From contig OX597819.1 in assembly GCA_951406725.2 (NCBI GenBank), positions 11,036,001 through 11,100,000 of the forward strand: a DNA stretch of 64,000 nt, in the 5' to 3' direction. Each line of letters starts with the position of its first letter. Within the stretch, counting starts at the first letter, position 1. The position numbers and the translations under genes were made by a program. The notes beneath the pieces were generated by a model. That model did not search any database. It was not told the DNA's origin and worked only from the letters and a program-made list of their open reading frames with translations. This stretch comes from Octopus vulgaris. Taxonomy: Eukaryota. Shown here one piece after another: positions 1-64,000 of the stretch.

Positions 1-46
1 AGTTATTTCCCTTACAAACCCAAGCAACGCCGGGTGATACTGCTAG
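1..46 (+). mobile_element. 3' end of non-autonomous Helitron (same family as 41882-42278)
   Basis: Reverse complement of 41882-41927; GC hairpin then CTAG|T terminus at 43-47. Confidence 0.75.
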
Positions 47-59
47 TATGTTATATTAT

Positions 60-330
60 GAAGAAGAGGAGATAGAGACCTGTAACATAGACAAATGAGA
101 GTTTTCACAAAAGAACCTGCTGAAAGCCGCAGACAGATCTGTAGCTGGGGTAAGGTTCCAGTTAGAGGAAAGGTAACATGGAAGTGAAGTACAACAGTGG
201 ATAAAGCCATAAAAGCAAAAAGATTGACTTCAGAGGAATGGAAGAAAGATAACAGCAAAAAGCAACATGATGTTGCGAGAAGAGAAGTAATTTTGCACAT
301 GTGTCATAGTTCATCATTGAAAAGATCAGA
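60..330 (-). pseudogene. Degenerate LINE apurinic endonuclease fragment
   Basis: Minus ORF 43..300 reads ICLRLS...KTLICLCYRS, like the IC-x-YRSP stretch of LINE APE domains. Confidence 0.35.
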
Positions 331-494
331 GCGCAGGAGTGGCTGTGTGGTAAGTAGCTTGCTTACGAACCACATGGTTCTGGGTTCAGTCCCACTGCGT
401 GGCACCTTGGGCAAGTGTCTTCTACTATAGCCTCGGGCTGACCAAAGCCTTGTGAGTGGATTTGGTAGACGGAAACTGAAAGAAGCCTATCGTA

Positions 495-540
<46 letters not shown>

Positions 541-767
541 TGTGTATGTGTTTGTGTATCTGTGTTTGTCCCCATAGCATTGCTTGACAACGGATGCTGG
601 TTTGTTTACGTCCCCGTCACTTAGCGGTTCGGCAAAAGAGACCGATAGAATAAGTACTGGGCTTACAAAGAATGAGTCCCGGGATCGAGTTACTCGACTA
701 AAGGCGGTGCTCCAGCATGGCCACAGTCAAATGACTGAAACAAGTAAAAGAGTAAAGAGTAAAGAGT
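331..767 (+). mobile_element. tRNA-derived SINE family A
   Basis: A/B-box head (TGGCTGTGTGG...GGTTCAGTCCC), CORE-like CCTTGGGCAAGT, internal (TA)n/(TG)n, (AAAGAGT)n tail; about 18 copies in window. Confidence 0.9.
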
Positions 768-1030
768 GTGTGGTGTTCTGGATTACAAAATAGAGTCTCG
801 GTGTGAATCAAGATTTTGTTGAGGAAAGGTGAGATCAAAATGGTAACAGTGCACCTACCTTCATTGACGGTGAGAAGAAAGAGACTTAGAAATCATTGAA
901 AGAGGAAAATTTATGGAAGAAAGAGGAACTACCCAAAGCAAATCCAACAGAGGGACTTGTTACTAAGGTAGACTGTCATATGGTTGTATCCAAGATAGAA
1001 CTTGTACCCAAATGTGAGGAGCAGTCTTAA

Positions 1031-1251
1031 CCCTTTCGTTACCATATTTATTTTGAGATGCACTGCGTTTCTTTCAATTACTTTAAATATAACAAAGAAT
1101 TTAGTAAAATAACTTAGTTATCATTAAGCTAGTGTTAGGGACCTAAATTGTGACTAAAGTTTGGTGGAAGATTTTAATTTAGAACTTATGAAAACAAGAC
1201 ATTTGTACTACAGAGCCAGAGCCGGTTTCAGCCGGGTTAGTAACAAAAGGG
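1031..1251. mobile_element. piggyBac-type MITE
   Basis: TTAA at 1027-1030 and 1252-1255; TIRs CCCTTTCGTTAC / GTAACAAAAGGG. Confidence 0.8.
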
Positions 1252-1979
1252 TTAAACATATCTTGGAGAACTCATTCCACCAAGAACCAGCTGTATAGAG
1301 ATCTCCTGCCTATTTCTACCATCATAAGACTAGCAGAGACTAAAGTTTTATTAAAAGAAGACAGTACTCGGCAGCCATCAGGAAAGTTGCCACGTTTAAT
1401 ATGACATTTTCTTCCAGTGAGGGTAATCTGGTTTTACCTAAGAGATCCATAGGATTATGTTATTACATATAGCTACAGCATCACAGGTCTTTATTACATA
1501 TGAATGATATGAATGTGAATACAACATAAGCTATGGTGCACCCAAAACACCTGTCAAGATAAAACTATTACATAACACCTTTCATTTAATTTGTTTATTC
1601 TATACTCTGTAGTTTGTATTTTATGTAAATATACAAATTAAGCCAACTTTATTGTCTATCTGTCATTATAAATACATACAAACACACACAAACACAGGTA
1701 TAAAAGAAGATACAGAAAGCAGTGGTAAGTCAAGTAATGAAAAACAATAATGATAGCCAAAAGTACATGTAGAGTATTCAGCATAAAACACAAGAACAAT
1801 AAAAGGGTTAGAAAGAAAAAAAGGGTGAACAGACATAAAAGCAGTTTTGGCAAATTTTGGGAAACATAGAATCTGTGATTGATACAGTGTCCTGACAGCT
1901 AGCATCCAACGTAGGTAGTGTATTTTATGCTTCAACAATTCATCATCATCATTGTCATCATTTTATATAAACGCGGGCA

Positions 1980-2027
<48 letters not shown>

Positions 2028-2028
<1 letters not shown>

Positions 2029-2284
2029 TTTATTTAAAGCAGCAGAAAATTCAACAAAACCTGTTACTCTGAGTTTCCCATTGCCGTTCATTGGACAGTT
2101 TTTGCTAGAATACTATTCAGCATAAAACACAATTCTAGCAAAAACTGTCCGATGAACGGCAACGGGAAACTCAGAGTAACAGGTTTTGTTGAATTTTCTG
2201 CTGCTTTAAATAAAGCATATTACTCTACCACTGGTATTTGAGTACTCTTTTTTCCACCTTGTTTCACATTTATGTGTTTACTCC

Positions 2285-2286
<2 letters not shown>
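2028..2286 (+). mobile_element. Fold-back hammerhead element family H1 (Penelope pLTR-like) in (TA)n
   Basis: 84-bp inverted arms 2028-2111 / 2132-2215, 20-nt loop, one-sided tail 2216-2286, (TA)n on both sides. Confidence 0.8.
2141..2187 (+). ncRNA. Minimal type-I hammerhead motif (CCGAUGA core)
   Basis: AAAACTGT-CCGATGA-A CG GCAA CG G-GAAA-CTC A GAG-TA-ACAGGTTTT. Confidence 0.65.
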
Positions 2287-2322
<36 letters not shown>

Positions 2323-2626
2323 CAAATGCATACACATACATATATATTTATATATACAGATATATACTAATATACATGTGTATAAACATGCACATATGGA
2401 TATGTGCATATCTCTATGTATATATGTTTTTCTTTCATTTTCATAACAGTATGAAATATTTCTTATCTTGTTCTTCCATCTTAATCTCTTCTTACTGGAA
2501 GTTTTGGGCCTCTTCTGGAAAGGGCAAGACTTCATAACTTCAAGTATTTTGTAGTATTTTATTTTCTTTATCCAAATCATTTAACTAACAATAACAAGAA
2601 ATTTCCCTAGAATTTTAGTGATATAT

Positions 2627-3060
2627 CATCATCATCATCGTTTAACGTCCACTTTCCATGCTGGCATGGGTTGGACAGTTTGACTGAGGACTGGCGAGCC
2701 AGAAGGCTGCACCAGGTTCCAATCTGATCTGGCAAAGTTTCTACAGCTGGATGCCCTTCTTAATGCCAACCACTCCAAGAGTGTAGTGGGTGCTTTTACG
2801 TGCCGCCAGCACAATGGCCAGTCAGGCGGTACTGGCAACGACCACGCTAAAAGGTGTTTTTTTATGTGCCACCTGCACAGGAGCCAGTCTGGTGGCACTC
2901 ACAATGAACACACTTGAATGTTGCTTTCCACGTGCCAGTATGGTGACGCTGGCAACAATCATGTTCGAATGGTGCTTTTTACGTGCCACCGGTACAGTGG
3001 CCAGTCAGCAGCCCTGGCAACAATCACGCTTGGATGGTGCTTTTAACATTCCACTGGCAT
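2627..3060 (-). mobile_element. 3' UTR fragment of RTE LINE (family D)
   Basis: Matches 62400-62754; (CAT)n tail and ~60-bp internal repeats. Confidence 0.85.
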
Positions 3061-3063
3061 GAA

Positions 3064-3770
3064 TCTATTATATAAAATCCATTCTGTCTGTCTGTGCGTG
3101 TGTCTTCTAGGATCTCGGGGCATCCTCCACCCGATTGCACTCAAATTTGATATGTAGATACCGACGGTATCAGGGCATGTATAAGTCTTGAAAACATTAC
3201 AAAAATCGATTCCAGGTGAGAATGTGATCGATAAAGCTGTTCCCTAGGTTGTTGCTTTTCATAAAAAATCGCCCAAGTTGATTTCCTACATGTTTTATCG
3301 GATAAACCTATTATTGTCCCAGGTATGTTCTCACAAATTCATCATGCTTTTCCATCTAGATTTACCTCCAGCTAACCTATTTGCATGCATCGTTTTTGTC
3401 TTGCTTTTCTTCTGTCAACCTGTACATAACTGCACCTTCCATTTTTTGTTATTTTTGTACAGCTTAAAGGCACATTTCTTTCCTGCCAAGCTTACTGTTT
3501 AAATCATGTTTGTGTTCTTCCAGTCAACAGCCTTATCATTACTGGTGCTTTAAACTCTTCAGTTGCATATTTGTGTGAATAAAATCGTTTTTCTTTGGAA
3601 TAGAAAAAAGTCTATCTTTATTTCTTCATTTGCTGGTGTCCCAAATTTAGGTTAAATCGGTGTTTCTCAAAGGGGAGGCTTATGGGACGGTCAGACAAGT
3701 TGTTTTGAGAAAATTTGGTTTAAATGTTTGACAACCTAGCACCGTCCATTGGACGGGGGCGTTTTGCTCG
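3064..3770 (+). mobile_element. Non-autonomous Helitron
   Basis: 5' A|TCTATTATATAAAA; 3' hairpin CCGTCCA-T-TGGACGG (3742-3756) then CTCG|T (CTAG variant). Confidence 0.65.
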
Positions 3771-3876
3771 TATATAAATAAATATATATATATATATATA
3801 TCAGGTCATCCCATAAGTTCTGTTCCGAATTTTGAATAAAGAAAACAAGTGATCAAATGTTATATTTAATTGAAAT

Positions 3877-4604
3877 TTAATCATCAATGTACTTTCCCTG
3901 ATTATCTATGACTTCCTTCCATCTGTTTACAAGCTTTTTAATTCCATCAATGTAAAACTCTTTTGGTTTCAAAGCAAAGAACTCTGAAATATTGGTGTCG
4001 ACCTCCTCCTGGCTTGCGAAAGTTATGTCCCCCAAATGATTCTGTAAGCTACGAAACAGATGGTAGTCTGAAGGAGCAAGGTTGGGAGAATAAGATGGAT
4101 GAGGAATTTTTTCCCAACCAAGCTCTTCGATCTTCTGTGATGTGATCTTTGCAGTGTGAGGTTGCACATTGTCCAGATGAAACATCACTCCTTTTCGATT
4201 CACTAAAGCGGGTCTTTTTTTCTTCACTCCATCAATTCAGACAATTCATGAGGCACCCATTTGTCAAGTTTAGGAACCTTTCCAAGTTGTTGAAGATGAC
4301 GATGAACAGTTGTATGGTTTGAACTAAGCTTTGTTGCCATTTCTTCAACTGATAATGCAGAATTTTCTTCAAGTAATGCCTCAAGGAGCTTATCATCAAA
4401 CTCAACTGGACGTCCTGTTCAATCTTCATCTTCAAGGCTGAAATCTCCACTTCTGAATTTTGCAAGCCATCTTCTGTAAATTCTTTCATTCAAGCATTCT
4501 TCCCCATAAACTGAGTGTATGTTTCAAGTCACTTCGGCTGCAGAGTTTCCTTTTTTGTACTCATAAAGCATTATGTGCCTTAAATGCTCTTTGGATACTT
4601 CCAT
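3877..4604 (-). pseudogene. Mariner transposase, frameshifted and internally deleted
   Basis: ORF 3877..4227 has FHLDN-x-x-PH and HPSYSPNLAPSDYHLFRSL motifs; N-terminal remnants upstream. Confidence 0.88.
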
Positions 4605-4685
4605 GTTAGAAAGGGTTTTAATCAAAGAAATTTTAATTCTATTATTCAGTAAAAAAATATTTAATTAGTTTAAATGTACACAAAT

Positions 4686-5072
4686 ACTCTTTTACTCTTT
4701 TACTCTTTTACTCTTTTACTCTTTTACTTGTTTCAGTCATTTGACTGCGGCCATGCTGGAGCACCGCCATTAATCAAGCAACTCGATCCCGGGACTTATT
4801 CTTTTGTAAGCCCAGTACTTATTCTATCGATCTCTTTTTGCCGAACCGCTAAGTGACGGGGACATAAACACAGCAGCATCGGTTGTCAAGCACACTCATT
4901 TATATATACATATATACGACGGGCCTCTTTCAGTTTCCGTCTACCAAATCCACTCACAGGGCTTTGGTCGGCCCGAGGCTATAGTAGAAGACATTTGCCC
5001 AAGGTGCCACGCAGTGGGACTGAACCCGGAACCATGTGGTTGGTTAGCAAGCTACTTACCACACAGCCACTA
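4686..5072 (-). mobile_element. SINE family A
   Basis: Reverse complement of family A, inside the mariner. Confidence 0.88.
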
Positions 5073-5408
5073 CTTACCACACTCCACAGCCACACAAATG
5101 CATAAAAATAATTTTTTAATTCCACTAGACATTCTAAAATACTATTAAACTTCATTCAATTTTAAAAATGGTAAAATCGGACAGAACTTCTGGGATGAAC
5201 TGATATATAACGGCATTACAGTCTCTGCTTTTACTACAGATCTTTTTAATTCTTGACTTCTTGATATTGAAATATTCCTTTGAATATATTCCACATCAAA
5301 AGCTTATTTTAGTTCAGATACTGAAAGTCCAAGGAGCGACAGATTTCTACAAAATTCTAAGTCTGGTGATACCAGCCTAAAAGTCATTACTTATCCAAAA
5401 ATCATCAG

Positions 5409-5600
5409 CATCATCATCATCATCATCGTTTAACGTCTGTTTTCCACGCTAGCACGGGTTGGACGGTTCGACCGGGGTCTGGGAAGCCAGGGCTGCACTA
5501 GGCTCCAGTCTGATCTGGCAGTGTTTCTACAGCTGGATACCCTTCCTAACGCTAACCACTCCGCGAGTGTAGTGGATGCTTTTTACGTGCCACCTGCACA
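5409..5600 (-). mobile_element. RTE 3' UTR fragment (family D)
   Basis: (CAT)n tail plus family D sequence. Confidence 0.85.
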
Positions 5601-6117
5601 GAAATATATATTGGTACAAACAGTTGTATTAGATAAACCAAATAGATTAATGTCCTCTGTTGATTGGCAAAGTTTTCTTAAAACTTGAAAAATATCCGTC
5701 AGCATAAATATATTTTGCTATTCACTTTCTTGTAATTAACAGCATGGGGCTGTTTATAAGTGAAGATTATCCAATCATTTTATACTTACACTGAGAATGC
5801 TCATTTCTCTCAGGGCACTCTGCAAGTGGTAGGCATTGTTGCACTCAAAAACATTTTTAGTTTTATATTAAGTTTTTGGTTATACTTGATGGTTGTTATG
5901 TAAGAAATGAAATAATATATCAATGTCTATAAATAAATGGTAGCAGACGTTCTGGTGAAATCGGCGTTCTTCGAATTGTATGGATTGGAATATTTGCAAT
6001 TAGGCATATTTATCTATATATTTCACTGTGGATTAACCAAGATTTAATTGAGGGAAAACAAGAAAATTCAAAATAACTTCACCTGCATGAAAATATTTAA
6101 AAAGACGACAAATTGAT

Positions 6118-6532
6118 TCTCTCTCTTACTCTTTACTCTTTTACTTGTTTCAGTCATTTGACTGCGGCCATGCTGGAGCACCGCCTTTAGTCGAGCAAAT
6201 CGACCCTGGGACTTATTCTTTGTAAGCCCAGTACTTATTCTATCAGTCTCTTTTGCCGAACCGCTAAGTGACGGGGGACGTAAACACACCAGCATTGGTT
6301 GTCAAGCAATGCTAGGGGGACAAACACAGACACACAAACACATATACACACATATATATACATATATACGACAGGCTTCTTTCAGTTTCCATCTACCAAA
6401 TCCACTCACAAGGCATTGGTCAGCACGGGGCTATAGCAGAAGACACTTGCCCAAGATGCCACGCAGTGGGACTGAACCCGGAATCATGTGGTTGGTTAGC
6501 AAGCTACTTACCACACAGCCACTCCTGCGCCT
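6118..6532 (-). mobile_element. SINE family A
   Basis: Full-length reverse-complement copy. Confidence 0.9.
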
Positions 6533-7041
6533 ATATTCAAAGGGAAAACAATCCAAGAGGTATTTACTTCCTAAGGAAATATCTGCATTATTTACAGATA
6601 AGTAGTAACATAGGAAAGGAAACATATGCATACATTTATATGATATAAATAGAGAGAGAGAGGGAATGGGGAGAGGCAAAGAAAGGGAACCAGACAGTAT
6701 AACATTCATAACGAGAGAGACAGATTTATGGTCAGACGTAAATTTGGGAAGTAGAATAATTCAAATTGAACAAAAAAAAATACCCTACTAAAGTAAAAGC
6801 TTATTCATTAGAATGTCTCAGTACAATTTTGTCTTCCTCGTACTTACCTTGTGTTTCAAGCTTTTCAGTGGAGCAGCCAATTCGTAAGTTGTTCAGTTTT
6901 ATTACTTTAATTTTTCTTTTGCTTCTATGATTTTTTTCTCTCTCCCTACATAGACACACTCACACACTTATGAATACATGTATGCACATGCACACACACA
7001 CACACACGCATGCATGCACACATATATTCTCTTCTACGAAA

Positions 7042-7271
7042 GGCGGTGAGCTGGCAGAAACGTCAGCATGCCGGGCGAAATGCGTAGCCATATTTCGTCT
7101 GTTGCTACGTTCTGAGTTCAAATTCCGCCGAGGTCGACTTTGCCTTTCATCCTTTCGGGGTCGATAAATTAAGTACCAGTTACGCACTGGGATCGATGTA
7201 ATCGACTTAATCCGTTTGTCTGTCCTTGTTTGTCCCCTCTGTGTTTAGCCCCTTGTGGGTAGTAAAGAAAT
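7042..7271 (+). mobile_element. SINE family C (Nin/Deu-domain type)
   Basis: tRNA-like head with GAGTTCAAATTC B-box; GCCTTTCATCCTTTCGGGGTCGATAAATTAAGTACCAG central domain. Confidence 0.8.
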
Positions 7272-7654
7272 ATATATTCTCTTCTACTTTTAATTATTTG
7301 AAGTTCACATGTTGAACTTGAGAAAAGTCTTGCATATTTTTAGTGTTCTGGTTACAAGGGTTAGCTAGTTGATTTCTTTTCCTGAAAACCCCAGCTTATC
7401 CAGATTGTCACTTAGGCATTTACTCATGAAACCTAGGGCATCAATAATTATTGGCATAAATGTAATTTTATAATCTGGGTATAGAAGCTGGAGGTTTTAA
7501 AGCGGTCATCCATAGTCATCATATTATCTATCTGTGTGTGTATGTATGTATGTATGTATGTATGTATGCATGAATGTATGTACATAGATAGTTGGTTAGA
7601 TAGATTGATAGATATACATAATACAAATATATGTGTGTGTATTATATATATATA

Positions 7655-7781
7655 TTCTTTTATTTGTCTCAGTCAATTGACCGCAGTCATGCTGGAGCAC
7701 TGCCTTTAGTCAAACAAAGTGACCCTCTTTGCAAGCCTAGTACTCATTCTATTGGTCTCTTTTGCCGAACCACTAAGTTAT
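7655..7781 (-). mobile_element. SINE family A 3' fragment
   Basis: Diverged family A tail. Confidence 0.7.
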
Positions 7782-7785
7782 GTTT

Positions 7786-8235
7786 CTAGTTTGCCTTATG
7801 GAATTTCAAGCTGGAAAGATTTTGAGAGTCACTTGTAGGCTGCATGTCTATGGTTTCCTTTGATCTGTACATGGTCAGCTCTACCATGTTGTGGTCCGAG
7901 AGTAGCGTCAGTGTCACTTTCACATTATGGATGAGAGTCATATTATTTAGGAAGCAGAGATCCAGTATGTTACATGCCCTGGTTGGTTGGAATACTATTT
8001 GTTCCATGTACAAAGTGTTGATGAGGTTCAAGAGGGACTTCACCTATCTTTGTTCACATCGTGCCATTCCTGGGAGAGAAAGGCCCTCAGGCAGATTGAT
8101 GTCTCCCGTAAGAAGTACACTTATGTGTTGCTCTAATGTAACTAGAATTCCTTCTATTTTTGTAAAGCAGTCTTCAAACTTGCCTACATGATTTGGAGCA
8201 TTGGGAGGGCGATATGTAGCACATATAACTACATC
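7786..8235 (-). pseudogene. CR1-group LINE endonuclease relic
   Basis: QIVFQPTR-x-x-NILDL...LSDHNMV APE motifs. Confidence 0.75.
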
Positions 8236-8689
8236 GAGTCTTATATGTACAATTAGGTTGAGGGTCTGAGAGAAGGACGGTGCGATGGAGAAAAGTAAAG
8301 TGATAGAGAAAAAGAGGAGTGTCTATACCTTTAGAGAGACAAAATAGTGAGTGAAAGAGAGAAACGAAAAAGTGAGTGTGATGAAGAAAGATGATGTGGT
8401 GTAGTGAAGTAAAGAGACGGAGAGAGGGAGAAAGAGAAGAGGGAGAGAGAATTTCTTTATTCACCATAAGGTTGAGAAAAAGAGGGGACGATACGAGGAC
8501 AGACAAAACAAACATTGGGGTCAGGGTATTGAATGAGACGAAACGTATGAATAAACAATTAAAATATATACAATTAAATGAGAATGAGTGATTTACAAAA
8601 AATGAAGCGGAGGACGCGGTCCACCCCCAAAACCACATACATCCAAATAACACATCACATCCAAAGAGCTGTCCTGTACAGTAGTAAAC

Positions 8690-9790
8690 TAAACCAGCTA
8701 CAGTATCTACTTAAGAATGGTTACTTGGCAGTTGAAAGACTAATGAGATATATAATTCGTCACCCTGATCAACGCCACTTTTTGATCCTTGAATGTAAGT
8801 ATTTGTACTTGTTCTACCACTGAGAACGACGCAATATCCTAATGCGTAATTCCTACTTCAGAACAGTCTTAAGTCATATACTCTTCTCTCATTTCCTTTA
8901 CCAGTCTCGGATTCTGCGTACTAGGTAACCTCTTTCTAAATTTCTCCTTCTAAATAAGCCCTAGATACACACAAAGCAATATCAATGATAGGATTCGAAA
9001 CACTGGCTTTTTGAATGGATCAAGAGAAACTTATCGACTTTGTTACCCAGTGCACGTTTATCTTTTAAGAACACATCAACGAATATGAAATAAGATCAAA
9101 TTTACTGGATGTATCTTTATTCCATCTAAGCATCCAACAATAAGATGTGTGAGGAAAACGACCTAAGATACAGAATCTATTTGTGGCAACTGTTTTCAAA
9201 TAATGAAATTAATAGTCAAAGGTTTACTGAAAACCGGAATATTTGTCATTCGTATTAGTTTCCACTCATCTCTTAATCATCCTCTTCATTAGGATATATA
9301 TATCTCTTATAATGCTATATTTTCTTCTCATTAGTATATATTTTTTCTGCATTCGTATATATTTTCTCATTTGTATATATTTTTCATTTATATATATTTT
9401 TTTGGCGTAATTCACACTTAATTCTTAATTAATTATGGCTTAAACTGCAGGGTTTAATGAAATTATTTACACATCTATGTGTTTTGACATACTAGGAATT
9501 TATTTATACATCTGTTTAGTTTGATATACTTTTAAGTTGGAACATATCATGATAGATAAAGTTATAAATGGGGGATAGGTGGACCTGAAGATTGGGATTG
9601 TATATAAGGGGAGGTTCTGTAAGAGACTGTGTGCCTCTAGAACAGAGTATACAACCTCATGAAACACGTGTAGTCGAAAACTTTGAAAATGAATAGTAAG
9701 TATTAAATATAATATTCTTTGACATCGTTGAATTTGTATTCTAATTTGTTGAATTTTATGGGGATTTCTGTCTCAAATTGATACTTTTGT
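8690..9790 (+). mobile_element. Probable degenerate Penelope-like element 3' part
   Basis: LLKNGY...KYLYL resembles the PLE RT thumb/linker; ends in (TA)n; GAAA-CACGTG-TA at about 9661-9672. Confidence 0.35.
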
Positions 9791-9801
9791 GTATATATAT
9801 A

Positions 9802-9936
9802 TCATCATCGTTTAGCATCCGTTGTCCATGCTAGCATGGGTTGGACGGTTCTACTGGGGTCTGTGAAGCCAGAAGGCTTCATCAGGCCCAGTCAAATCTG
9901 GCAGTGTTTCTACGGCTGGATGCCCTTCCTAACGCC
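9802..9936 (-). mobile_element. RTE 3' UTR fragment (family D)
   Basis: Family D terminal sequence. Confidence 0.8.
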
Positions 9937-10339
9937 ATATATATATACATATGTTCTGCTAGGATGAATTATTATGAAGTTTTTTTTATATATAAGCAAT
10001 CTTCTTGTTTAATGCTTAATTTATTATCTTACCTGGTACTTATATCCCTTCCTAAATTTAAAAATTTTTATTTTTATTATACTAAATATAATAATACATA
10101 GATTTTGCTTTGATTATATCTATTTTTTCCCTCTGTACACCTAATGCCCATCTAGATCGCATTGTAGCATCCAATATTTTCTATTATAGGACCCTTTAAC
10201 TGATAATAATAAAAGACCTTATGTCACCCCCACGCTACTTATTTTTCTGAACATTTACCACTATCTAAATGACTTCCTCTGAGATTGTTTTCTTTTGTTT
10301 GGTGATGAGAATCTATAGTCATAGAGAATTAGGGTTTTG

Positions 10340-10511
10340 GGAATAGTTGATTACATTGACCCCAGTTCTCAACTGGTATTTAATTTATCAACCTTGAAAG
10401 GATGAAAGGTAAAGTCGACCTCAGCGGAATTTGAACTCAGAATGTAGTGATGGACAAAATACCGCTAAGCATTTCATCCAGCATGCTAACAATTCTGCTA
10501 GCTCATCACCT
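10340..10511 (-). mobile_element. SINE family C
   Basis: Diverged reverse complement of 7042-7271. Confidence 0.75.
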
Positions 10512-10559
10512 TTTTAATAATAATAATAATAATTGCTATTATTAAATACTACGGCCTTT

Positions 10560-11147
10560 CTTCTGAGCCTGTCTAGCTATGTAGTGCAAAAAACTTAGTT
10601 TGCACAAGGCCTGTGCTCAATGTCCATTCCCAGCATTTAGCATATATTTAAAATACTTTCCTGAATATTGCTCCATTTCTTTGCTGCTGATCATGAATCA
10701 ACAACTTGCTTGGTATATATGTAAGAATCTTACATATATACCATTCTACCTAAAAAAAATGGATCTTCAACTTCAATATCCCTACACATCTTACATCTAT
10801 TTTCTTTCCTCCACCTCACTCTCTATTTTGTATTCTATATAAACTATTACTTAACCATCCTCTCACACCGTCTCCAATGAAGGGATATGATTAATAAATA
10901 TCCTGGAAACAGCTGTAAGACTTTCTATCTATCAATGCTCTAATATCTACACAGCCTTGGTTTTTTATCTCATTACGCAAAAAATTCCTATATACACATG
11001 CTGACATATGACTAACGTTGAGCCCCTTATTAGCATAATCACTGAACCTGGAACTTAACTATGGTCTGTCTATAGCACTTATTCAGCATTACCTGACACC
11101 TTTGGGTCTCAATGACACCATTACCTCTTATAACCTCAATTACTTGC

Positions 11148-11150
<3 letters not shown>
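10560..11150 (+). mobile_element. Hammerhead element family H2 (Penelope-like 3' end)
   Basis: Homologous to 19786-20326; ends in (TA)n; possible GIY-YIG C-terminal remnant (CAQCPFPAFSI...ESYIYTILP) at 10600-10760. Confidence 0.7.
10870..10921 (+). ncRNA. Hammerhead motif, core decayed (CCAAUGA)
   Basis: GTCT-CCAATGA-A GGGATA..TATCCT G-GAAA-CAGCTG-TA-AGAC. Confidence 0.6.
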
Positions 11151-11187
<37 letters not shown>

Positions 11188-11271
11188 TAATGATATTTAT
11201 TCTCTAATTATATAGTTAATTAAAAAAAACAGAGAAAAAAAGAAAAACAAAAAAACAAATGTGAACAAGGT

Positions 11272-11685
11272 GTAGGAGTGGCTGTGTGGTAAGTAGCTTG
11301 CTAACCAACCACATGGTTCCGGGTTCAGTCCCACTGCGTGGCATCTTGGGCAAGTGTCTTCTGCTATAGCCTCGGGCCGACCAAAGCCTTGTGAGTGGAT
11401 TTGGTAGACGGAAACTGAAAGAAGCCCGTCATATATATGTATATATATATATACGTGGGTGTGTTTGTGTGTCTGTGTTTGTCCCCCTAGCATTGCTTGA
11501 CAACCGAAGCTGGTGTGTTTATGTCCCCGTTACTTAGCGGTTCGGCAAAAGAGACTGATAGAATAAGTACTGGGCTTACAAAAGAATAAGTCCCGGGGTC
11601 GAGTTGCTCGATTAAAAAAGGCAGTGCTCCAGCATGGCCGCAGTCAAATGACTGAAACAAGTAAAAGAGTAAAGAGTAAAGAGTA
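11272..11685 (+). mobile_element. SINE family A
   Basis: Full-length copy. Confidence 0.9.
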
Positions 11686-11894
11686 AGTAAAGTATTAATA
11701 TAATGCTTGGAGAAGGAAAAGAGTAGCTGTTTCGAGCAAAGCTCTTCTTTGCAAACAGGAAAAATAGGAAAGTCCAAAATGATAATAATGAAGGAGGAAA
11801 AAAATCCACATGCAGTTACATTTTTGAATTGACCAGAAGTAAAAGGATAAAGAGAAAGAGCTTTCTGGGACAGGAAATGTGAAGATGGTCAGTA

Positions 11895-11941
11895 TGTGCA
11901 TGTGTATGTGTGTGTATGTGTGGTAGCGTGCATGTGTGTGC

Positions 11942-12004
<63 letters not shown>

Positions 12005-12035
12005 GTGTGTGTGTCTAGTATTAACTGTTTATATA

Positions 12036-12074
<39 letters not shown>

Positions 12075-12090
12075 AATTTGTGTGTGTGTA
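11895..12090. repeat. (TG)n microsatellite tract
   Basis: Direct reading. Confidence 0.95.
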
Positions 12091-12213
12091 TGCTAATGTA
12101 GCTCTGAGAGGTCAGCTGAGAGGTCAGCAGCTATAGTGACAGGTGTGTGAATGGTTAGGTGTGGCAATGTGTGTGAAATAGTGGAGAAAATATTATATTG
12201 CTGTGAGCTTGCA

Positions 12214-12380
12214 CTAGGCAAGAAATTAAAAAATATTTTTGGCAATGACACTCCCCGGACCCTAAGTAAGGCATGTGTAAAATTTGAATGAAATTGGTTG
12301 TGTAGTTCTCAAGTTTTAGGGATTAACACAGACATACAGACAGACAGACACACACACATTCTCAGTTTTATATATATAGA
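12214..12380 (-). mobile_element. Helitron-like fragment
   Basis: Minus-strand 5' A|TCTATATATATAAAA followed by (TG)/(TCTG) runs, as in the other Helitrons here. Confidence 0.45.
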
Positions 12381-12592
12381 TAACCGTGTGGCTTGGAAGC
12401 AAACTTATCACACAGCCACATCTGCGACTATGTTCAATTTTTTTCTCAGTTCATTTGTGTCTCTCCTTAATGCACACAATTACTACCTTTTCAGCAGAGC
12501 ATGCTCTCATCTTTTTTTCTAACATTCACAGATCCTCTGCATTTAAACCTAACCATGCAGCATCATACTTTACATGCACAATAATTGTGTAA

Positions 12593-13010
12593 CTCTTTAC
12601 TCTTTACTCTCTTTTACTTGTTTCAGTCATTTGACTGCGGCCATGCTGGAGCACCGCCTTTAATCGAGCAACTCGACCCTAGAACTTATTCTTTGTAAGC
12701 CCAGTACTTATTCTATCGGTCTCTTTTGCTGAACCGCTAAGTGACGAGGACTTAAACACACCAGCATTGGTTGTGAAGCAATGCTAGGGGGACAAACATA
12801 GACACACAAATATACACGCACACATGTATATATATATACATATATACGACGGGCTTCTTTCAGTTTCCGTCTACCAAATCCACTCACAAGGCATTGGTCG
12901 GCCCGAGGCTATAGTAGAAGACACTTGCCCAAGGTGCCACGCAGTGGGACTGAACCCGGAACCATGTGGTTGGTAAGCAAGCTACTTACCACACAGCCAC
13001 TCCTGCACCT
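12593..13010 (-). mobile_element. SINE family A
   Basis: Full-length reverse-complement copy. Confidence 0.9.
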
Positions 13011-13589
13011 ATCCTTCACCTTGAAGAACCTATCCTTCACCTTGAAGAAGCTTTTTGTTTTCAGGAAATACATCCCTGAACTTTTTCCAATAAGTTCTTA
13101 CTCGGACTATTATGTTCACAGAATACACACCCAGCTACTAAGTAGGTCTCCTCAGTAAAAGAAGCTATTGACTACTTTTAGAGAATTGCCTGAACAGACC
13201 GAGTCTATATTGCAAGCACTCATAGAACCTGCAGTCACTACCTCATGCAAAGTTGACTTTACACCTCTTTTACTTGGATCTTCAAGAGGTGTAGTGGGTA
13301 ATGAATTTTCATCAGCTCCTTTTCTATATATCAAGCATGGTTATTTTTCCGATGGAAACAGGATCGCTTCTTTCTTGCTTAATCTTAGTCTTTGCTAAAT
13401 TCCCTTTCAAGAGACTCAATTCCTGGTTTGTCTCCAAAACTGAAATGTTTTTTCTAATTCTACTGCAGATTCAGCTATAATATCTGTCATTAGTATAATG
13501 GGAGCTCCCATGGGCAGTGGTCTTAAGCTAAGTTGACTATAGGAATAGAAGTTTCTATTAGATTCAAATGAACAAGGTAGGTGTCTGTC

Positions 13590-13633
<44 letters not shown>

Positions 13634-13639
13634 ATACAT

Positions 13640-13946
13640 ATCACCGTGATCACCGTGACCGACCAGGCTATCAGATGTTACACATTGCTGGTCACAATGT
13701 GCTTCGCATTGTTTTAGCCTTCAAATGACGCCACCCCGCTGGCTAAGCGAGCAGGCCAACAGAAGAAAGAGTGAGAGAAAGTGGCGAAAGAGTACAGCAG
13801 GGATCGCCACCACCCCCTGCCGGAGCCTCATGGAGCTTTAGGTGTTTTCGCTCAATAAACACTCTCAACGCCCGGTCTGGGAATCAAAACCGTGATCCTA
13901 CGACCGCGAGTCCACTGCCCTAACCACTAGGCCATTGCGCCTCCAC
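13640..13946 (-). mobile_element. SINE family B, alternative-tail subfamily
   Basis: Same tRNA-like head and body as 29526-29907 but an unrelated 3' half. Confidence 0.85.
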
Positions 13947-14244
13947 GTGTATACATATATATCAGTATATACTTCATAAAGGACCCATTGTACCTCAGTA
14001 TGAAATAATTTTTTTCCACAGATTTTTTAAAGTATCAATGTATCTGATCTCCAAACCTACCACAAGCCATTTTTTTTACTAAAAAAAAAAACAGAATAGG
14101 GTGGCATACTCTGAGAAACCCCATAGAGTTTTCTTTTGGGAGGTAGAAATAAAAGTAAAGGTGAAAGAGCAAAAAACATTAAAAACACCTTACAAACTTT
14201 CTTCTTCCGCTCAGTCTTCGTTGGTAATTGTTTGATGGTGATGA

Positions 14245-14957
14245 CCCACGAGAGCAGGGTATAACTTGGCTACCTCTATGAAGAACTTGTGCGACAGACT
14301 TTCTTCATAACTCTCTTTTAACTCTTTTACTTGTTTCAGTCATTTGACTGCGGTCATGCTGGAGCACCGCCTTTAGTTGAGCAAATTGTCCCCGGGACTT
14401 ATTCTTTGTAAGCCCAGTACTTATTCTATCGGTCACTTTTGCCGACCCGCTAAGTGACGGGGGACGTAAACACACCAGCATCGGTTGTCAAGCAATGCTA
14501 GGGGGACAAACACAGACACACAAACATATACACACACACTTATATATATATAAATATATACGACAGGCTTCTTTCAGTTTCCGTCTACCAAATCCACTCA
14601 CAAGGCATTGGTCGGCCCGGGGCTATAGCAGAAGACACTTGCCCAAGATGGAGAAATTATAAATAAATATCTTGCAAGATATTGTTGCAGATATTTTGAT
14701 TGAATTCCTGGCCTTAGGATTGATTCTTTTATGTTTCTCCGGAGTCTTTCAATGTTTTGTGTGTGTGTTTTTATGTGTGTTATCCAGAAATTTTTTACAG
14801 TGGTTAACAGCAAAAAAACTGATAACCTAAAGAATTTAAGTACTTGTAGGTTGGCCAGGTATCACTACACACTATACTCCCAGGTTTAATATATTGTTGA
14901 ATGAGAGGAACACGTGTGGTGCTGTCACACTTCTTTCCTTGTAAATTTGTAACAATT
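14245..14957 (-). pseudogene. Merlin (IS1595-like) transposase relic, C-terminal half, interrupted by a SINE
   Basis: PLIQQYIKPGSIVCSDTWPTYKYLNSLGY..VNH, HTQNIE...YLARYLF, HKFFIEVAKLYP. Confidence 0.8.
14311..14650 (-). mobile_element. SINE family A, head missing
   Basis: Family A body and tail. Confidence 0.85.
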
Positions 14958-15497
14958 CATCATCATCATCATCGTTTAATGTCCGTTTTCCGCGCTAGCA
15001 CGGGTTGGACGGTTCGACCGGGGTCTGGGAAGCCAGGGGCTGCACCAGGCTCCAGTCTGATCTGGCAGTGTTTCTACAGCTGGATGCCCTTCCTAACGCC
15101 AACCACTCCGCGAGTGTAGTGGGTGCGTTTTATGTGCCACCAGCACAGGTACCAGGGGAGACTGGCATTGGCCACGATCGGTTGGTGCTTTTAACGTGCC
15201 ACCGGCATGGAAGCCAGCGAAGGCGGCGCTGGCATCGGCCACGTTCGGATGGTGCTTTTTATGTGCCACCGGCACAGAAGCCAGACAGTGGCACATAAAA
15301 AGCACCATCCGAACGTGGGCGATGCCAGCGCCGCCTTAGCTGGCTTCTGTGCTGGTGGCACGTTAAAAGCACCAACCGATCGTGGATGATGTCAGCCTCC
15401 CTTGGCACCTGTGCCGGTGGCACGTAAAAAGCACCCACTACACTCGCGGAGTGGTTGGCGTTAGGAAGGGCATCCAGCTGTAGAAACACTGCCAGAT
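14958..15497. mobile_element. RTE 3' UTR insertion with inverted duplication
   Basis: Minus copy 14958-15286 and plus copy 15288-15497; TSD AATTTGTAA(C/T)AATT at 14944-14957 / 15498-15511. Confidence 0.85.
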
Positions 15498-15934
15498 AAT
15501 TTGTAATAATTAACTGAACTAAATAGATGAGTTCTGGTTACAGTTCAACTGTTCTAGTTGTCTAGGGGTTAGCAGTTCAACTATCAGGACAGTTAATTTA
15601 AGTAGAAAACATGTCTTGGTGCAACAGCTCCACAAGGTTTTTATTGCAAACTGACCATGTTGCATAGATATGTTGTATGTCACTTACAAATCTTTTTCTT
15701 TTATGGCTTTCTCTTGCAACTTGAAGTAGTTAATAGAACAAGCATTATCGAATGCAAAAGAGTCGCATTATTTTGGTGAATACTTCAGAGATAAATAATT
15801 ACAATTGCAAAATATATATATCAGGAGTAATCTCCCTTTGTTCACTCTTAAAGAGTAAGCCAAGCCAATATAGTCTAGTTTTTTTTTTTTCCTAAAGATA
15901 ACTAGTCGTGAAGAGATGACAAGAATAAAATTTT

Positions 15935-16392
15935 GCAAAACTTCTGCCCCCTCCCCCCCAAAAAAACCACCCTTTCTTTTAAATCTTTTAATTTCGACAC
16001 AACCCCTCCCCTTTTCAGCTACAAAGAATACGAATCTGCTAAAAAATTGGCAAAAATTGGCATTTTTAAATTACCACATTTCCTTCATTTTGTTACTTTT
16101 TTCAGAAATGCGTTTTTTTTTTTTTTTTTATTAAATATGCAAAAAATACGCATTTTATGATTCTGAAAAAAATTTCAAAGCATTTATGTAGTTATGGTTA
16201 GGGTTAGGGTTGGGAAAAAAACTCAAAATTGAAGAATTTAACTGGGGGAAGGGGGAAAAAATTTTCACAATGCTAATTTTTGGCAATTTTCTGGAACCGC
16301 CGTATCCGAAAATGGGGGTTTTTAGCAAAAAAAAAAAAATTTTTTTAAATAAACAAATTTGGGAGAAAATCAGGGGTGGCAGAAGTCTTTCC
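15935..16392. mobile_element. MITE with imperfect TIRs
   Basis: GCAAAACTTCTGCC / GGCAGAAGTCTTTCC ends; TAAAATT on both flanks; internal GGTTAGGGTTAGGG. Confidence 0.55.
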
Positions 16393-16817
16393 TAAAATTC
16401 CTTAACTAATCCATCAAAGTATTCTACGGAAAAAGTTTAGATAAATGATAAGGTCATAACATAGAATAATGCCGCATCTATTACACTAATGTCAGACATT
16501 TCAACATTATGTGGCACACAAGGCTGTGAGTGACATAGCCTCATGAGGATATTGTAAATGTCACTAAAAAACATGGAAAAATTGTGGTTTTTATAACCTT
16601 CATTGGAAACTTCTAGAAGCGTCCAGAAACAATCTTTTGGAATAATTTTGGTTAAAAACCAGAACAGCTTTGGCTAGTATATTTTTCAACCAATGAAATG
16701 AGTCCTTTCAAATTAAATTTGCTTTACTAGCAAATTACTGCCAAAAGAATTTTCTTACAAACCAACTCTAGTTTATTTCCATTCAAAAATACTTTGCTGA
16801 AATGCTTTTTACTACAA

Positions 16818-17290
16818 GCATTTAATTGCTCATTTGATGCCACCAAACAACTAAATTTGGCTCAGTAGTCAACCCACTACATATTTTCTTTGAACAATCA
16901 AAGTTTCGTAGATCTCCACTTCCACACCAAAACCACAACTGTGTAAACCTCATGTCCTTCACTTCGCTACAAAACTATCACCAATCCGTGGTGCTCTTTA
17001 TGGGCATTTTCAGGCATTTTCCACCGCTTTACGGTCCCATAAGTGACTCGCAAATTGGTTTACACAGAGCATAACTTTCCATGAAGGAATGTGAACATTG
17101 TCCAAAAACGAACTTTTGAAATTGAAAACAGGATAGTTACAAAAGCGTCTTTTCTTTAGGAATGACATTTTTTCCTCAACACCATCATAAATGTTTGTCT
17201 TCTCTATAAATACATTCATTGCTACAATATGGACATATCACTATTTTTGGTAATACTCCATGCGAACGAAGAAACTCAACGCATACTTTC
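16818..17290 (-). pseudogene. Merlin transposase relic, N-terminal half
   Basis: EFLRSHGVLPKIVICPYC; STTDW..FCSEV; GVEVEIYET..QRKY..G...LFGGI. Confidence 0.75.
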
Positions 17291-18101
17291 AACGAATCTC
17301 ACATCTTCCCCATCTTGATGTTTTCACAGTGAAATATTGACGGGTACTTTATCACAAATAGCTGGTATGTTGTAGCATAGCAGCCAAATCTTCCCTTTTC
17401 AATGTCACATTTGTTGAAAGCATGTGAAATAACCTGGGGAAAAAACCTGTGAAACAAAACTCCATTGGTGGGAAACTCCGAGGTCCCAACCACCCCTTCC
17501 CACTTTGTTTTCTGCAGTGAGTTTGGAAGTCTGCAATGTTGAATGCACACAAAAAACCTGTAGAAAAAATATTATTTCACACCAAGGTATGAACGGGTCC
17601 TTTATGAAATACTTACCAAGTTCACTATATTGAGACTGATGTGTCAAAAGAATATTGACTGAAATTTAAAAAATTAAAACAGCCATCAAATTAAAACACA
17701 AAATGCCAGATATTGTTGTGTGGGACCACAAGAAAAAGATGTGCCATTGTGGAAAGCAGCAGCCCTCTGAACACTAATGTGATCAGACACATACAGTAGA
17801 AAGAGGACATCTACGGGCTCTTGATAAGGAGTTCTCAAATCCAGATACCAAGATATACTTTCAGCTTCATTACCTATTAGTACTGGATATGTACCAACCC
17901 ATCTGGAGCAAAATATGGCGAAACTTGGATTCTTGGGGAGAGATTGCAACACTACAAATGATTACGATATCTGGGTCTATAAAACCTGCAAGACCTTCTT
18001 GAGATTTAAAGAGTGATGAACAAAACAAAATGCTTTCCTTCATAATCTTGATACCAAGCAGCTGGCTGGTCAAAATTAACTCTAAATTAAAAAAGAATAA
18101 A

Positions 18102-18150
<49 letters not shown>

Positions 18151-18153
<3 letters not shown>

Positions 18154-18400
18154 AATATGTTACATTACTCGATAGTCAAGATAAAACTCTGAGTTTCAGA
18201 TGCCGAAGTGGAAATCCACAACACCATCTCTTTGGTTATCTGGGTATTAAGAGATGGTGTTGTGGATTTCCACTTCGGCATCTGAAACTCAGAGTTTTAT
18301 CTTGACTATCGAGTAATGTAACATATTATTTTATAGATAAATTTCCTCTATTTACATAATATTGAGGTCTCTTTCTTTCTTTTGTTATCTTACCGTTTTA

Positions 18401-18404
<4 letters not shown>
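18151..18404 (+). mobile_element. Fold-back hammerhead element family H3 in (TA)n
   Basis: Perfect 82-bp arms 18151-18232 / 18249-18330, 16-nt loop, tail 18331-18404, (TA)n both sides. Confidence 0.8.
18179..18241 (-). ncRNA. Hammerhead motif, core decayed (CCAAAGA)
   Basis: Minus strand AGATAA-CCAAAGA-GATG..CATC T-GAAA-CTC A GAG-TT-TTATCT. Confidence 0.5.
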
Positions 18405-18439
<35 letters not shown>

Positions 18440-18621
18440 AAAGGGCTTAGTAAAATAAATTACTTTGCCGCATACTGAACTCATTAGAAATAGCAGCTAA
18501 AAAAACTTTTTAAAAACTATTTCCAATACTTAAAGAAAACCTCTCTCATATAGTGTTTGCTCAACTCAACTCACTAAAGTATGGGGGTAGAGACATTAAA
18601 AAATCAAATGCAAAGGTTATT

Positions 18622-18674
18622 TGAGAACGTACGTTTCAAGATTAGTCAAAATCGACACTTCTATCATCAGCTCA
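18622..18674 (-). ncRNA. Type-I hammerhead ribozyme motif, canonical CUGAUGA core
   Basis: Minus strand TGAG-CTGATGA-T AGA..GTC..GAC..TCT T-GAAA-CGTACG-TT-CTCA; palindromic stem III. Confidence 0.8.
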
Positions 18675-19180
18675 GAACTCCCTGGTTTGGATTTGAAAAC
18701 ACTGAAAGTGGGAGCATACCCTTTCGGCTTGTTATCACTTCTGAAGATCTGCTCAAAACTAACAGTGCCAGCAAATTCAAATATGCAAGCGAAGAATTTC
18801 TGCTCTCCCCTTTCCACCAGCGTGGGCTAAAATCAACAAACACTATGCTTTTTTCGGTAAAATCCGAGGCATTATATAGAGAGAGATGAATTATAATTTC
18901 AACAATTGAGGGTAAAATTAATTAATTAATCAATTTCACCAAGTATTCAGTATACAAAGGGACCATTTAAGGCGAATTCAAATTATTACATTATATAAAA
19001 GGGCTTAGTAAAATAAATTACTTTGCCGCATACTGAACTCATTAGAAATAGCAGCTAAAAAAAACTTTTTAAAAACTATTTCCAATACTTAAAGAAAACC
19101 TCTCTCATATAGTGTTTGCTCAACTCAACTCACTAAAGTATGGGGGTAGAGACATTAAAAAATCAAATGCAAAGGTTATT

Positions 19181-19233
19181 TGAGAACGTACGTTTCAAGA
19201 TTAGTCAAAATCGACACTTCTATCATCAGCTCA
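19181..19233 (-). ncRNA. Type-I hammerhead ribozyme motif, second identical copy
   Basis: Identical to 18622-18674, offset 559 bp. Confidence 0.8.
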
Positions 19234-19727
19234 GAACTCCCTGGTTTGGATTTGAAAACACTGAAAGTGGGAGCATACCCTTTCGGCTTGTTATCACTTC
19301 TGAAGATCTGCTCAAAACTAACAGTGCCAGCAAATTCAAATATGCAAGCGAAGAATTTCTGCTCTCCCCTTTCCACCAGCGTGGGCTAAAATCAGCAAAC
19401 ACTATGCTTTTTTCGGTAAAATCCGAGGCATTATATAGAGAGAGATGAATTATAATTTCAACAATTGAGGGTAAAATTAATTAATTAATCAATTTCACCA
19501 AGTATTCAGTATACAAAGGGACCATTTAAGGCGAATTCAGTATTGGAAATAGTTTTTAAAAAGTTTTTTTAGCTGCTATTTCTAATGAGTTCAGTATGCG
19601 GCAAAGTAATTTATTTTACTAAGCCCTTTTATATAATGTAATAATTTGAATTCGCCTTAAATGGTCCCTTTGTATACTGAATACTTGGTGAAATTGATTA
19701 ATTAATTAATTTTACCCTCAATTGTTG

Positions 19728-19777
<50 letters not shown>

Positions 19778-20001
19778 GAGAGAGAAGTTATGAGAGGTAA
19801 TAGTGTCAATAAGACCAAAGGTGTCAGGTAATGCTGAGTAAGTGCTATGGACAGACTATAGTTAAGCTCCAGGTTCGGTGATTATGTAAATAAGGAGTCC
19901 AATGTGGGTCATATATCAGCATGTGTATATATAAAAAATTATTTTCAGAATGAGATAAAAAACCAAGGCTGTGAAGATTTTAGAACATTCATAAATAGAA
20001 G

Positions 20002-20049
20002 GTCTTACAGCTGTTTCTGGGATATTTATTATATCCCTTCATCGGAGAC
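20002..20049 (-). ncRNA. Hammerhead motif (CCGAUGA core, stems intact)
   Basis: Minus strand GTCT-CCGATGA-A GGGATA..TATCCC A-GAAA-CAGCTG-TA-AGAC. Confidence 0.7.
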
Positions 20050-20212
20050 GGTGTGAGAAAATGGTTAAGCAATAGTTAATTTAGATAAGATATGAAATAG
20101 AGAATGAAGTGGAGGAATCCCTGCATATCTCACATCTATTTTCATTCCTCCACTTCACTCTCTATTTCATATCTTATCTAAATTAACTATTGCTTAACCA
20201 TTTTCTCACACC

Positions 20213-20260
20213 GTCTCTGATGAAGGGATATAATAAATATCCTGGAAACAGCTATAATAC
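20213..20260 (+). ncRNA. Hammerhead motif (CUGAUGA core, stems I and III mutated)
   Basis: GTCT-CTGATGA-A GGGATA..TATCCT G-GAAA-CAGCTA-TA-ATAC. Confidence 0.6.
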
Positions 20261-20325
20261 CTTCTATTTATAAATGTTCTAAAATCTTCACAGCCTTGGT
20301 TTTTTATTTCATTCTGAAAAAAAAT

Positions 20326-20365
<40 letters not shown>

Positions 20366-20367
<2 letters not shown>

Positions 20368-20645
20368 TCTTTTACTCTTTTACTTGTTTCAGTCATTTGA
20401 CTGTGGCCATGCTGGAGCACCACCTTTAGTCGAACAAATCGACTCCGGGACTTATTCTTTGTAAGGCTAGTACTTATTCTATCGGTCTCTTTTGCTGAAC
20501 CGCTAAGTTACAGGGACGTAAACACACCAGCATCGGTTGTCAAGCGATGTTGGGAGGACAAACACAGACACAAACACATACACACACATACATATATATA
20601 TACATATATATGACGGGCTTCTTTCAGTTTCCGTCTATCAAATCC

Positions 20646-20646
<1 letters not shown>
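20366..20646 (-). mobile_element. SINE family A, head missing
   Basis: Family A body and tail. Confidence 0.85.
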
Positions 20647-20679
<33 letters not shown>

Positions 20680-21366
20680 GCATGTATAGAAACTGAGAAA
20701 ATGTATGACTTGTTTCACATAGAAAACTTGAATTTCATCATACTTTTGTTCTAAGAAGCAATCGTACAATTAGATTTCCTTCCATATATATTCTGTCATA
20801 AAAAATTTGTTAAAGTATTTCTGAAGTGGACAGTGATGTCTTTAAAAGACTAGAATTTTGAGTAGATGCAAGTATGTGTATATGTATGTGTAATTGTATG
20901 TAGGTTCATGAGTATGTGTGTTGGTGTGCTTTTAGAAGAGAATGGATGTGGTTTGTTTTTGTTATAGCTGTTATATTTACTTGATATGTTTGTTATTCAA
21001 ATGTCAAATTTTTGTCTTTTTGTGAATTAGATTACTTTGTGCTTAATTATGATCTTAGTAATTAAAAGCCAAATTTAAAAAGATAGAAAGCAAAATGTTA
21101 TCAAAAATATTATCTAAAATCGTGTAAAAAAATTTGATTTTTCAGATATTTTCATCTATTTCAAAATTTAGACATAAAGAGATCACAGCACAACTAATCC
21201 TTATTAATGTTCTATATAGTTCTGAAGATTAGAAAATAAGGAATACATCAAAGCAACTCCAAGAGATTCATGAAAAGATTTTTAACAAAAATCATACTTA
21301 AATAAGCTTCAGTTTATCTAATCTCAAAATCCTGTTGCTATACTTAAAATACTTTAGAATATATGA

Positions 21367-21404
<38 letters not shown>

Positions 21405-21418
21405 TTATTATTCTTTAA

Positions 21419-21630
21419 GGCAGTGAGCTGGCAGAAATGTTAGCACGCCAGGTGAAATGCTTTGCAGTATTTCGTCCGTCTTTATGTTCTGAGTTCAAAT
21501 TCTGCCAAGATTGATTTTGCCTTTCATCCTTTTGGGGTTGATAAATTAAGTACCAGTTGCATACTAGGGTTGATCTAATCGACTAGCCCCCTCCCCAAAA
21601 TTTTCGGGCCTTGTACCTAGAGTAGAAAAG
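21419..21630 (+). mobile_element. SINE family C
   Basis: Homologous to 7042-7271, followed by (TTA)n. Confidence 0.8.
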
Positions 21631-21678
<48 letters not shown>

Positions 21679-21680
21679 GC

Positions 21681-22100
21681 TGAGCGAGAGAGCAGTGCAT
21701 GGCATCAAAGTGACACTGGGGTAAAATATACAAAACCCAGTATACCCATCTTGACTACCTGTCTGATAAGGGTACACCAGGCACATGCATCACAACCATA
21801 TGGTGATCTCATATCAAGATTAACAGCCCATGAACTTGCAGGTGGGGCCCAGTTAGAATTTCCTTCAGGTTGAGTTGCCCATCCCACTCAAAAGGTCTCA
21901 AATAGGGGTTGTTTAAGGATGTTGAATGCAACACCCATGTTTCCAGAGGTGAATTATCAAACCTTAAGCAATTCTTCTCAACACACGGCTATGATGCTCC
22001 CCAACTACTCCTGCTTGTGATCAGAGATGCACATATCATCAGCCATTAAGGTTAAGGTCAAACAACTGACAAGCAAATCTGTGGTACTGAGCAGAATATT
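21681..22100 (-). mobile_element. Unclassified ~450-bp repeat family E, (TAA)n-associated
   Basis: Homologous to 22112-22593, 26977-27450 and 38652-38990. Confidence 0.75.
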
Positions 22101-22111
22101 ATCATTATTAT

Positions 22112-22735
<624 letters not shown>

Positions 22736-22849
22736 TAAAACAGTTTGATTCAGCTTCAACTAGGTTTAACAGAAATGTAACTTGTTCAGGCTCAGATTAC
22801 CTAATGGAGAAATGCAGGAAGTCCAAGATTGCTACTGGACAAGTACATA

Positions 22850-23150
22850 AAGGATCTGATAAAAATATTCAAAGAATTTGGCCTGTCCATAGCAGTGACC
22901 ATCAACTTGACCATGGTTGATTTCTTGCTGTGACTCTAGAGCTGAAAACAAGCAAGTAATACCCTTACAAGAAGCCAATGAGGAAACTATATACATCCAC
23001 AGAATCTCAAATTTTCCACCACCACTGTAATTAGAAACCTTGTCTCAGGTGTTAGTAGAATATCTAAGTTTTCAGTAAACAGGGTGAGCTTCAACAGAGC
23101 CACCCCAACTACAATGATGCATTGGCGAGAAGTGAGTTTACAGAGAAGTT
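22850..23150 (+). pseudogene. Penelope-like reverse transcriptase relic (C-terminal RT/thumb)
   Basis: Across frameshifts: KDLIKIFKEFGLSI..NL..VDFL/VTLEL...YPYKKP/NEETIYIH.ISNFPP/..RISKFS..../YNDALARS. Confidence 0.8.
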
Positions 23151-23204
23151 TTACACATGAAACAGACCAGAATGAGAAAGATAACCCTCCACTTCACCCA
23201 TATA

Positions 23205-23411
23205 CTCTCTCTTTTACTTGTTTCAGTCATATGACTGCGGCCATGCTGGAGCACCGCCTTTAGTCGAGCAAATCGACCCCGGGACTTATTCTTTGTAAGC
23301 CCAGTACTTATTCTATCGGTCTCTTTTTGCCAAACTGCTAAGTGACGGAGACATAAACACACCACCATCGGTTGTCAAGCAATGCTAGGGGGAACAAACA
23401 CAAACACACAA

Positions 23412-23444
<33 letters not shown>

Positions 23445-23615
23445 CATATATACGACAGGCTTCTTTCAGTTTCCATCTACCAAATCCACTCACAAGGCAT
23501 TGGTCGGCCCGGGGCTATAGCAGAAGACACTTGCCCAAGATGCCACGCAGTGGGACTGAACCCGGAACCATGTGGTTGGTTAGCAAGCTACTTACCACAC
23601 AGCCACTCCTGCGCC
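23205..23615 (-). mobile_element. SINE family A
   Basis: Full-length reverse-complement copy. Confidence 0.9.
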
Positions 23616-23824
23616 TATCATGAAAATTGTTCGAAAACAATTGTTTAAAAACAATTATTAGAAAAAGTTATTTGAATTGCCAATTTAGTGAAATAAAATT
23701 ATTCGAATTGACAATTTGTTGATTTGAACATGTGCCAGTGACATACATTACCAGAAAGTGAAAGACAGAAAATACTTTGCTCCTGCTGATTTACCTGGAA
23801 TCTATATACCCTTTAAAAATAGCT

Positions 23825-25590
23825 GGATATACTGATAGTGAAAAAGACAAGCCCGTGCTCAAAATTGATGGTTTCATATTTGTAAAAGATAAGCAAATTG
23901 GAACCGAAATATATTGGAAGTGCAATAAGTTTGCATCATATTGTAGATGCCATGCAATAACTAACTACAGTTATTGTAGATAGGTACAAGATGTTTGAAA
24001 TCCTTAAGCTCTATGGGATTCCAGACAAAATCATCTCTGCCATCAAGGTCCTCTACACAGATACGTCTTCAATCATCTTAACCCCTGATGGGGAAACATC
24101 ATCTTTCTCAATCAAAGCCGGAATGCTGCAGGGAGACACACTTGCTCCATTTCTCTTCATTATTGTTGTTGACTATGTGCTACGTATGTCAGTTGATACC
24201 ATTTCTGGCAAGGGCTTTGAAATAAAACCTAGAAGTTCCAGACACCCAGCTAAATACTTGACAGACACTGACGACTTTGCTGATGACATCGCTCTTATCA
24301 GTGATTCTCTCTCCAATGCCCAGTCTCTTTTACAATCTCTCGAACAAGCCTCAAATTGTGTAGGTCTTTACCTCAATGAGTCCAATACTGAATATGTAAA
24401 CAAGTGCCTGTCCACCAGTGATTTCATCATCCATACTCTCAACAATACGCTCTTAAATATGGTTTCTGATTACAAATATCTTGGGTCATACATATCATCA
24501 TCTGAAAAAGACTTTCTAACTAGAAAGGGTATGGCCTGGTCAGCCTGTAAAGATATGCATAAGATCTGGTCATCAAATCTAAGTAGTGATTTCAAACTTA
24601 AAATCTTCAAAGCCACAGTTGAACCAATTCTACTATATGGCTCAGAAACCTGGACGTTATCAAAGAAGCTTCAGAGGCAGTTGGATGGAACTTACACTCG
24701 CCTCCTTATGAGAGCTCAAAATCTCTCATGGAAGCGTCATCCAACCAAAGTACAAATATATGGGAAATTACCACCTGTATCATCTCTTGTGAAAGGTAGA
24801 AGAGTCCAGTTTGCTGGACATTGTTGTAGAGCTGAAAACGAGGTAATTTCTACTCTTCTCCTCTGGAAGCCATCTGCTTGCGATACCAGAGGGTGCACAT
24901 TCTCCTATTCTGATGTAATCTCCAGGGATACAGGCATCCAGCAACAGGACTTCCTTAATGCTATGATGGACCGTGAAGTCTGGTGTAACATAGTAAATTC
25001 CATTGTCTCGACTACGGTCGAACAATGATGATGATGATGACAGTGAAGTGGTTAAAGTTTCTCATAAACATAATCATTCAGGTGATTCTGTAAACATCGA
25101 AGTGCGTCCTTATATAAACTGAGTAAAACAAGAGGCTAAAGAAACCCGTGATTCCCCGCATTATATAATTTCTACTGTTGGCCTGCAGTTAAGTGAAAAC
25201 TTAACGCAATCTTTACCAGCCATATGCTCTATAAAAAGGACTATTCACAGTGTAAGACAAAAGGAGAGATCTGGTTTGGCTAATCCTATTCATAGAAGAG
25301 AAATTATCTTCACTGACGAACAGACAAAAGCTAATAAAGGGGAACAATTTTTGTTATATGATTCAGGCCCTGGTGATGATAGAATGCTCATTTTCATGAC
25401 TCAGAATAATTTGAGTATACTTGCATCAAGTGAACATTTACAAGAATATTTAAAACTATACCTCAACTATTTAAACAATTATATACAGTACATGCTGTTA
25501 ATAATAACTTTACCATTCTGATAGTTTGTGCCTTACTTCCAGATAAGAAGGCTGACACTTATAGAAAATTGTTTGCAAAAATTAAGTCAA
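23825..25590 (+). pseudogene. FLYWCH-MULE (Mutator-like) transposase relic split by an RTE insertion
   Basis: SEKDKPVLKIDGFIF...YWKC...C then HNH after the insertion; GEQFLLYDSG...RMLIF; QLYTVHA; ALLPDKKADTY. Confidence 0.8.
23991..25028 (+). CDS. 5'-truncated RTE-clade LINE reverse transcriptase ORF
   Basis: GMLQGDTLAPFLF, FADD, YKYLGS, LLYGSETW; (TGA)n tail directly after the stop. Confidence 0.9.
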   Translation: MFEILKLYGIPDKIISAIKVLYTDTSSIILTPDGETSSFSIKAGMLQGDTLAPFLFIIVVDYVLRMSVDTISGKGFEIKPRSSRHPAKYLTDTDDFADDIALISDSLSNAQSLLQSLEQASNCVGLYLNESNTEYVNKCLSTSDFIIHTLNNTLLNMVSDYKYLGSYISSSEKDFLTRKGMAWSACKDMHKIWSSNLSSDFKLKIFKATVEPILLYGSETWTLSKKLQRQLDGTYTRLLMRAQNLSWKRHPTKVQIYGKLPPVSSLVKGRRVQFAGHCCRAENEVISTLLLWKPSACDTRGCTFSYSDVISRDTGIQQQDFLNAMMDREVWCNIVNSIVSTTVEQ

Positions 25591-25599
25591 TGCTGGTTT

Positions 25600-28510
25600 A
25601 CCAAGAACTAACAACGCCATTCGTTTATTCAGTCCCATTTCGTGTCTTTCTATAACAAATTATTCAACAGAGCTCTTAGCTCATACATTTTAGGTATGTA
25701 CAGCTGGTAATAACTTACCAGATCTAAGAATGCTTGTAATGTTGTTTTGTTAGTGGGAGCAGGTATATCTTTTATTGCGCCAATCCTAGAAGGGTCCAGT
25801 TTTCATCTGTTTTCATCAATCACCTGTCCCAAGTACTTTATTTTTGTTAAAATAAAATTGCATTTATTTTCCCTTACTTTAAATCCATAGTCACTTATTC
25901 TTTTAAAAATATTTTTGGTATGTTCAATATGCTGGTCCCTAAATTCACTTTTGATCTATATGTCATCCCAACTCACAGTCTGCTAGCATAGTGTCCATCA
26001 CTTGCTGAAATATTGCTGGTGTGATCTTAACCCCAAATGGCAGTCTTTTGAAATGGTACAGACCTTTATGAGTATTAATTGTTAATACTTTAGCACATTC
26101 CTCATCTATCAATAATCGGAGGTAGGCCTCTGACAAATCCAGCTTGCAAAAATTTTCCCACCGTTGCACTTCGCAAATATTTCTTTTGGCCTCAGAGTAA
26201 TTTTTTGTAATTTTTTAAACAATCATTAAAACCTGATGAGAAGTTTGCACATACTCTTATTTTGTTGTTTTTCTTTTTTTATATATACAGAAGGAGCCGC
26301 CCACTCTGAGTAGTCTACTTTTTCAATTACCTCCATGTCTTCCAACCTTTTTAGTTCCTTCTCAACTTGGTTTAATGCTGCAAAAGGCACATCCCTTTTT
26401 GGTTTGAACACCAGCGCTGCATTTTCTTTCAACTCAAACTTTACTTTGATTTTTTTTACATGTTCCCAGTTCCTTTGAGAACACATCTGGGTACATCTTC
26501 TTTAATTTTAATTTCAGTTTTTCCAGTGTATTTTCTGACATGGGCTGTCATTCACCTTATTACATAATGTATTCAATGGTAGATCCCACAGGTCGAATTC
26601 TTCCATTAAATCTGTACCGAATAGATTCATTGTATTTTGAGATACCATTATTTTACTTTTCCACATTATATCTTTAAGTTTTATTTCTAGCGAAATTTTG
26701 CCCAAGAATTGAACTCGTTCCCCTGATATATCGTGAGCTCTCCTAGTAGTTTTTTTGTATAACAACCTTCCTATCTTAATCCATGTTGCTGTATTAATTA
26801 ACGATGTCTGAACTGGTAACTAACTGCATTTTCCTCTGAAAACCATTTATTTTTACCAACACAAATTTTCAGTTTACTATGGTATAATTTATTTTTGTTG
26901 AGTAGACATTCTTCAGTTTCTCATTTTTTACATTTTACTTTAATCACGTTTGTACATTAATATTATTATTATTATTGAGTGAGAGAGCAGTGCATGCAGT
27001 CAAAGTGACACTGGGGTAAAATATACGAAGCCCAGTATACCTTCATGACTACCCGTCTGATAAGGGTACATCAGGCACATGCATCACAACCATATGTACG
27101 CAACATGGTGATCTCATATCAAGATAAACAGTGCATGAACTTGCAGGTGGAGCCCAGTTAGAATTTTCTTCTGGTCGAGTAGCCCATCCTGCTCAAAAGG
27201 TCCCTGAATAAAGATTGTTTAAGGATGTTGAACAAACCACCCATTTTTCCAAAGCTGAATTATACAAACCTCCAAGAATTCATTTCAACACATGGCTATG
27301 ATGCTCCCCCACTACTTCTGCTCATGATCTGAGATGCACATATCATCAGCCACTAAGGGACATGCTCAACTGGTTATGGTCAAACAACTGACAAGCAAAT
27401 CTGTGGTATTGAGCAGAATATTTGCTGTAGCCCATCTTTTATACCAAGACAATTATTATTATTATTATTGTCTTCTATTTTTCTTGTATCTTCTTGAAGG
27501 TTTATTATTTGTTGGCATTCCTCAGCCACTTTCTGCAAGGTTAGTTCAACGTCTTGATTCAACTTTGATAATATTCTTTTTCTAATTTCCATGTCTTCCA
27601 TTACCACAAGCCCTTTAATGAATATTAGGCACTTGAACATAATTTGCATTAATTCTCCAAGCTTAAACCTTTCACAAGCCTTATTAACAATACCGGCATA
27701 TGTTACAAAGTTGACAGATTCATTCTTCTTTAAATTTAAATATTCCCACCGAATATTAAACAGCGACTTTTTTGCATCAAAAATATTAGTCAAAATATCT
27801 ATTGTTTCTTCAAAAAACAATTCTGCAGGCTTTCTTGACAAAATAAAGTTACAAAAACTTTCGTGTTCCAGAGGAACAAGTTTTCACAAAAGGAGCCTTA
27901 ATTTCCTTTCACTAGACCATCCCTTGCATTCCTTTTGAAATATGTCTTCGTATCGTCTGTAATATGCAGTAAAAGTAGTTCCTTCATCTGGATTGTTGTG
28001 AAATTTTTCGATGGAATTTGCAACACCATCTGCTGAAAATGATTCTGTCGTATTTCTCAACTGCAGCAATAACTCTGTTAACTTCTGTAGTTGCTGCTGC
28101 TGCTCTTGTTTTTCTATGACTGCTTTCAGTAACTCTTCCATTTCGGTACTATTTTCAGTTTCAGTAGTGTTCGAATCCTCAGTACTGTCTGAAACCTCGA
28201 CGCCAATGTGGTATCAGTGGTCATATTGTCGAAATCCTCATTGCCACTGTTGTATCAGTGGCAATATTATCTGAATCCTCATCACCACTGTTGTATCACA
28301 CATTCAACGTACAATATAACGGGATAATAAATAACTTCCTTGCAAATCATTCTGCTCAAGATAAACAATACTTGTAATACACGTGGTAATATGCAACTCT
28401 CAGCTTTACACAGCTCACTTACTCTCTCCACATCCTCTGTGCATGTTCAATTATATTGTGGCACAGTCCATTAGGAACCAACCAAATAGGGGTGTTCTAC
28501 TTCCACACAA
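25600..28510 (-). mobile_element. Degenerate Ty3/Gypsy (Mag-like) LTR retrotransposon: LTR, PBS, gag, protease, RT
   Basis: gag GTTFTAYYRRYEDIF; RT SEWAAP, KLDLSEAY, INTHKGLY..RLPFG; PBS TGGCGTCGAGG at 28205-28195. Confidence 0.88.
26977..27450 (-). mobile_element. Repeat family E inside the Gypsy relic
   Basis: (TTA)n on both sides. Confidence 0.8.
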
Positions 28511-29525
28511 TAGTGATCAAATAGATTTTGATGACTACAAGCCTTTTCCAAGACTTATTGACAGCCATTTTTTGATTTGCTGCTGAAAGATACAGTGCCA
28601 GATGCTATATTTCCAGCAAATTGCTGTTCCTTTTAAACAATGCATCAAGCAATCCAATAAATTTAAGTGATCTTTCTTGTAAAATAAGAGTAGAATATAT
28701 CCTCTAAAACATTTTGCTCTAGCCAATGAATCAAGGTGTAGGACCTAACTTCAATGCATTTTGTTTGAGAAGGTCTTTGAAAAAACTCATAAAAGCAATT
28801 GATGATAGAGATAAACCTACAGTTAACAGTATTATGGATGCAGTAAATAGCATAGCTGAGCCATGGGATAAGTGAAACTCTTAGCAATGAATGGAGTTTG
28901 ACAAAACATGGCCTGGCTCTATCCTTGACCACAGGTTTTCCATTAGCAGAGTGCATAAAGGTCAACTAAATATTGTGACACAAATAAATGATGTATAGTT
29001 TGAAGAAGCCTTAGATTACATGGCTGAGATACCTGAATCCCATTCAAAACCTTGTCTAATGAGATGATACCATTTCAAATATGTGTAAGCTGCAGGACAA
29101 AAAGAGGATACAGAAACTCCACCCATTCCACTTACTGTGAATGCAAGAATATGGTTTAATGGTTGGCATTTAAACAAGAAAGTTGGTAAGTCTTTGTTGA
29201 TAACAATCATAATTGTGAATGTAATATAAAATTATAAGAGATGTCCATAACAAGCTCAGTTCCAACAGAAATCTCTACTTCTGTGCAATAAACATCAAAA
29301 CAACTCTGGACAAGTTCATTGCTCCTGAAGCAAATACTGATAATAATAGTCAACAGAGCAGAAGTTTCTAGTAACACACATTGCACAACTACATACCATA
29401 TCACAATATTACTGTATTCTTATTCATTCCTTCATATTTTCCTCTTCAAACGTATGCACATATACACACACGCACATATATATACATACATATGTATCTA
29501 TCTATATACATATATAAATACACGT

Positions 29526-29907
29526 GGAGGCGCAATGGCCCAGTGGTTAGAGCAGTGGACTCGTGGTCATAGGATCGCGGTTTCAATTCCCAGACCGGGC
29601 GTTGTGAATGTTTATTGAGCAAAAACACCTAAAGCTCCACGAGGCTCCGGCAGGGGATGGTGGTGATCCCTGCTGTACTCTTTCACCACAACTTTCTCTC
29701 ACTCTTACTTCCTGTTTCTGTTGTACCTGTATTTCAAAGGGCCGGCCTTGTCACTCTCTGTGTCACGCTGATTATCCCCAAGAACTGCGTTAAGGGTACA
29801 CGTGTCTGTGGAGTGCTCAGCCACTTACACGTTAATTTCACAAGCAGGCTGTTCCGTTGATCGGATCAACCGGAACCCTCGTCGTCATAACCGACGGAGT
29901 GCTTCCA
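29526..29907 (+). mobile_element. tRNA-derived SINE family B
   Basis: GGAGGCGCAATGGCCCAGTGGTTAG head, GGTTTCGATTCCC-type B-box, (CCAT)n-like tail; 7 copies. Confidence 0.9.
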
Positions 29908-29933
29908 TTTCATATATACACACACACACACAC

Positions 29934-30017
<84 letters not shown>

Positions 30018-30024
30018 TATGTGG

Positions 30025-30270
30025 CATAAGTGTAGGTCTGTGGTAAGAAGCTTGCTTCCCAACCACATGGTTCTGGGTTCAGTTCCACTACATGACACTT
30101 TGGGCAAGTACCTTCTACTATAGCTTCAGGCTGACCAAAGCCTTGTGAGTGGATTTGGTAGACAGAAACTGAAAGAATCCCATCGTATATATGTATGTAT
30201 TTGTATGTCCATGTTTGTCCCCCAACCCCACCCCACCACCATCGCTTGACAACCAATGTTGGTGTGTTTT
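30025..30270 (+). mobile_element. SINE family A, diverged and 3' truncated
   Basis: Family A head and body. Confidence 0.75.
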
Positions 30271-30975
30271 GGTAAGCCAATGCAAGTTCTTTTAGTTTTT
30301 GCATTGAAGTGGCAGCTGTGATGTCATGAATCTTGTAGACATCAACATTTTTAGGATACCTTACAAAAGTACTAAACCTTGACTATGAATCTCCAACCTT
30401 GTGTATGTGAGTTCTTAAATTAACTTAAATGTTGAAAAATGTATTATAAAGTTATATACGGTATTTGAAATCTTATTTATATTATTCTTCCCATAAAAAC
30501 ACAGTAATTGCAGAGATGGGAGGTTTTGGCAACAGTGATAAGTGAAATAAAAGTGACCATATTCATGAGGAATTTTATTAGACTGCCACAAATGTACATA
30601 AAAACAAATAATGGTGGTGGCAATACTCTAGTGTTTTCACAATCTAGTATCACACAAGTAAAAATAAATTGCACATTAAGCAAGAAGTACCAAACACATG
30701 GGTGCAATTTCCAGCCAGAAAATAAATTTTGTGAGGGTTGGAATGTGATAGCAGGACTATAGAATTTAAAGAATGCATAAATAAACATAGGAAAGCTCCA
30801 AAAACATGCCAAATGTATTAAGATTAAGTTACGAACCCTCAATATCACAACTTTTGCTGACTTGAAAAAAATAGAAAAAGAAAAGGGTGAGTTATATCCC
30901 CTCCCCCACCACGACCATCACCACCCTTTTTTGTTTCAGAACAGCAAAACTTGTGGGTATGATTCTGCTTATATA

Positions 30976-31432
30976 ACTCCTCATAACTTTTTTTATTTTG
31001 GGGGATTTTTGTGAATTTGTGTTCTACACACAGGAAATCATATGACTATGCAAAAAAAGTTTGTTTTTGAATTCTTTAGAAAAATTTGTCTTTTAAATTT
31101 TATTTTTAAGTTTTCAAAAAGATTTTTCCAACTTTTTTTTTAATCATAGTTAAAAATATGGACAGTTCGAATTTTTGGCTGAAATCCCACCAATAGACCA
31201 TTATGGGAAGAAAGATAATAAAAAGCATCAATACATCAGAGTGACAAACAAATGTGGAAGGTATGATGTGGACGTGAGATGTGCTAAAAATAGCGGCTAA
31301 ATACCCATTAATTCAAACAAAAATTTTGTTTTTTTTGTTTTTGGCTTTTGCATAGTCATGTGATTTCACATGTATAGAACATAAATTCGCAAACATTTTC
31401 TGAAAATTCCAAAATGAAAAGGTTATGAGGGG
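30976..31432. repeat. Old imperfect inverted repeat (MITE-like)
   Basis: CCTCATAAC...ATGACTATGCAAAA vs TTTTGCATAGTCAT...GTTATGAGG. Confidence 0.5.
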
Positions 31433-33093
31433 TTAAACGCCATGCGTAAAACAGAATTCTGCCAAGGGGGTTTGGTGACTTTCAGTCTTAATACACTCAT
31501 TTTGGAAATAGTGTTAAAAAATTTAAAGTTAAAATAGTAATGTGTTAGTGCAAGGATCAGCAATAGGTGAGTTGCAGTTCATAAGTAAACCACTGAAGTG
31601 TTCTCTAAGAAACTTGGATTTTTCAGAAAATTTTTCGAATTTAATATATTTGAGGACCATTGAGCCCTTGATATCTATTAGATGGGGTTTTTTTGTGTCA
31701 CAATTTAATTTTTTTCATTACAAGCAATGGAAATTTGAGAATATCCAGGATATTATTATATGTATGATATTATATATATATATATGTGGACTCTGGGCAA
31801 AAGTAGCAAAAAAAAAAATACAAGTAGATCTTCAGAAAAAAGTTGCTGCTTTCCATGTTAATGTTTTAAGTGTGTGGTGCACATAAGGAATTTAATTAAA
31901 GTTTTTTGAAAACTTCCAAAAATATTTTTAATTAGATACTTCAAAACAATTTTTTAAAATTTTAATTACATATATTTTCATTTTCAGAAAATGTTCATAT
32001 ACTTGTACCAAAAGATTAACAAAACTTGGTGTAAAGATAATGAGATGCCCTCACAATGCCTTTATGGTGTGTCCTCAAACCTTGTAAGCAGAATATCAAT
32101 TTATTATTTCTTAATTTTTGCATATCATATCATTTTTAATTACTTGTTTAATAATCACTTTTGACACACTCACCCTACATTTTCATTAATCCTCAACTTT
32201 CTTTCTCATTGACCTAATATACAGAACTTATACAGTCAGTAAACTACCACTTCTAATGTGATGGTTACAGAGCCTCACTTATTACATTATTTTATTAAGT
32301 CAGTTCTGCTTGAACAGACCTTTAGCATGGAGGCAGCCTATTGCCAAATCATTCAATTTAACCATTCGTAACCTATATTTAAGATTATGAACTGACTAAA
32401 GTATGTACCCTACCTCCAATGGTACACAGATGCATGAGAAAGATTTACTTCTGATATTGGAAAATGAGGTAACTTCATGAAGCTCCTTTGTTGGATTGTG
32501 CCATTAACATTTTCTTTTTCAGTTCATATCACATTTTGAAGCATATTTCATGCCTGTGGCCTGTTTTACTGTTCATATCCATGTAAACTACATTTCCTAA
32601 AAATGACATCCTTCTTTTCTTTTGCCTGCTGGATCTGAAGAAAGGAGCAGTGCCTATTGTCTTCAGCCATCCTTAAAGTTCAGTGAAATTGATACAATTA
32701 ATATTTTGCTCAAATTATTGTAAGCCAAACCCTACAAGAAAGACATGGGTAGAGAGGGAATTCCAGAGAGCCAATGTTCTGGAGAGGAGATCTGACTTAA
32801 AAGTGGACATAGGAGAGCTGTGTCTGCATAGGCAGGTAACACAGTGTTAGACAGTTCAGAAATCATGACAATCAACATCATATCTTAGAAGAGTACTTGA
32901 TTACAGAAGCTTTCATCAAAAGGGACAAGTTGGAGGGTTTGCAATTTGGAACCTGGAAAAGTAAGTCAATATCAGCTAATGGTAGTTCCTGTTGCTGAAT
33001 TTGAGTAGAGAATTTGGTTAAGGTGCTCAGGATCTGGGTGGGACCAGGCCTCCATGTAGAGAAAATATGAGAAAAGGCCACAAGTAGAGAAAA

Positions 33094-33496
33094 GGCGCAG
33101 GAGTGGCTGTGTGGTAAGTAGCTTGTTTACCAACCACATGGTTCCGGGTTCAGTCCCACTGTGTGGCACCTTGGGCAAGTGTCTTCTACTATAGCCTCGG
33201 GCCGACCAAAGCCTTGTGAGTGGATTTGGTAGACGGAAACTGAAAGAAGCCCGTCGTATATATGTATATATGTGTGTGTGTGTTTGTGTGTCTGTGTTTG
33301 TCCCCCTAGCATTGCTTGACAACCGATGCTGGTGTGTATACGTCCCCGTTACTTAGCGGTTCAGCAAAAGAGACCGATAGAATAAGTACTGGGTTTACAA
33401 AAAGAATAAGTCCCGGGGTCGAGTTGCTTGATTAAAGGCGGTGCTCCAGCATGGCCACAGTCAAATGACTGAAACAAGTAAAAGAGAGTAAAGAGT
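33094..33496 (+). mobile_element. SINE family A
   Basis: Full-length copy. Confidence 0.9.
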
Positions 33497-34021
33497 AAGT
33501 GTGTTAGACAACCTCACTCAGAAAAGAAACTATTGCCTGACTGTTATGCTTTTACCAAGAAACACCTGACCAGTTAGGAATGTATACTCTTTCATTTTTT
33601 AGTCAGGACATCTGCTGAATACCAGCAACCACTTTATGTGGGTCTCGGGATACTACTGGCTGATGATGTACATGCATGCTCCAAGATTGATGCACCAGCA
33701 GAGGTTCTTGAAATACTATGATGAACCAAGCTGCAGTCCTGAGTCAAGTGTAGACTAAGGTGGAATGTTTAACATCAACAATTTTATGTTGCCAGGCGTT
33801 TACTAAACTCCACAAGCTAAGCAATGTGATTGGTCGGAAGTCAATTAATTGCATTTTAATTGTGAGTTGGGAATAATTTCTTGTTGACATTGTTATCTAT
33901 TTTTTTAAAAATTTCACTTTTATTTTTATGGATCTCAATCCTCATTGCTTTGTACTTCATCCTCATACTGCCCCATCATGGGATCTCATGGCCAAAAATC
34001 CTTATTATTAGATTAAAAGAA

Positions 34022-34037
34022 ATCATCATCGTCGTCG

Positions 34038-34079
<42 letters not shown>

Positions 34080-34104
34080 ATCATCATCGTCAATCATCAT
34101 CATC

Positions 34105-34141
<37 letters not shown>

Positions 34142-34156
34142 GTCATCATCATCATC

Positions 34157-34189
<33 letters not shown>

Positions 34190-34200
34190 TATCATTATTA
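34022..34200. repeat. (CAT)n microsatellite
   Basis: Direct reading. Confidence 0.95.
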
Positions 34201-34429
34201 TTTGATTCTCTTAGTGTGAAAACATGGTTTGCCCTTTCTTTCTGAGACATGATTTATTAAAACATTACTAAATGAAATTATTGTTTGAATACATGCAAAA
34301 AATGAACAAACAGAATTTTTTAACTCATCATTATTCCCAGAAAAAAAATGTAGTTAGGAGAATTTTGTGAGACAGAAGTGAATTTCTGTGCTTCAGGAGC
34401 TAATCCAGGAGAGTACAAAGTGAAAAATT

Positions 34430-34589
34430 GAGTGGCTGTGTGGTAAGTAGCTTGCTAACCAGCCACATGCTTCTGGGTTCAGTCCCACTGCGTGGCATCT
34501 TGGGCAAGTGTCTTCTGCTATAGCCCCGGGCCGACCAATGCCTTGTGAGTGGATTTGATAGATGGAAACTGAAAGAAGCCTGTTGTATA

Positions 34590-34629
<40 letters not shown>

Positions 34630-34855
34630 TATGTGTGTGTGTTTGTGTGTCCGTGTTTGTCCCCCTAGCATTGCTTGACAACCGATGCTGGTGTGTTTAT
34701 GTCCCCGTAACTTAGCGGTTCGGCAAAAGAGACCGATAGAATAAGTACTGGGCTTACAAAAGAATAAGTCCCGGGGTCGAGTTGCTCGATTAAAGGCAGT
34801 GCTCCAGCATGGCCACAGTCAAATGACTGAAACAAGTAACAGAGAGTAAAAGAGT
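34430..34855 (+). mobile_element. SINE family A
   Basis: Near full-length copy. Confidence 0.9.
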
Positions 34856-36032
34856 ATGTGCCTAACTCAGTGACTATTATCATTGTCGTCGTTGTTGTTA
34901 TTGTTAGCACTGTCACATTGATGGCCAAGTCTAGATCTATGTGCGAGCTTAGTCCATTTTCAAGAATAACATGGTTCACTTCCTTGGGCTTTTGTTTATC
35001 TGTAGTTTATACAAAAAGAAAAAAAAAACAGAGTTGTTGTTGTTGTAATTGTTACTGTTGCTATTTGTGTTGTTTTTGTTATTCTTGTTTTTGATATTCA
35101 GCCCCAGGTCAGCACTAGAGAACAATCAGAACCATGATTAAACATATTCTAACTGTAATCCTCCTATCCCATTTTTTTTTGCATCTGTGACTACACAGTG
35201 ATTTGAAAGAGATTTAAATGTTACTTCTAGTAGAATGAGTGATTGTATAAAGATTTACTTATCGTCTTGGTTACAAAGCAAAGAGTTTTTTTTCATCAGA
35301 AAATAAATAAGCCAAACATTTCAACCAAATAAAAAATTAGATATGACATTTAAATGTGTAATATTTTTTAAGGAATATATTTTTAATGAAATTATATGAA
35401 TCATTTCCTTTTTTTTTTGTCAAGAGTAAAGGCTAGAAGAACAACCATGCTACAGAGTGCATTTATCTTCCAATTGTTGAGATGCTATACTTGCTCAAGT
35501 TGGACGCCACTCTTTCTACCTGAGAGCTGTTATTAGTATCCCCATTAAAGTAACTTGTCTCTACATTTTCCCATGCCTTTTCCATGGAAAGATAATGATA
35601 TTTTTACATTTCAAATAACTGCCACTTGAATACTTTCTTTGTGTTATTTTAAATGCAATACAAAAGACATTGTGCTTGCTAACAGTCAACAAAGCTTTCT
35701 ATTGAAATTGAAAGGAAATATTTCTTTAAAAACTACATTAGCTCATTATGTTCTATTGTCACTGAAATAACAGTCAGCTTTATTGACAAAATCGTCATAT
35801 ACACTGAAAATGTTTACATTTACATATTTACTAAGATGCACACACATAAATACGTCTGCATGAATTTATATGATATTCACTTGAAATGAAGTAATATAGA
35901 TGGGTAGGGAACCACATTTAATATTTTTAAGTACTGAGTAAACAGGACAAAATATTGTACATATTTGTGTAGACCCATCCATTCACACATGCATATAGGC
36001 CTATAGAACCATACAACCAGTCGCATATATGC

Positions 36033-36392
<360 letters not shown>

Positions 36393-36397
<5 letters not shown>

Positions 36398-36630
36398 TAA
36401 ATTAGAGATAACACCACTATTAGGCAAATCAAACAATGAAAAACTTAAGCCAATACATAAAATTAATTAATTTATATTATTTTAAATATATATCAAAAGT
36501 ATTAAAAGTTTAATAAAAGATAATGAGTAAAACACTACGATCGTTTCATGGCTGTCCAATTCGTAATAATTCGAGTTATGGTTACAGTCAATCTTCAGGT
36601 TAATTGAAATATCTTAGCGAGGTTTAGCAA
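36393..36630 (-). mobile_element. Hammerhead element family H5 in (TA)n, no inverted arm
   Basis: (TA)n both sides; contains a hammerhead motif. Confidence 0.7.
36534..36600 (-). ncRNA. Type-I hammerhead motif, CUGAAGA core
   Basis: Minus strand AC-CTGAAGA-T TGACTGT..ACAGCCA T-GAAA-CGATCG-TA-GT; short stem I. Confidence 0.7.
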
Positions 36631-37193
36631 TATATATATATATATACATGCATAGATGAAATTGGTGGTGGTGGTGGGTTTCATAATGCTGGTGGTGTCA
36701 TTCTAATGCTCCAATTCTGTCATGCCTGTAGACCTATTCTCATTTGGCTATGACTTGACATCAAAAAACTATGAGATTGTTTCTTTCAAACCATCTCATA
36801 TTTTACTGTAATTTATTGTAACAATTTTGTGAGAGTTTCTATTGCATTTTCATGTGCATCATCCGTTCATGAGGTGTGTGAAATATAGTCTTTTGAGAGA
36901 GGGTGCGGAATTGCGTGCGGCTTTTTATTTGCTTTGTTGGAAGGGTTTGCTTAATTGTTTCTGGTGGTACTTTAATGTTTCATCTACTTATTGTGCAGAA
37001 GAGGCTGGTTATGGTAAGCATTAATTTGGAAGATTCTTATGGTGTTTCATATACATGTTGCATGTTTTGAGCCTTAATGTTGGGTGGTGATTGTAAAGAA
37101 AGAATGTATGCTACATTATTAGGTAGCAACTGTATAGAGTATGAGTTACGTAAACTGTTGGGATGTGTTTCATGTGGCAGTTATGTAAGAGTT

Positions 37194-37583
37194 GGAGGCG
37201 CAATGGCCCAGTGGTTAGGGCAGTGGACTCGTGGTCGTAGGATCGCGGTTTCGATTCCCAGACCGGTCGTTGTGAGTGTTTATTGAGCGAAAACACCTAA
37301 AGCTCCACGAGGCTCCGGCAGGGGATGGTGGTGATCCCTGCTGTACTCTTTCACCACAACTTTCTCTCACTCTTACTTCCTGTTTCTGTTGTACCTGTAT
37401 TTCAAAGGGCCGGCCTTGTCACTCTCGTGTCACGCTGAATATCCCCGAGAACTACGTTAAGGGTACACGTGTCTGTGGAGTGCTCAGCCACTTACACGTT
37501 AATTTCACGAGCAGGCTGTTCCGTTGATCGGATCAACCGGAACCCTCGTCGTCGTAACCGACAGAGTGCTTCCATCCATCCAT
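37194..37583 (+). mobile_element. SINE family B
   Basis: Full-length copy. Confidence 0.9.
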
Positions 37584-37717
37584 GTAAGAGTTTATGTTGT
37601 CTTTTTATACTGATGAGGTTTGTGCAGCTTATATCAACGATCAGAAAAAATATTTGTTGTATGAGCGATGCAGAACATGTGCTGCACAGATTTTACTATT
37701 GAATTAAGCATATTTTG

Positions 37718-38133
37718 CTCTCTTTACTCTTTACTCTTTTACTTGTTTCAGTCATTTGACTGCGGCCATGCTGGAGCACCGCCTTTAATCGAGCAACTCG
37801 ACTCCGGGACTTATTCATTTGTAAGCCCAGTACTAATTTTATCGGTCTCTTTTGCCGAACCGCTAAGTGACGGGGGACGTAAACACACCAGCATCAGTTG
37901 TCAAGCAATGCTAGGGGGACAAACACAGACACACAAACACACACACACATACATATATATATATACATATATACGACAGGCTTCTTTCAGTTTCTGTCTA
38001 CCAAATCCACTCACAAGGCATTGGTCGGCCCGAGGCTATAGCAGAAGACACTTGCCCAAGATGCCATGCAGTGGGACTGAACCCGGAACCATGTGGCTGG
38101 TTAGCAAGCTACTTACCACACAGCCACTCCTGC
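37718..38133 (-). mobile_element. SINE family A
   Basis: Full-length reverse-complement copy. Confidence 0.9.
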
Positions 38134-38390
38134 TCTGTGTAAAAATGTACAGTTGTAAGCCTTGATATGTTCTTTCTTATTTGTTTCTATATTTCTTTAT
38201 CATACCTAACGTTCCAGTTATATATTTAATGCTGTCTTTACTTCCCTACATTCTGCTGGTTTCCATTTAAAAAGCCTTGAACTTTAATAGTTTTCCTATC
38301 TCCAGGCAATATTTAGTCAGAACAGATTGAGATAGCTATCAGATTACAGCGATTATCATTCCTGTTTTTGGTTATAATTATTATTATCAT

Positions 38391-38632
38391 TGTGGCACGT
38401 AAAAAGCACCATCTGTCCGTGGCCGTTTGCCAGCTCCATCTGGCACCTGTGCGGGTGGCACGTAAAAAGCACCCACTACACTCTTGGAGTGGTTGGCGAT
38501 AGGAAGGGCATCCAGCCGTAGAAACACTACCAGATCAGACTGGGCCTGATGCAACCTTCTGGCTTCACAGACCCCAGTTAAACCATCCAACCCATGCTAG
38601 CATGGAAAGCGGATGCTAAATGATGATGATGA
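38391..38632 (+). mobile_element. RTE 3' UTR fragment (family D)
   Basis: Ends in (TGA)n. Confidence 0.85.
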
Positions 38633-38651
38633 TTATTATTGATATTATCAT

Positions 38652-38990
38652 TGAGCGAGAGAGCATTGCATGCCATCAAAATGACACTGGGGTACAAATA
38701 TACAAAGCCCAATATACGCATCTTGATTACCTATCTAATAAGGGTACACCAGACACATGCATCACAACCGTATGTGATAATTTCATATCAAGATAAACAG
38801 TGCATGGTCTTGCAAATAGGGCCCAGTTAGAATTTTCTTCAGATCGAGTAGCGTATCCTGCTCAAAAGGTCTCTAAATAAAGTTTGTTTAAGGATGATGA
38901 ACAAAACATCCATGTTTCCAAAGGTGAATTATTCAAACCCCAAAGAATTCCTCTCAACAGAGGGCTATGATACTCCCCTACTACTTCTGC
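38652..38990 (-). mobile_element. Repeat family E, truncated
   Basis: Homologous to 26977-27320. Confidence 0.75.
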
Positions 38991-40284
38991 TTGGCATGAA
39001 GTATTGACAAGTTTATGATATCCCACTCTGATGATTATGTCCAGGCAATTTAAGAACAATAGATCATCACCAAGCACTTGCAACATAAAAAGCAGAAAAC
39101 ACTGACCAACAATTATAGGCTGTGCAAAACTGAAATTGAAAACATCAACCACATTATTGCCAACTGTTAGAGAATGTCTTCTAGATACCATTTTCCCATG
39201 AGGCATGGTGTGCTGACCTGAAGAGCCTAGAACAGAATAAGAAAAAGGAAATTACCAACAGTCAACGTTGACTATATTGAGACTGATGGGTCGGAAGAAT
39301 ATTAGTGGAACTTAAAAATTAAAACAGCTTCCAAGTTAAAACACTGATCAAATATTATTATATCGGACAATGAAAAATATACTCTGTGGTGGAAATCAGC
39401 TGTCCTCTGGACACCAATGTCATCAAAAAGAAAATAAATGCTCAAATAAACTGGAGCATCTATGAGACAAGACAACAGAAGCAATCTCCATATTACAGAG
39501 AAATTTGATATCATAACTTGAGTCCAAATATTTAACAGCGGTGGTGCCCCAGCATGGCCACGGCCTTCGGGCTAAAACATTTTTGAGGATTTAAGGATTT
39601 AAGTAAACATTTGAACATTAGGAAAAAAGAAAAAAACACTTTCTCTCCCTACCTACACAAACAACAGTTTAAACTGGGAAATTTCAAATGTAATTCCTTG
39701 TCAACTTTACTACCTATCCTGTCAGGATAAATTAACATATAATATATATAACAGATATAATGTTGATATCTATAACAGAATAAAAATGTTACTTCTTTAT
39801 TTGATCATGGGCACTCATGCTTGAATGCAAAGCCATGTACATATAACACACATCACATGATTTGTAAAGTACTTTCATGAATTCACAATTTCATGAATTT
39901 AGAAACACTTAAAAACTCTGTAAACCCCATAAAATGATCAGTATACACATGCACATACATTCACAAAAGTGCAGCTGTGTGATGCACATTGTATATATTT
40001 ATATAAGAGTATGTGGAATGTATTTGTAGAGTGCACTTAAAGTATATTTATGCAAAACCTATAAAAACATTTTACCAACACTTACAAAAACCAATATAGA
40101 AAGTGATCATTAAACTATGATGATGATAGTGATGATCATGTATGAACAAGTACTAAGTGATGTTAAGTGCGTAAATTGATAGGATTACTTACTCAATATC
40201 AGGAATATTAAATCCATGATATGTAATGGTTGTTGCGACATTGATAATTCAGTAAGACTGTTTAAGGTACAGTACTATCCAGAC

Positions 40285-40667
40285 GGAGGCGCAATGGCCC
40301 AGTGGTTAGGGCAGCGGACTCATGGTCGTAGGATCGCGGTTTCGATTCCCAGACCGGGCGTTGTGAGTGTTTATTGAGCGAAAACACCTAAAGCTCCACG
40401 AGGCTCCGGCAGAGGATGGTGGTGATCCCTGCTGTACTCTTTCACCACAACTTTTCTCACTCTTACTTCCTGTTTCTGTTGTACCTGTATTTCAAAGGGG
40501 CCGGCCTTGTCACTCTCTGTGTCACACTGAATATCCCCGAGAACTACGTTAAGGGTGCACGTGTCTGTGGAGTGCTCAGCCACTTACTCGTTAATTTCAC
40601 GAGCAGGCTGTTCCGTTGATTCGGATCACCTGGAAGCCTCATCATCGTAACCGACGGAGTGCTTCCA
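40285..40667 (+). mobile_element. SINE family B
   Basis: Full-length copy; ACTATCCAGAC repeated on both flanks. Confidence 0.9.
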
Positions 40668-41177
40668 ATAACACTATCCAGACACAAACTAGGATAAGTG
40701 AGTTCAGGAGGCAAAGCTTAGAAAGGAAAGCAATAAGAGGAAGCTGTCTCTGAAAGATCAGGTAAAGATTGCAAAAGCTTACTTTACTCCAGAGATACTA
40801 TCATCTGCCTATAATACTTTTTATGCCCAAAACTTCAAACCAAATTGAAAGGTTTCACCTTCTACTTTTCTTGAAGCTAAGATAAGTTGTATAGACAGTA
40901 AACTGGTGTAAACTTTCAATATTGTTACAGAAATAAATTTGTCTCATTTTTTTTATCAATCAGTGATAAAATGATTTTAAAAAATATTGATATATACTTG
41001 ACAGTTTGTAAAATTACTTACGGTATCATTTCATTTCTTCATGACATTATCAGCTTTTCTGTGTAAATTAATCAAGTCCAATTCATCGTGCATCATCATT
41101 TTGTGGGACAACCTCATGCCTCCAAGTTTTAGTTTGTGGAAGCTAATGAGGTTTAGCTTCGGTGGGTATTATAAAGT

Positions 41178-41396
41178 ACTTCATTTTTACAAACAATAAT
41201 TTTGCAATACAATATCTGTGATAATCAAATAAAATAAATGATTTAAGGATTTAAGTAAACATTTTGAACATTAGGAAAAAAGAAAAACACTTTCTCTCCC
41301 TACCTACTCAAACAACAGTTTAAACTGTGAAATTTCAAATTTTATTTGATTATCACAGATATTGCATTGCAAAATTATTGTTTGTAAAAATGAAGT
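41178..41396. repeat. 58-bp inverted repeat whose spacer duplicates 39588-39689
   Basis: Arms 41178-41235 / 41339-41396; 41240-41340 nearly identical to 39588-39689. Confidence 0.85.
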
Positions 41397-41881
41397 TTTA
41401 AAACAGAGAATATATATTTTCATACTGTCAGCAAACAGTTAAGAATGACAATACAATATTTTGCATTAGTAGTCTATCAGAATGAGAAAAAATTAGAGTT
41501 GAGTTCACCATACCCTGAGCAGATTACACAGATAGCATAATTCACTGCTGTGGTCAACAGTTGAACTGAAGAATTAGCAAGAGATTTGTTAGATTTCAAT
41601 GTGAAATTTAGTCATTCCTAAGGAAAAGTTTGTTGTACTTTATCCCAAGAGAGATCTTTCATCTGCTTTATGTTACTGAAACCAAAGTTTTACACAAAAT
41701 CTCTGGTAGCCAACGATTAAAGAACAGATATTCCCTAGCATGGGATACAGGAACAATATAGGTGAAATAATGAAATGCAAACAGACAGGTGCAACAAAAC
41801 ACCTTAAAGAGTAGAAATCATTTGATAACATTAGAGGAGGAAGTTTTGGAAGCTCTTCTTAAATTTTTTTTTATTATTAAA

Positions 41882-42278
41882 CTAGCAGTATCGCCCGGCG
41901 TTGCTCGGATTTGTAAGGGAAATAACTATATAAGCATTTTTAGAGAATTATAGCCAAAAAACAGCAAAAAAATGCATTAAAAATGGAAAAAAATTATGGT
42001 AAATTTTTTTTTAAATCGTTGACTCATCGTAGACATTTTTAGAGAGTTACCTCCCTTATATAATAGCGAAAAAAATGCATTAAAATGGAAAAAAATGATG
42101 GTAAATTTTTTTAAAATCGTAGACTCATCGTAGACGCGTGCTAATACCCAGAAGGGCTCGATATGAATCATGACTATAAGATACCCGGTTCTGGTTAAAC
42201 TGCATCGCAAAATGTGGGAGTAGTTAGGAATCTAAATCGTAGGAGACAGACACACAACTTGACTTTTATATATAAAGA
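41882..42278 (-). mobile_element. Non-autonomous Helitron
   Basis: Minus strand A|TC start, GC hairpin and CTAG|T end; internal ~75-bp duplication. Confidence 0.85.
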
Positions 42279-42827
42279 TACTACTATGTAGTATTTTATG
42301 CAGCTATAAAACTGGTAAATATTGAAATTTACAAACTTATCCATCTTATGTCATATTCAAAAGCAAGAAAAATATTAGGAATCTATAGAAGAAAGGAAGA
42401 AAACAATACTTGCAGAAGAATCAGATTTTAAAATGAAAGCAATGATTATGATGAGGATAATGCACTAAAATATAAATTTTGTAACTACTCATTTTTAACG
42501 TTCAAAATATCTAGAATTACCTGAAGAAAGTAAACCAAGTAACACAAGCTGCACTGAAACAAGTTATTCGCTAGTTTCCTGAAGCAAATTTGAAAAATAT
42601 TTCTGGTATAAGTTATATAAACTCATTATGATCATAGCAATTAAGCATAATTATGAACCCTAATTAATAATGTTTCATTTTTGAAAATATAGAAACTGTA
42701 CTTTGGAGTTTTATTTATTGATTTTTTTACTCAAAAATCAATAAAAATACGATGAAATAGAATGACATTCGTGCTTTTCTTAGAGGTTCTCAAAAATATT
42801 ATCAAAATAAGTAGTAATGATGAATAG

Positions 42828-43249
42828 GCGCAGGAGTGGCTGTGTGGTAAGTAGCTTGCTTACCAGCCACTGGGTTCCGCGTTCAGTCCCACTGCGTGGC
42901 ACTTTGAGCAAGTGTCTTCTACTATAGCCTCGGGCCAACCAAAGCCTTGTGAGTGGATTTGCTAGACGGAAACTGAAAGAAGCCCGTCGTATATATGTAT
43001 ATGTATGTGTGTGTGTTTATGTGTGTGTTTATGTGTTTCTGTTTGTCACCCCCCCCCAACATCACTTGACAACTGATGCTGGTGCGTTTACATCCCCGTA
43101 ACTTAGCAGTTCGGCAAAAGAGACCTATAGAATAAGTACTAGGCTTACAAAGAATAAGTCCTGGGGTCGATTTTCTCGACTAAAGGCGGTGCTCCAGCAT
43201 GGCCACAGTCAAATGACTGAAACAATCAAAAGAGTAAAAGAGTAAAGAG
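42828..43249 (+). mobile_element. SINE family A
   Basis: Full-length copy. Confidence 0.9.
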
Positions 43250-44078
43250 CTACAACGGAATGATGAAACTAGGTCATGGGATGAGCCAACAAAGAAGTTA
43301 CATAACCGGCAAGAAAGAATAGTTAAACACTCTCAACTCACACCCTACCATCTTTAAAAGAGAAGGCTGCATCATTTAATAGAGCCTTAATTACTTTATG
43401 CCTTAAAAATCAAAGACAAGATGGTCACAGCTGATACGTCTTTGGTCTGTTTGATCAGAGCTGACACCTTTGGCTGAAAAACAACAACTGGGTCCCTAAA
43501 GTTTCCATTTTTTTTTTACAGTTCTAACTCACCATATTGTTCATTAATTAAAATGAGTAATCATCTTCATCATCATTTTTATGTTTGCTTTTTCTATGTG
43601 ACATGGAATGGCCACTGGCTGGATGCCTTCCCTGAAACCGAAACTTATTTGCATTCCAAGAAACCAACGGAGCATTCGGCCTTCAAAGTACTTTATTTTA
43701 TAGAAGGCATAAACAATGGTGCAGCTGCTCAAACAGTGATGATGTGAAGATATAGGAAAACAAAGACTTGCACACACAAATGTATGTGCATGCACACACA
43801 CACATTTAAAGAAATAGATGGATATAAATGTTAATATACATGATGAGCTTCTTTACTTTTTCTGTCAACTAAATTTCACTAACAAAGCATTGATTTGCCC
43901 ATCACTGCCATGCACTTTAATGGAACTCTAATCCATGTGGTGATTGCAAAACAAGTATCATAACCACACAGCCATGATTGGAAGGGCATTCATCATGCTA
44001 GTTATACTATCTAATCAAACTCTATGCACTGATCACCAGCATTAGCAACTGTCTATAATAATGTTCATTAATATATAT

Positions 44079-44306
44079 GTTTCTTTACTACCCACAAGGG
44101 GCTAAACATAGAGGAGACAAACAAGAACAGACAAACGAATTTAAGTCGATTATATCGACCCCAGTGTGTAACTGGTACTTAATTTATCGACCCCGAAAGG
44201 ATGAAAGGCAAAGTCGACCTCGGTGGAATTTGAACTCAGAACGTAATGGTAGACGAAATACGGCTACGCATTTCGCCCGGCATGCTAACGGTTCTGCCAG
44301 CTCACC
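44079..44306 (-). mobile_element. SINE family C
   Basis: Reverse complement of 7042-7271. Confidence 0.85.
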
Positions 44307-45016
44307 ATTCATTAATATATAGCAGAAGCTAGATCATTTCGTTGTATAGCCCAATGGTCAGCCTAAAAGGCTACCTTTCTGAACTTTTGCAAATTGCATG
44401 CTTAGTCTGGCCAGTCTCACCCAGAAATAGGGTGAAGGGAAATTGTCCTCGAAAGCTTGGGCAGAGGCAGCTGACAGCTGTTGTGATGTTTAGGAGACAT
44501 CTGGCCATCAGTTGCAACTATTGTGAGGATTGCTCCACCACTTATCTTCAACCAGAAACGGCAAACAGAATTTCACTTTCTAGTACCCTAGCAAAAGATT
44601 GGCAGACAACATTAAAAACCCCCGAAGACAAACTCATTCCTCTTCAGCCAAAACTTCATCAAATTCTTCGAGTTCTACTAAGAGAAGGTGAATAGGGAGT
44701 TGCTTTCTTACAGTAAATTTGGAGGAAGATGCATGAGTGACAAGAACGGCCTGCATGAATGAATCTACTTTCAGCATCCAGCTGTAGGACAGAGAAGATG
44801 GCGAGGAGAGGGTACTTGCCTTTGGTGGTTAGGGTAAACATGTATTTGTGGCTGTATTCAGTTTGCTCTATGTGGCTGTTCTCTGATTGGATGTTCCATA
44901 TTGTAAATTCCTTATATTTTTGTTTTTCATGTAAAACTTCAGTTTTTGTAATCTCTCACTGTTCGTCCCCTCATTCATCCTCCTTGTGACAAATGACAAG
45001 AATCATCATCATAATA

Positions 45017-45440
45017 GGCGCAGGAGTGGCTGTGTGGTAAGTAGCTTACTAACCAACCACATGGTTCCGGGTTCAGTCCCACTGCGTGGCATCTTGGGCA
45101 AGCGTCTTCTGCTATAGCACCGGGCCGACCAATGCCTTGTGAGTGGATTTGGTAGACGGAAACTGAAAGAAGCCTGTCGTATATATGTGTATATATATAT
45201 ATATATATGTATGTGTGTGGGTGCTTGTGTGTCTGTTTGTCCCCCTAGCATTGCTTGACAACCAATACTGGTGTGTTTACGTCCCCGTCACTTAGCGGTT
45301 CGGCAAAAGAGACTGATAGAATAAGTACTGGGCTTACAAAGAATAAGTCCCGGGGTCGATTTGCTCGACTAAAAAGGCGGTGCTCCAGCATGGCCGCAGT
45401 CAAATGACTGAAACAAGTAAAAGAGTAAAGAGTAAAGAGT
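45017..45440 (+). mobile_element. SINE family A
   Basis: Full-length copy. Confidence 0.9.
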
Positions 45441-45528
45441 ATAATCATCATCATTATCATCATCATCCTCATCATCATTATATATTTTGACAGTACAATG
45501 ACTGAAAGATTTCTTCTTCTATTTCAAG

Positions 45529-45590
45529 TACTAAATATTATCTGAAAAAACAAAAATGTGTCAAGTGTTGTCCAGGATTTACTGAAATCG
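45529..45590 (+). CDS. Host exon: end of an EMI-like domain of a multi-EGF extracellular protein (MEGF6/EGFL-type architecture)
   Basis: Pyrimidine tract + AAG acceptor, GTAAGT donor; TKYYLKKQKCVKCCPGFTEI; phase-1 end fits the next exon. Confidence 0.7.
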
Positions 45591-46472
45591 GTAAGTGCTA
45601 TTTATTGAGTTGCTGACAATCACAAAAGGTTCATGAATTATTAAGTTGCATGTGTATATGCGTATAGATACATGTATCTATATATGTATAAATGTAAGCA
45701 GGTGTGTGCAAGAATGTATATATATATAGTATGTATGTATTTATGTGTGTATACATGCATATATATATCTGATATATGTATGTAAACATGCATGTGCATG
45801 CACACGTATACATACATGTAAGCATGTATGCACAGAAGTCCTTTTGTGTCAGTTATTCTGAATTGGGAAAGTGACATTTTACTTAATTTTTAATTCCCAA
45901 AGTGTGGTATTGGATATGTAAGAAGATGTAGAACACCAATTCCTCTATTAAATATTCAATTACTATCAGCTAACATCAATGTAGCATCATATTTAGCATA
46001 TACATGTTGGTGCTATTAAGTTAGACATGGCCTGGGCCAATAATGGCCGAAACCTATCAAAGTATCAAAGTATATCAAAGTATACACTAATTATAAAAGA
46101 ATAGCTGTTAATTTCTTTCACCACTATTCTCTGTGTATTAACCAAACAATCAAAAACCATATGAATACTAAACTGAAACATACTATGAAGACAATATCAC
46201 AATATCACTAGTTTTACTTCAGTTGCTGGGATTTCATAGAAACTATACTTAAGGGGAGATTTGGTAGGTGATATACTAGGATGAGTACCCATTGCCTTCT
46301 CATAGTGCATGAAGGTGAAGATATTAAGCTCAGCTATACAAGTTTGTAAACCACACATATAATCTACCTGCTGCTTTCAACTAAGAATGACAAAGCTTCC
46401 TTAATGGAATTTATCATCCAGGGAATCAAGTGTCTTTGAAAAGAAAATAGAATACACTACTTCTAGGGATAG

Positions 46473-46474
<2 letters not shown>

Positions 46475-46511
<37 letters not shown>

Positions 46512-46860
46512 TTAGCGTCCGTTTTCCATGCTAGCATTTGTTGGACGGTTCAACTGGGGTCTGGGAAGCCAGAAGGCTGCATCAGGCCCAGTCTGATCTG
46601 GCAGTGTTTCTACGGCTGGATGCCCTTCCTAATGCCAACCACTCCGTGAGTGTAGTGGGTGCTTTTTACGTGCCACCCGCACAGGTGCCAGACGGAGCTG
46701 GCAAACGGTCATGAACGGATGGTGCTTTTTACATGCCACCGGCACGGGGGCCAGGCGAGGCTGGCAAATGGCCACGAACGGATGGTGCTTTTTACGTGCC
46801 ACCGGCACGGGGGCCAGGCGAGGCTGGCAACAGCCACAATCGGATGGTGCTTTTTACGTA
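46475..46860 (-). mobile_element. RTE 3' UTR fragment (family D)
   Basis: (CAT)n plus three ~60-bp repeats. Confidence 0.85.
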
Positions 46861-47195
46861 CCAAATATAAACAAATAACTCTTTAAGCTGGTTGTATGGG
46901 TTTGTGTTCTCTCAAATATCTGCAGTAGTACAGTAGAAGTAGTACAACAATAGTTGTACAGCAGCAGTATAGTACACAACAAACATGGTATAATGACAAT
47001 GGTTATGGTACATCAGTAGTGTATGGCATCAATAGCAAATAATAGTAGTAGAATAGCAGTTGTACAATGATAGTAGTAAAATGACTATGGCACAACAGCA
47101 GTAGTACAATAGCAGTACTGTTGTAGTAGTACATTGACAGTAATATGCAGAAATACACTAGTAGTGGTAAAATGGTACATTTGTACAATGGTAGT

Positions 47196-47582
47196 GGATG
47201 GAAGCACTCCGTTGGTTACGACGATGAAGGGTTCCGGTTGATCCGAATCAACGGAACAGCCTGCTCGTGAAATTAACGTGTAAGTGGCTGAGTACTCCAC
47301 AGACACGTGTACCCTTAACGTAGTTCTCGGGGATATTCAGCGTGACACAGAGAGTGACAAAGCCGGCCCTTTGAAATACAGGTACAACAGAAACAGGAAG
47401 TAAGAGTGAGAGAAAGTTGTGGTGAAAGAGTACAGCAGGGATCACCACCATCCCCTGCCAGAGCCTCGTGGAGCTTTAGGTGTTTTCGCTCAATAAACAC
47501 TCACAACGCCCGGTCTGGGAATCGAAACCGCGATCCTATGACCACAAGACCACTGCCCTAACCACTGGGCCATTGCACCTCC
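47196..47582 (-). mobile_element. SINE family B
   Basis: Full-length reverse-complement copy. Confidence 0.9.
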
Positions 47583-48264
47583 GCACAATGGTAGTAGTCT
47601 GCTGGTAGTTGTACAATGCTAGATGTAGAGGGAGTGCAGAGTAGCATATTGACATTAGAATCATTGTTGCTAATATAGGCACAGGGACTGAAATTTAGTG
47701 GAATGGGTTAGCTAATTAAATCAACCCAGTGCTTGACTGGTAGTTTATCTTACCTAATTTTGTGGCAGTAGTACTCTTGTGACAGCAGTACTACCCTGCA
47801 CATCTGACTTGGAAAATAGTCTACCACTCTTTCCCAAACCCAGTAAATGCATCTTTTACTTTTCGCTTCTACTGTACCTACTCTGACCATCCTTGTACTA
47901 ACTACTTTACTCAATATATCCTACCCAGAACCTGCTTTCTTGCCCAATCTATTAAGACATAAACCCACAGAAAATTTCACAAGGCAATAACTACTTCAAC
48001 CACTTGAGTCTGGGAGGACTTCAAGGACCATTTCCAATCTGATAATGATAATAATTTCTTTCATTGGCACAAGGCCAGAAATTCAGGAGAAGTGATTCAT
48101 TATATTACATCGTGTGTGTGTGTGTGTGTCTGTGTGAAGAGGAGGAGAAGGAGGAGAGGAGGAGCCCTTTTTACTTCAGGAATTAGGCTCTGAACTACAT
48201 CTGGTAGTGGGATTCTGGTTCAGGAGTTCCAGGGTTTTAACAAGTACAGAACCACTTTTTTACA

Positions 48265-48915
48265 CAGTCCTGATGAAACAGGACCCCTTTTGTCAATTTT
48301 CCAGGGTTTTTGGTCTTGATAGCCTATTGTAAGAAAGTCAATAAACACATTGCGTTTTGCATCCCCCAAAGCTAAGGCCATCACCTTCCCTGCAGATGAA
48401 ATGGCCTTGGACTTCTTTGGAGCAGGGAAGGAGGGATGTTTCCACTGCATGGATTGTCTCTTTGTCTATGTGATGGCTTAGGAAAGGTTCAAGGAAACCA
48501 GCTGGATCTACCTCAAACAATGTTAGATTTTTCCAGTGATATGACCAGCCTGGTTTGTTGTTCATTAAGTGTCAGAAGACGTAGCATCCACTAAACAGAA
48601 AGCTTTATCATGCCATTCTCTTTGTGCAGAATATTCTCAACTGTCATGGGATATGCTAATTGCATTAATTATTTGATTTATAGCCAATTGCTTGTGATCC
48701 ACCACCATGTGGTGAAGACAATGAATATTTTCCTCAGCGGTGGCAGTTGCAAGATGTCCAGACCTTGGGTCATCTTAAAGACTCTCCATTCCACTCCTAA
48801 ATTCAGCTTTGCACTGTTGATAAAGCTGAAGTGTCATCCTCTCATGTAGCAACCATGTCAATATGAATGTCATTAGGGTCTAGACCCTTTTTCTGAAGGT
48901 ACTTGACTTGATAAC
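48265..48915 (-). pseudogene. Degenerate mariner transposase
   Basis: MQWKHPS.PAPKK.K...SAGKVMA....DAK..VFIDFL motif. Confidence 0.8.
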
Positions 48916-49319
48916 ACCACAATGCCAAATTTTGTCCAGTTTCAAGGGAAGTCACTACTAGTTACTTTTGAAGTCTTCTTTGAATGGTCAGGCATTAGTT
49001 AACTTCTTTGAAAAAAACAATGCAGAGTTGAAATTAATGCATGCAAGGTTTCACAGCTTTAGCATCACTCCTTCATAGTCAGACTATGAACTTTTCAGTC
49101 CCCATTTGTAAAGGAGCCAACCCATGGATAAAATTGTATGCTAATAAGAGGATATAGAAAAAGGATGTACTGAGAATGGCAGCAATTAGGAATGATTGAA
49201 ACAACAGAGCAATGAATATGCAAGCAAGCCAGAATGATAAGAAAGAAAGGCTGGTTAACATTTGCAACTGAAAATACCTCAGAAAAGAGTATTTGAAGAC
49301 AATGACAATTCTGAAAACC

Positions 49320-49640
49320 ATGTGCCGGTGGCACATAAAAAGCACCATCCGAACGTTGCCAGCGCTGCCTTGGCTGGCTTCTGTGCCGCTGGCACGTTAA
49401 AAGCTCCAACCGATCGTGGCCGATGCCGGACCCCCCCTGGCACCTGTGCAGGTGGCACGTAAAAAGCACCCACTACACTCGCGGAGTGGTTGGTGTTAGG
49501 AAGGGCATCCAGCCGTAGAAACTCTGTCAGATCAGACTGGAGCCTGGAGCAGCCTTCTGGCTTCCCAGACCCCGGTCAAACCGTCCAACCCGTGCTAGCG
49601 CGGAAAATGGACGTTAAACGATGATGATGATGATGACGAT
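49320..49640 (+). mobile_element. RTE 3' UTR fragment (family D)
   Basis: Ends in (TGA)n. Confidence 0.85.
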
Positions 49641-49963
49641 AATATTGCAAATAAAGAAGAGCTAACCAACACCAATACAACTCCTCAAAATGCAGAAGTG
49701 ATTTACATCAATCTAACTGAGATATGAACAATAATAGATACAGCCAACAGAGATTGAAGAGAAAATGATTATAGATCAAGTGGTAGAGACAGTGAAGTCA
49801 GAGAACTTTGGAGTGCTGATGCAGCAATCAAGTAAATTAAACATGATCTTAAAGTATATACACGTAAACAATATTACTAAAACTAACAAACTTATTAAGT
49901 AAGCATGTATAATGGTGGAAGAAAATAAGACATTTCAAGTGATGTTTACTAAGTAAAGGGAAT

Positions 49964-50129
49964 AGGCGCAGGAGTGGCTGTGTGGTAAGTAGCTTGCTAA
50001 CCAACCACATGGTTCCGGGTTCAGTCCCACTGCGTAGCATCTTGGGCAAGTGTCTTCTACTATAGCCCTGGGCCGACCAATGCCTTGTGAGTGGATTTGG
50101 TAGACAGAAACTGAAAGAAGCCTGTCGTA

Positions 50130-50168
<39 letters not shown>

Positions 50169-50380
50169 ATGTCTGTGTTTGTCTCCCTAGCATTGCTTGA
50201 CAACCGATGCTGGTGTGTTTACGTCCCCGTCACTTAGCGGTTCGGCAAAAGAGACCGATAGAATAAGTAATGGGCTTACAAAAAATAAGTCCCGGGGTCG
50301 ATTTGCTCGACTAAAGGCGGTGCTCCAGCATGGCCGCAATCAAATGACTGAAACAAGTAAAAGAGAAAAAGAGAAAGAGA
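49964..50380 (+). mobile_element. SINE family A
   Basis: Full-length copy. Confidence 0.9.
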
Positions 50381-50384
50381 GACA

Positions 50385-51560
50385 GAATAGAAGGGTGAAC
50401 AAAGAACCATGGTGGAAGAGAAATATATTTGGAGGCATAAAAAGGAATTAATGTCAGTAACTGAAAGAAGGAAAGGAGAACTGCAGAATTATCACAAGTA
50501 CGACATGCTGAAACAAAAGTTCAGTATTGATTTCAGAAGGTTACTGGTAGTAATTGAGGAACTAAAACAGTGGGTGCAAGCCAAGAGAGCAAAACTTGCT
50601 CGATATGATGAGAGATTCAAAGAGAATAAAACAGATAAAACAGACTCTTCAAAGTTGACCAAGAAAGATTTTATCAAGAAATAAACAGAGAAACAGACAC
50701 CACAAATGCAGAGGATAGACAAAGATTTGGGAATGGGATATGAGGGAAGAAGAAACACAACACTAACGCACAGTGGCTATGTAACATGAAATAAGTATAA
50801 ATCCTCTACAAGAAGATATTGAGATAAACAAGGAGGATGTTGGATGTATAAGTTGGAAGATGAACAAGAGGGAAACAGCAAGCCCAAATTGAGTTCAGGG
50901 ATACTGGGTGAAGAAATTTACTGAATGTTAATAAATGATTGCAGAACAGTTATGCTTATTACATCAAAATCACACAGAAATCCTAAGTTGGTTGACTGGG
51001 GGGCGGAAAAGTAATGTACCAGAAAGTAGTATCAAGGGAAATGCTGTTGACTATTTTAGACCAATATTCTGACTGCCTGTCATGTGGAAGCTGGTTGCTG
51101 AAATACTGATAGATGCAATGTGTGAGTTCAAGGACCAGAATATTCATATCAGAAGAGTTGTTTCTTCTGGTTAAAGTCTACAAATGTAGATGCAGGGAAA
51201 CCAAGATTAACCACCGATCGATAAAACACTGCAAAAAGCACAAAACAGACTTAGGGATGGTGTAGATAGACTACCAGAAAGCATATGATATGGATCCTCA
51301 TTTGTAGATTATGGGCTGCAGGAAAATAGTTGGAATTGTTCTTATCATGAATTCATTGAACTAAAGTATGAGGGGATGCACCACTGAAATCACATCAAGG
51401 AAGTTGAGTTTGTCAAAAATCAAATATGGACTCTTCCAAAAAATGGCTCCTCATCATTGCTTTTTGACTTTGAGAAACATGAATGCCAAGTACAAGTTCA
51501 AGGAAAGAAAAGATACAATCCATCATCTTTTCATGGACAAACTTAGCCTTGTCATGAATT
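50385..51560 (+). pseudogene. Old degenerate R4/Dong LINE
   Basis: VIEELKQ....K.AKLARY; QGYWVKKF; FRPI..LPVMWKL; IDYQKAYD; IHHLFMD across stops and frameshifts. Confidence 0.7.
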
Positions 51561-51564
51561 AACT

Positions 51565-53392
51565 ATCTTAAGGCATACGATATGATCCCACATTCTTGGA
51601 TTAAGGAATGTATGAATCTGTTTGGCATTGCATCAAATGTTGAGCAATTGCTTGGAAAAAGTTTGACGAATTGGAGGACGGACCTGACAGCATATGGAAG
51701 AAGTTTAAGGACAGTAGAAATCAGTAGGGGTATCTTCCAAGGGGACTGCCTGTCCCCACTGATCTTTGTACTGTGCTTGATACCACTAACACTAGTTGTG
51801 AGGAAAGATAAAGCTGGGTATATATTCAAAAGCCACCAACAAAAAGTCAACCACTTGTTATTCATGGATGACCTCAAACTTTATGGTAAAGATGAAGCCC
51901 AAGTCAGTTCCCTCATTGATATGGTGTATACTTTCAGTGCTGATATCAGAATGGAGTTCGGACTGAAAAAGTGTGGAGTGTTAGTATTGAAGAGAGGCAA
52001 AATCAAATGTATGGATGGGCTATCGATACTGTTGGGGGAGGTTATGAAGCAGATAGAAGAGATGGGCTATAAGTACTTGGGAATTTTGGAAATGGATAAA
52101 TTGATGGAGAAAGAAATGACAGGAAAATTTAAGGTGGAGTATATGTGCAGACTGAGACTGTTCCTTAAGTCGAAATTAAACGGATGGAATAAGATTAAAG
52201 CTATCAACACCTGGGCGGTTTCACTCCTTGGATATGGAGCCAGGGAAATCGCATGGACAGTAGATGAACTAAACAGCTTAGGCAGAAAGACAAGGAAGTT
52301 GCTAACTAGATATGGGACACTCCACCCAAAATGTGACACAGACAGACTGTATGTACCAAGAAAAATTGGATGAAGAGGACTTAGTGGATGCAAACACAGC
52401 ATTAGAGCAGAAGGAAACAACATAGCATGGTATGTAAAAACCACTATTATTAGAAGTAAGACGGTCAGGCTTGTGCAGGATGAAAGTTTGCAAAGATAAA
52501 GCACTGTACAAGCAATTGAAAACGAATGAAACTGAAAATAGGTGGGTAAAGAAAAGAATGCATGGGCAATTTCATAGGGATGTTGAAGATAAGACAGACA
52601 GAGAAAAAAAGATGGCTGTGGATGACTAAAAGTGATTTAAAACTGGAAACGGAGGCTCTAATCTGTGCTACCCAAGAGCTGCCTAAGAACAAACTACATA
52701 AAATACAGAGTAGACAATACATCAGAAAGTATTAAGTGCAGAATCTGTGGACAAAATGGTAAAACCATATGGTATATTGCCAGTCAATGTATGCCACTAG
52801 CCCAGAAGGAGTATAAGAGATGCCACGACAATATAGCAAGGCTTGTCTATTGGACACTTTGCAACATGTATGGACTTGACAGAGCAAAAAATTGGTATGA
52901 CCACAAACCCGAAGGCATCATCGAAAATGATAATGCAAAGATCCTGTGGGATTTTCTGATTCAGTGCGACCATGAGATAGAGAATAGGAAGCTAGACATA
53001 GTCTTGAGAAAGAAAGCAAACTATGCTGGATCATAGATATAGCATGCCCAGCTGACAACAAGGTATGCGATAAGGAAGAAAGAAAAGTAGATAAATATGA
53101 CAGATTAGCTTGGGAGGTTAAGCAGTTGTGGTCGATTAAAAGGTGGTAGTGGTACCAATAATTGTCAGAGCCCTGGGAACAGTGAGTAAAAATCTTGAGA
53201 AGTATATGGAAAAAATAGGGGATGCAATAAAGGTGGAGCACTTGCAGAAAACTGCACTGCTTGGAACTGCTTGAATACTTCGGAAGGTGAGTGAAAAATA
53301 AGAGGTGTTACCTTAGTTCACTGGTAGTGAACAGTTGACACCATAGTATATCTCCAGCATTAGAAGCTGTGCAAAGACAATAATAATAATAA
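51565..53392 (+). mobile_element. 5'-truncated R4/Dong LINE (RT, zinc knuckle, REL endonuclease)
   Basis: GIFQGDCLSP, HLLFMDDLKLY, CRICG...YKRCHD, KILWDF..QCDHEI; ends in (TAA)n. Confidence 0.9.
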
Positions 53393-53393
53393 T

Positions 53394-53710
53394 CATCATC
53401 ATCATCATCATCATTTAGCGTCCGTTTTCCATGCTAGCATGGGTTGGACGGTTCAACTGGGGTCTGGGGAGCCCGAAGGCTGCACCAGGCCAGTCAGATC
53501 TGGCAGTGTTTCTACAGCTGGATGCCCTTCCTAACGCCAACCACTCCGAGAGTGTAGTGGGTGATTTTATGTGCCACCGACACAGGTGCCAGACGAGGTT
53601 GGCGAACGGCCACGCTCGGATGGTGTTTTTATGTGCCACCGACACAGGTGCCAGACGAGGCTGGCAGACGGCCACGCTCGGATGGTGTTTTTATGTGCCA
53701 CCGACACAGG

Positions 53711-53712
<2 letters not shown>
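53394..53712 (-). mobile_element. RTE 3' UTR fragment (family D) within a (TAA)n tract
   Basis: (CAT)n plus ~61-bp repeats. Confidence 0.85.
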
Positions 53713-53773
<61 letters not shown>

Positions 53774-54290
53774 TGTAACGATTCTGTGGGACTTTCCAGT
53801 ACATACAGACCGAACCATCAAAGCCAATAAACCAGATATTGTTGTGAAAGACCAAAACAATAAAGTTTGCTTATTGATCGACATGAGCATCCCCTGTGAT
53901 CATAATATCTCGACGAAAGAGTTTGACAAGCTCAGAAAATATAAAGACCTACTCATTGAAATTGAGAAAATGTGGCATCTCAAGGCGGTTACAATACTAG
54001 TGAACGTAGGAGCACTAGGAATGATCAAGAAGGAAACCGAAAATTATAAGAGAATGATCCCTGGCTTACCATCCCTGCAAGAAGTGCAAAAGATTGTCTT
54101 AACTGGTACATCACAGGTATTGAGAAGAGCATTGTCGATGTGAGAACTATTACTACCCATGTGTTTTAATTTAACTTAAAAAAAAAAAAAATGAACGAAC
54201 TAGTGAGTTTAGTTTAATGGCCTACCAATGTATACTATGAGTTTCTTTGCCCTAGGAGTCGGAATGACACTCGGCAAGAAATGGATTTCA
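53774..54290 (+). mobile_element. 3' fragment of a different R4/Dong family (REL domain)
   Basis: TILWDFPVHTDRTIKANKPDIVVKD....CLLIDMSIP....KE..KL.KY.DL; preceded by (TAA)n. Confidence 0.85.
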
Positions 54291-54327
54291 AATTTGAACT
54301 CAGAACGAAATGCCAGCAGACAGTCCT

Positions 54328-54530
54328 TTCTACAATAGGCAAAAGGCCCGAAATTAGGGGTCAGGGACTAGTCAATTACATCGGCCCCTAGTGCTCAACT
54401 AGTACTTTATTTATTAACCCCGAAAGGGTGTAAAGTCAAGTTGACCTCAGCAGAATTTGAACTCATACCATAACAATGGGCAAAATACTGTTAAGCATTT
54501 CGTTCAGCATACTAACGATTCTGCCAGCTT
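54328..54530 (-). mobile_element. SINE family C, diverged
   Basis: Reverse complement of 21419-21630. Confidence 0.7.
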
Positions 54531-54536
54531 GTCCCC

Positions 54537-54584
<48 letters not shown>

Positions 54585-54660
54585 GTAATAATAATAATAA
54601 TCATAATAATAATAATAATAATAGTATTAGTAGTAATAATAATAATATTATATTTTCCAG

Positions 54661-54678
54661 ATGTGGGAATCTGTAAAG
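54661..54678 (+). CDS. Host 18-nt microexon (DVGICK)
   Basis: TTTTCCAG acceptor, AAG|GTAAGA donor, phase 1-1; supplies the Cys expected after CCPG. Confidence 0.7.
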
Positions 54679-55016
54679 GTAAGATTAATTTTATTACTTA
54701 CATAATTTTATTAAATATTTACTTTTTAAGTTAAGTAATATAACTGTCATTACCATTTGTAAATATAATATATATCTTTATTTTGCTTTTTTACTAAGAA
54801 TTTCTTTATTAGCTATATCCATAAGTATTAAATGTATATACTAGTTATCAATTTAAAACTGTCTTAATTCTATATGAGTTGCTTCGGAGTTAAGGTAAAT
54901 GTATCTGACTACCAGCTGAACTGTTATGAGTCCATACCTTACTAAAACTCCAGAGCTATAAGTGACTACCAGCAGGAAAGCTGTCCAGTTACAAAAATAA
55001 CTCCAACTACAATATA

Positions 55017-55430
55017 GGCGCCGGAGTGGCTGTGTGGTAAGTAGCTTGTTTACTAGCCACATGGTTCCGGGTTCAGTCCCACTGCGTGGCACCTTGGGCA
55101 AGTGTCTTCTACTATAGCCTCGGGCCGACCAAAGCCTTGTGAGTGGATTTGGTAGACGGAAACTGAAAGAAGCCCGTCGTATATATGTATATATATATAA
55201 GTGTGTGTGTATATGTTTGTGTGTCTGTGTTTGTCCCCCTAGCATTGTTTGACAACCGATGCTGGTGTGTTTATGTCCCCGTTACTTAGCGGTTCGGCAA
55301 AAAGAGACTGATAGAATAAGTACTGGGCTTACAAAGAATAAGTCCCGGGGTCGAGTTGCTCGATTAAAGGTGGTGCTCCAGCATGGCCGCAGTCAAATGA
55401 CTGAAACAAGTAAAAGAGTAAAAGAGAGTA
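55017..55430 (+). mobile_element. SINE family A
   Basis: Full-length copy. Confidence 0.9.
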
Positions 55431-55571
55431 AATAGGTATAGAAGAGTTTAGGCATTCCTTCAAACCTAAAGAAATATTCATTCTTTCACAATACTCAGTC
55501 TTTTATATTGCATGTATGTATACATACATAAATGTATTCATTCAATTATCTGGTATTATGTTCTATTCTAG

Positions 55572-55691
55572 ATATCAATGAATGTTCCAAGTCAAATGGT
55601 GGATGTCAGCATATTTGTAATAACACACAAGGAAGCTACCACTGTCAGTGTAAACTTGGTTATAAACTTAGCAATGGTAAAAAGTGTGTAG
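55572..55691 (+). CDS. Host exon: calcium-binding EGF repeat
   Basis: TAG acceptor, GTAAGT donor, 120 nt, phase 1-1; [40 protein letters not shown]. Confidence 0.95.
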
Positions 55692-56149
55692 GTAAGTTAT
55701 ATATTATCCATCATTTTTTTTAAAAAACCTTTTGTTTATATTGAAACATCTCATTAATAAAAGTATGTCTTTTATACTTTGTTGGGCTTGTTTGTCTAAA
55801 TTTATGGTTCCCAAAATGCAACTGCATCTTTAGACTTAATTAGATTACTAAAGATGAAAGTGAAAATATTACCTAAGAGGTTATAGAATAGCAGCTGTTA
55901 TATCAAGTTAATGTATAGAGTGATTTATTTTATTCATCAGTCACAATGAGAATTTTCTAAACAGTGTTGTAGTTAATAAATTACCTTTCTAAATTACTAT
56001 CAGTCTCCGAAAAGTTGATATCATGGGATCTAGTTAATCAACACTGTTAATTAATGTAACTGGAGTAAAGTAGTAACTGATTATTGAGCCTAAAACAGTT
56101 TCTAAGTCTCTATACAACTTTGAATTGCTAATTTTGCATAATTAAATTT

Positions 56150-56430
56150 GCCAGCGCTGCCCCGACTGGCCTCGTGCCGGTGGCACGTAAAAAACACTAT
56201 CCGTTCATGGCCGTTGCCAGCCTCGCCTGGCACTTTGCCGGTGGCACGTAAAAAGCACCCACTACACTCATGGAGTGGTTGGCGTTAGGAAGGGCATCCA
56301 GCTGTAGAAACATTGCCAGATAAGACTGGAGCCTGGTGCAGCCTTCTGGCTTCCCAGACCCCAGTTGAACCGTCCAACCCATGCTAGCATGGAAAGCGGA
56401 CGCTAAACGATGATGATGATGATGATGATG
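56150..56430 (+). mobile_element. RTE 3' UTR fragment (family D)
   Basis: Ends in (TGA)n. Confidence 0.85.
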
Positions 56431-56650
56431 TTCAATTAAGTAAATCTAAATCTTGTAATCAGATCCCAAATAATTTGAGAAATGAATTGTTGAAATGGTG
56501 AGGTATAAATTTGGATAATTGGAGCTATTGTGATGAACATTGGAACCTTTTTCTCTGGAGCTGTCTGCCGGGTATCAAACAAATTACAGCTTTTTGTTGT
56601 GCAGTACACAGTGGTATTGTACAATGGAGCTACTAATGAAGCCAAAGTGT

Positions 56651-57042
56651 GAAGGCGCAATGGCCCAGTGGTTAGGGCAGCGGACTCGCGGTCATAGGAT
56701 CGCGGTTTCGATTCCCAGACCGGGCGTTGTGAGTGTTTATTGAGCGAAAACACCTAAAGCTCCACGAGGCTCCGGCAGGGGATGGTGGTGATCCCTGCTG
56801 TACTCTTTCACCACAACTTTCTCTCACTCTTACTTCCTGTTTCTGTTGTACCTGTATTTCAAAGGGCCGGCCTTGTCACTCTCTGTGTCACGCTGAATAT
56901 CCCCGAGAACTACGTTAAGGGTACACGTGTCTGTGGAGTGCTCAGCCACTTACACGTTAATTTCACGAGCAGGCTGTTCCATTGATTCGGATCAACCGGA
57001 ACCCTCGGCGTCGTAACCGACGGAGTGCTTCCATCCATCCAT
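56651..57042 (+). mobile_element. SINE family B
   Basis: Full-length; TSD TAATGAAGCCAAA. Confidence 0.9.
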
Positions 57043-57500
57043 AATGAAGCCAAAAATTTTGAATCTACACTTGTGGAGTGATGTTGACAAAAAGTTAGTT
57101 TTTACAGTGAGAGTAGGAAGATGGAGGTTCCATGATGAGATTGACTAGAAGCAAAGGAACTGCAAATCAGGTATTCATGTATGAGTGGGGCAAAATTTGG
57201 GAAAGATTGGAAATGTAGTTAAATCAACATGGAGAAACTGAATGTTGTGACATGTTGCATGCTGGAGAAGTTGAGTGGTAGAGTAGAAGGTGAATTGAAC
57301 ACAGTTGGTGGATGGGCTATAGTGGACAATGGTTTAGGACCTGAGCCTTTTTGCACATTGTTAATCCAGGAGGTTTGAAGGAAATATATATAGGTACTTT
57401 TGAGAATATGAAAATACGTTCTTTTATAGAAAATGTCTATCTGCGTGTGTCTGTGTGTGAATTATTTTCAAGAATTTTCTCTCCTATGGTAATTTTCCAG

Positions 57501-57620
57501 ATATAAATGAATGTGCTAAAGGAAATGGTGGCTGCCAACATAACTGTCTCAATTCAGTTGGAAGCTACAAATGTTCCTGTAAATCAGGATACCAGCTTCT
57601 GAACAACAAACAGTGCTCTG
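57501..57620 (+). CDS. Host exon: calcium-binding EGF repeat
   Basis: CCAG acceptor, GTGAGT donor, 120 nt, phase 1-1; DINECAKGNGGCQHNCLNSVGSYKCSCKSGYQLLNNKQCS. Confidence 0.95.
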
Positions 57621-57854
57621 GTGAGTGTACCTCTAATTTTGGAATGATCTTAGTTGACAGATGTCATCATATTTATGAAAATAGTTTGAATGATTGTGTG
57701 TTTGAGTGTGTGAGTGTGTGTGTGTGGGGGGCATGTGTGTATGGGAATGTGTGTGGTATCTATATCATTACCGTTGTCATTTAATAATCCCTGTTCCATG
57801 TTTCCATGTGTCACACAGTATTCGCTGAAGCAGATTTTCTATGGCTAGATATAA

Positions 57855-58494
57855 CAAAAGGCCTCTCTCTCAGAGTGAAAAGCAGATTGTTTGATGCCTG
57901 TGTGTGAACAGCAATGCTACATGGCAGTGAAACATGGACTATGAAAGCTAAGGTCATGCATAGGCTTGAAAGAAATGAAGCCAGCATACTTCACTGGATG
58001 TGCCATGTCAGTGTGCATGTTTGACAGAGTGTAAGCATCTTGAGAGAAAAGTTAGACAGTTGTAGTGTGCAAGAGAGATGACTGTGTTGGTATGGTTATG
58101 TGATGTATATGGACGAGGACAGCTGTGTAAAGAAGTGTCAATCTCTAATTGTGGAGGGAACCTGTGATAGAAGTAGACATGGAACGAAGTGGAGAAGCAT
58201 GATCTTCAAACTTTGAGCCTCATAGAGACAATGACTAATAACCAAGAACCTTTAGCAATGTGCTGTCCTTGAGAGGACCTGTCAAACCAAGTGCACCCAT
58301 GCTGGTGGCATGTAAAAGCACCCATTACACTCTCAGGGTGGTTGGCATTAAGAAGGGTATCCAGCTGTAGAAAACCATGTTAAATCAGACTGGAGTCTGA
58401 TGCAGCCTTCCAGTGTAACAGCCCAGTCAAACTGTCCAACCCATGCCAGCATAGACAACGGACGTTAAATGACGATGATGATGATGATGATGGT

Positions 58495-58495
<1 letters not shown>
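57855..58495 (+). mobile_element. Older degenerate RTE LINE 3' end
   Basis: Homologous to 61760-62754 with stops; (TGA)n tail. Confidence 0.85.
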
Positions 58496-58522
<27 letters not shown>

Positions 58523-58526
<4 letters not shown>

Positions 58527-59072
58527 TGAAAAATAGGATAAAATCTTTATTTATCAAGTAGTTAACATGAAAAACCTCATAAGGTAAAAACCTATCAATT
58601 TTTCCTCTTAAATATATTTATTTATTTATTGAGGGCATTACTATACATAAATGCCACATGCTAGGAGGGACTCTTAAAGTCAAAACTACCAAAATGAATA
58701 AACATTGTACCGAATTCGAGGGAATGCAACTCTCGAAGCGAGCCTTTTAAAAACAGAATTCAGCTGCATATCATATGATTTCATAATTAGTGCACAAATG
58801 CACTTTTTAATCTTCAGTGCAAGCATAATTCAAGATACATAGAGAATGAACAAAAATCAACATACCCGACGAACACCAAGAGGTATCCAGCGTAGTATAC
58901 AGAATTGTTCATCCTTATATATCTATGTAAAAGGTGGCTTTTTTTTAGAATTGCATCTCGGTACAACGTGCAGTCCTTCGTATTCGGTACAATGTGTTTA
59001 TTTAATTTGGTAGTTTTGACTTTAAGAGTCCCTCCTAGTGTGTGGCATTTATGTATAGTAATGCCCTCAATA
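58523..59072 (-). mobile_element. Fold-back hammerhead element family H6 in (TA)n
   Basis: Arms from 58627 and to 59072; tail 58523-58626; right arm lacks the ribozyme segment. Confidence 0.75.
58763..58824 (-). ncRNA. Type-I hammerhead ribozyme motif, CUGAAGA core
   Basis: Minus strand GCTTGCA-CTGAAGA-T TAA AA AGTGCA TTTG TGCACT AA TTA T-GAAA-TCATATGA-TA-TGCAGC. Confidence 0.8.
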
Positions 59073-59076
59073 TATA

Positions 59077-59440
59077 TTCCTTGTCCTGTCTTTTACTGCT
59101 TATATTTTGTACTGTCGTTACTGTCCTGTTTTTGTTACCATTTTTACCCCTCTGCAAAAAGATCTCAAATTTTATTTGATTTGCTTTTCACAGGAAGGAA
59201 AGTTTCTATCGAAGATACGTCTCGCCTTCACCTTTGAAACGTAGAGTAGATGAAACCATGGCGACTGAAGAAGGGTTTTTTTCCTTGTGTTATTTGTCAT
59301 GTACTCTATTTTTTTGTTGTTTAAGTAAAATCTCTAGTTCCTTGGGTTTGTGTCATGTTTTCGTTTCTCATTGTTTTCGACGTTTTTTTGGTGTCCTGTA
59401 CTCATATATGTGTGTATATATACATCTAGAGGTAGGTACG
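59077..59440 (+). mobile_element. Probable pLTR-like element with degenerate hammerhead (59202-59256)
   Basis: GTTTC..TCGAAGA...GAAAC....GTA..GAAAC; TA-rich flanks. Confidence 0.35.
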
Positions 59441-59536
59441 TACATATATGTATATATATATGCATATGTTTTATTTATTAATAAATTATATATATATATG
59501 TGTGTGTGTGTGTGGGTACATATATATATATATATA

Positions 59537-60062
59537 CATTTGCACAAATGAGTTGAGATGGCTTTTCGAGGGGATAATTTTTGTTTTAATCTTAATGATA
59601 ATTTTTACTCTGAGTTACTCTGTTATGAGTTTCAAGCTTCAGAGTAGCCATTTTCACACTGCAAAAAAAGGGGTTTGACTGGTTGCTTAACTAGCAAAAG
59701 ATTTTCTTATAAGTATACATGCCAAAAATTATACACAAAAAGGGAAAAGAAAAACTAATAAATAAATAATATAAAAAATAGAAATAAAATAAAAATTAAT
59801 TTTTTAAAAAATTTTTATTATTTTTTATTTTCCCTTTTTGTATGTATACTTATAAGAAGATCTTTTGCTATTTAAGCAATCAGTACAACATATTTTTCAG
59901 TTTGAAAATGACTACTTTGAAGATTGAAACTCATAGAGTAACTCAGTGTAAAGATTATTATTAAGATTAAAATAAAAATTATCCCTCAAAAAGCCATCTC
60001 AACTCATTTGTGCAAATGGATATAATACTGTACCAAGTATTTTCTCTTTACTATTCTACTAC

Positions 60063-60063
<1 letters not shown>
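59537..60063 (+). mobile_element. Fold-back element family H7 in (TA)n with hammerhead remnant
   Basis: Arms span 59537-60018, tail to 60063; (C/T)TGAAG(A/C)-TT-GAAACTC..GAGTA in both arms. Confidence 0.75.
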
Positions 60064-60113
<50 letters not shown>

Positions 60114-60114
<1 letters not shown>

Positions 60115-60201
60115 TTTATTTAAATAAAGCATATTACTCTACTACTGGTATTTGAGTACTCTTTTTTTCCACCTTGTTTCACATTTATGTGTTTACTCCG
60201 G
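60114..60201 (+). mobile_element. Family H1 copy with collapsed hairpin
   Basis: 16-bp palindrome CTTTATTTAAATAAAG plus tail matching 2216-2286; (TA)n flanks. Confidence 0.85.
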
Positions 60202-60344
60202 TATATATATATATATATATATATATCTATATATATATAAACAAATATATATAATCAATATATATAAACATCAGCATCCATTTTCTATGCTGACATGGGT
60301 TGGATGGTTTGACTGAGAACTGGTAAGCCAGGGAGTTGCACCAC

Positions 60345-60623
60345 CAGTGCCACTTGACTGGTGTCCGTGTCAGTGACATGTAAAAAGCACCAACTGATCA
60401 TAGCCGTTTGCCAGCCTCCTCTGGCCCCTGTGCTGGTGGCACGTAAAAAGCACCCACTACACTCATGGAGTGTTTGGCATTAGGAAGGTCATCCAGCTGC
60501 AGAAACACTGCCAGATCAGACTGGAGCCTGGCGCAGCCTCCTGGCTTCCCAGACCCCAGTCGTACTGTCCAATCCATGTTAGCAGGGAAAACGGACGTTA
60601 AACGATGATGATGATGATGATGA
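60345..60623 (+). mobile_element. RTE 3' UTR fragment (family D), next to a short inverted copy at 60268-60344
   Basis: Ends in (TGA)n. Confidence 0.8.
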
Positions 60624-60773
60624 TATATATATATATATATATACATACATACAGTAATCCCACAACTGTTATTGTGTTACATTCCAAAAACCCCTGTGAT
60701 AGGTGAAAATCCGCAAAGTAAAAACTACTCTACTGTATGTTTATTTTATTATTTTCATAATTTGTATATATTT

Positions 60774-61093
60774 ATTTAAGAAACACACAAAAGCCGTTTG
60801 ATTCACTTCAACATTTAAGTTTAATTTGTCAAAATATTTTCGTCACTATAAGACCGCGACCTGTTCACTGACAAAAATTCGTGCTGCACGGATGCAGCAC
60901 AGATTTTTGTCTGTGAACAGGTTGCGGTCTTAAAGTGACGAAAATATTTTGATAAATTAAACTTAAATGTTGAAGTGAATAGAAGGCTTTTGTGTGTTTC
61001 TTAAATGGCTTACAAACACCTTCCACGCTGCAATTGTTTTCGTTCCAGCACACGATCTCAGATCAAATCACTCGCTATGCAAGTACATCTCCG
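60774..61093 (+). mobile_element. Fold-back hammerhead element family H8
   Basis: Near-perfect palindrome 60774-61006, tail 61007-61093, TATATATTT on both flanks. Confidence 0.8.
60825..60875 (-). ncRNA. Variant hammerhead motif with G3-C8 core (GUGAACA)
   Basis: Minus strand TTTGTCA-GTGAACA-G GTCGC..GTGAC-GAAA-ATAT-TT-TGACAAA; second copy at 60906-60956 (+). Confidence 0.65.
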
Positions 61094-61159
61094 TAATATA
61101 TATTTATTCTATTATAAAAAACAACACAATGGAGGAAATGACATAAGCTTAAATAATAC

Positions 61160-62754
61160 ACAGAAGAATTCAAAGTAGAGGTTGGGGTCCACCAGGGTTC
61201 AGTACTCAGCCCCCTCCTATTTATCATAGTCCTCCAAGCAATTACGGAGGAATTCAAGACAGGTTGCCCCTGGGAGCTTGCTCTAATTGCTGAGTCACTA
61301 TCAGAACTGGAGGAGAAGTTCCAGGTGTGGAAGGAGGGTTTAGAATCGAGGGGCCTTAGAGTCAACCTAGCTAAAACCAAAGTACTAATAAGTAGGAAGG
61401 TAGACAATCCACAAATGTCTTCAGGAAGATGGCACTGCTCGATCTGTAGAAAAGGTGTAGGTAGAAACTCTATAAGATGTACCCAGTGTAAGCTATGGAC
61501 ACATAAGAGGTGCAGCAATGTCAAAGGTAGGCTAACTGGGAAGATAGTTTTTGTATGTGGCAGATGCTTGGGAGCATTAACCTCCAAAAATCTGCAGAAA
61601 ACAACTTCCGTCACTTTCCAGGGGGAAAAACTAGAAGTAGTTGATAGCTTCCGTTATCTAGGTGACCAAGTCAGTAGTGGGGGTGGGTGCATTGAAAGTG
61701 TAACTGCTAGAATAAGAATAGCCTGGGCAAAGTTTAGGGAGCTCTTACCTCTGCTGGTGACTAAAGGCCTCTCGCTCAGAGTAAAAGGCAGACTGTATGA
61801 TGTATGTGTACGAACAGCCATACTACATGGCAGTGAAACATGGGCCATGACTGCTGAGAACATGCGTAAACTCGTGAGGAATGAAGCCAGAATGCTCCGA
61901 TGGATGTGTAATGTCAGTGTACATACTCGACAGAGCGTTAGTACCTTGAGAGAAATGTTGTACCTAAGAAGCATCAGTTGTGGTGTGCAAGAAAGACGAT
62001 TGCACTGGTATGGTCATGTGGCGAGAATGGATGAAGATAGGTGTGTGAAAAAGTGCCAATCCCTAGCAGTTGAGGGAACCCGTGGAAGAGGTAGACCCAG
62101 GAAAACCTGGGACGAGGTGGTGAAGCACAACCTTCGAACTTTAGGCCTCACTGAGGAAATGACCGGCGACCGAGACCTTTGGAAATATGCTGTACGTGAG
62201 AAGACCAGGCAGGACAAGTGAGCCCAGCCCATTTATGCATGCCTTTCCTCCCTTGGACACAAAGACCTGTTGAGGCAAGTGAAGTCGATATCGAACCTCA
62301 TCCGACGACAGGCACCTATGGCAACCCCCCCTTTGCTTGCGAAAACCTGTTGGGGCAAGTGAAATCGAAATCGAAATCGAAATTGACCAATCCTATGACT
62401 GGCATCCAGCAGATGCCAGGACCCCTGGACTGGTGGTACGTAAAAAGCACTATCCGAATCATGGCCGATGCCAGCGCCGCCTCGACTGGCTTCTGTGCCG
62501 GTGGCACGTAAATTGCACCAATCCGACCGTGGTCGTTGCCAGCCTTGCCTGGCACCTGTGCGGGTGGCACGTAAAAAGCACCCACTACACTCACGGAGTG
62601 GTTGGCATTAGGAAGGGCATCCAGCTGTAGAAACATTGCCAGATAAGACTGGAGCCTGGTGCAGCCTTCTGGCTTCCCAGACCCCCGGTCGAACCATCCA
62701 ACCCATGCTAGCATGGAGAACGGACGTTAAACAATGATGATGATGATGATGATG
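61160..62754 (+). mobile_element. 5'-truncated RTE LINE with PHD-like insert and repeat-containing 3' UTR (source of family D)
   Basis: GVHQGSVLSPLLF; ORF 61325..62221 with C-x2-C...WTHKRC, FRYLG, LHGSETW, RGRGRPRKTW; YADD motif deleted; (TGA)n tail. Confidence 0.92.
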
Positions 62755-62820
62755 AATAAACCGTGATAGGTAAACCACAATATGGTGAGGGATTTCTGTA
62801 TATATATATATGTATGTATA

Positions 62821-63074
62821 GAGTGTTAGAAGTGGGGTAACAGATATTGAATATTGGGAAAAGAGGAAGTCGCCAGAATTTTGGAAAGAGAATTTTTTTA
62901 TTTAGTCATTATTATTAGCACTTCCATTCATTTTTCAAACTTGTCAAATAAAATTTTTTTGTACATTGACAAAAAAAATTTTATATGACAAGTTCAAAAA
63001 ATGAACAAAACTGCTAATAATAATGACTAAATAAAAAAATTCTCTTTCCAAAATTCTGTGACCTCCTTTCTTCT

Positions 63075-63080
<6 letters not shown>
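62821..63080 (-). mobile_element. Fold-back element H9 in (TA)n, no ribozyme visible
   Basis: Arms about 62851-62962 / 62969-63080; short one-sided tail 62821-62850. Confidence 0.65.
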
Positions 63081-63105
<25 letters not shown>

Positions 63106-63106
<1 letters not shown>

Positions 63107-63462
63107 CGGACTCGTGGTCATAGGATCGCGGTTTTGATTCCCAGACCGGGCGTTGTGAGTGTTTATTGAGCGAAAGCACCTAAAGCTCCACGAGGCTCTG
63201 GCAGGGATGGTGGTGATCCCTGCTGTACTCTTTCACCACAACTTTCTCTCACTCTTACTTCCTGTTTCTGTTGTACCTGTATTTCAAAGGGCCGGCCTTG
63301 TCACTCTCTGTGTCACGCTGAATATCCCCGAGAACTACGTTAAGGGTACACGTGTCTGTGGAGTGCTCAGCCACTTACACGTTAATTTCACGAGCAGGCT
63401 GTTCCGTTGATTCGGATCAACCGGAACCCTCGTCGTCGTAACTGACGGAGTGCTTCCATCCA
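63106..63462 (+). mobile_element. SINE family B, 5' truncated
   Basis: Family B body and tail. Confidence 0.9.
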
Positions 63463-63811
63463 TATATATATATATATATATCACCCAAACTATTGGATGT
63501 TGTTATATACTGCTGATCACAAAGTGCTTCCAATTCTTTCTTGAATGCACCTTTCTTGCCATATTGGGTCAAATTATTTAACTAAATTCTCATCATTTTG
63601 GAAACCTTTCAAGTGGCTTTTTCTGTTTTCTTTAATACCACTTGGCAACTAGACACATCAGTTACTTGTCTGTCGACCTTGACTCATGTCTAGCTCAGCA
63701 GAACTTGTGCTTTTGCTATTCTGAGGCCACATCATTTCATTCACTTGCTTTATTCTCAAATTACCTCATTTCACATAAGCTCTTCCATACATATATCTAA
63801 AAATTATTTAC

Positions 63812-63967
63812 GTGGCTGTGTGGCAAGTAGCTTGTTTACCAACCACATGGTTCTGGGTTCAGTCCCACTGCGTGGCACCTTGGGCAGGTGTCTTCTACTA
63901 TAGCCTCGGGCCGACCAAAGCCTTGTGAGTGGATTTGGTAGACGGAAACTGAAAGAAGCCCGTCGTA

Positions 63968-64000
<33 letters not shown>
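63812..64000 (+). mobile_element. SINE family A, cut by window end
   Basis: Family A head and body. Confidence 0.9.

Follow-up and report, generated by a model that had tools for sequence, protein, structure and literature searches.

The window, a 64,000-nucleotide stretch of the Octopus vulgaris genome, includes an element at positions 18432–19735 that a first-pass annotation had described as a tandem dimer with one canonical hammerhead per unit, a candidate retrozyme and source of circular RNA. The dimer is real: unit 1 (558 nt; 18432–18989) and unit 2 (550 nt; 18990–19539) both lie on the minus strand. Unit positions 1–558 are numbered here along this hammerhead-sense strand, which is the reverse complement of window positions 18432–18989. 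The dimer is slightly shorter than two full units because unit 2 is truncated by 9 nt at its minus-strand 5′ end, where it meets an inversion junction. Head to head with unit 2 is an inverted arm on the plus strand that spans unit positions 460–558 (19539–19637) and continues into a one-sided tail of 98 nt composed of unit positions 1–98 (19638–19735). The 197-nt length of the entire inverted segment (19539–19735) had been noted correctly, but its role as a signature of insertion by Penelope-like elements (PLEs) was missed. The element has two fixed termini, the 3′ end of unit 1 at unit position 558 (E558; window 18432) and the end of the tail (E98), and is bordered by (TA)n target tracts at 18404–18431 on the left and 19736–19777 on the right.

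The two units are 99.6% identical and, as observed previously, are distinguished by one substitution (18836 A versus 19395 G) and by the length of a homopolymer, which differs by one A. The substitution corresponds to unit position 154, at which the wider family has C in 100, T in six and A in three of 109 units. The longest stop-to-stop frame in the element is 103 aa without a Pfam match, which upholds the view that no credible protein is encoded. The unit is low in GC (34%) and its sense strand includes 12 runs of at least four T residues. Runs of this kind would stop RNA polymerase III. Thus, a multi-unit RNA more likely would derive from polymerase II or from read-through transcription.

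The element has neighbors: the TA tracts on either side of it also harbor members of two other repeat families, at 18142–18403 and 19780–20336, each arranged as a hairpin of inverted arms with a one-sided extension, and both recur in other loci that were fetched. The locus therefore comprises three PLE-style insertions in a chain. Elsewhere in the window, a degenerate fragment at about 17690–18016, interrupted by frameshifts and stops, is presumably the remnant of a restriction-like endonuclease from a non-LTR retrotransposon, and three frames of 271–355 aa (23961–25028, 51558–52373 and 61157–62221) are taken to be LINE-like reverse transcriptases. Many dispersed SINE-like copies also are present.

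Each unit bears a type I hammerhead motif on the minus strand, at 18622–18674 and 19181–19233, coordinates that agree with those annotated initially; the two motifs are identical. Stem I in the first motif is formed by UGAG/CUCA, the core comprises CUGAUGA (18670–18664) and GAAA (18637–18634), and stem III is palindromic. Cleavage is predicted between 18626 and 18625 in the first motif and between 19185 and 19184 in the second, which would release a monomer of 559 nt (18626–19184, minus strand) as the putative circular form. The self-complementarity noted at stem III was borne out, as two copies of the palindrome AACGUACGUU form a 10-bp self-duplex of −11.6 kcal/mol. A palindrome-paired arrangement of two copies has been described for dimer hammerheads (PMC4209133).

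The designation of the hammerhead as canonical applies to the core, which agrees with the consensus of Perreault et al. (PMC3088659), but not to the periphery, which is weak: stem I is 4 bp, stem II begins with a U·U apposition, stem III in the monomer is 2 bp and the cleavage triplet is GUU. The U10.1-U11.1 start of stem II does occur naturally and is the best tolerated mismatch (Perreault et al., PMC3088659). The G10.1-C11.1 pair, the stem I of ~6 bp and the Rfam model match that characterize canonical type I motifs at the Rfam level are all absent. Rfam produced no match in the window at the gathering score and, at E≤10 across 18300–19900, no hammerhead and seven weak, unrelated matches. 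The hammerhead descriptor matched only three of 5000 dinucleotide shuffles of the unit. A single motif is not the minimum-energy predicted fold, with a pair probability for stem III of 0.06, whereas a double-hammerhead fold of dimer RNA, as suggested in the first-pass annotation, is plausible. The hammerhead likely cuts multi-unit transcripts slowly and as a dimer, and cutting of this type may yield circles.

The conservation of the motif was assessed in 175 hammerhead-spanning segments from 73 loci, for 51 of which positions 317–337 had served as the selection pattern. Each of the core positions (C3-A9, G12-A15, U16 and H17) is retained in at least 172 of the 175 segments, and only loop 2 and the position directly upstream of stem I vary frequently. 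When a single unit was taken per locus (49 loci), none of the 30 columns at 342–371, which were not used in selection, was polymorphic, against 49 of the 499 others (p=0.05).

Three sister families, B (~580–590 nt), C and D (L148 990-1567; L080 1628-3388; L226-L245), are, in the loci that were read, colinear with the family of the window element, denoted A, non-coding, and without a PLE open reading frame; queries with B and D returned 543–2739 first-look candidates. Stem I differs between the families (CCCAUG/CAUGGG in B, CCUGCG/CGUAGG in C and AUUAUG/CAUAAU in D), and stems I and III covary across them. Pairings were read from the sequence and counted with anchored patterns, such that the stem I counts arise partly by construction. 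Of 21 family B sequences, 18 have the CUGAUGA core. Of 16 family D sequences, 14 have U at position 3 and A at position 8, a covariation that has been reported for PLEs of Schistosoma (PMC4209133). The G10.1-C11.1 pair is missing in A (U·U), B (A·C) and D and present in C, for which one sequence context was available. In A, B and D alike, stem II has 3 bp followed by an ARU/UAA internal loop. The covariation of the stems and of U3-A8 across the sister families is the best evidence that the motif has been selected as a ribozyme. Covariation of two conserved terminal helices was not significant, as 78 of 500 shuffles performed equally.

The window locus itself is an ordinary copy of a large family, an aspect that the initial proposal of a candidate retrozyme had not recognized. 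Exact matching over the whole 2.8-Gb assembly gave 880 occurrences of a hammerhead 21-mer, 2088 of a 3′ 20-mer and 2115 of the head-to-tail junction at which position 558 joins directly to position 1, whereas reversed controls for the 21-mer and the 20-mer gave none. As the first 100 of the 2088 3′ matches fall in 50 loci, extrapolation suggests ~1000 loci. Copies are dispersed, mobile, devoid of LTRs and 84–100% identical to the window unit, and arrays of 11, 12 and 15 full units occur. A length variant of ~545 nt forms arrays that reach at least 13 units (G000:C1:30576204-30578467, 33100641-33105040 and 71597167-71603748). The median number of substitutions that separate full units is three when both come from one locus (272 pairs, for the most part from three arrays) and 21 when they come from different loci (5614 pairs). 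The nearest unit lies in the same locus for 52 of 77 units, and 14 of 15 pairs of units on opposite arms differ by four substitutions or fewer. Family sequences also are present in public assembled contigs from four runs, three of which are guessed to be RNA and one of which is of unknown kind; these contigs carry no information on strand, ends or level. Among the papers listed for octopus Penelope elements, hammerheads and retrozymes, none describes family A in its title or abstract, although the family may be catalogued in Repbase, Dfam or supplementary files.

Insertion ends were tabulated for 103 insertions in 102 stretches, of which 22 were the best matches to the window unit, 51 derived from the first 100 hammerhead matches and a further 29 from the first 100 3′ matches. 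Sixty-eight insertions are two-armed with 3′ ends that face outward on both sides. One end is E558 and the other E98 in 63 of these, like is never paired with like, and one end is irregular in the remaining five. Under independent choice the mixed pairing in 63 of 63 cases has a p value of about 3e-20. The 35 one-armed insertions terminate at E98 (20) or at E558 (15). A (TA)4 sequence is located within 20–30 nt of 145 of 171 3′ ends, and both termini finish in TATA-like sequence with the potential to anneal to the target. This layout, an inverted 5′-truncated arm with a one-sided tail at a microsatellite target, is that of a non-autonomous PLE derivative.

An open reading frame with reverse transcriptase (RT) and GIY-YIG domains is absent from the family A element, which therefore is not itself an autonomous PLE. 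Potential partners were sought in the genome, where long intact frames are present in at least three families of PLEs (781 aa, about 1200 aa and 775 aa). The 781-aa protein scores just below the Pfam cut-off for RVT_1 and above it for GIY-YIG, and possesses a CxxC linker, features that indicate a Neptune- or Nematis-like element by the criteria of PMC8557442. Like family A, this family terminates in (TA)n; it has a short tail and a hammerhead-like UUGAUAA motif. By eye only, a short motif near the 3′ end appears common to the 781-aa family. The 781-aa and 775-aa families (L119 1080-4780; L269, L277) have a separate, overlapping upstream reading frame of about 480–560 aa stop to stop, and the one such frame that was scanned had no convincing Pfam match. 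PLEs usually are described with a single open reading frame. The frame of about 1200 aa belongs to a very young C-rich family with a 4.47-kb tandem unit (L258-L267), for which 149 of 150 scored matches, from 11505 candidates, are 100% identical over 127 aa. Neither the C-rich nor the 775-aa family has end homology to families A–D. In a GIY-YIG search in which 25 loci of 148 matches were examined, the unit was matched only by a family B insertion that is separate. At L210 and L208, neighboring PLE fragments stop before the unit begins and are separate insertions. A profile of the A–D termini applied to all fetched loci gave 597 matches, each within families A–D. No autonomous PLE with ends homologous to A–D was found among the three intact families and the other PLE fragments fetched, in a non-exhaustive search confined to PLEs other than Naiads.

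The explanation that is favored, with considerable though not full confidence, is that the element belongs to a young, high-copy, non-coding hammerhead repeat family that is mobilized in trans by a PLE enzyme through double-primed cDNAs on longer-than-unit RNA. It is built upon what was observed here, namely the anatomy and copy number of the insertions, their two fixed ends and TA flanks, the scatter of their 5′ breakpoints, and the covariation, and proposes from these a probable enzyme, mode of priming, cleavage activity and form of template. Both strands at a (TA)n tract would be nicked by a PLE protein with RT and GIY-YIG domains, and two cDNAs would be primed on one longer-than-unit RNA, the first likely from unit position 558 and the second from a site 98 nt downstream of it. 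Synthesis of each would proceed 5′-ward across unit junctions and past the uncut hammerhead site to variable stopping points, after which the two would be joined head to head. The hammerhead cut does not set the ends of the insertion. PLE insertions are known to display partial tandems, an inverted 5′ copy, a one-sided tail and a bias to (TA)n (Craig et al., 2021, PMC8557442). The length of such a tail was shown to equal the spacing of two internal sites at which RT begins, with nicking and extension on both strands of the target and normal insertion by hammerhead mutants (Frangieh et al., 2024, PMC11167929).

Certain features sit less comfortably with double priming on a longer-than-unit RNA by a PLE enzyme. 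The tail is 98 nt compared to the 30–40 bp reported (PMC8557442), and the TATA-like termini could anneal to the target, whereas the one PLE tested in vitro starts at a position lacking homology with the nick (PMC11167929). A partner with homologous ends was not among the PLE families and fragments fetched, the hammerhead is weak and is not the predicted monomer fold, and the covariation of the terminal helices did not exceed that of shuffles. In addition, eight of nine retrozyme dimers from Xenopus were uncleaved in vitro (bioRxiv 10.64898/2026.07.22.740005).

The form of the template was considered separately. Among 85 5′ breakpoints at 50 loci chosen by the 3′ end, four fall within 358–372 compared to 2.3 expected (p=0.2), and the hammerhead cut site was rejected as an insertion boundary. 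Since the breakpoints show no excess near this site and the arms run through it, a cut linear monomer is not the usual template, which instead is likely to be an uncut multimer or a circle. These two forms fit the genome data equally well. A proposal from the first-pass annotation, with somewhat less than an even chance of being correct, is that transcripts self-cleave to a 559-nt monomer that is ligated into a circle, with reverse transcription around this single circle making the tandems. It concerns the template only and is compatible with mobilization by a PLE. The low divergence within loci relative to that between loci fits a circle or a homogeneous multimer as judged from the sequences, and arrays of 11–15 full units, as well as breakpoints that ignore the cut site, would be expected from a single circle. 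Moreover, the 558-nt unit when circularized folds well (z=−4.55 against 60 shuffles), and circles have been shown for retrozymes of coral, mussel and axolotl (PMC7229834). Against this proposal, only 14 of 51 insertions exceed 1100 bp, and a PLE studied in vitro used mainly unprocessed RNA as its substrate (PMC11167929). Periodic variants in long arrays are a further difficulty. In L022 (2151-8296) variants at one site recur with a period of five over 11 units, an outcome obtained in eight of 330 arrangements and the pattern expected of a template, or of a duplication, five units long. In L091 a shared variant is evenly spaced in units 4, 7 and 10, which is not significant (30 of 220 arrangements), and L025 has shared variants at two-unit spacing. 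Periodic sharing of this type needs a multi-unit template or later duplication at the DNA level and is not explained by a single monomer circle.

Fold-back synthesis after a single priming event provides an alternative route to the inverted arms. The cDNA would snap back at a palindrome or microhomology and copy itself, with an endonuclease then resolving the hairpin at a second site to leave the one-sided tail. This route yields the E558/E98 pairing automatically, and self-priming has been proposed for PLE inversions (PMC3846280). It was evaluated by arm length in 62 simple inversions, from which the five irregular cases and one complex case were excluded. The forward direction is compatible with 31 inversions and the reverse direction with 11, among them the window locus, so that 42 of 62 fit fold-back by length as well as double priming. 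The remaining 20 fit neither direction, although three of these fall short of the limit by only 11–21 nt. As the arms in this group of 20 are too short for a fold-back copy, double priming is needed for a third of the inversions and is allowed for the rest. The near-symmetry of 17 of 69 junctions speaks for fold-back, but only six of the 17 start in a perfect palindrome compared to a background of 18%. Fold-back is therefore improbable as the general mechanism, but may still explain a share of copies.

A more elaborate version of events is similarly doubtful. It supposes that a dimeric PLE enzyme copies the retrozyme circle, sometimes in the form of a ring of several units that a deliberately slow hammerhead has left, with both nicked (TA)n strands primed at two coupled sites 98 nt apart. 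The host then would make an abundant circular RNA of ~559 nt as an active transposition intermediate, and ~1000 insertions would record this activity. Distinctly less probable again is that the units represent pseudo-LTRs, the 3′ stubs of an autonomous full-length PLE, or else a satellite spread by DNA-level duplication, and that the hammerhead is a passive relic. The periodic variants do point to some array growth at the DNA level, and local amplification of PLE ends has been discussed (Li et al., 2026, bioRxiv 10.64898/2026.07.22.740005). However, the direct joining of position 558 to position 1 is repeated 2115 times, flanking PLE fragments are separate insertions where read (L210 and L208), most ends adjoin (TA)n and the dispersed copies have fixed ends, and the hammerhead columns are invariant with stems that covary between families. 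Finally, the near identity of the units might be ascribed to duplication of a single unit during assembly, on which the absence of a public contig across the locus-specific inversion junction proves nothing either way, but this is scarcely credible given the 2115 genome matches to the head-to-tail junction, a layout typical of the family, units that differ at the family-variable position 154, and a nearest unit from another locus that is five substitutions away from unit 1.

On sequence features, the element would be classed with the animal non-LTR retrozymes and resembles a non-autonomous PLE in the way it works, and every sequence-level hallmark of a retrozyme was found, including a hammerhead that is conserved with covariation in sister families. 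Thus, the original assignment as a candidate retrozyme fits. Plant LTR retrozymes, with a type III hammerhead in LTRs, PBS and PPT sequences and a 4-bp target site duplication, were ruled out by the type I topology, the tandem units and the lack of an LTR pair. In common with the animal retrozymes described (PMC7229834; bioRxiv 10.64898/2026.07.22.740005), family A has non-coding tandem units with one type I hammerhead each, low GC content, a palindromic stem III, dimers to multimers, and co-occurring PLEs. The 558-nt unit is within the 51–972 bp range of Li, Clavereau and Pollet (2026, bioRxiv 10.64898/2026.07.22.740005), but is longer than the typical monomer of ~300 bp of Cervera and de la Pena (2020, PMC7229834). 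Family A consists mostly of truncated two-armed inversions with two fixed ends, a layout that was not met in the portions of those retrozyme descriptions drawn upon here. Pseudo-LTR homology characterizes 24 of 57 Xenopus families (Li et al., bioRxiv 10.64898/2026.07.22.740005) but was not found for family A among the PLEs fetched.

The resemblance to PLE hammerheads of the minimal and dimer types (PMC4209133; PMC3088659) encompasses the full core consensus, a short stem I (4–5 bp), the palindromic stem III and, in family D, the U3-A8 covariation. The octopus motifs differ in the lack of G10.1-C11.1 in A, B and D, in the ARU/UAA internal loop in stem II of all three, and in a GUU triplet where GUC is usual. 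Endonuclease-bearing PLEs, including the non-autonomous MRC1 (PMC8557442; PMC3846280; PMC11167929), share with family A the partial tandems, 5′ truncation, head-to-head inverted arm, a tail on one end only, (TA)n targets, a hammerhead upstream of the 3′ end and two fixed start sites. Family A is set apart from these elements by the absence of an RT or GIY-YIG frame, by the longer tail, and by start sites that both end in TATA-like sequence matching the target.

Mobilization of animal retrozymes by PLEs has been proposed in print from co-occurrence and pseudo-LTR homology, in a preprint that regards retrozymes as non-autonomous PLE derivatives and reports cleavage in one of nine dimers (bioRxiv 10.64898/2026.07.22.740005). 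To this proposal family A contributes a footprint of the mechanism: insertions follow a strict rule of two ends, these ends take no account of the ribozyme cut, and for a third of the inversions two cDNAs templated by RNA are needed. The young 558-nt non-coding unit also is a compact substrate with which to ask which PLE protein copies such an element and whether the template is a circle.

Follow-up and report, generated by a model that had tools for sequence, protein, structure and literature searches.

The stretch of Octopus vulgaris DNA analysed here (the window; 64,000 nt, contig OX597819.1, positions 11,036,001 to 11,100,000) raises the question of what a hammerhead ribozyme motif with its core pair reversed is doing in an animal genome. 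In both arms of a small inverted repeat (Table 1), GTGAACA stands in place of CTGANGA, so that G3 and C8 occupy the positions of C3 and G8. Such a motif could be a ribozyme that still cuts RNA, a fold kept for some other purpose, or a dead remnant, and we consider each of these below.

Locus structure

The reversed motif reported by the earlier note is present in both arms. A pattern combining the core, the stem-loop and GAAAATATTTT matched the window twice and matched none of 100 shuffles. The two arms form a 99-nt inverted repeat, 89% complementary and spaced 4 nt apart, and positions 60774-61096 hold two short fragments from the end of a Penelope-like retroelement, inverted relative to each other. 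Both arms are copies of one master; their evidence is not independent, and treating them as two cases counts one event twice.

Table 1. Features of the inverted pair of terminal repeats, in window coordinates
Feature	Position	Strand	Basis or remark
Left arm: inverted, truncated terminal repeat (pLTR) copy of a Penelope-like family	60774..60888	-	same sequence about 1 kb behind intact ORFs elsewhere
Stem I 5' strand, left arm, TTTGTCA	60869..60875	-	fold
Core positions 3-9, left arm (G3 = 60868, C8 = 60863)	60862..60868	-	pattern match
Extra G at 60861, following A9; next to it stem II of 5 bp with a loop of 9 nt	60842..60861	-	fold and covariation rows
Stem II strands, left arm	60860-60856 / 60846-60842	-	5 bp
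G12-A13-A14, minimal palindromic stem III AATATTT (60838-60832), U17 = 60832	60832..60841	-	
Predicted cut, left arm	between 60832 and 60831		placed by standard hammerhead numbering
Stem I 3' strand, left arm, TGACAAA	60825..60831	-	fold
Junction of the inverted arms, where family copies most often have their 5' end (~22 nt upstream of core position 3)	60889..60892	.	likely transcription start
Right arm: pLTR copy to the family's longer 3' end, then TA repeats	60891..61096	+	
Right-arm hammerhead, decayed (core at 60913-60919, stem I interrupted at 60912 and at 60953)	60906..60956	+	
Likely element ORF, first ~30 codons, inside the pLTR	61005..61096	+	weak N-terminus match

Hammerhead numbering is the standard one and was matched to Cervera and de la Pena 2014 (PMC4209133). 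The type I layout that had been described around both cores stands for the left arm, with its 7-bp stem I and 5-bp stem II, and fails for the right, where A>T at 60912 and C>T at 60953 abolish the perfect stem I, with loss of the pair adjoining the core, and stem II contains two G-U pairs. Stems I and II make up the minimum free energy fold of the left arm, with a z-score of -1.77 and 11 of 200 shuffles equally good, so the fold alone is not significant; for the right arm the hammerhead was not obtained as a fold (z 0.0). Whichever strand of the locus is transcribed, the predicted RNA fold is a hairpin about 100 bp long (-145 to -155 kcal/mol). Because this hairpin would bury the core on either strand, the copy at the locus is likely sequestered and inert, as far as the modelled folding indicates.

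An Rfam scan of positions 56000-64000 returned no hammerhead up to an E-value of 10, which fits the suggestion that searches using the canonical core would miss this family. The best matches in the same interval were microRNA precursor models, far under their cut-offs, and the long hairpin explains them. We rejected an identity of the arms as a MITE or microRNA, as they are the ends of an RT/GIY-YIG element. We likewise rejected the arms as a hammerhead dimer, since one transcript would carry one sense and one antisense copy and fold to a hairpin.

Other repeats lie nearby. Directly after the element, a frame of 354 aa that carries RVT_1 and a PHD-like finger (61157-62221, +) is the 3' part of an unrelated LINE, which we take to be RTE-like. 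A SINE-like repeat with an (ATG)n end occurs in four copies spaced 2.06-2.13 kb apart (56233-56451, 58314-58518, 60428-60646 and 62556-62774), and further AT-rich inverted repeats of 50-100 nt, some of them nested, lie at 58623-59076, 59665-59897, 59531-60024 and 62874-63058.

Host element

The arms belong to a large family of repeats with the hallmarks of Penelope-like elements. Arm sequence yielded at least 1,860 candidates in the 2.8-Gb genome, and an exact 26-mer from the arm matched 4,548 times. Family copies have one of two alternative 3' ends followed by TA repeats, a variable 5' end, and are often arranged as inverted pairs. Copies of 170-225 nt behave as a short non-autonomous element. 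Upstream of copies elsewhere in the genome we found frames that encode a GIY-YIG domain and a zinc linker, the longest of 1025 aa (P0001), and at five loci (L094, L095, L096, L111 and L112) the hammerhead motif lies about 1 kb behind an ORF of 646-1025 aa. P0001 carries a YVDD reverse transcriptase (RT) motif, a GIY-YIG domain at 25.4 bits against a cut-off of 22.6 and, between RT and endonuclease, the CX2-5CxxC zinc linker in the form CQSNCAVC. Pfam RVT_1 did not match P0001, yet a 57% relative carries the name RT-domain protein. A pseudo-LTR with hammerhead, inverted truncated copies, a variable tail and TA targets are all present in the family; we note that the single-ORF RT/GIY-YIG features come from copies elsewhere, the window holding the end repeat only.

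The order of RT, zinc linker and C-terminal GIY-YIG is that of Neptune-type Penelope-like elements, and the zinc linker is common to the Neptune and Nematis clades (Craig 2021, PMC8557442, in its available part). By its sequence features we therefore place the element with the Neptune type, or else Nematis, the relatives compared being unnamed elements only. It resembles the described members of these clades in layout, in inverted 5'-truncated copies, in an optional tail and in microsatellite targets, and differs from them in the ribozyme core only (PMC8557442). The translation of 61005..61096 is identical at 10 of 25 residues to the N-terminus of the 1312-aa ORF of a sister family (E 0.006, a weak match), and the motif lies about 90-100 nt before this likely ORF start.

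The 3-8 pair across the family

G3-C8 is the consensus of the family, as the earlier note had proposed checking. When positions 3 and 8 were left free in a 21-letter pattern, 5,975 of 6,144 genome-wide matches had G3 (169 did not), and among the 100 G3 matches listed, C8 was found in 96, G8 in two and T8 in two. Forty distinct copies were chosen on downstream sequence only, and all 34 of those spanning the core had G3 and C8. In contigs from four public runs, labelled as organisms B, C, D and E, no other core letter reached 5%, a result that speaks for presence only. The motif has U4, G5 and A6, A9, G12, A13 and A14, the A15.1-U16.1 pair and H17; the literal C3 and G8 are replaced by G3 and C8 across the family, and Watson-Crick complementarity between positions 3 and 8 is kept. 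We note that uniformity among copies reflects their master and is by itself no evidence of selection.

A revertant subfamily was rejected: C3 was present in ten of the 100 non-G3 matches listed, all with C8 and none with G8. Four of these 100 had A3 with T8, a pairing combination that may reflect chance transitions or a small subfamily.

Origin of the swap and selection on the fold

Sister families and more distant relatives retain the usual pair. One sister family, with a 1312-aa ORF 54% identical to that of the G3-C8 family and nearly identical to a protein named from Octopus vulgaris, has a C3-G8 motif in the same place before the ORF start. Genome-wide, the C3-G8 pattern had 5,788 matches versus 68 for a reversed control and revealed further families, one of which shares A7, U17 and the ends of stem I with the G3-C8 family. 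Among metagenome relatives, most of whose contigs end too early, the motif was found in two of 31 loci and in none on the control strand. C3-G8 is the state in both, and one of them also has U17 and a palindromic stem III. In a midpoint-rooted tree the two relatives branch outside the clade formed by both octopus ORF families (100/99), one of these relatives on a long branch. Because the sister families and these two outlying relatives keep C3-G8, the G3-C8 state is likely derived from it.

Paired positions vary together between families. In ten hand-picked copies from four families, positions 3 and 8 were paired in all ten (CG in six, GC in four), six pairs were changed on both sides, and stems I, II and III carried compensatory changes between families. 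Covariation was 0.335 versus 0.179 +/- 0.030, above all 500 shuffles and all slid controls, with shuffles that ignore relatedness. The 3-8 swap within this pattern is one evolutionary event, and on these comparisons a compensatory swap is its most likely explanation.

An older subfamily offers a second comparison within the G3-C8 lineage. With the young family left out, the G3-C8 pattern had 356 matches against 220 for the control. These older relatives differ in their loops and have position 7 occupied by C or U, so that only N7 varies in the core among G3-C8 lineages (A, C or U). One older subfamily had G3 in 32 of 38 rows and C8 in 32 of 38, four junction rows being counted. Majority letters by column, taken over 25 young and 34 old copies, agreed at every position of the stem I 5' strand (5/5), core (7/7), stem II (11/11) and GAAA (4/4), at 4/8 in loop II and at 39/56 downstream (70% flank identity). 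This comparison leaves out the rows for stem III (4/7) and the stem I 3' strand (2/5), which are put off by a 2-nt deletion, and its contrast between core and flank is biased upward, as the older subfamily was reached via the G3-C8 pattern. Together, the aligned copies support selection for the hammerhead fold. The earlier note had read selection for function from the double change, seen in both arms; sister families, outgroups and the older subfamily support a compensatory swap and selection for the fold, and the appeal to both arms falls away because they represent one event.

A change of the core has also occurred in a sister family. In the young sister family with intact 1312-aa ORFs, C stands at position 9 in about 61 of the 100 C3-G8 matches listed. 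Copies with A9C adjoin intact 1312-aa ORFs (e.g. L097:6884-6935, +, and L098), and older copies keep A9. This genome thus holds A9C as another natural variant of the core, in an active sister family that tolerates such a change. A canonical-core motif with a shorter stem II was seen at G000:C1:21123823, 21239466 and 22204370, as three identical copies among the 100 matches listed.

These patterns bear on a neutral origin, in which two unrelated mutations struck a dead hammerhead in a single master copy that was then amplified with the element. Such a history would agree with a single event whose state was inherited by copies without selection, with single changes at 3 and 8 among copies that resemble plain decay, and with A9C in the sister family. 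It accounts poorly for two transversions exactly at paired positions with the other core positions unchanged, for a core and stems that stayed the same while flanks fell to 70% and loop II changed, and for stems that covary between families, and we consider it highly improbable.

Comparison with published hammerheads

The octopus motif resembles published Penelope hammerheads in most respects other than the 3-8 pair. We counted 53 C3, three U3 and no G3 among the 56 metazoan Penelope motifs listed in Fig. S3 of Cervera and de la Pena 2014 (PMC4209133), a list that contains no cephalopod. Minimal type I hammerheads of metazoan pLTRs share with the octopus motif the type I topology, the tiny stem III (palindromic in the young octopus family), an extra base between 9 and 10.1, G10.1-C11.1, and an occurrence as opposite-strand pairs in mostly truncated copies. 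The UUU triplet with its U17 and the extra G, described by the earlier note as unusual, turn out to be largely ordinary: 24 of the 56 have U17 (one, a Crassostrea example, with UUU), and 54 have an extra base after A9, which is G in one. In the available part of that paper, the extra base and the palindrome are named features of the class and U3-A8 is a natural variant.

A close natural parallel is U3-A8, found in the Cercyon elements of Schistosoma (PMC4209133; Perreault 2011, PMC3088659, both in their available parts). It too is a natural compensatory change at 3 and 8 that the standard descriptor overlooks, and it occurs in large Penelope families; there two transitions gave U-A, whereas in octopus two transversions reversed the pair.

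A close experimental parallel is the Anolis element PAc, in which the same double change, C3G/G8C, was engineered and partly restored cleavage by a hammerhead that needs the element's protein (Frangieh 2024, PMC11167929, available part). In PAc, as in the octopus element, the hammerhead lies close to the start of the ORF, targets are AT-rich, copies end at either of two 3' ends and uncut RNA is inserted. In contrast, the swap is natural and fixed in octopus, and the ORF starts inside stem II in PAc but ~90 nt after the core in octopus. G8C alone lowers the rate 10^5-fold (PMC8495972, available part), and a G3-C8 variant was described, as 'data not shown', to be more active with G17 than with C17 (PMC3884650, available part). 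A natural G3-C8 hammerhead was not found in a literature search of mostly non-subscription papers; Lünse 2017, on small Penelope hammerhead variants, may hold some.

Copy ends and predicted cleavage

If the motif cuts, new copies might begin at the cut, and most do not. Copies begin 20-26 nt before the core in 23 of 40 cases, about four of these lengthened by an inverted arm. Ten of 14 copies that start there without upstream flank have G where the element has C or T, an untemplated base that would be expected if a capped start was copied. None of these 40 copies, some of them selected with a pattern that extends across the cut, started at the predicted cut, and by eye 3-4 of 100 did. Because copies start mostly at the likely transcription start, we conclude that most new copies derive from uncut RNA.

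When junctions close to the predicted cut were sought, 183 matches came up. Among the first 100 listed, 94 rows were analysed, with 31 dropped as point or indel mutants and 14 reassigned by hand. Ten of 52 junctions at offsets 1-13 fell exactly at the predicted cut (p 0.006 versus uniform, 0.06 versus neighbours), an excess that microhomology with TA repeats and stem I can explain and that we take as a hint only.

The 5' ends cluster at an AG of the flank resembling both an initiator and a 3' splice site (60889-60892; loci L144-L203), and the flank upstream likewise resembles a 3' splice site, with branch point, pyrimidines and AG. No splice joint was found in contigs of the four runs (organisms B, C, D and E), searched with a short reference, and the variability of what precedes the common 5' end speaks against a first exon that is fixed.

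Predominance of uncut RNA as template is compatible with a hammerhead fold kept as a structural or protein-binding RNA element, serving folding, packaging or translation control without useful cutting. Amplification of the sister family despite A9C points the same way, as do findings on the Anolis element, in which uncut RNA is the main insertion template, mutating the hammerhead left in vitro insertion unaffected and RNA ending at the cut was not detected (PMC11167929, available part); non-cleavage roles are also left open by Cervera and de la Pena (PMC4209133, available part). This reading does not explain why G5, A6, G12, A13 and A14 with a free N7 follow the pattern of a catalytic core across lineages, why the swap preserves exactly the pair that the active state needs, or the small junction excess at the cut. 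We regard it as unlikely, if well short of negligible.

The opposite reading, that cutting in the cell is efficient, would have the short capped leader removed and the 5'-OH product translated or decayed, with only an uncut minority transposing. The motif does lie between the likely transcription start and the likely ORF start, and for type I hammerheads in the 5' UTRs of viruses a role in initiating translation is reported (PMC13725137, available part). Efficient cutting is hard to reconcile with the partial rescue by G3-C8, with minimal Penelope hammerheads cutting poorly even as dimers (PMC4209133, available part), or with a motif in which a loop-loop contact was not identified, and we consider it improbable.

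Proposed mechanism and significance

With modest confidence, we favour slow and conditional cutting: the motif of this Neptune-type end repeat would have a fold under selection, with G3 paired to C8, and would cut RNA after U17 at a slow rate, either in dimeric form or together with the ORF protein, the copy at this locus being predicted to be inert. G3 would pair with C8 as C3 does with G8, and the 2-bp palindromic stem III would need a partner RNA. U17, already present in C3-G8 relatives, may have permitted the swap because C17 would trap G3. The RNA probably starts ~22 nt before the core. A cut at the 5' repeat would remove a short capped leader and one at the 3' repeat the start of reverse transcription; a slow, conditional ribozyme would therefore be favoured, with new copies made mostly from RNA that escaped the cut. 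Several points count against this mechanism. By analogy with the engineered variant, rescue by G3-C8 may be only partial; the sister family's A9C suggests from its sequence that a changed core is tolerated; and the intermolecular stem III is predicted to be weak (-2.0 kcal/mol), being palindromic in the young family and imperfect in older copies and sisters.

More tentatively, the octopus clade may be the first natural lineage of hammerheads with a reversed 3-8 pair: old and thousands strong, with an active G3-C8 ribozyme that arose from a U17 background, slowed to a rate at which RNA that stays uncut can transpose while cleaved RNA cannot, and forming a hidden class missed by canonical searches. 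G3-C8 would supply the missing natural covariation for the tertiary pair of the active hammerhead, otherwise in print as a laboratory rescue. The ~6,000 motifs that escape standard descriptors in one genome bear on claims of Penelope clades lacking hammerheads, and the C3-G8, G3-C8 and A9C families of this genome form a natural series on whether Penelope hammerheads must cut.

At L046:1591-1637, A>G differences (with one T>C) reached 6-20% in two runs guessed to be RNA and stayed below 1% in two large runs. These differences fit A-to-I editing of inverted pairs, but the runs come from different organisms.
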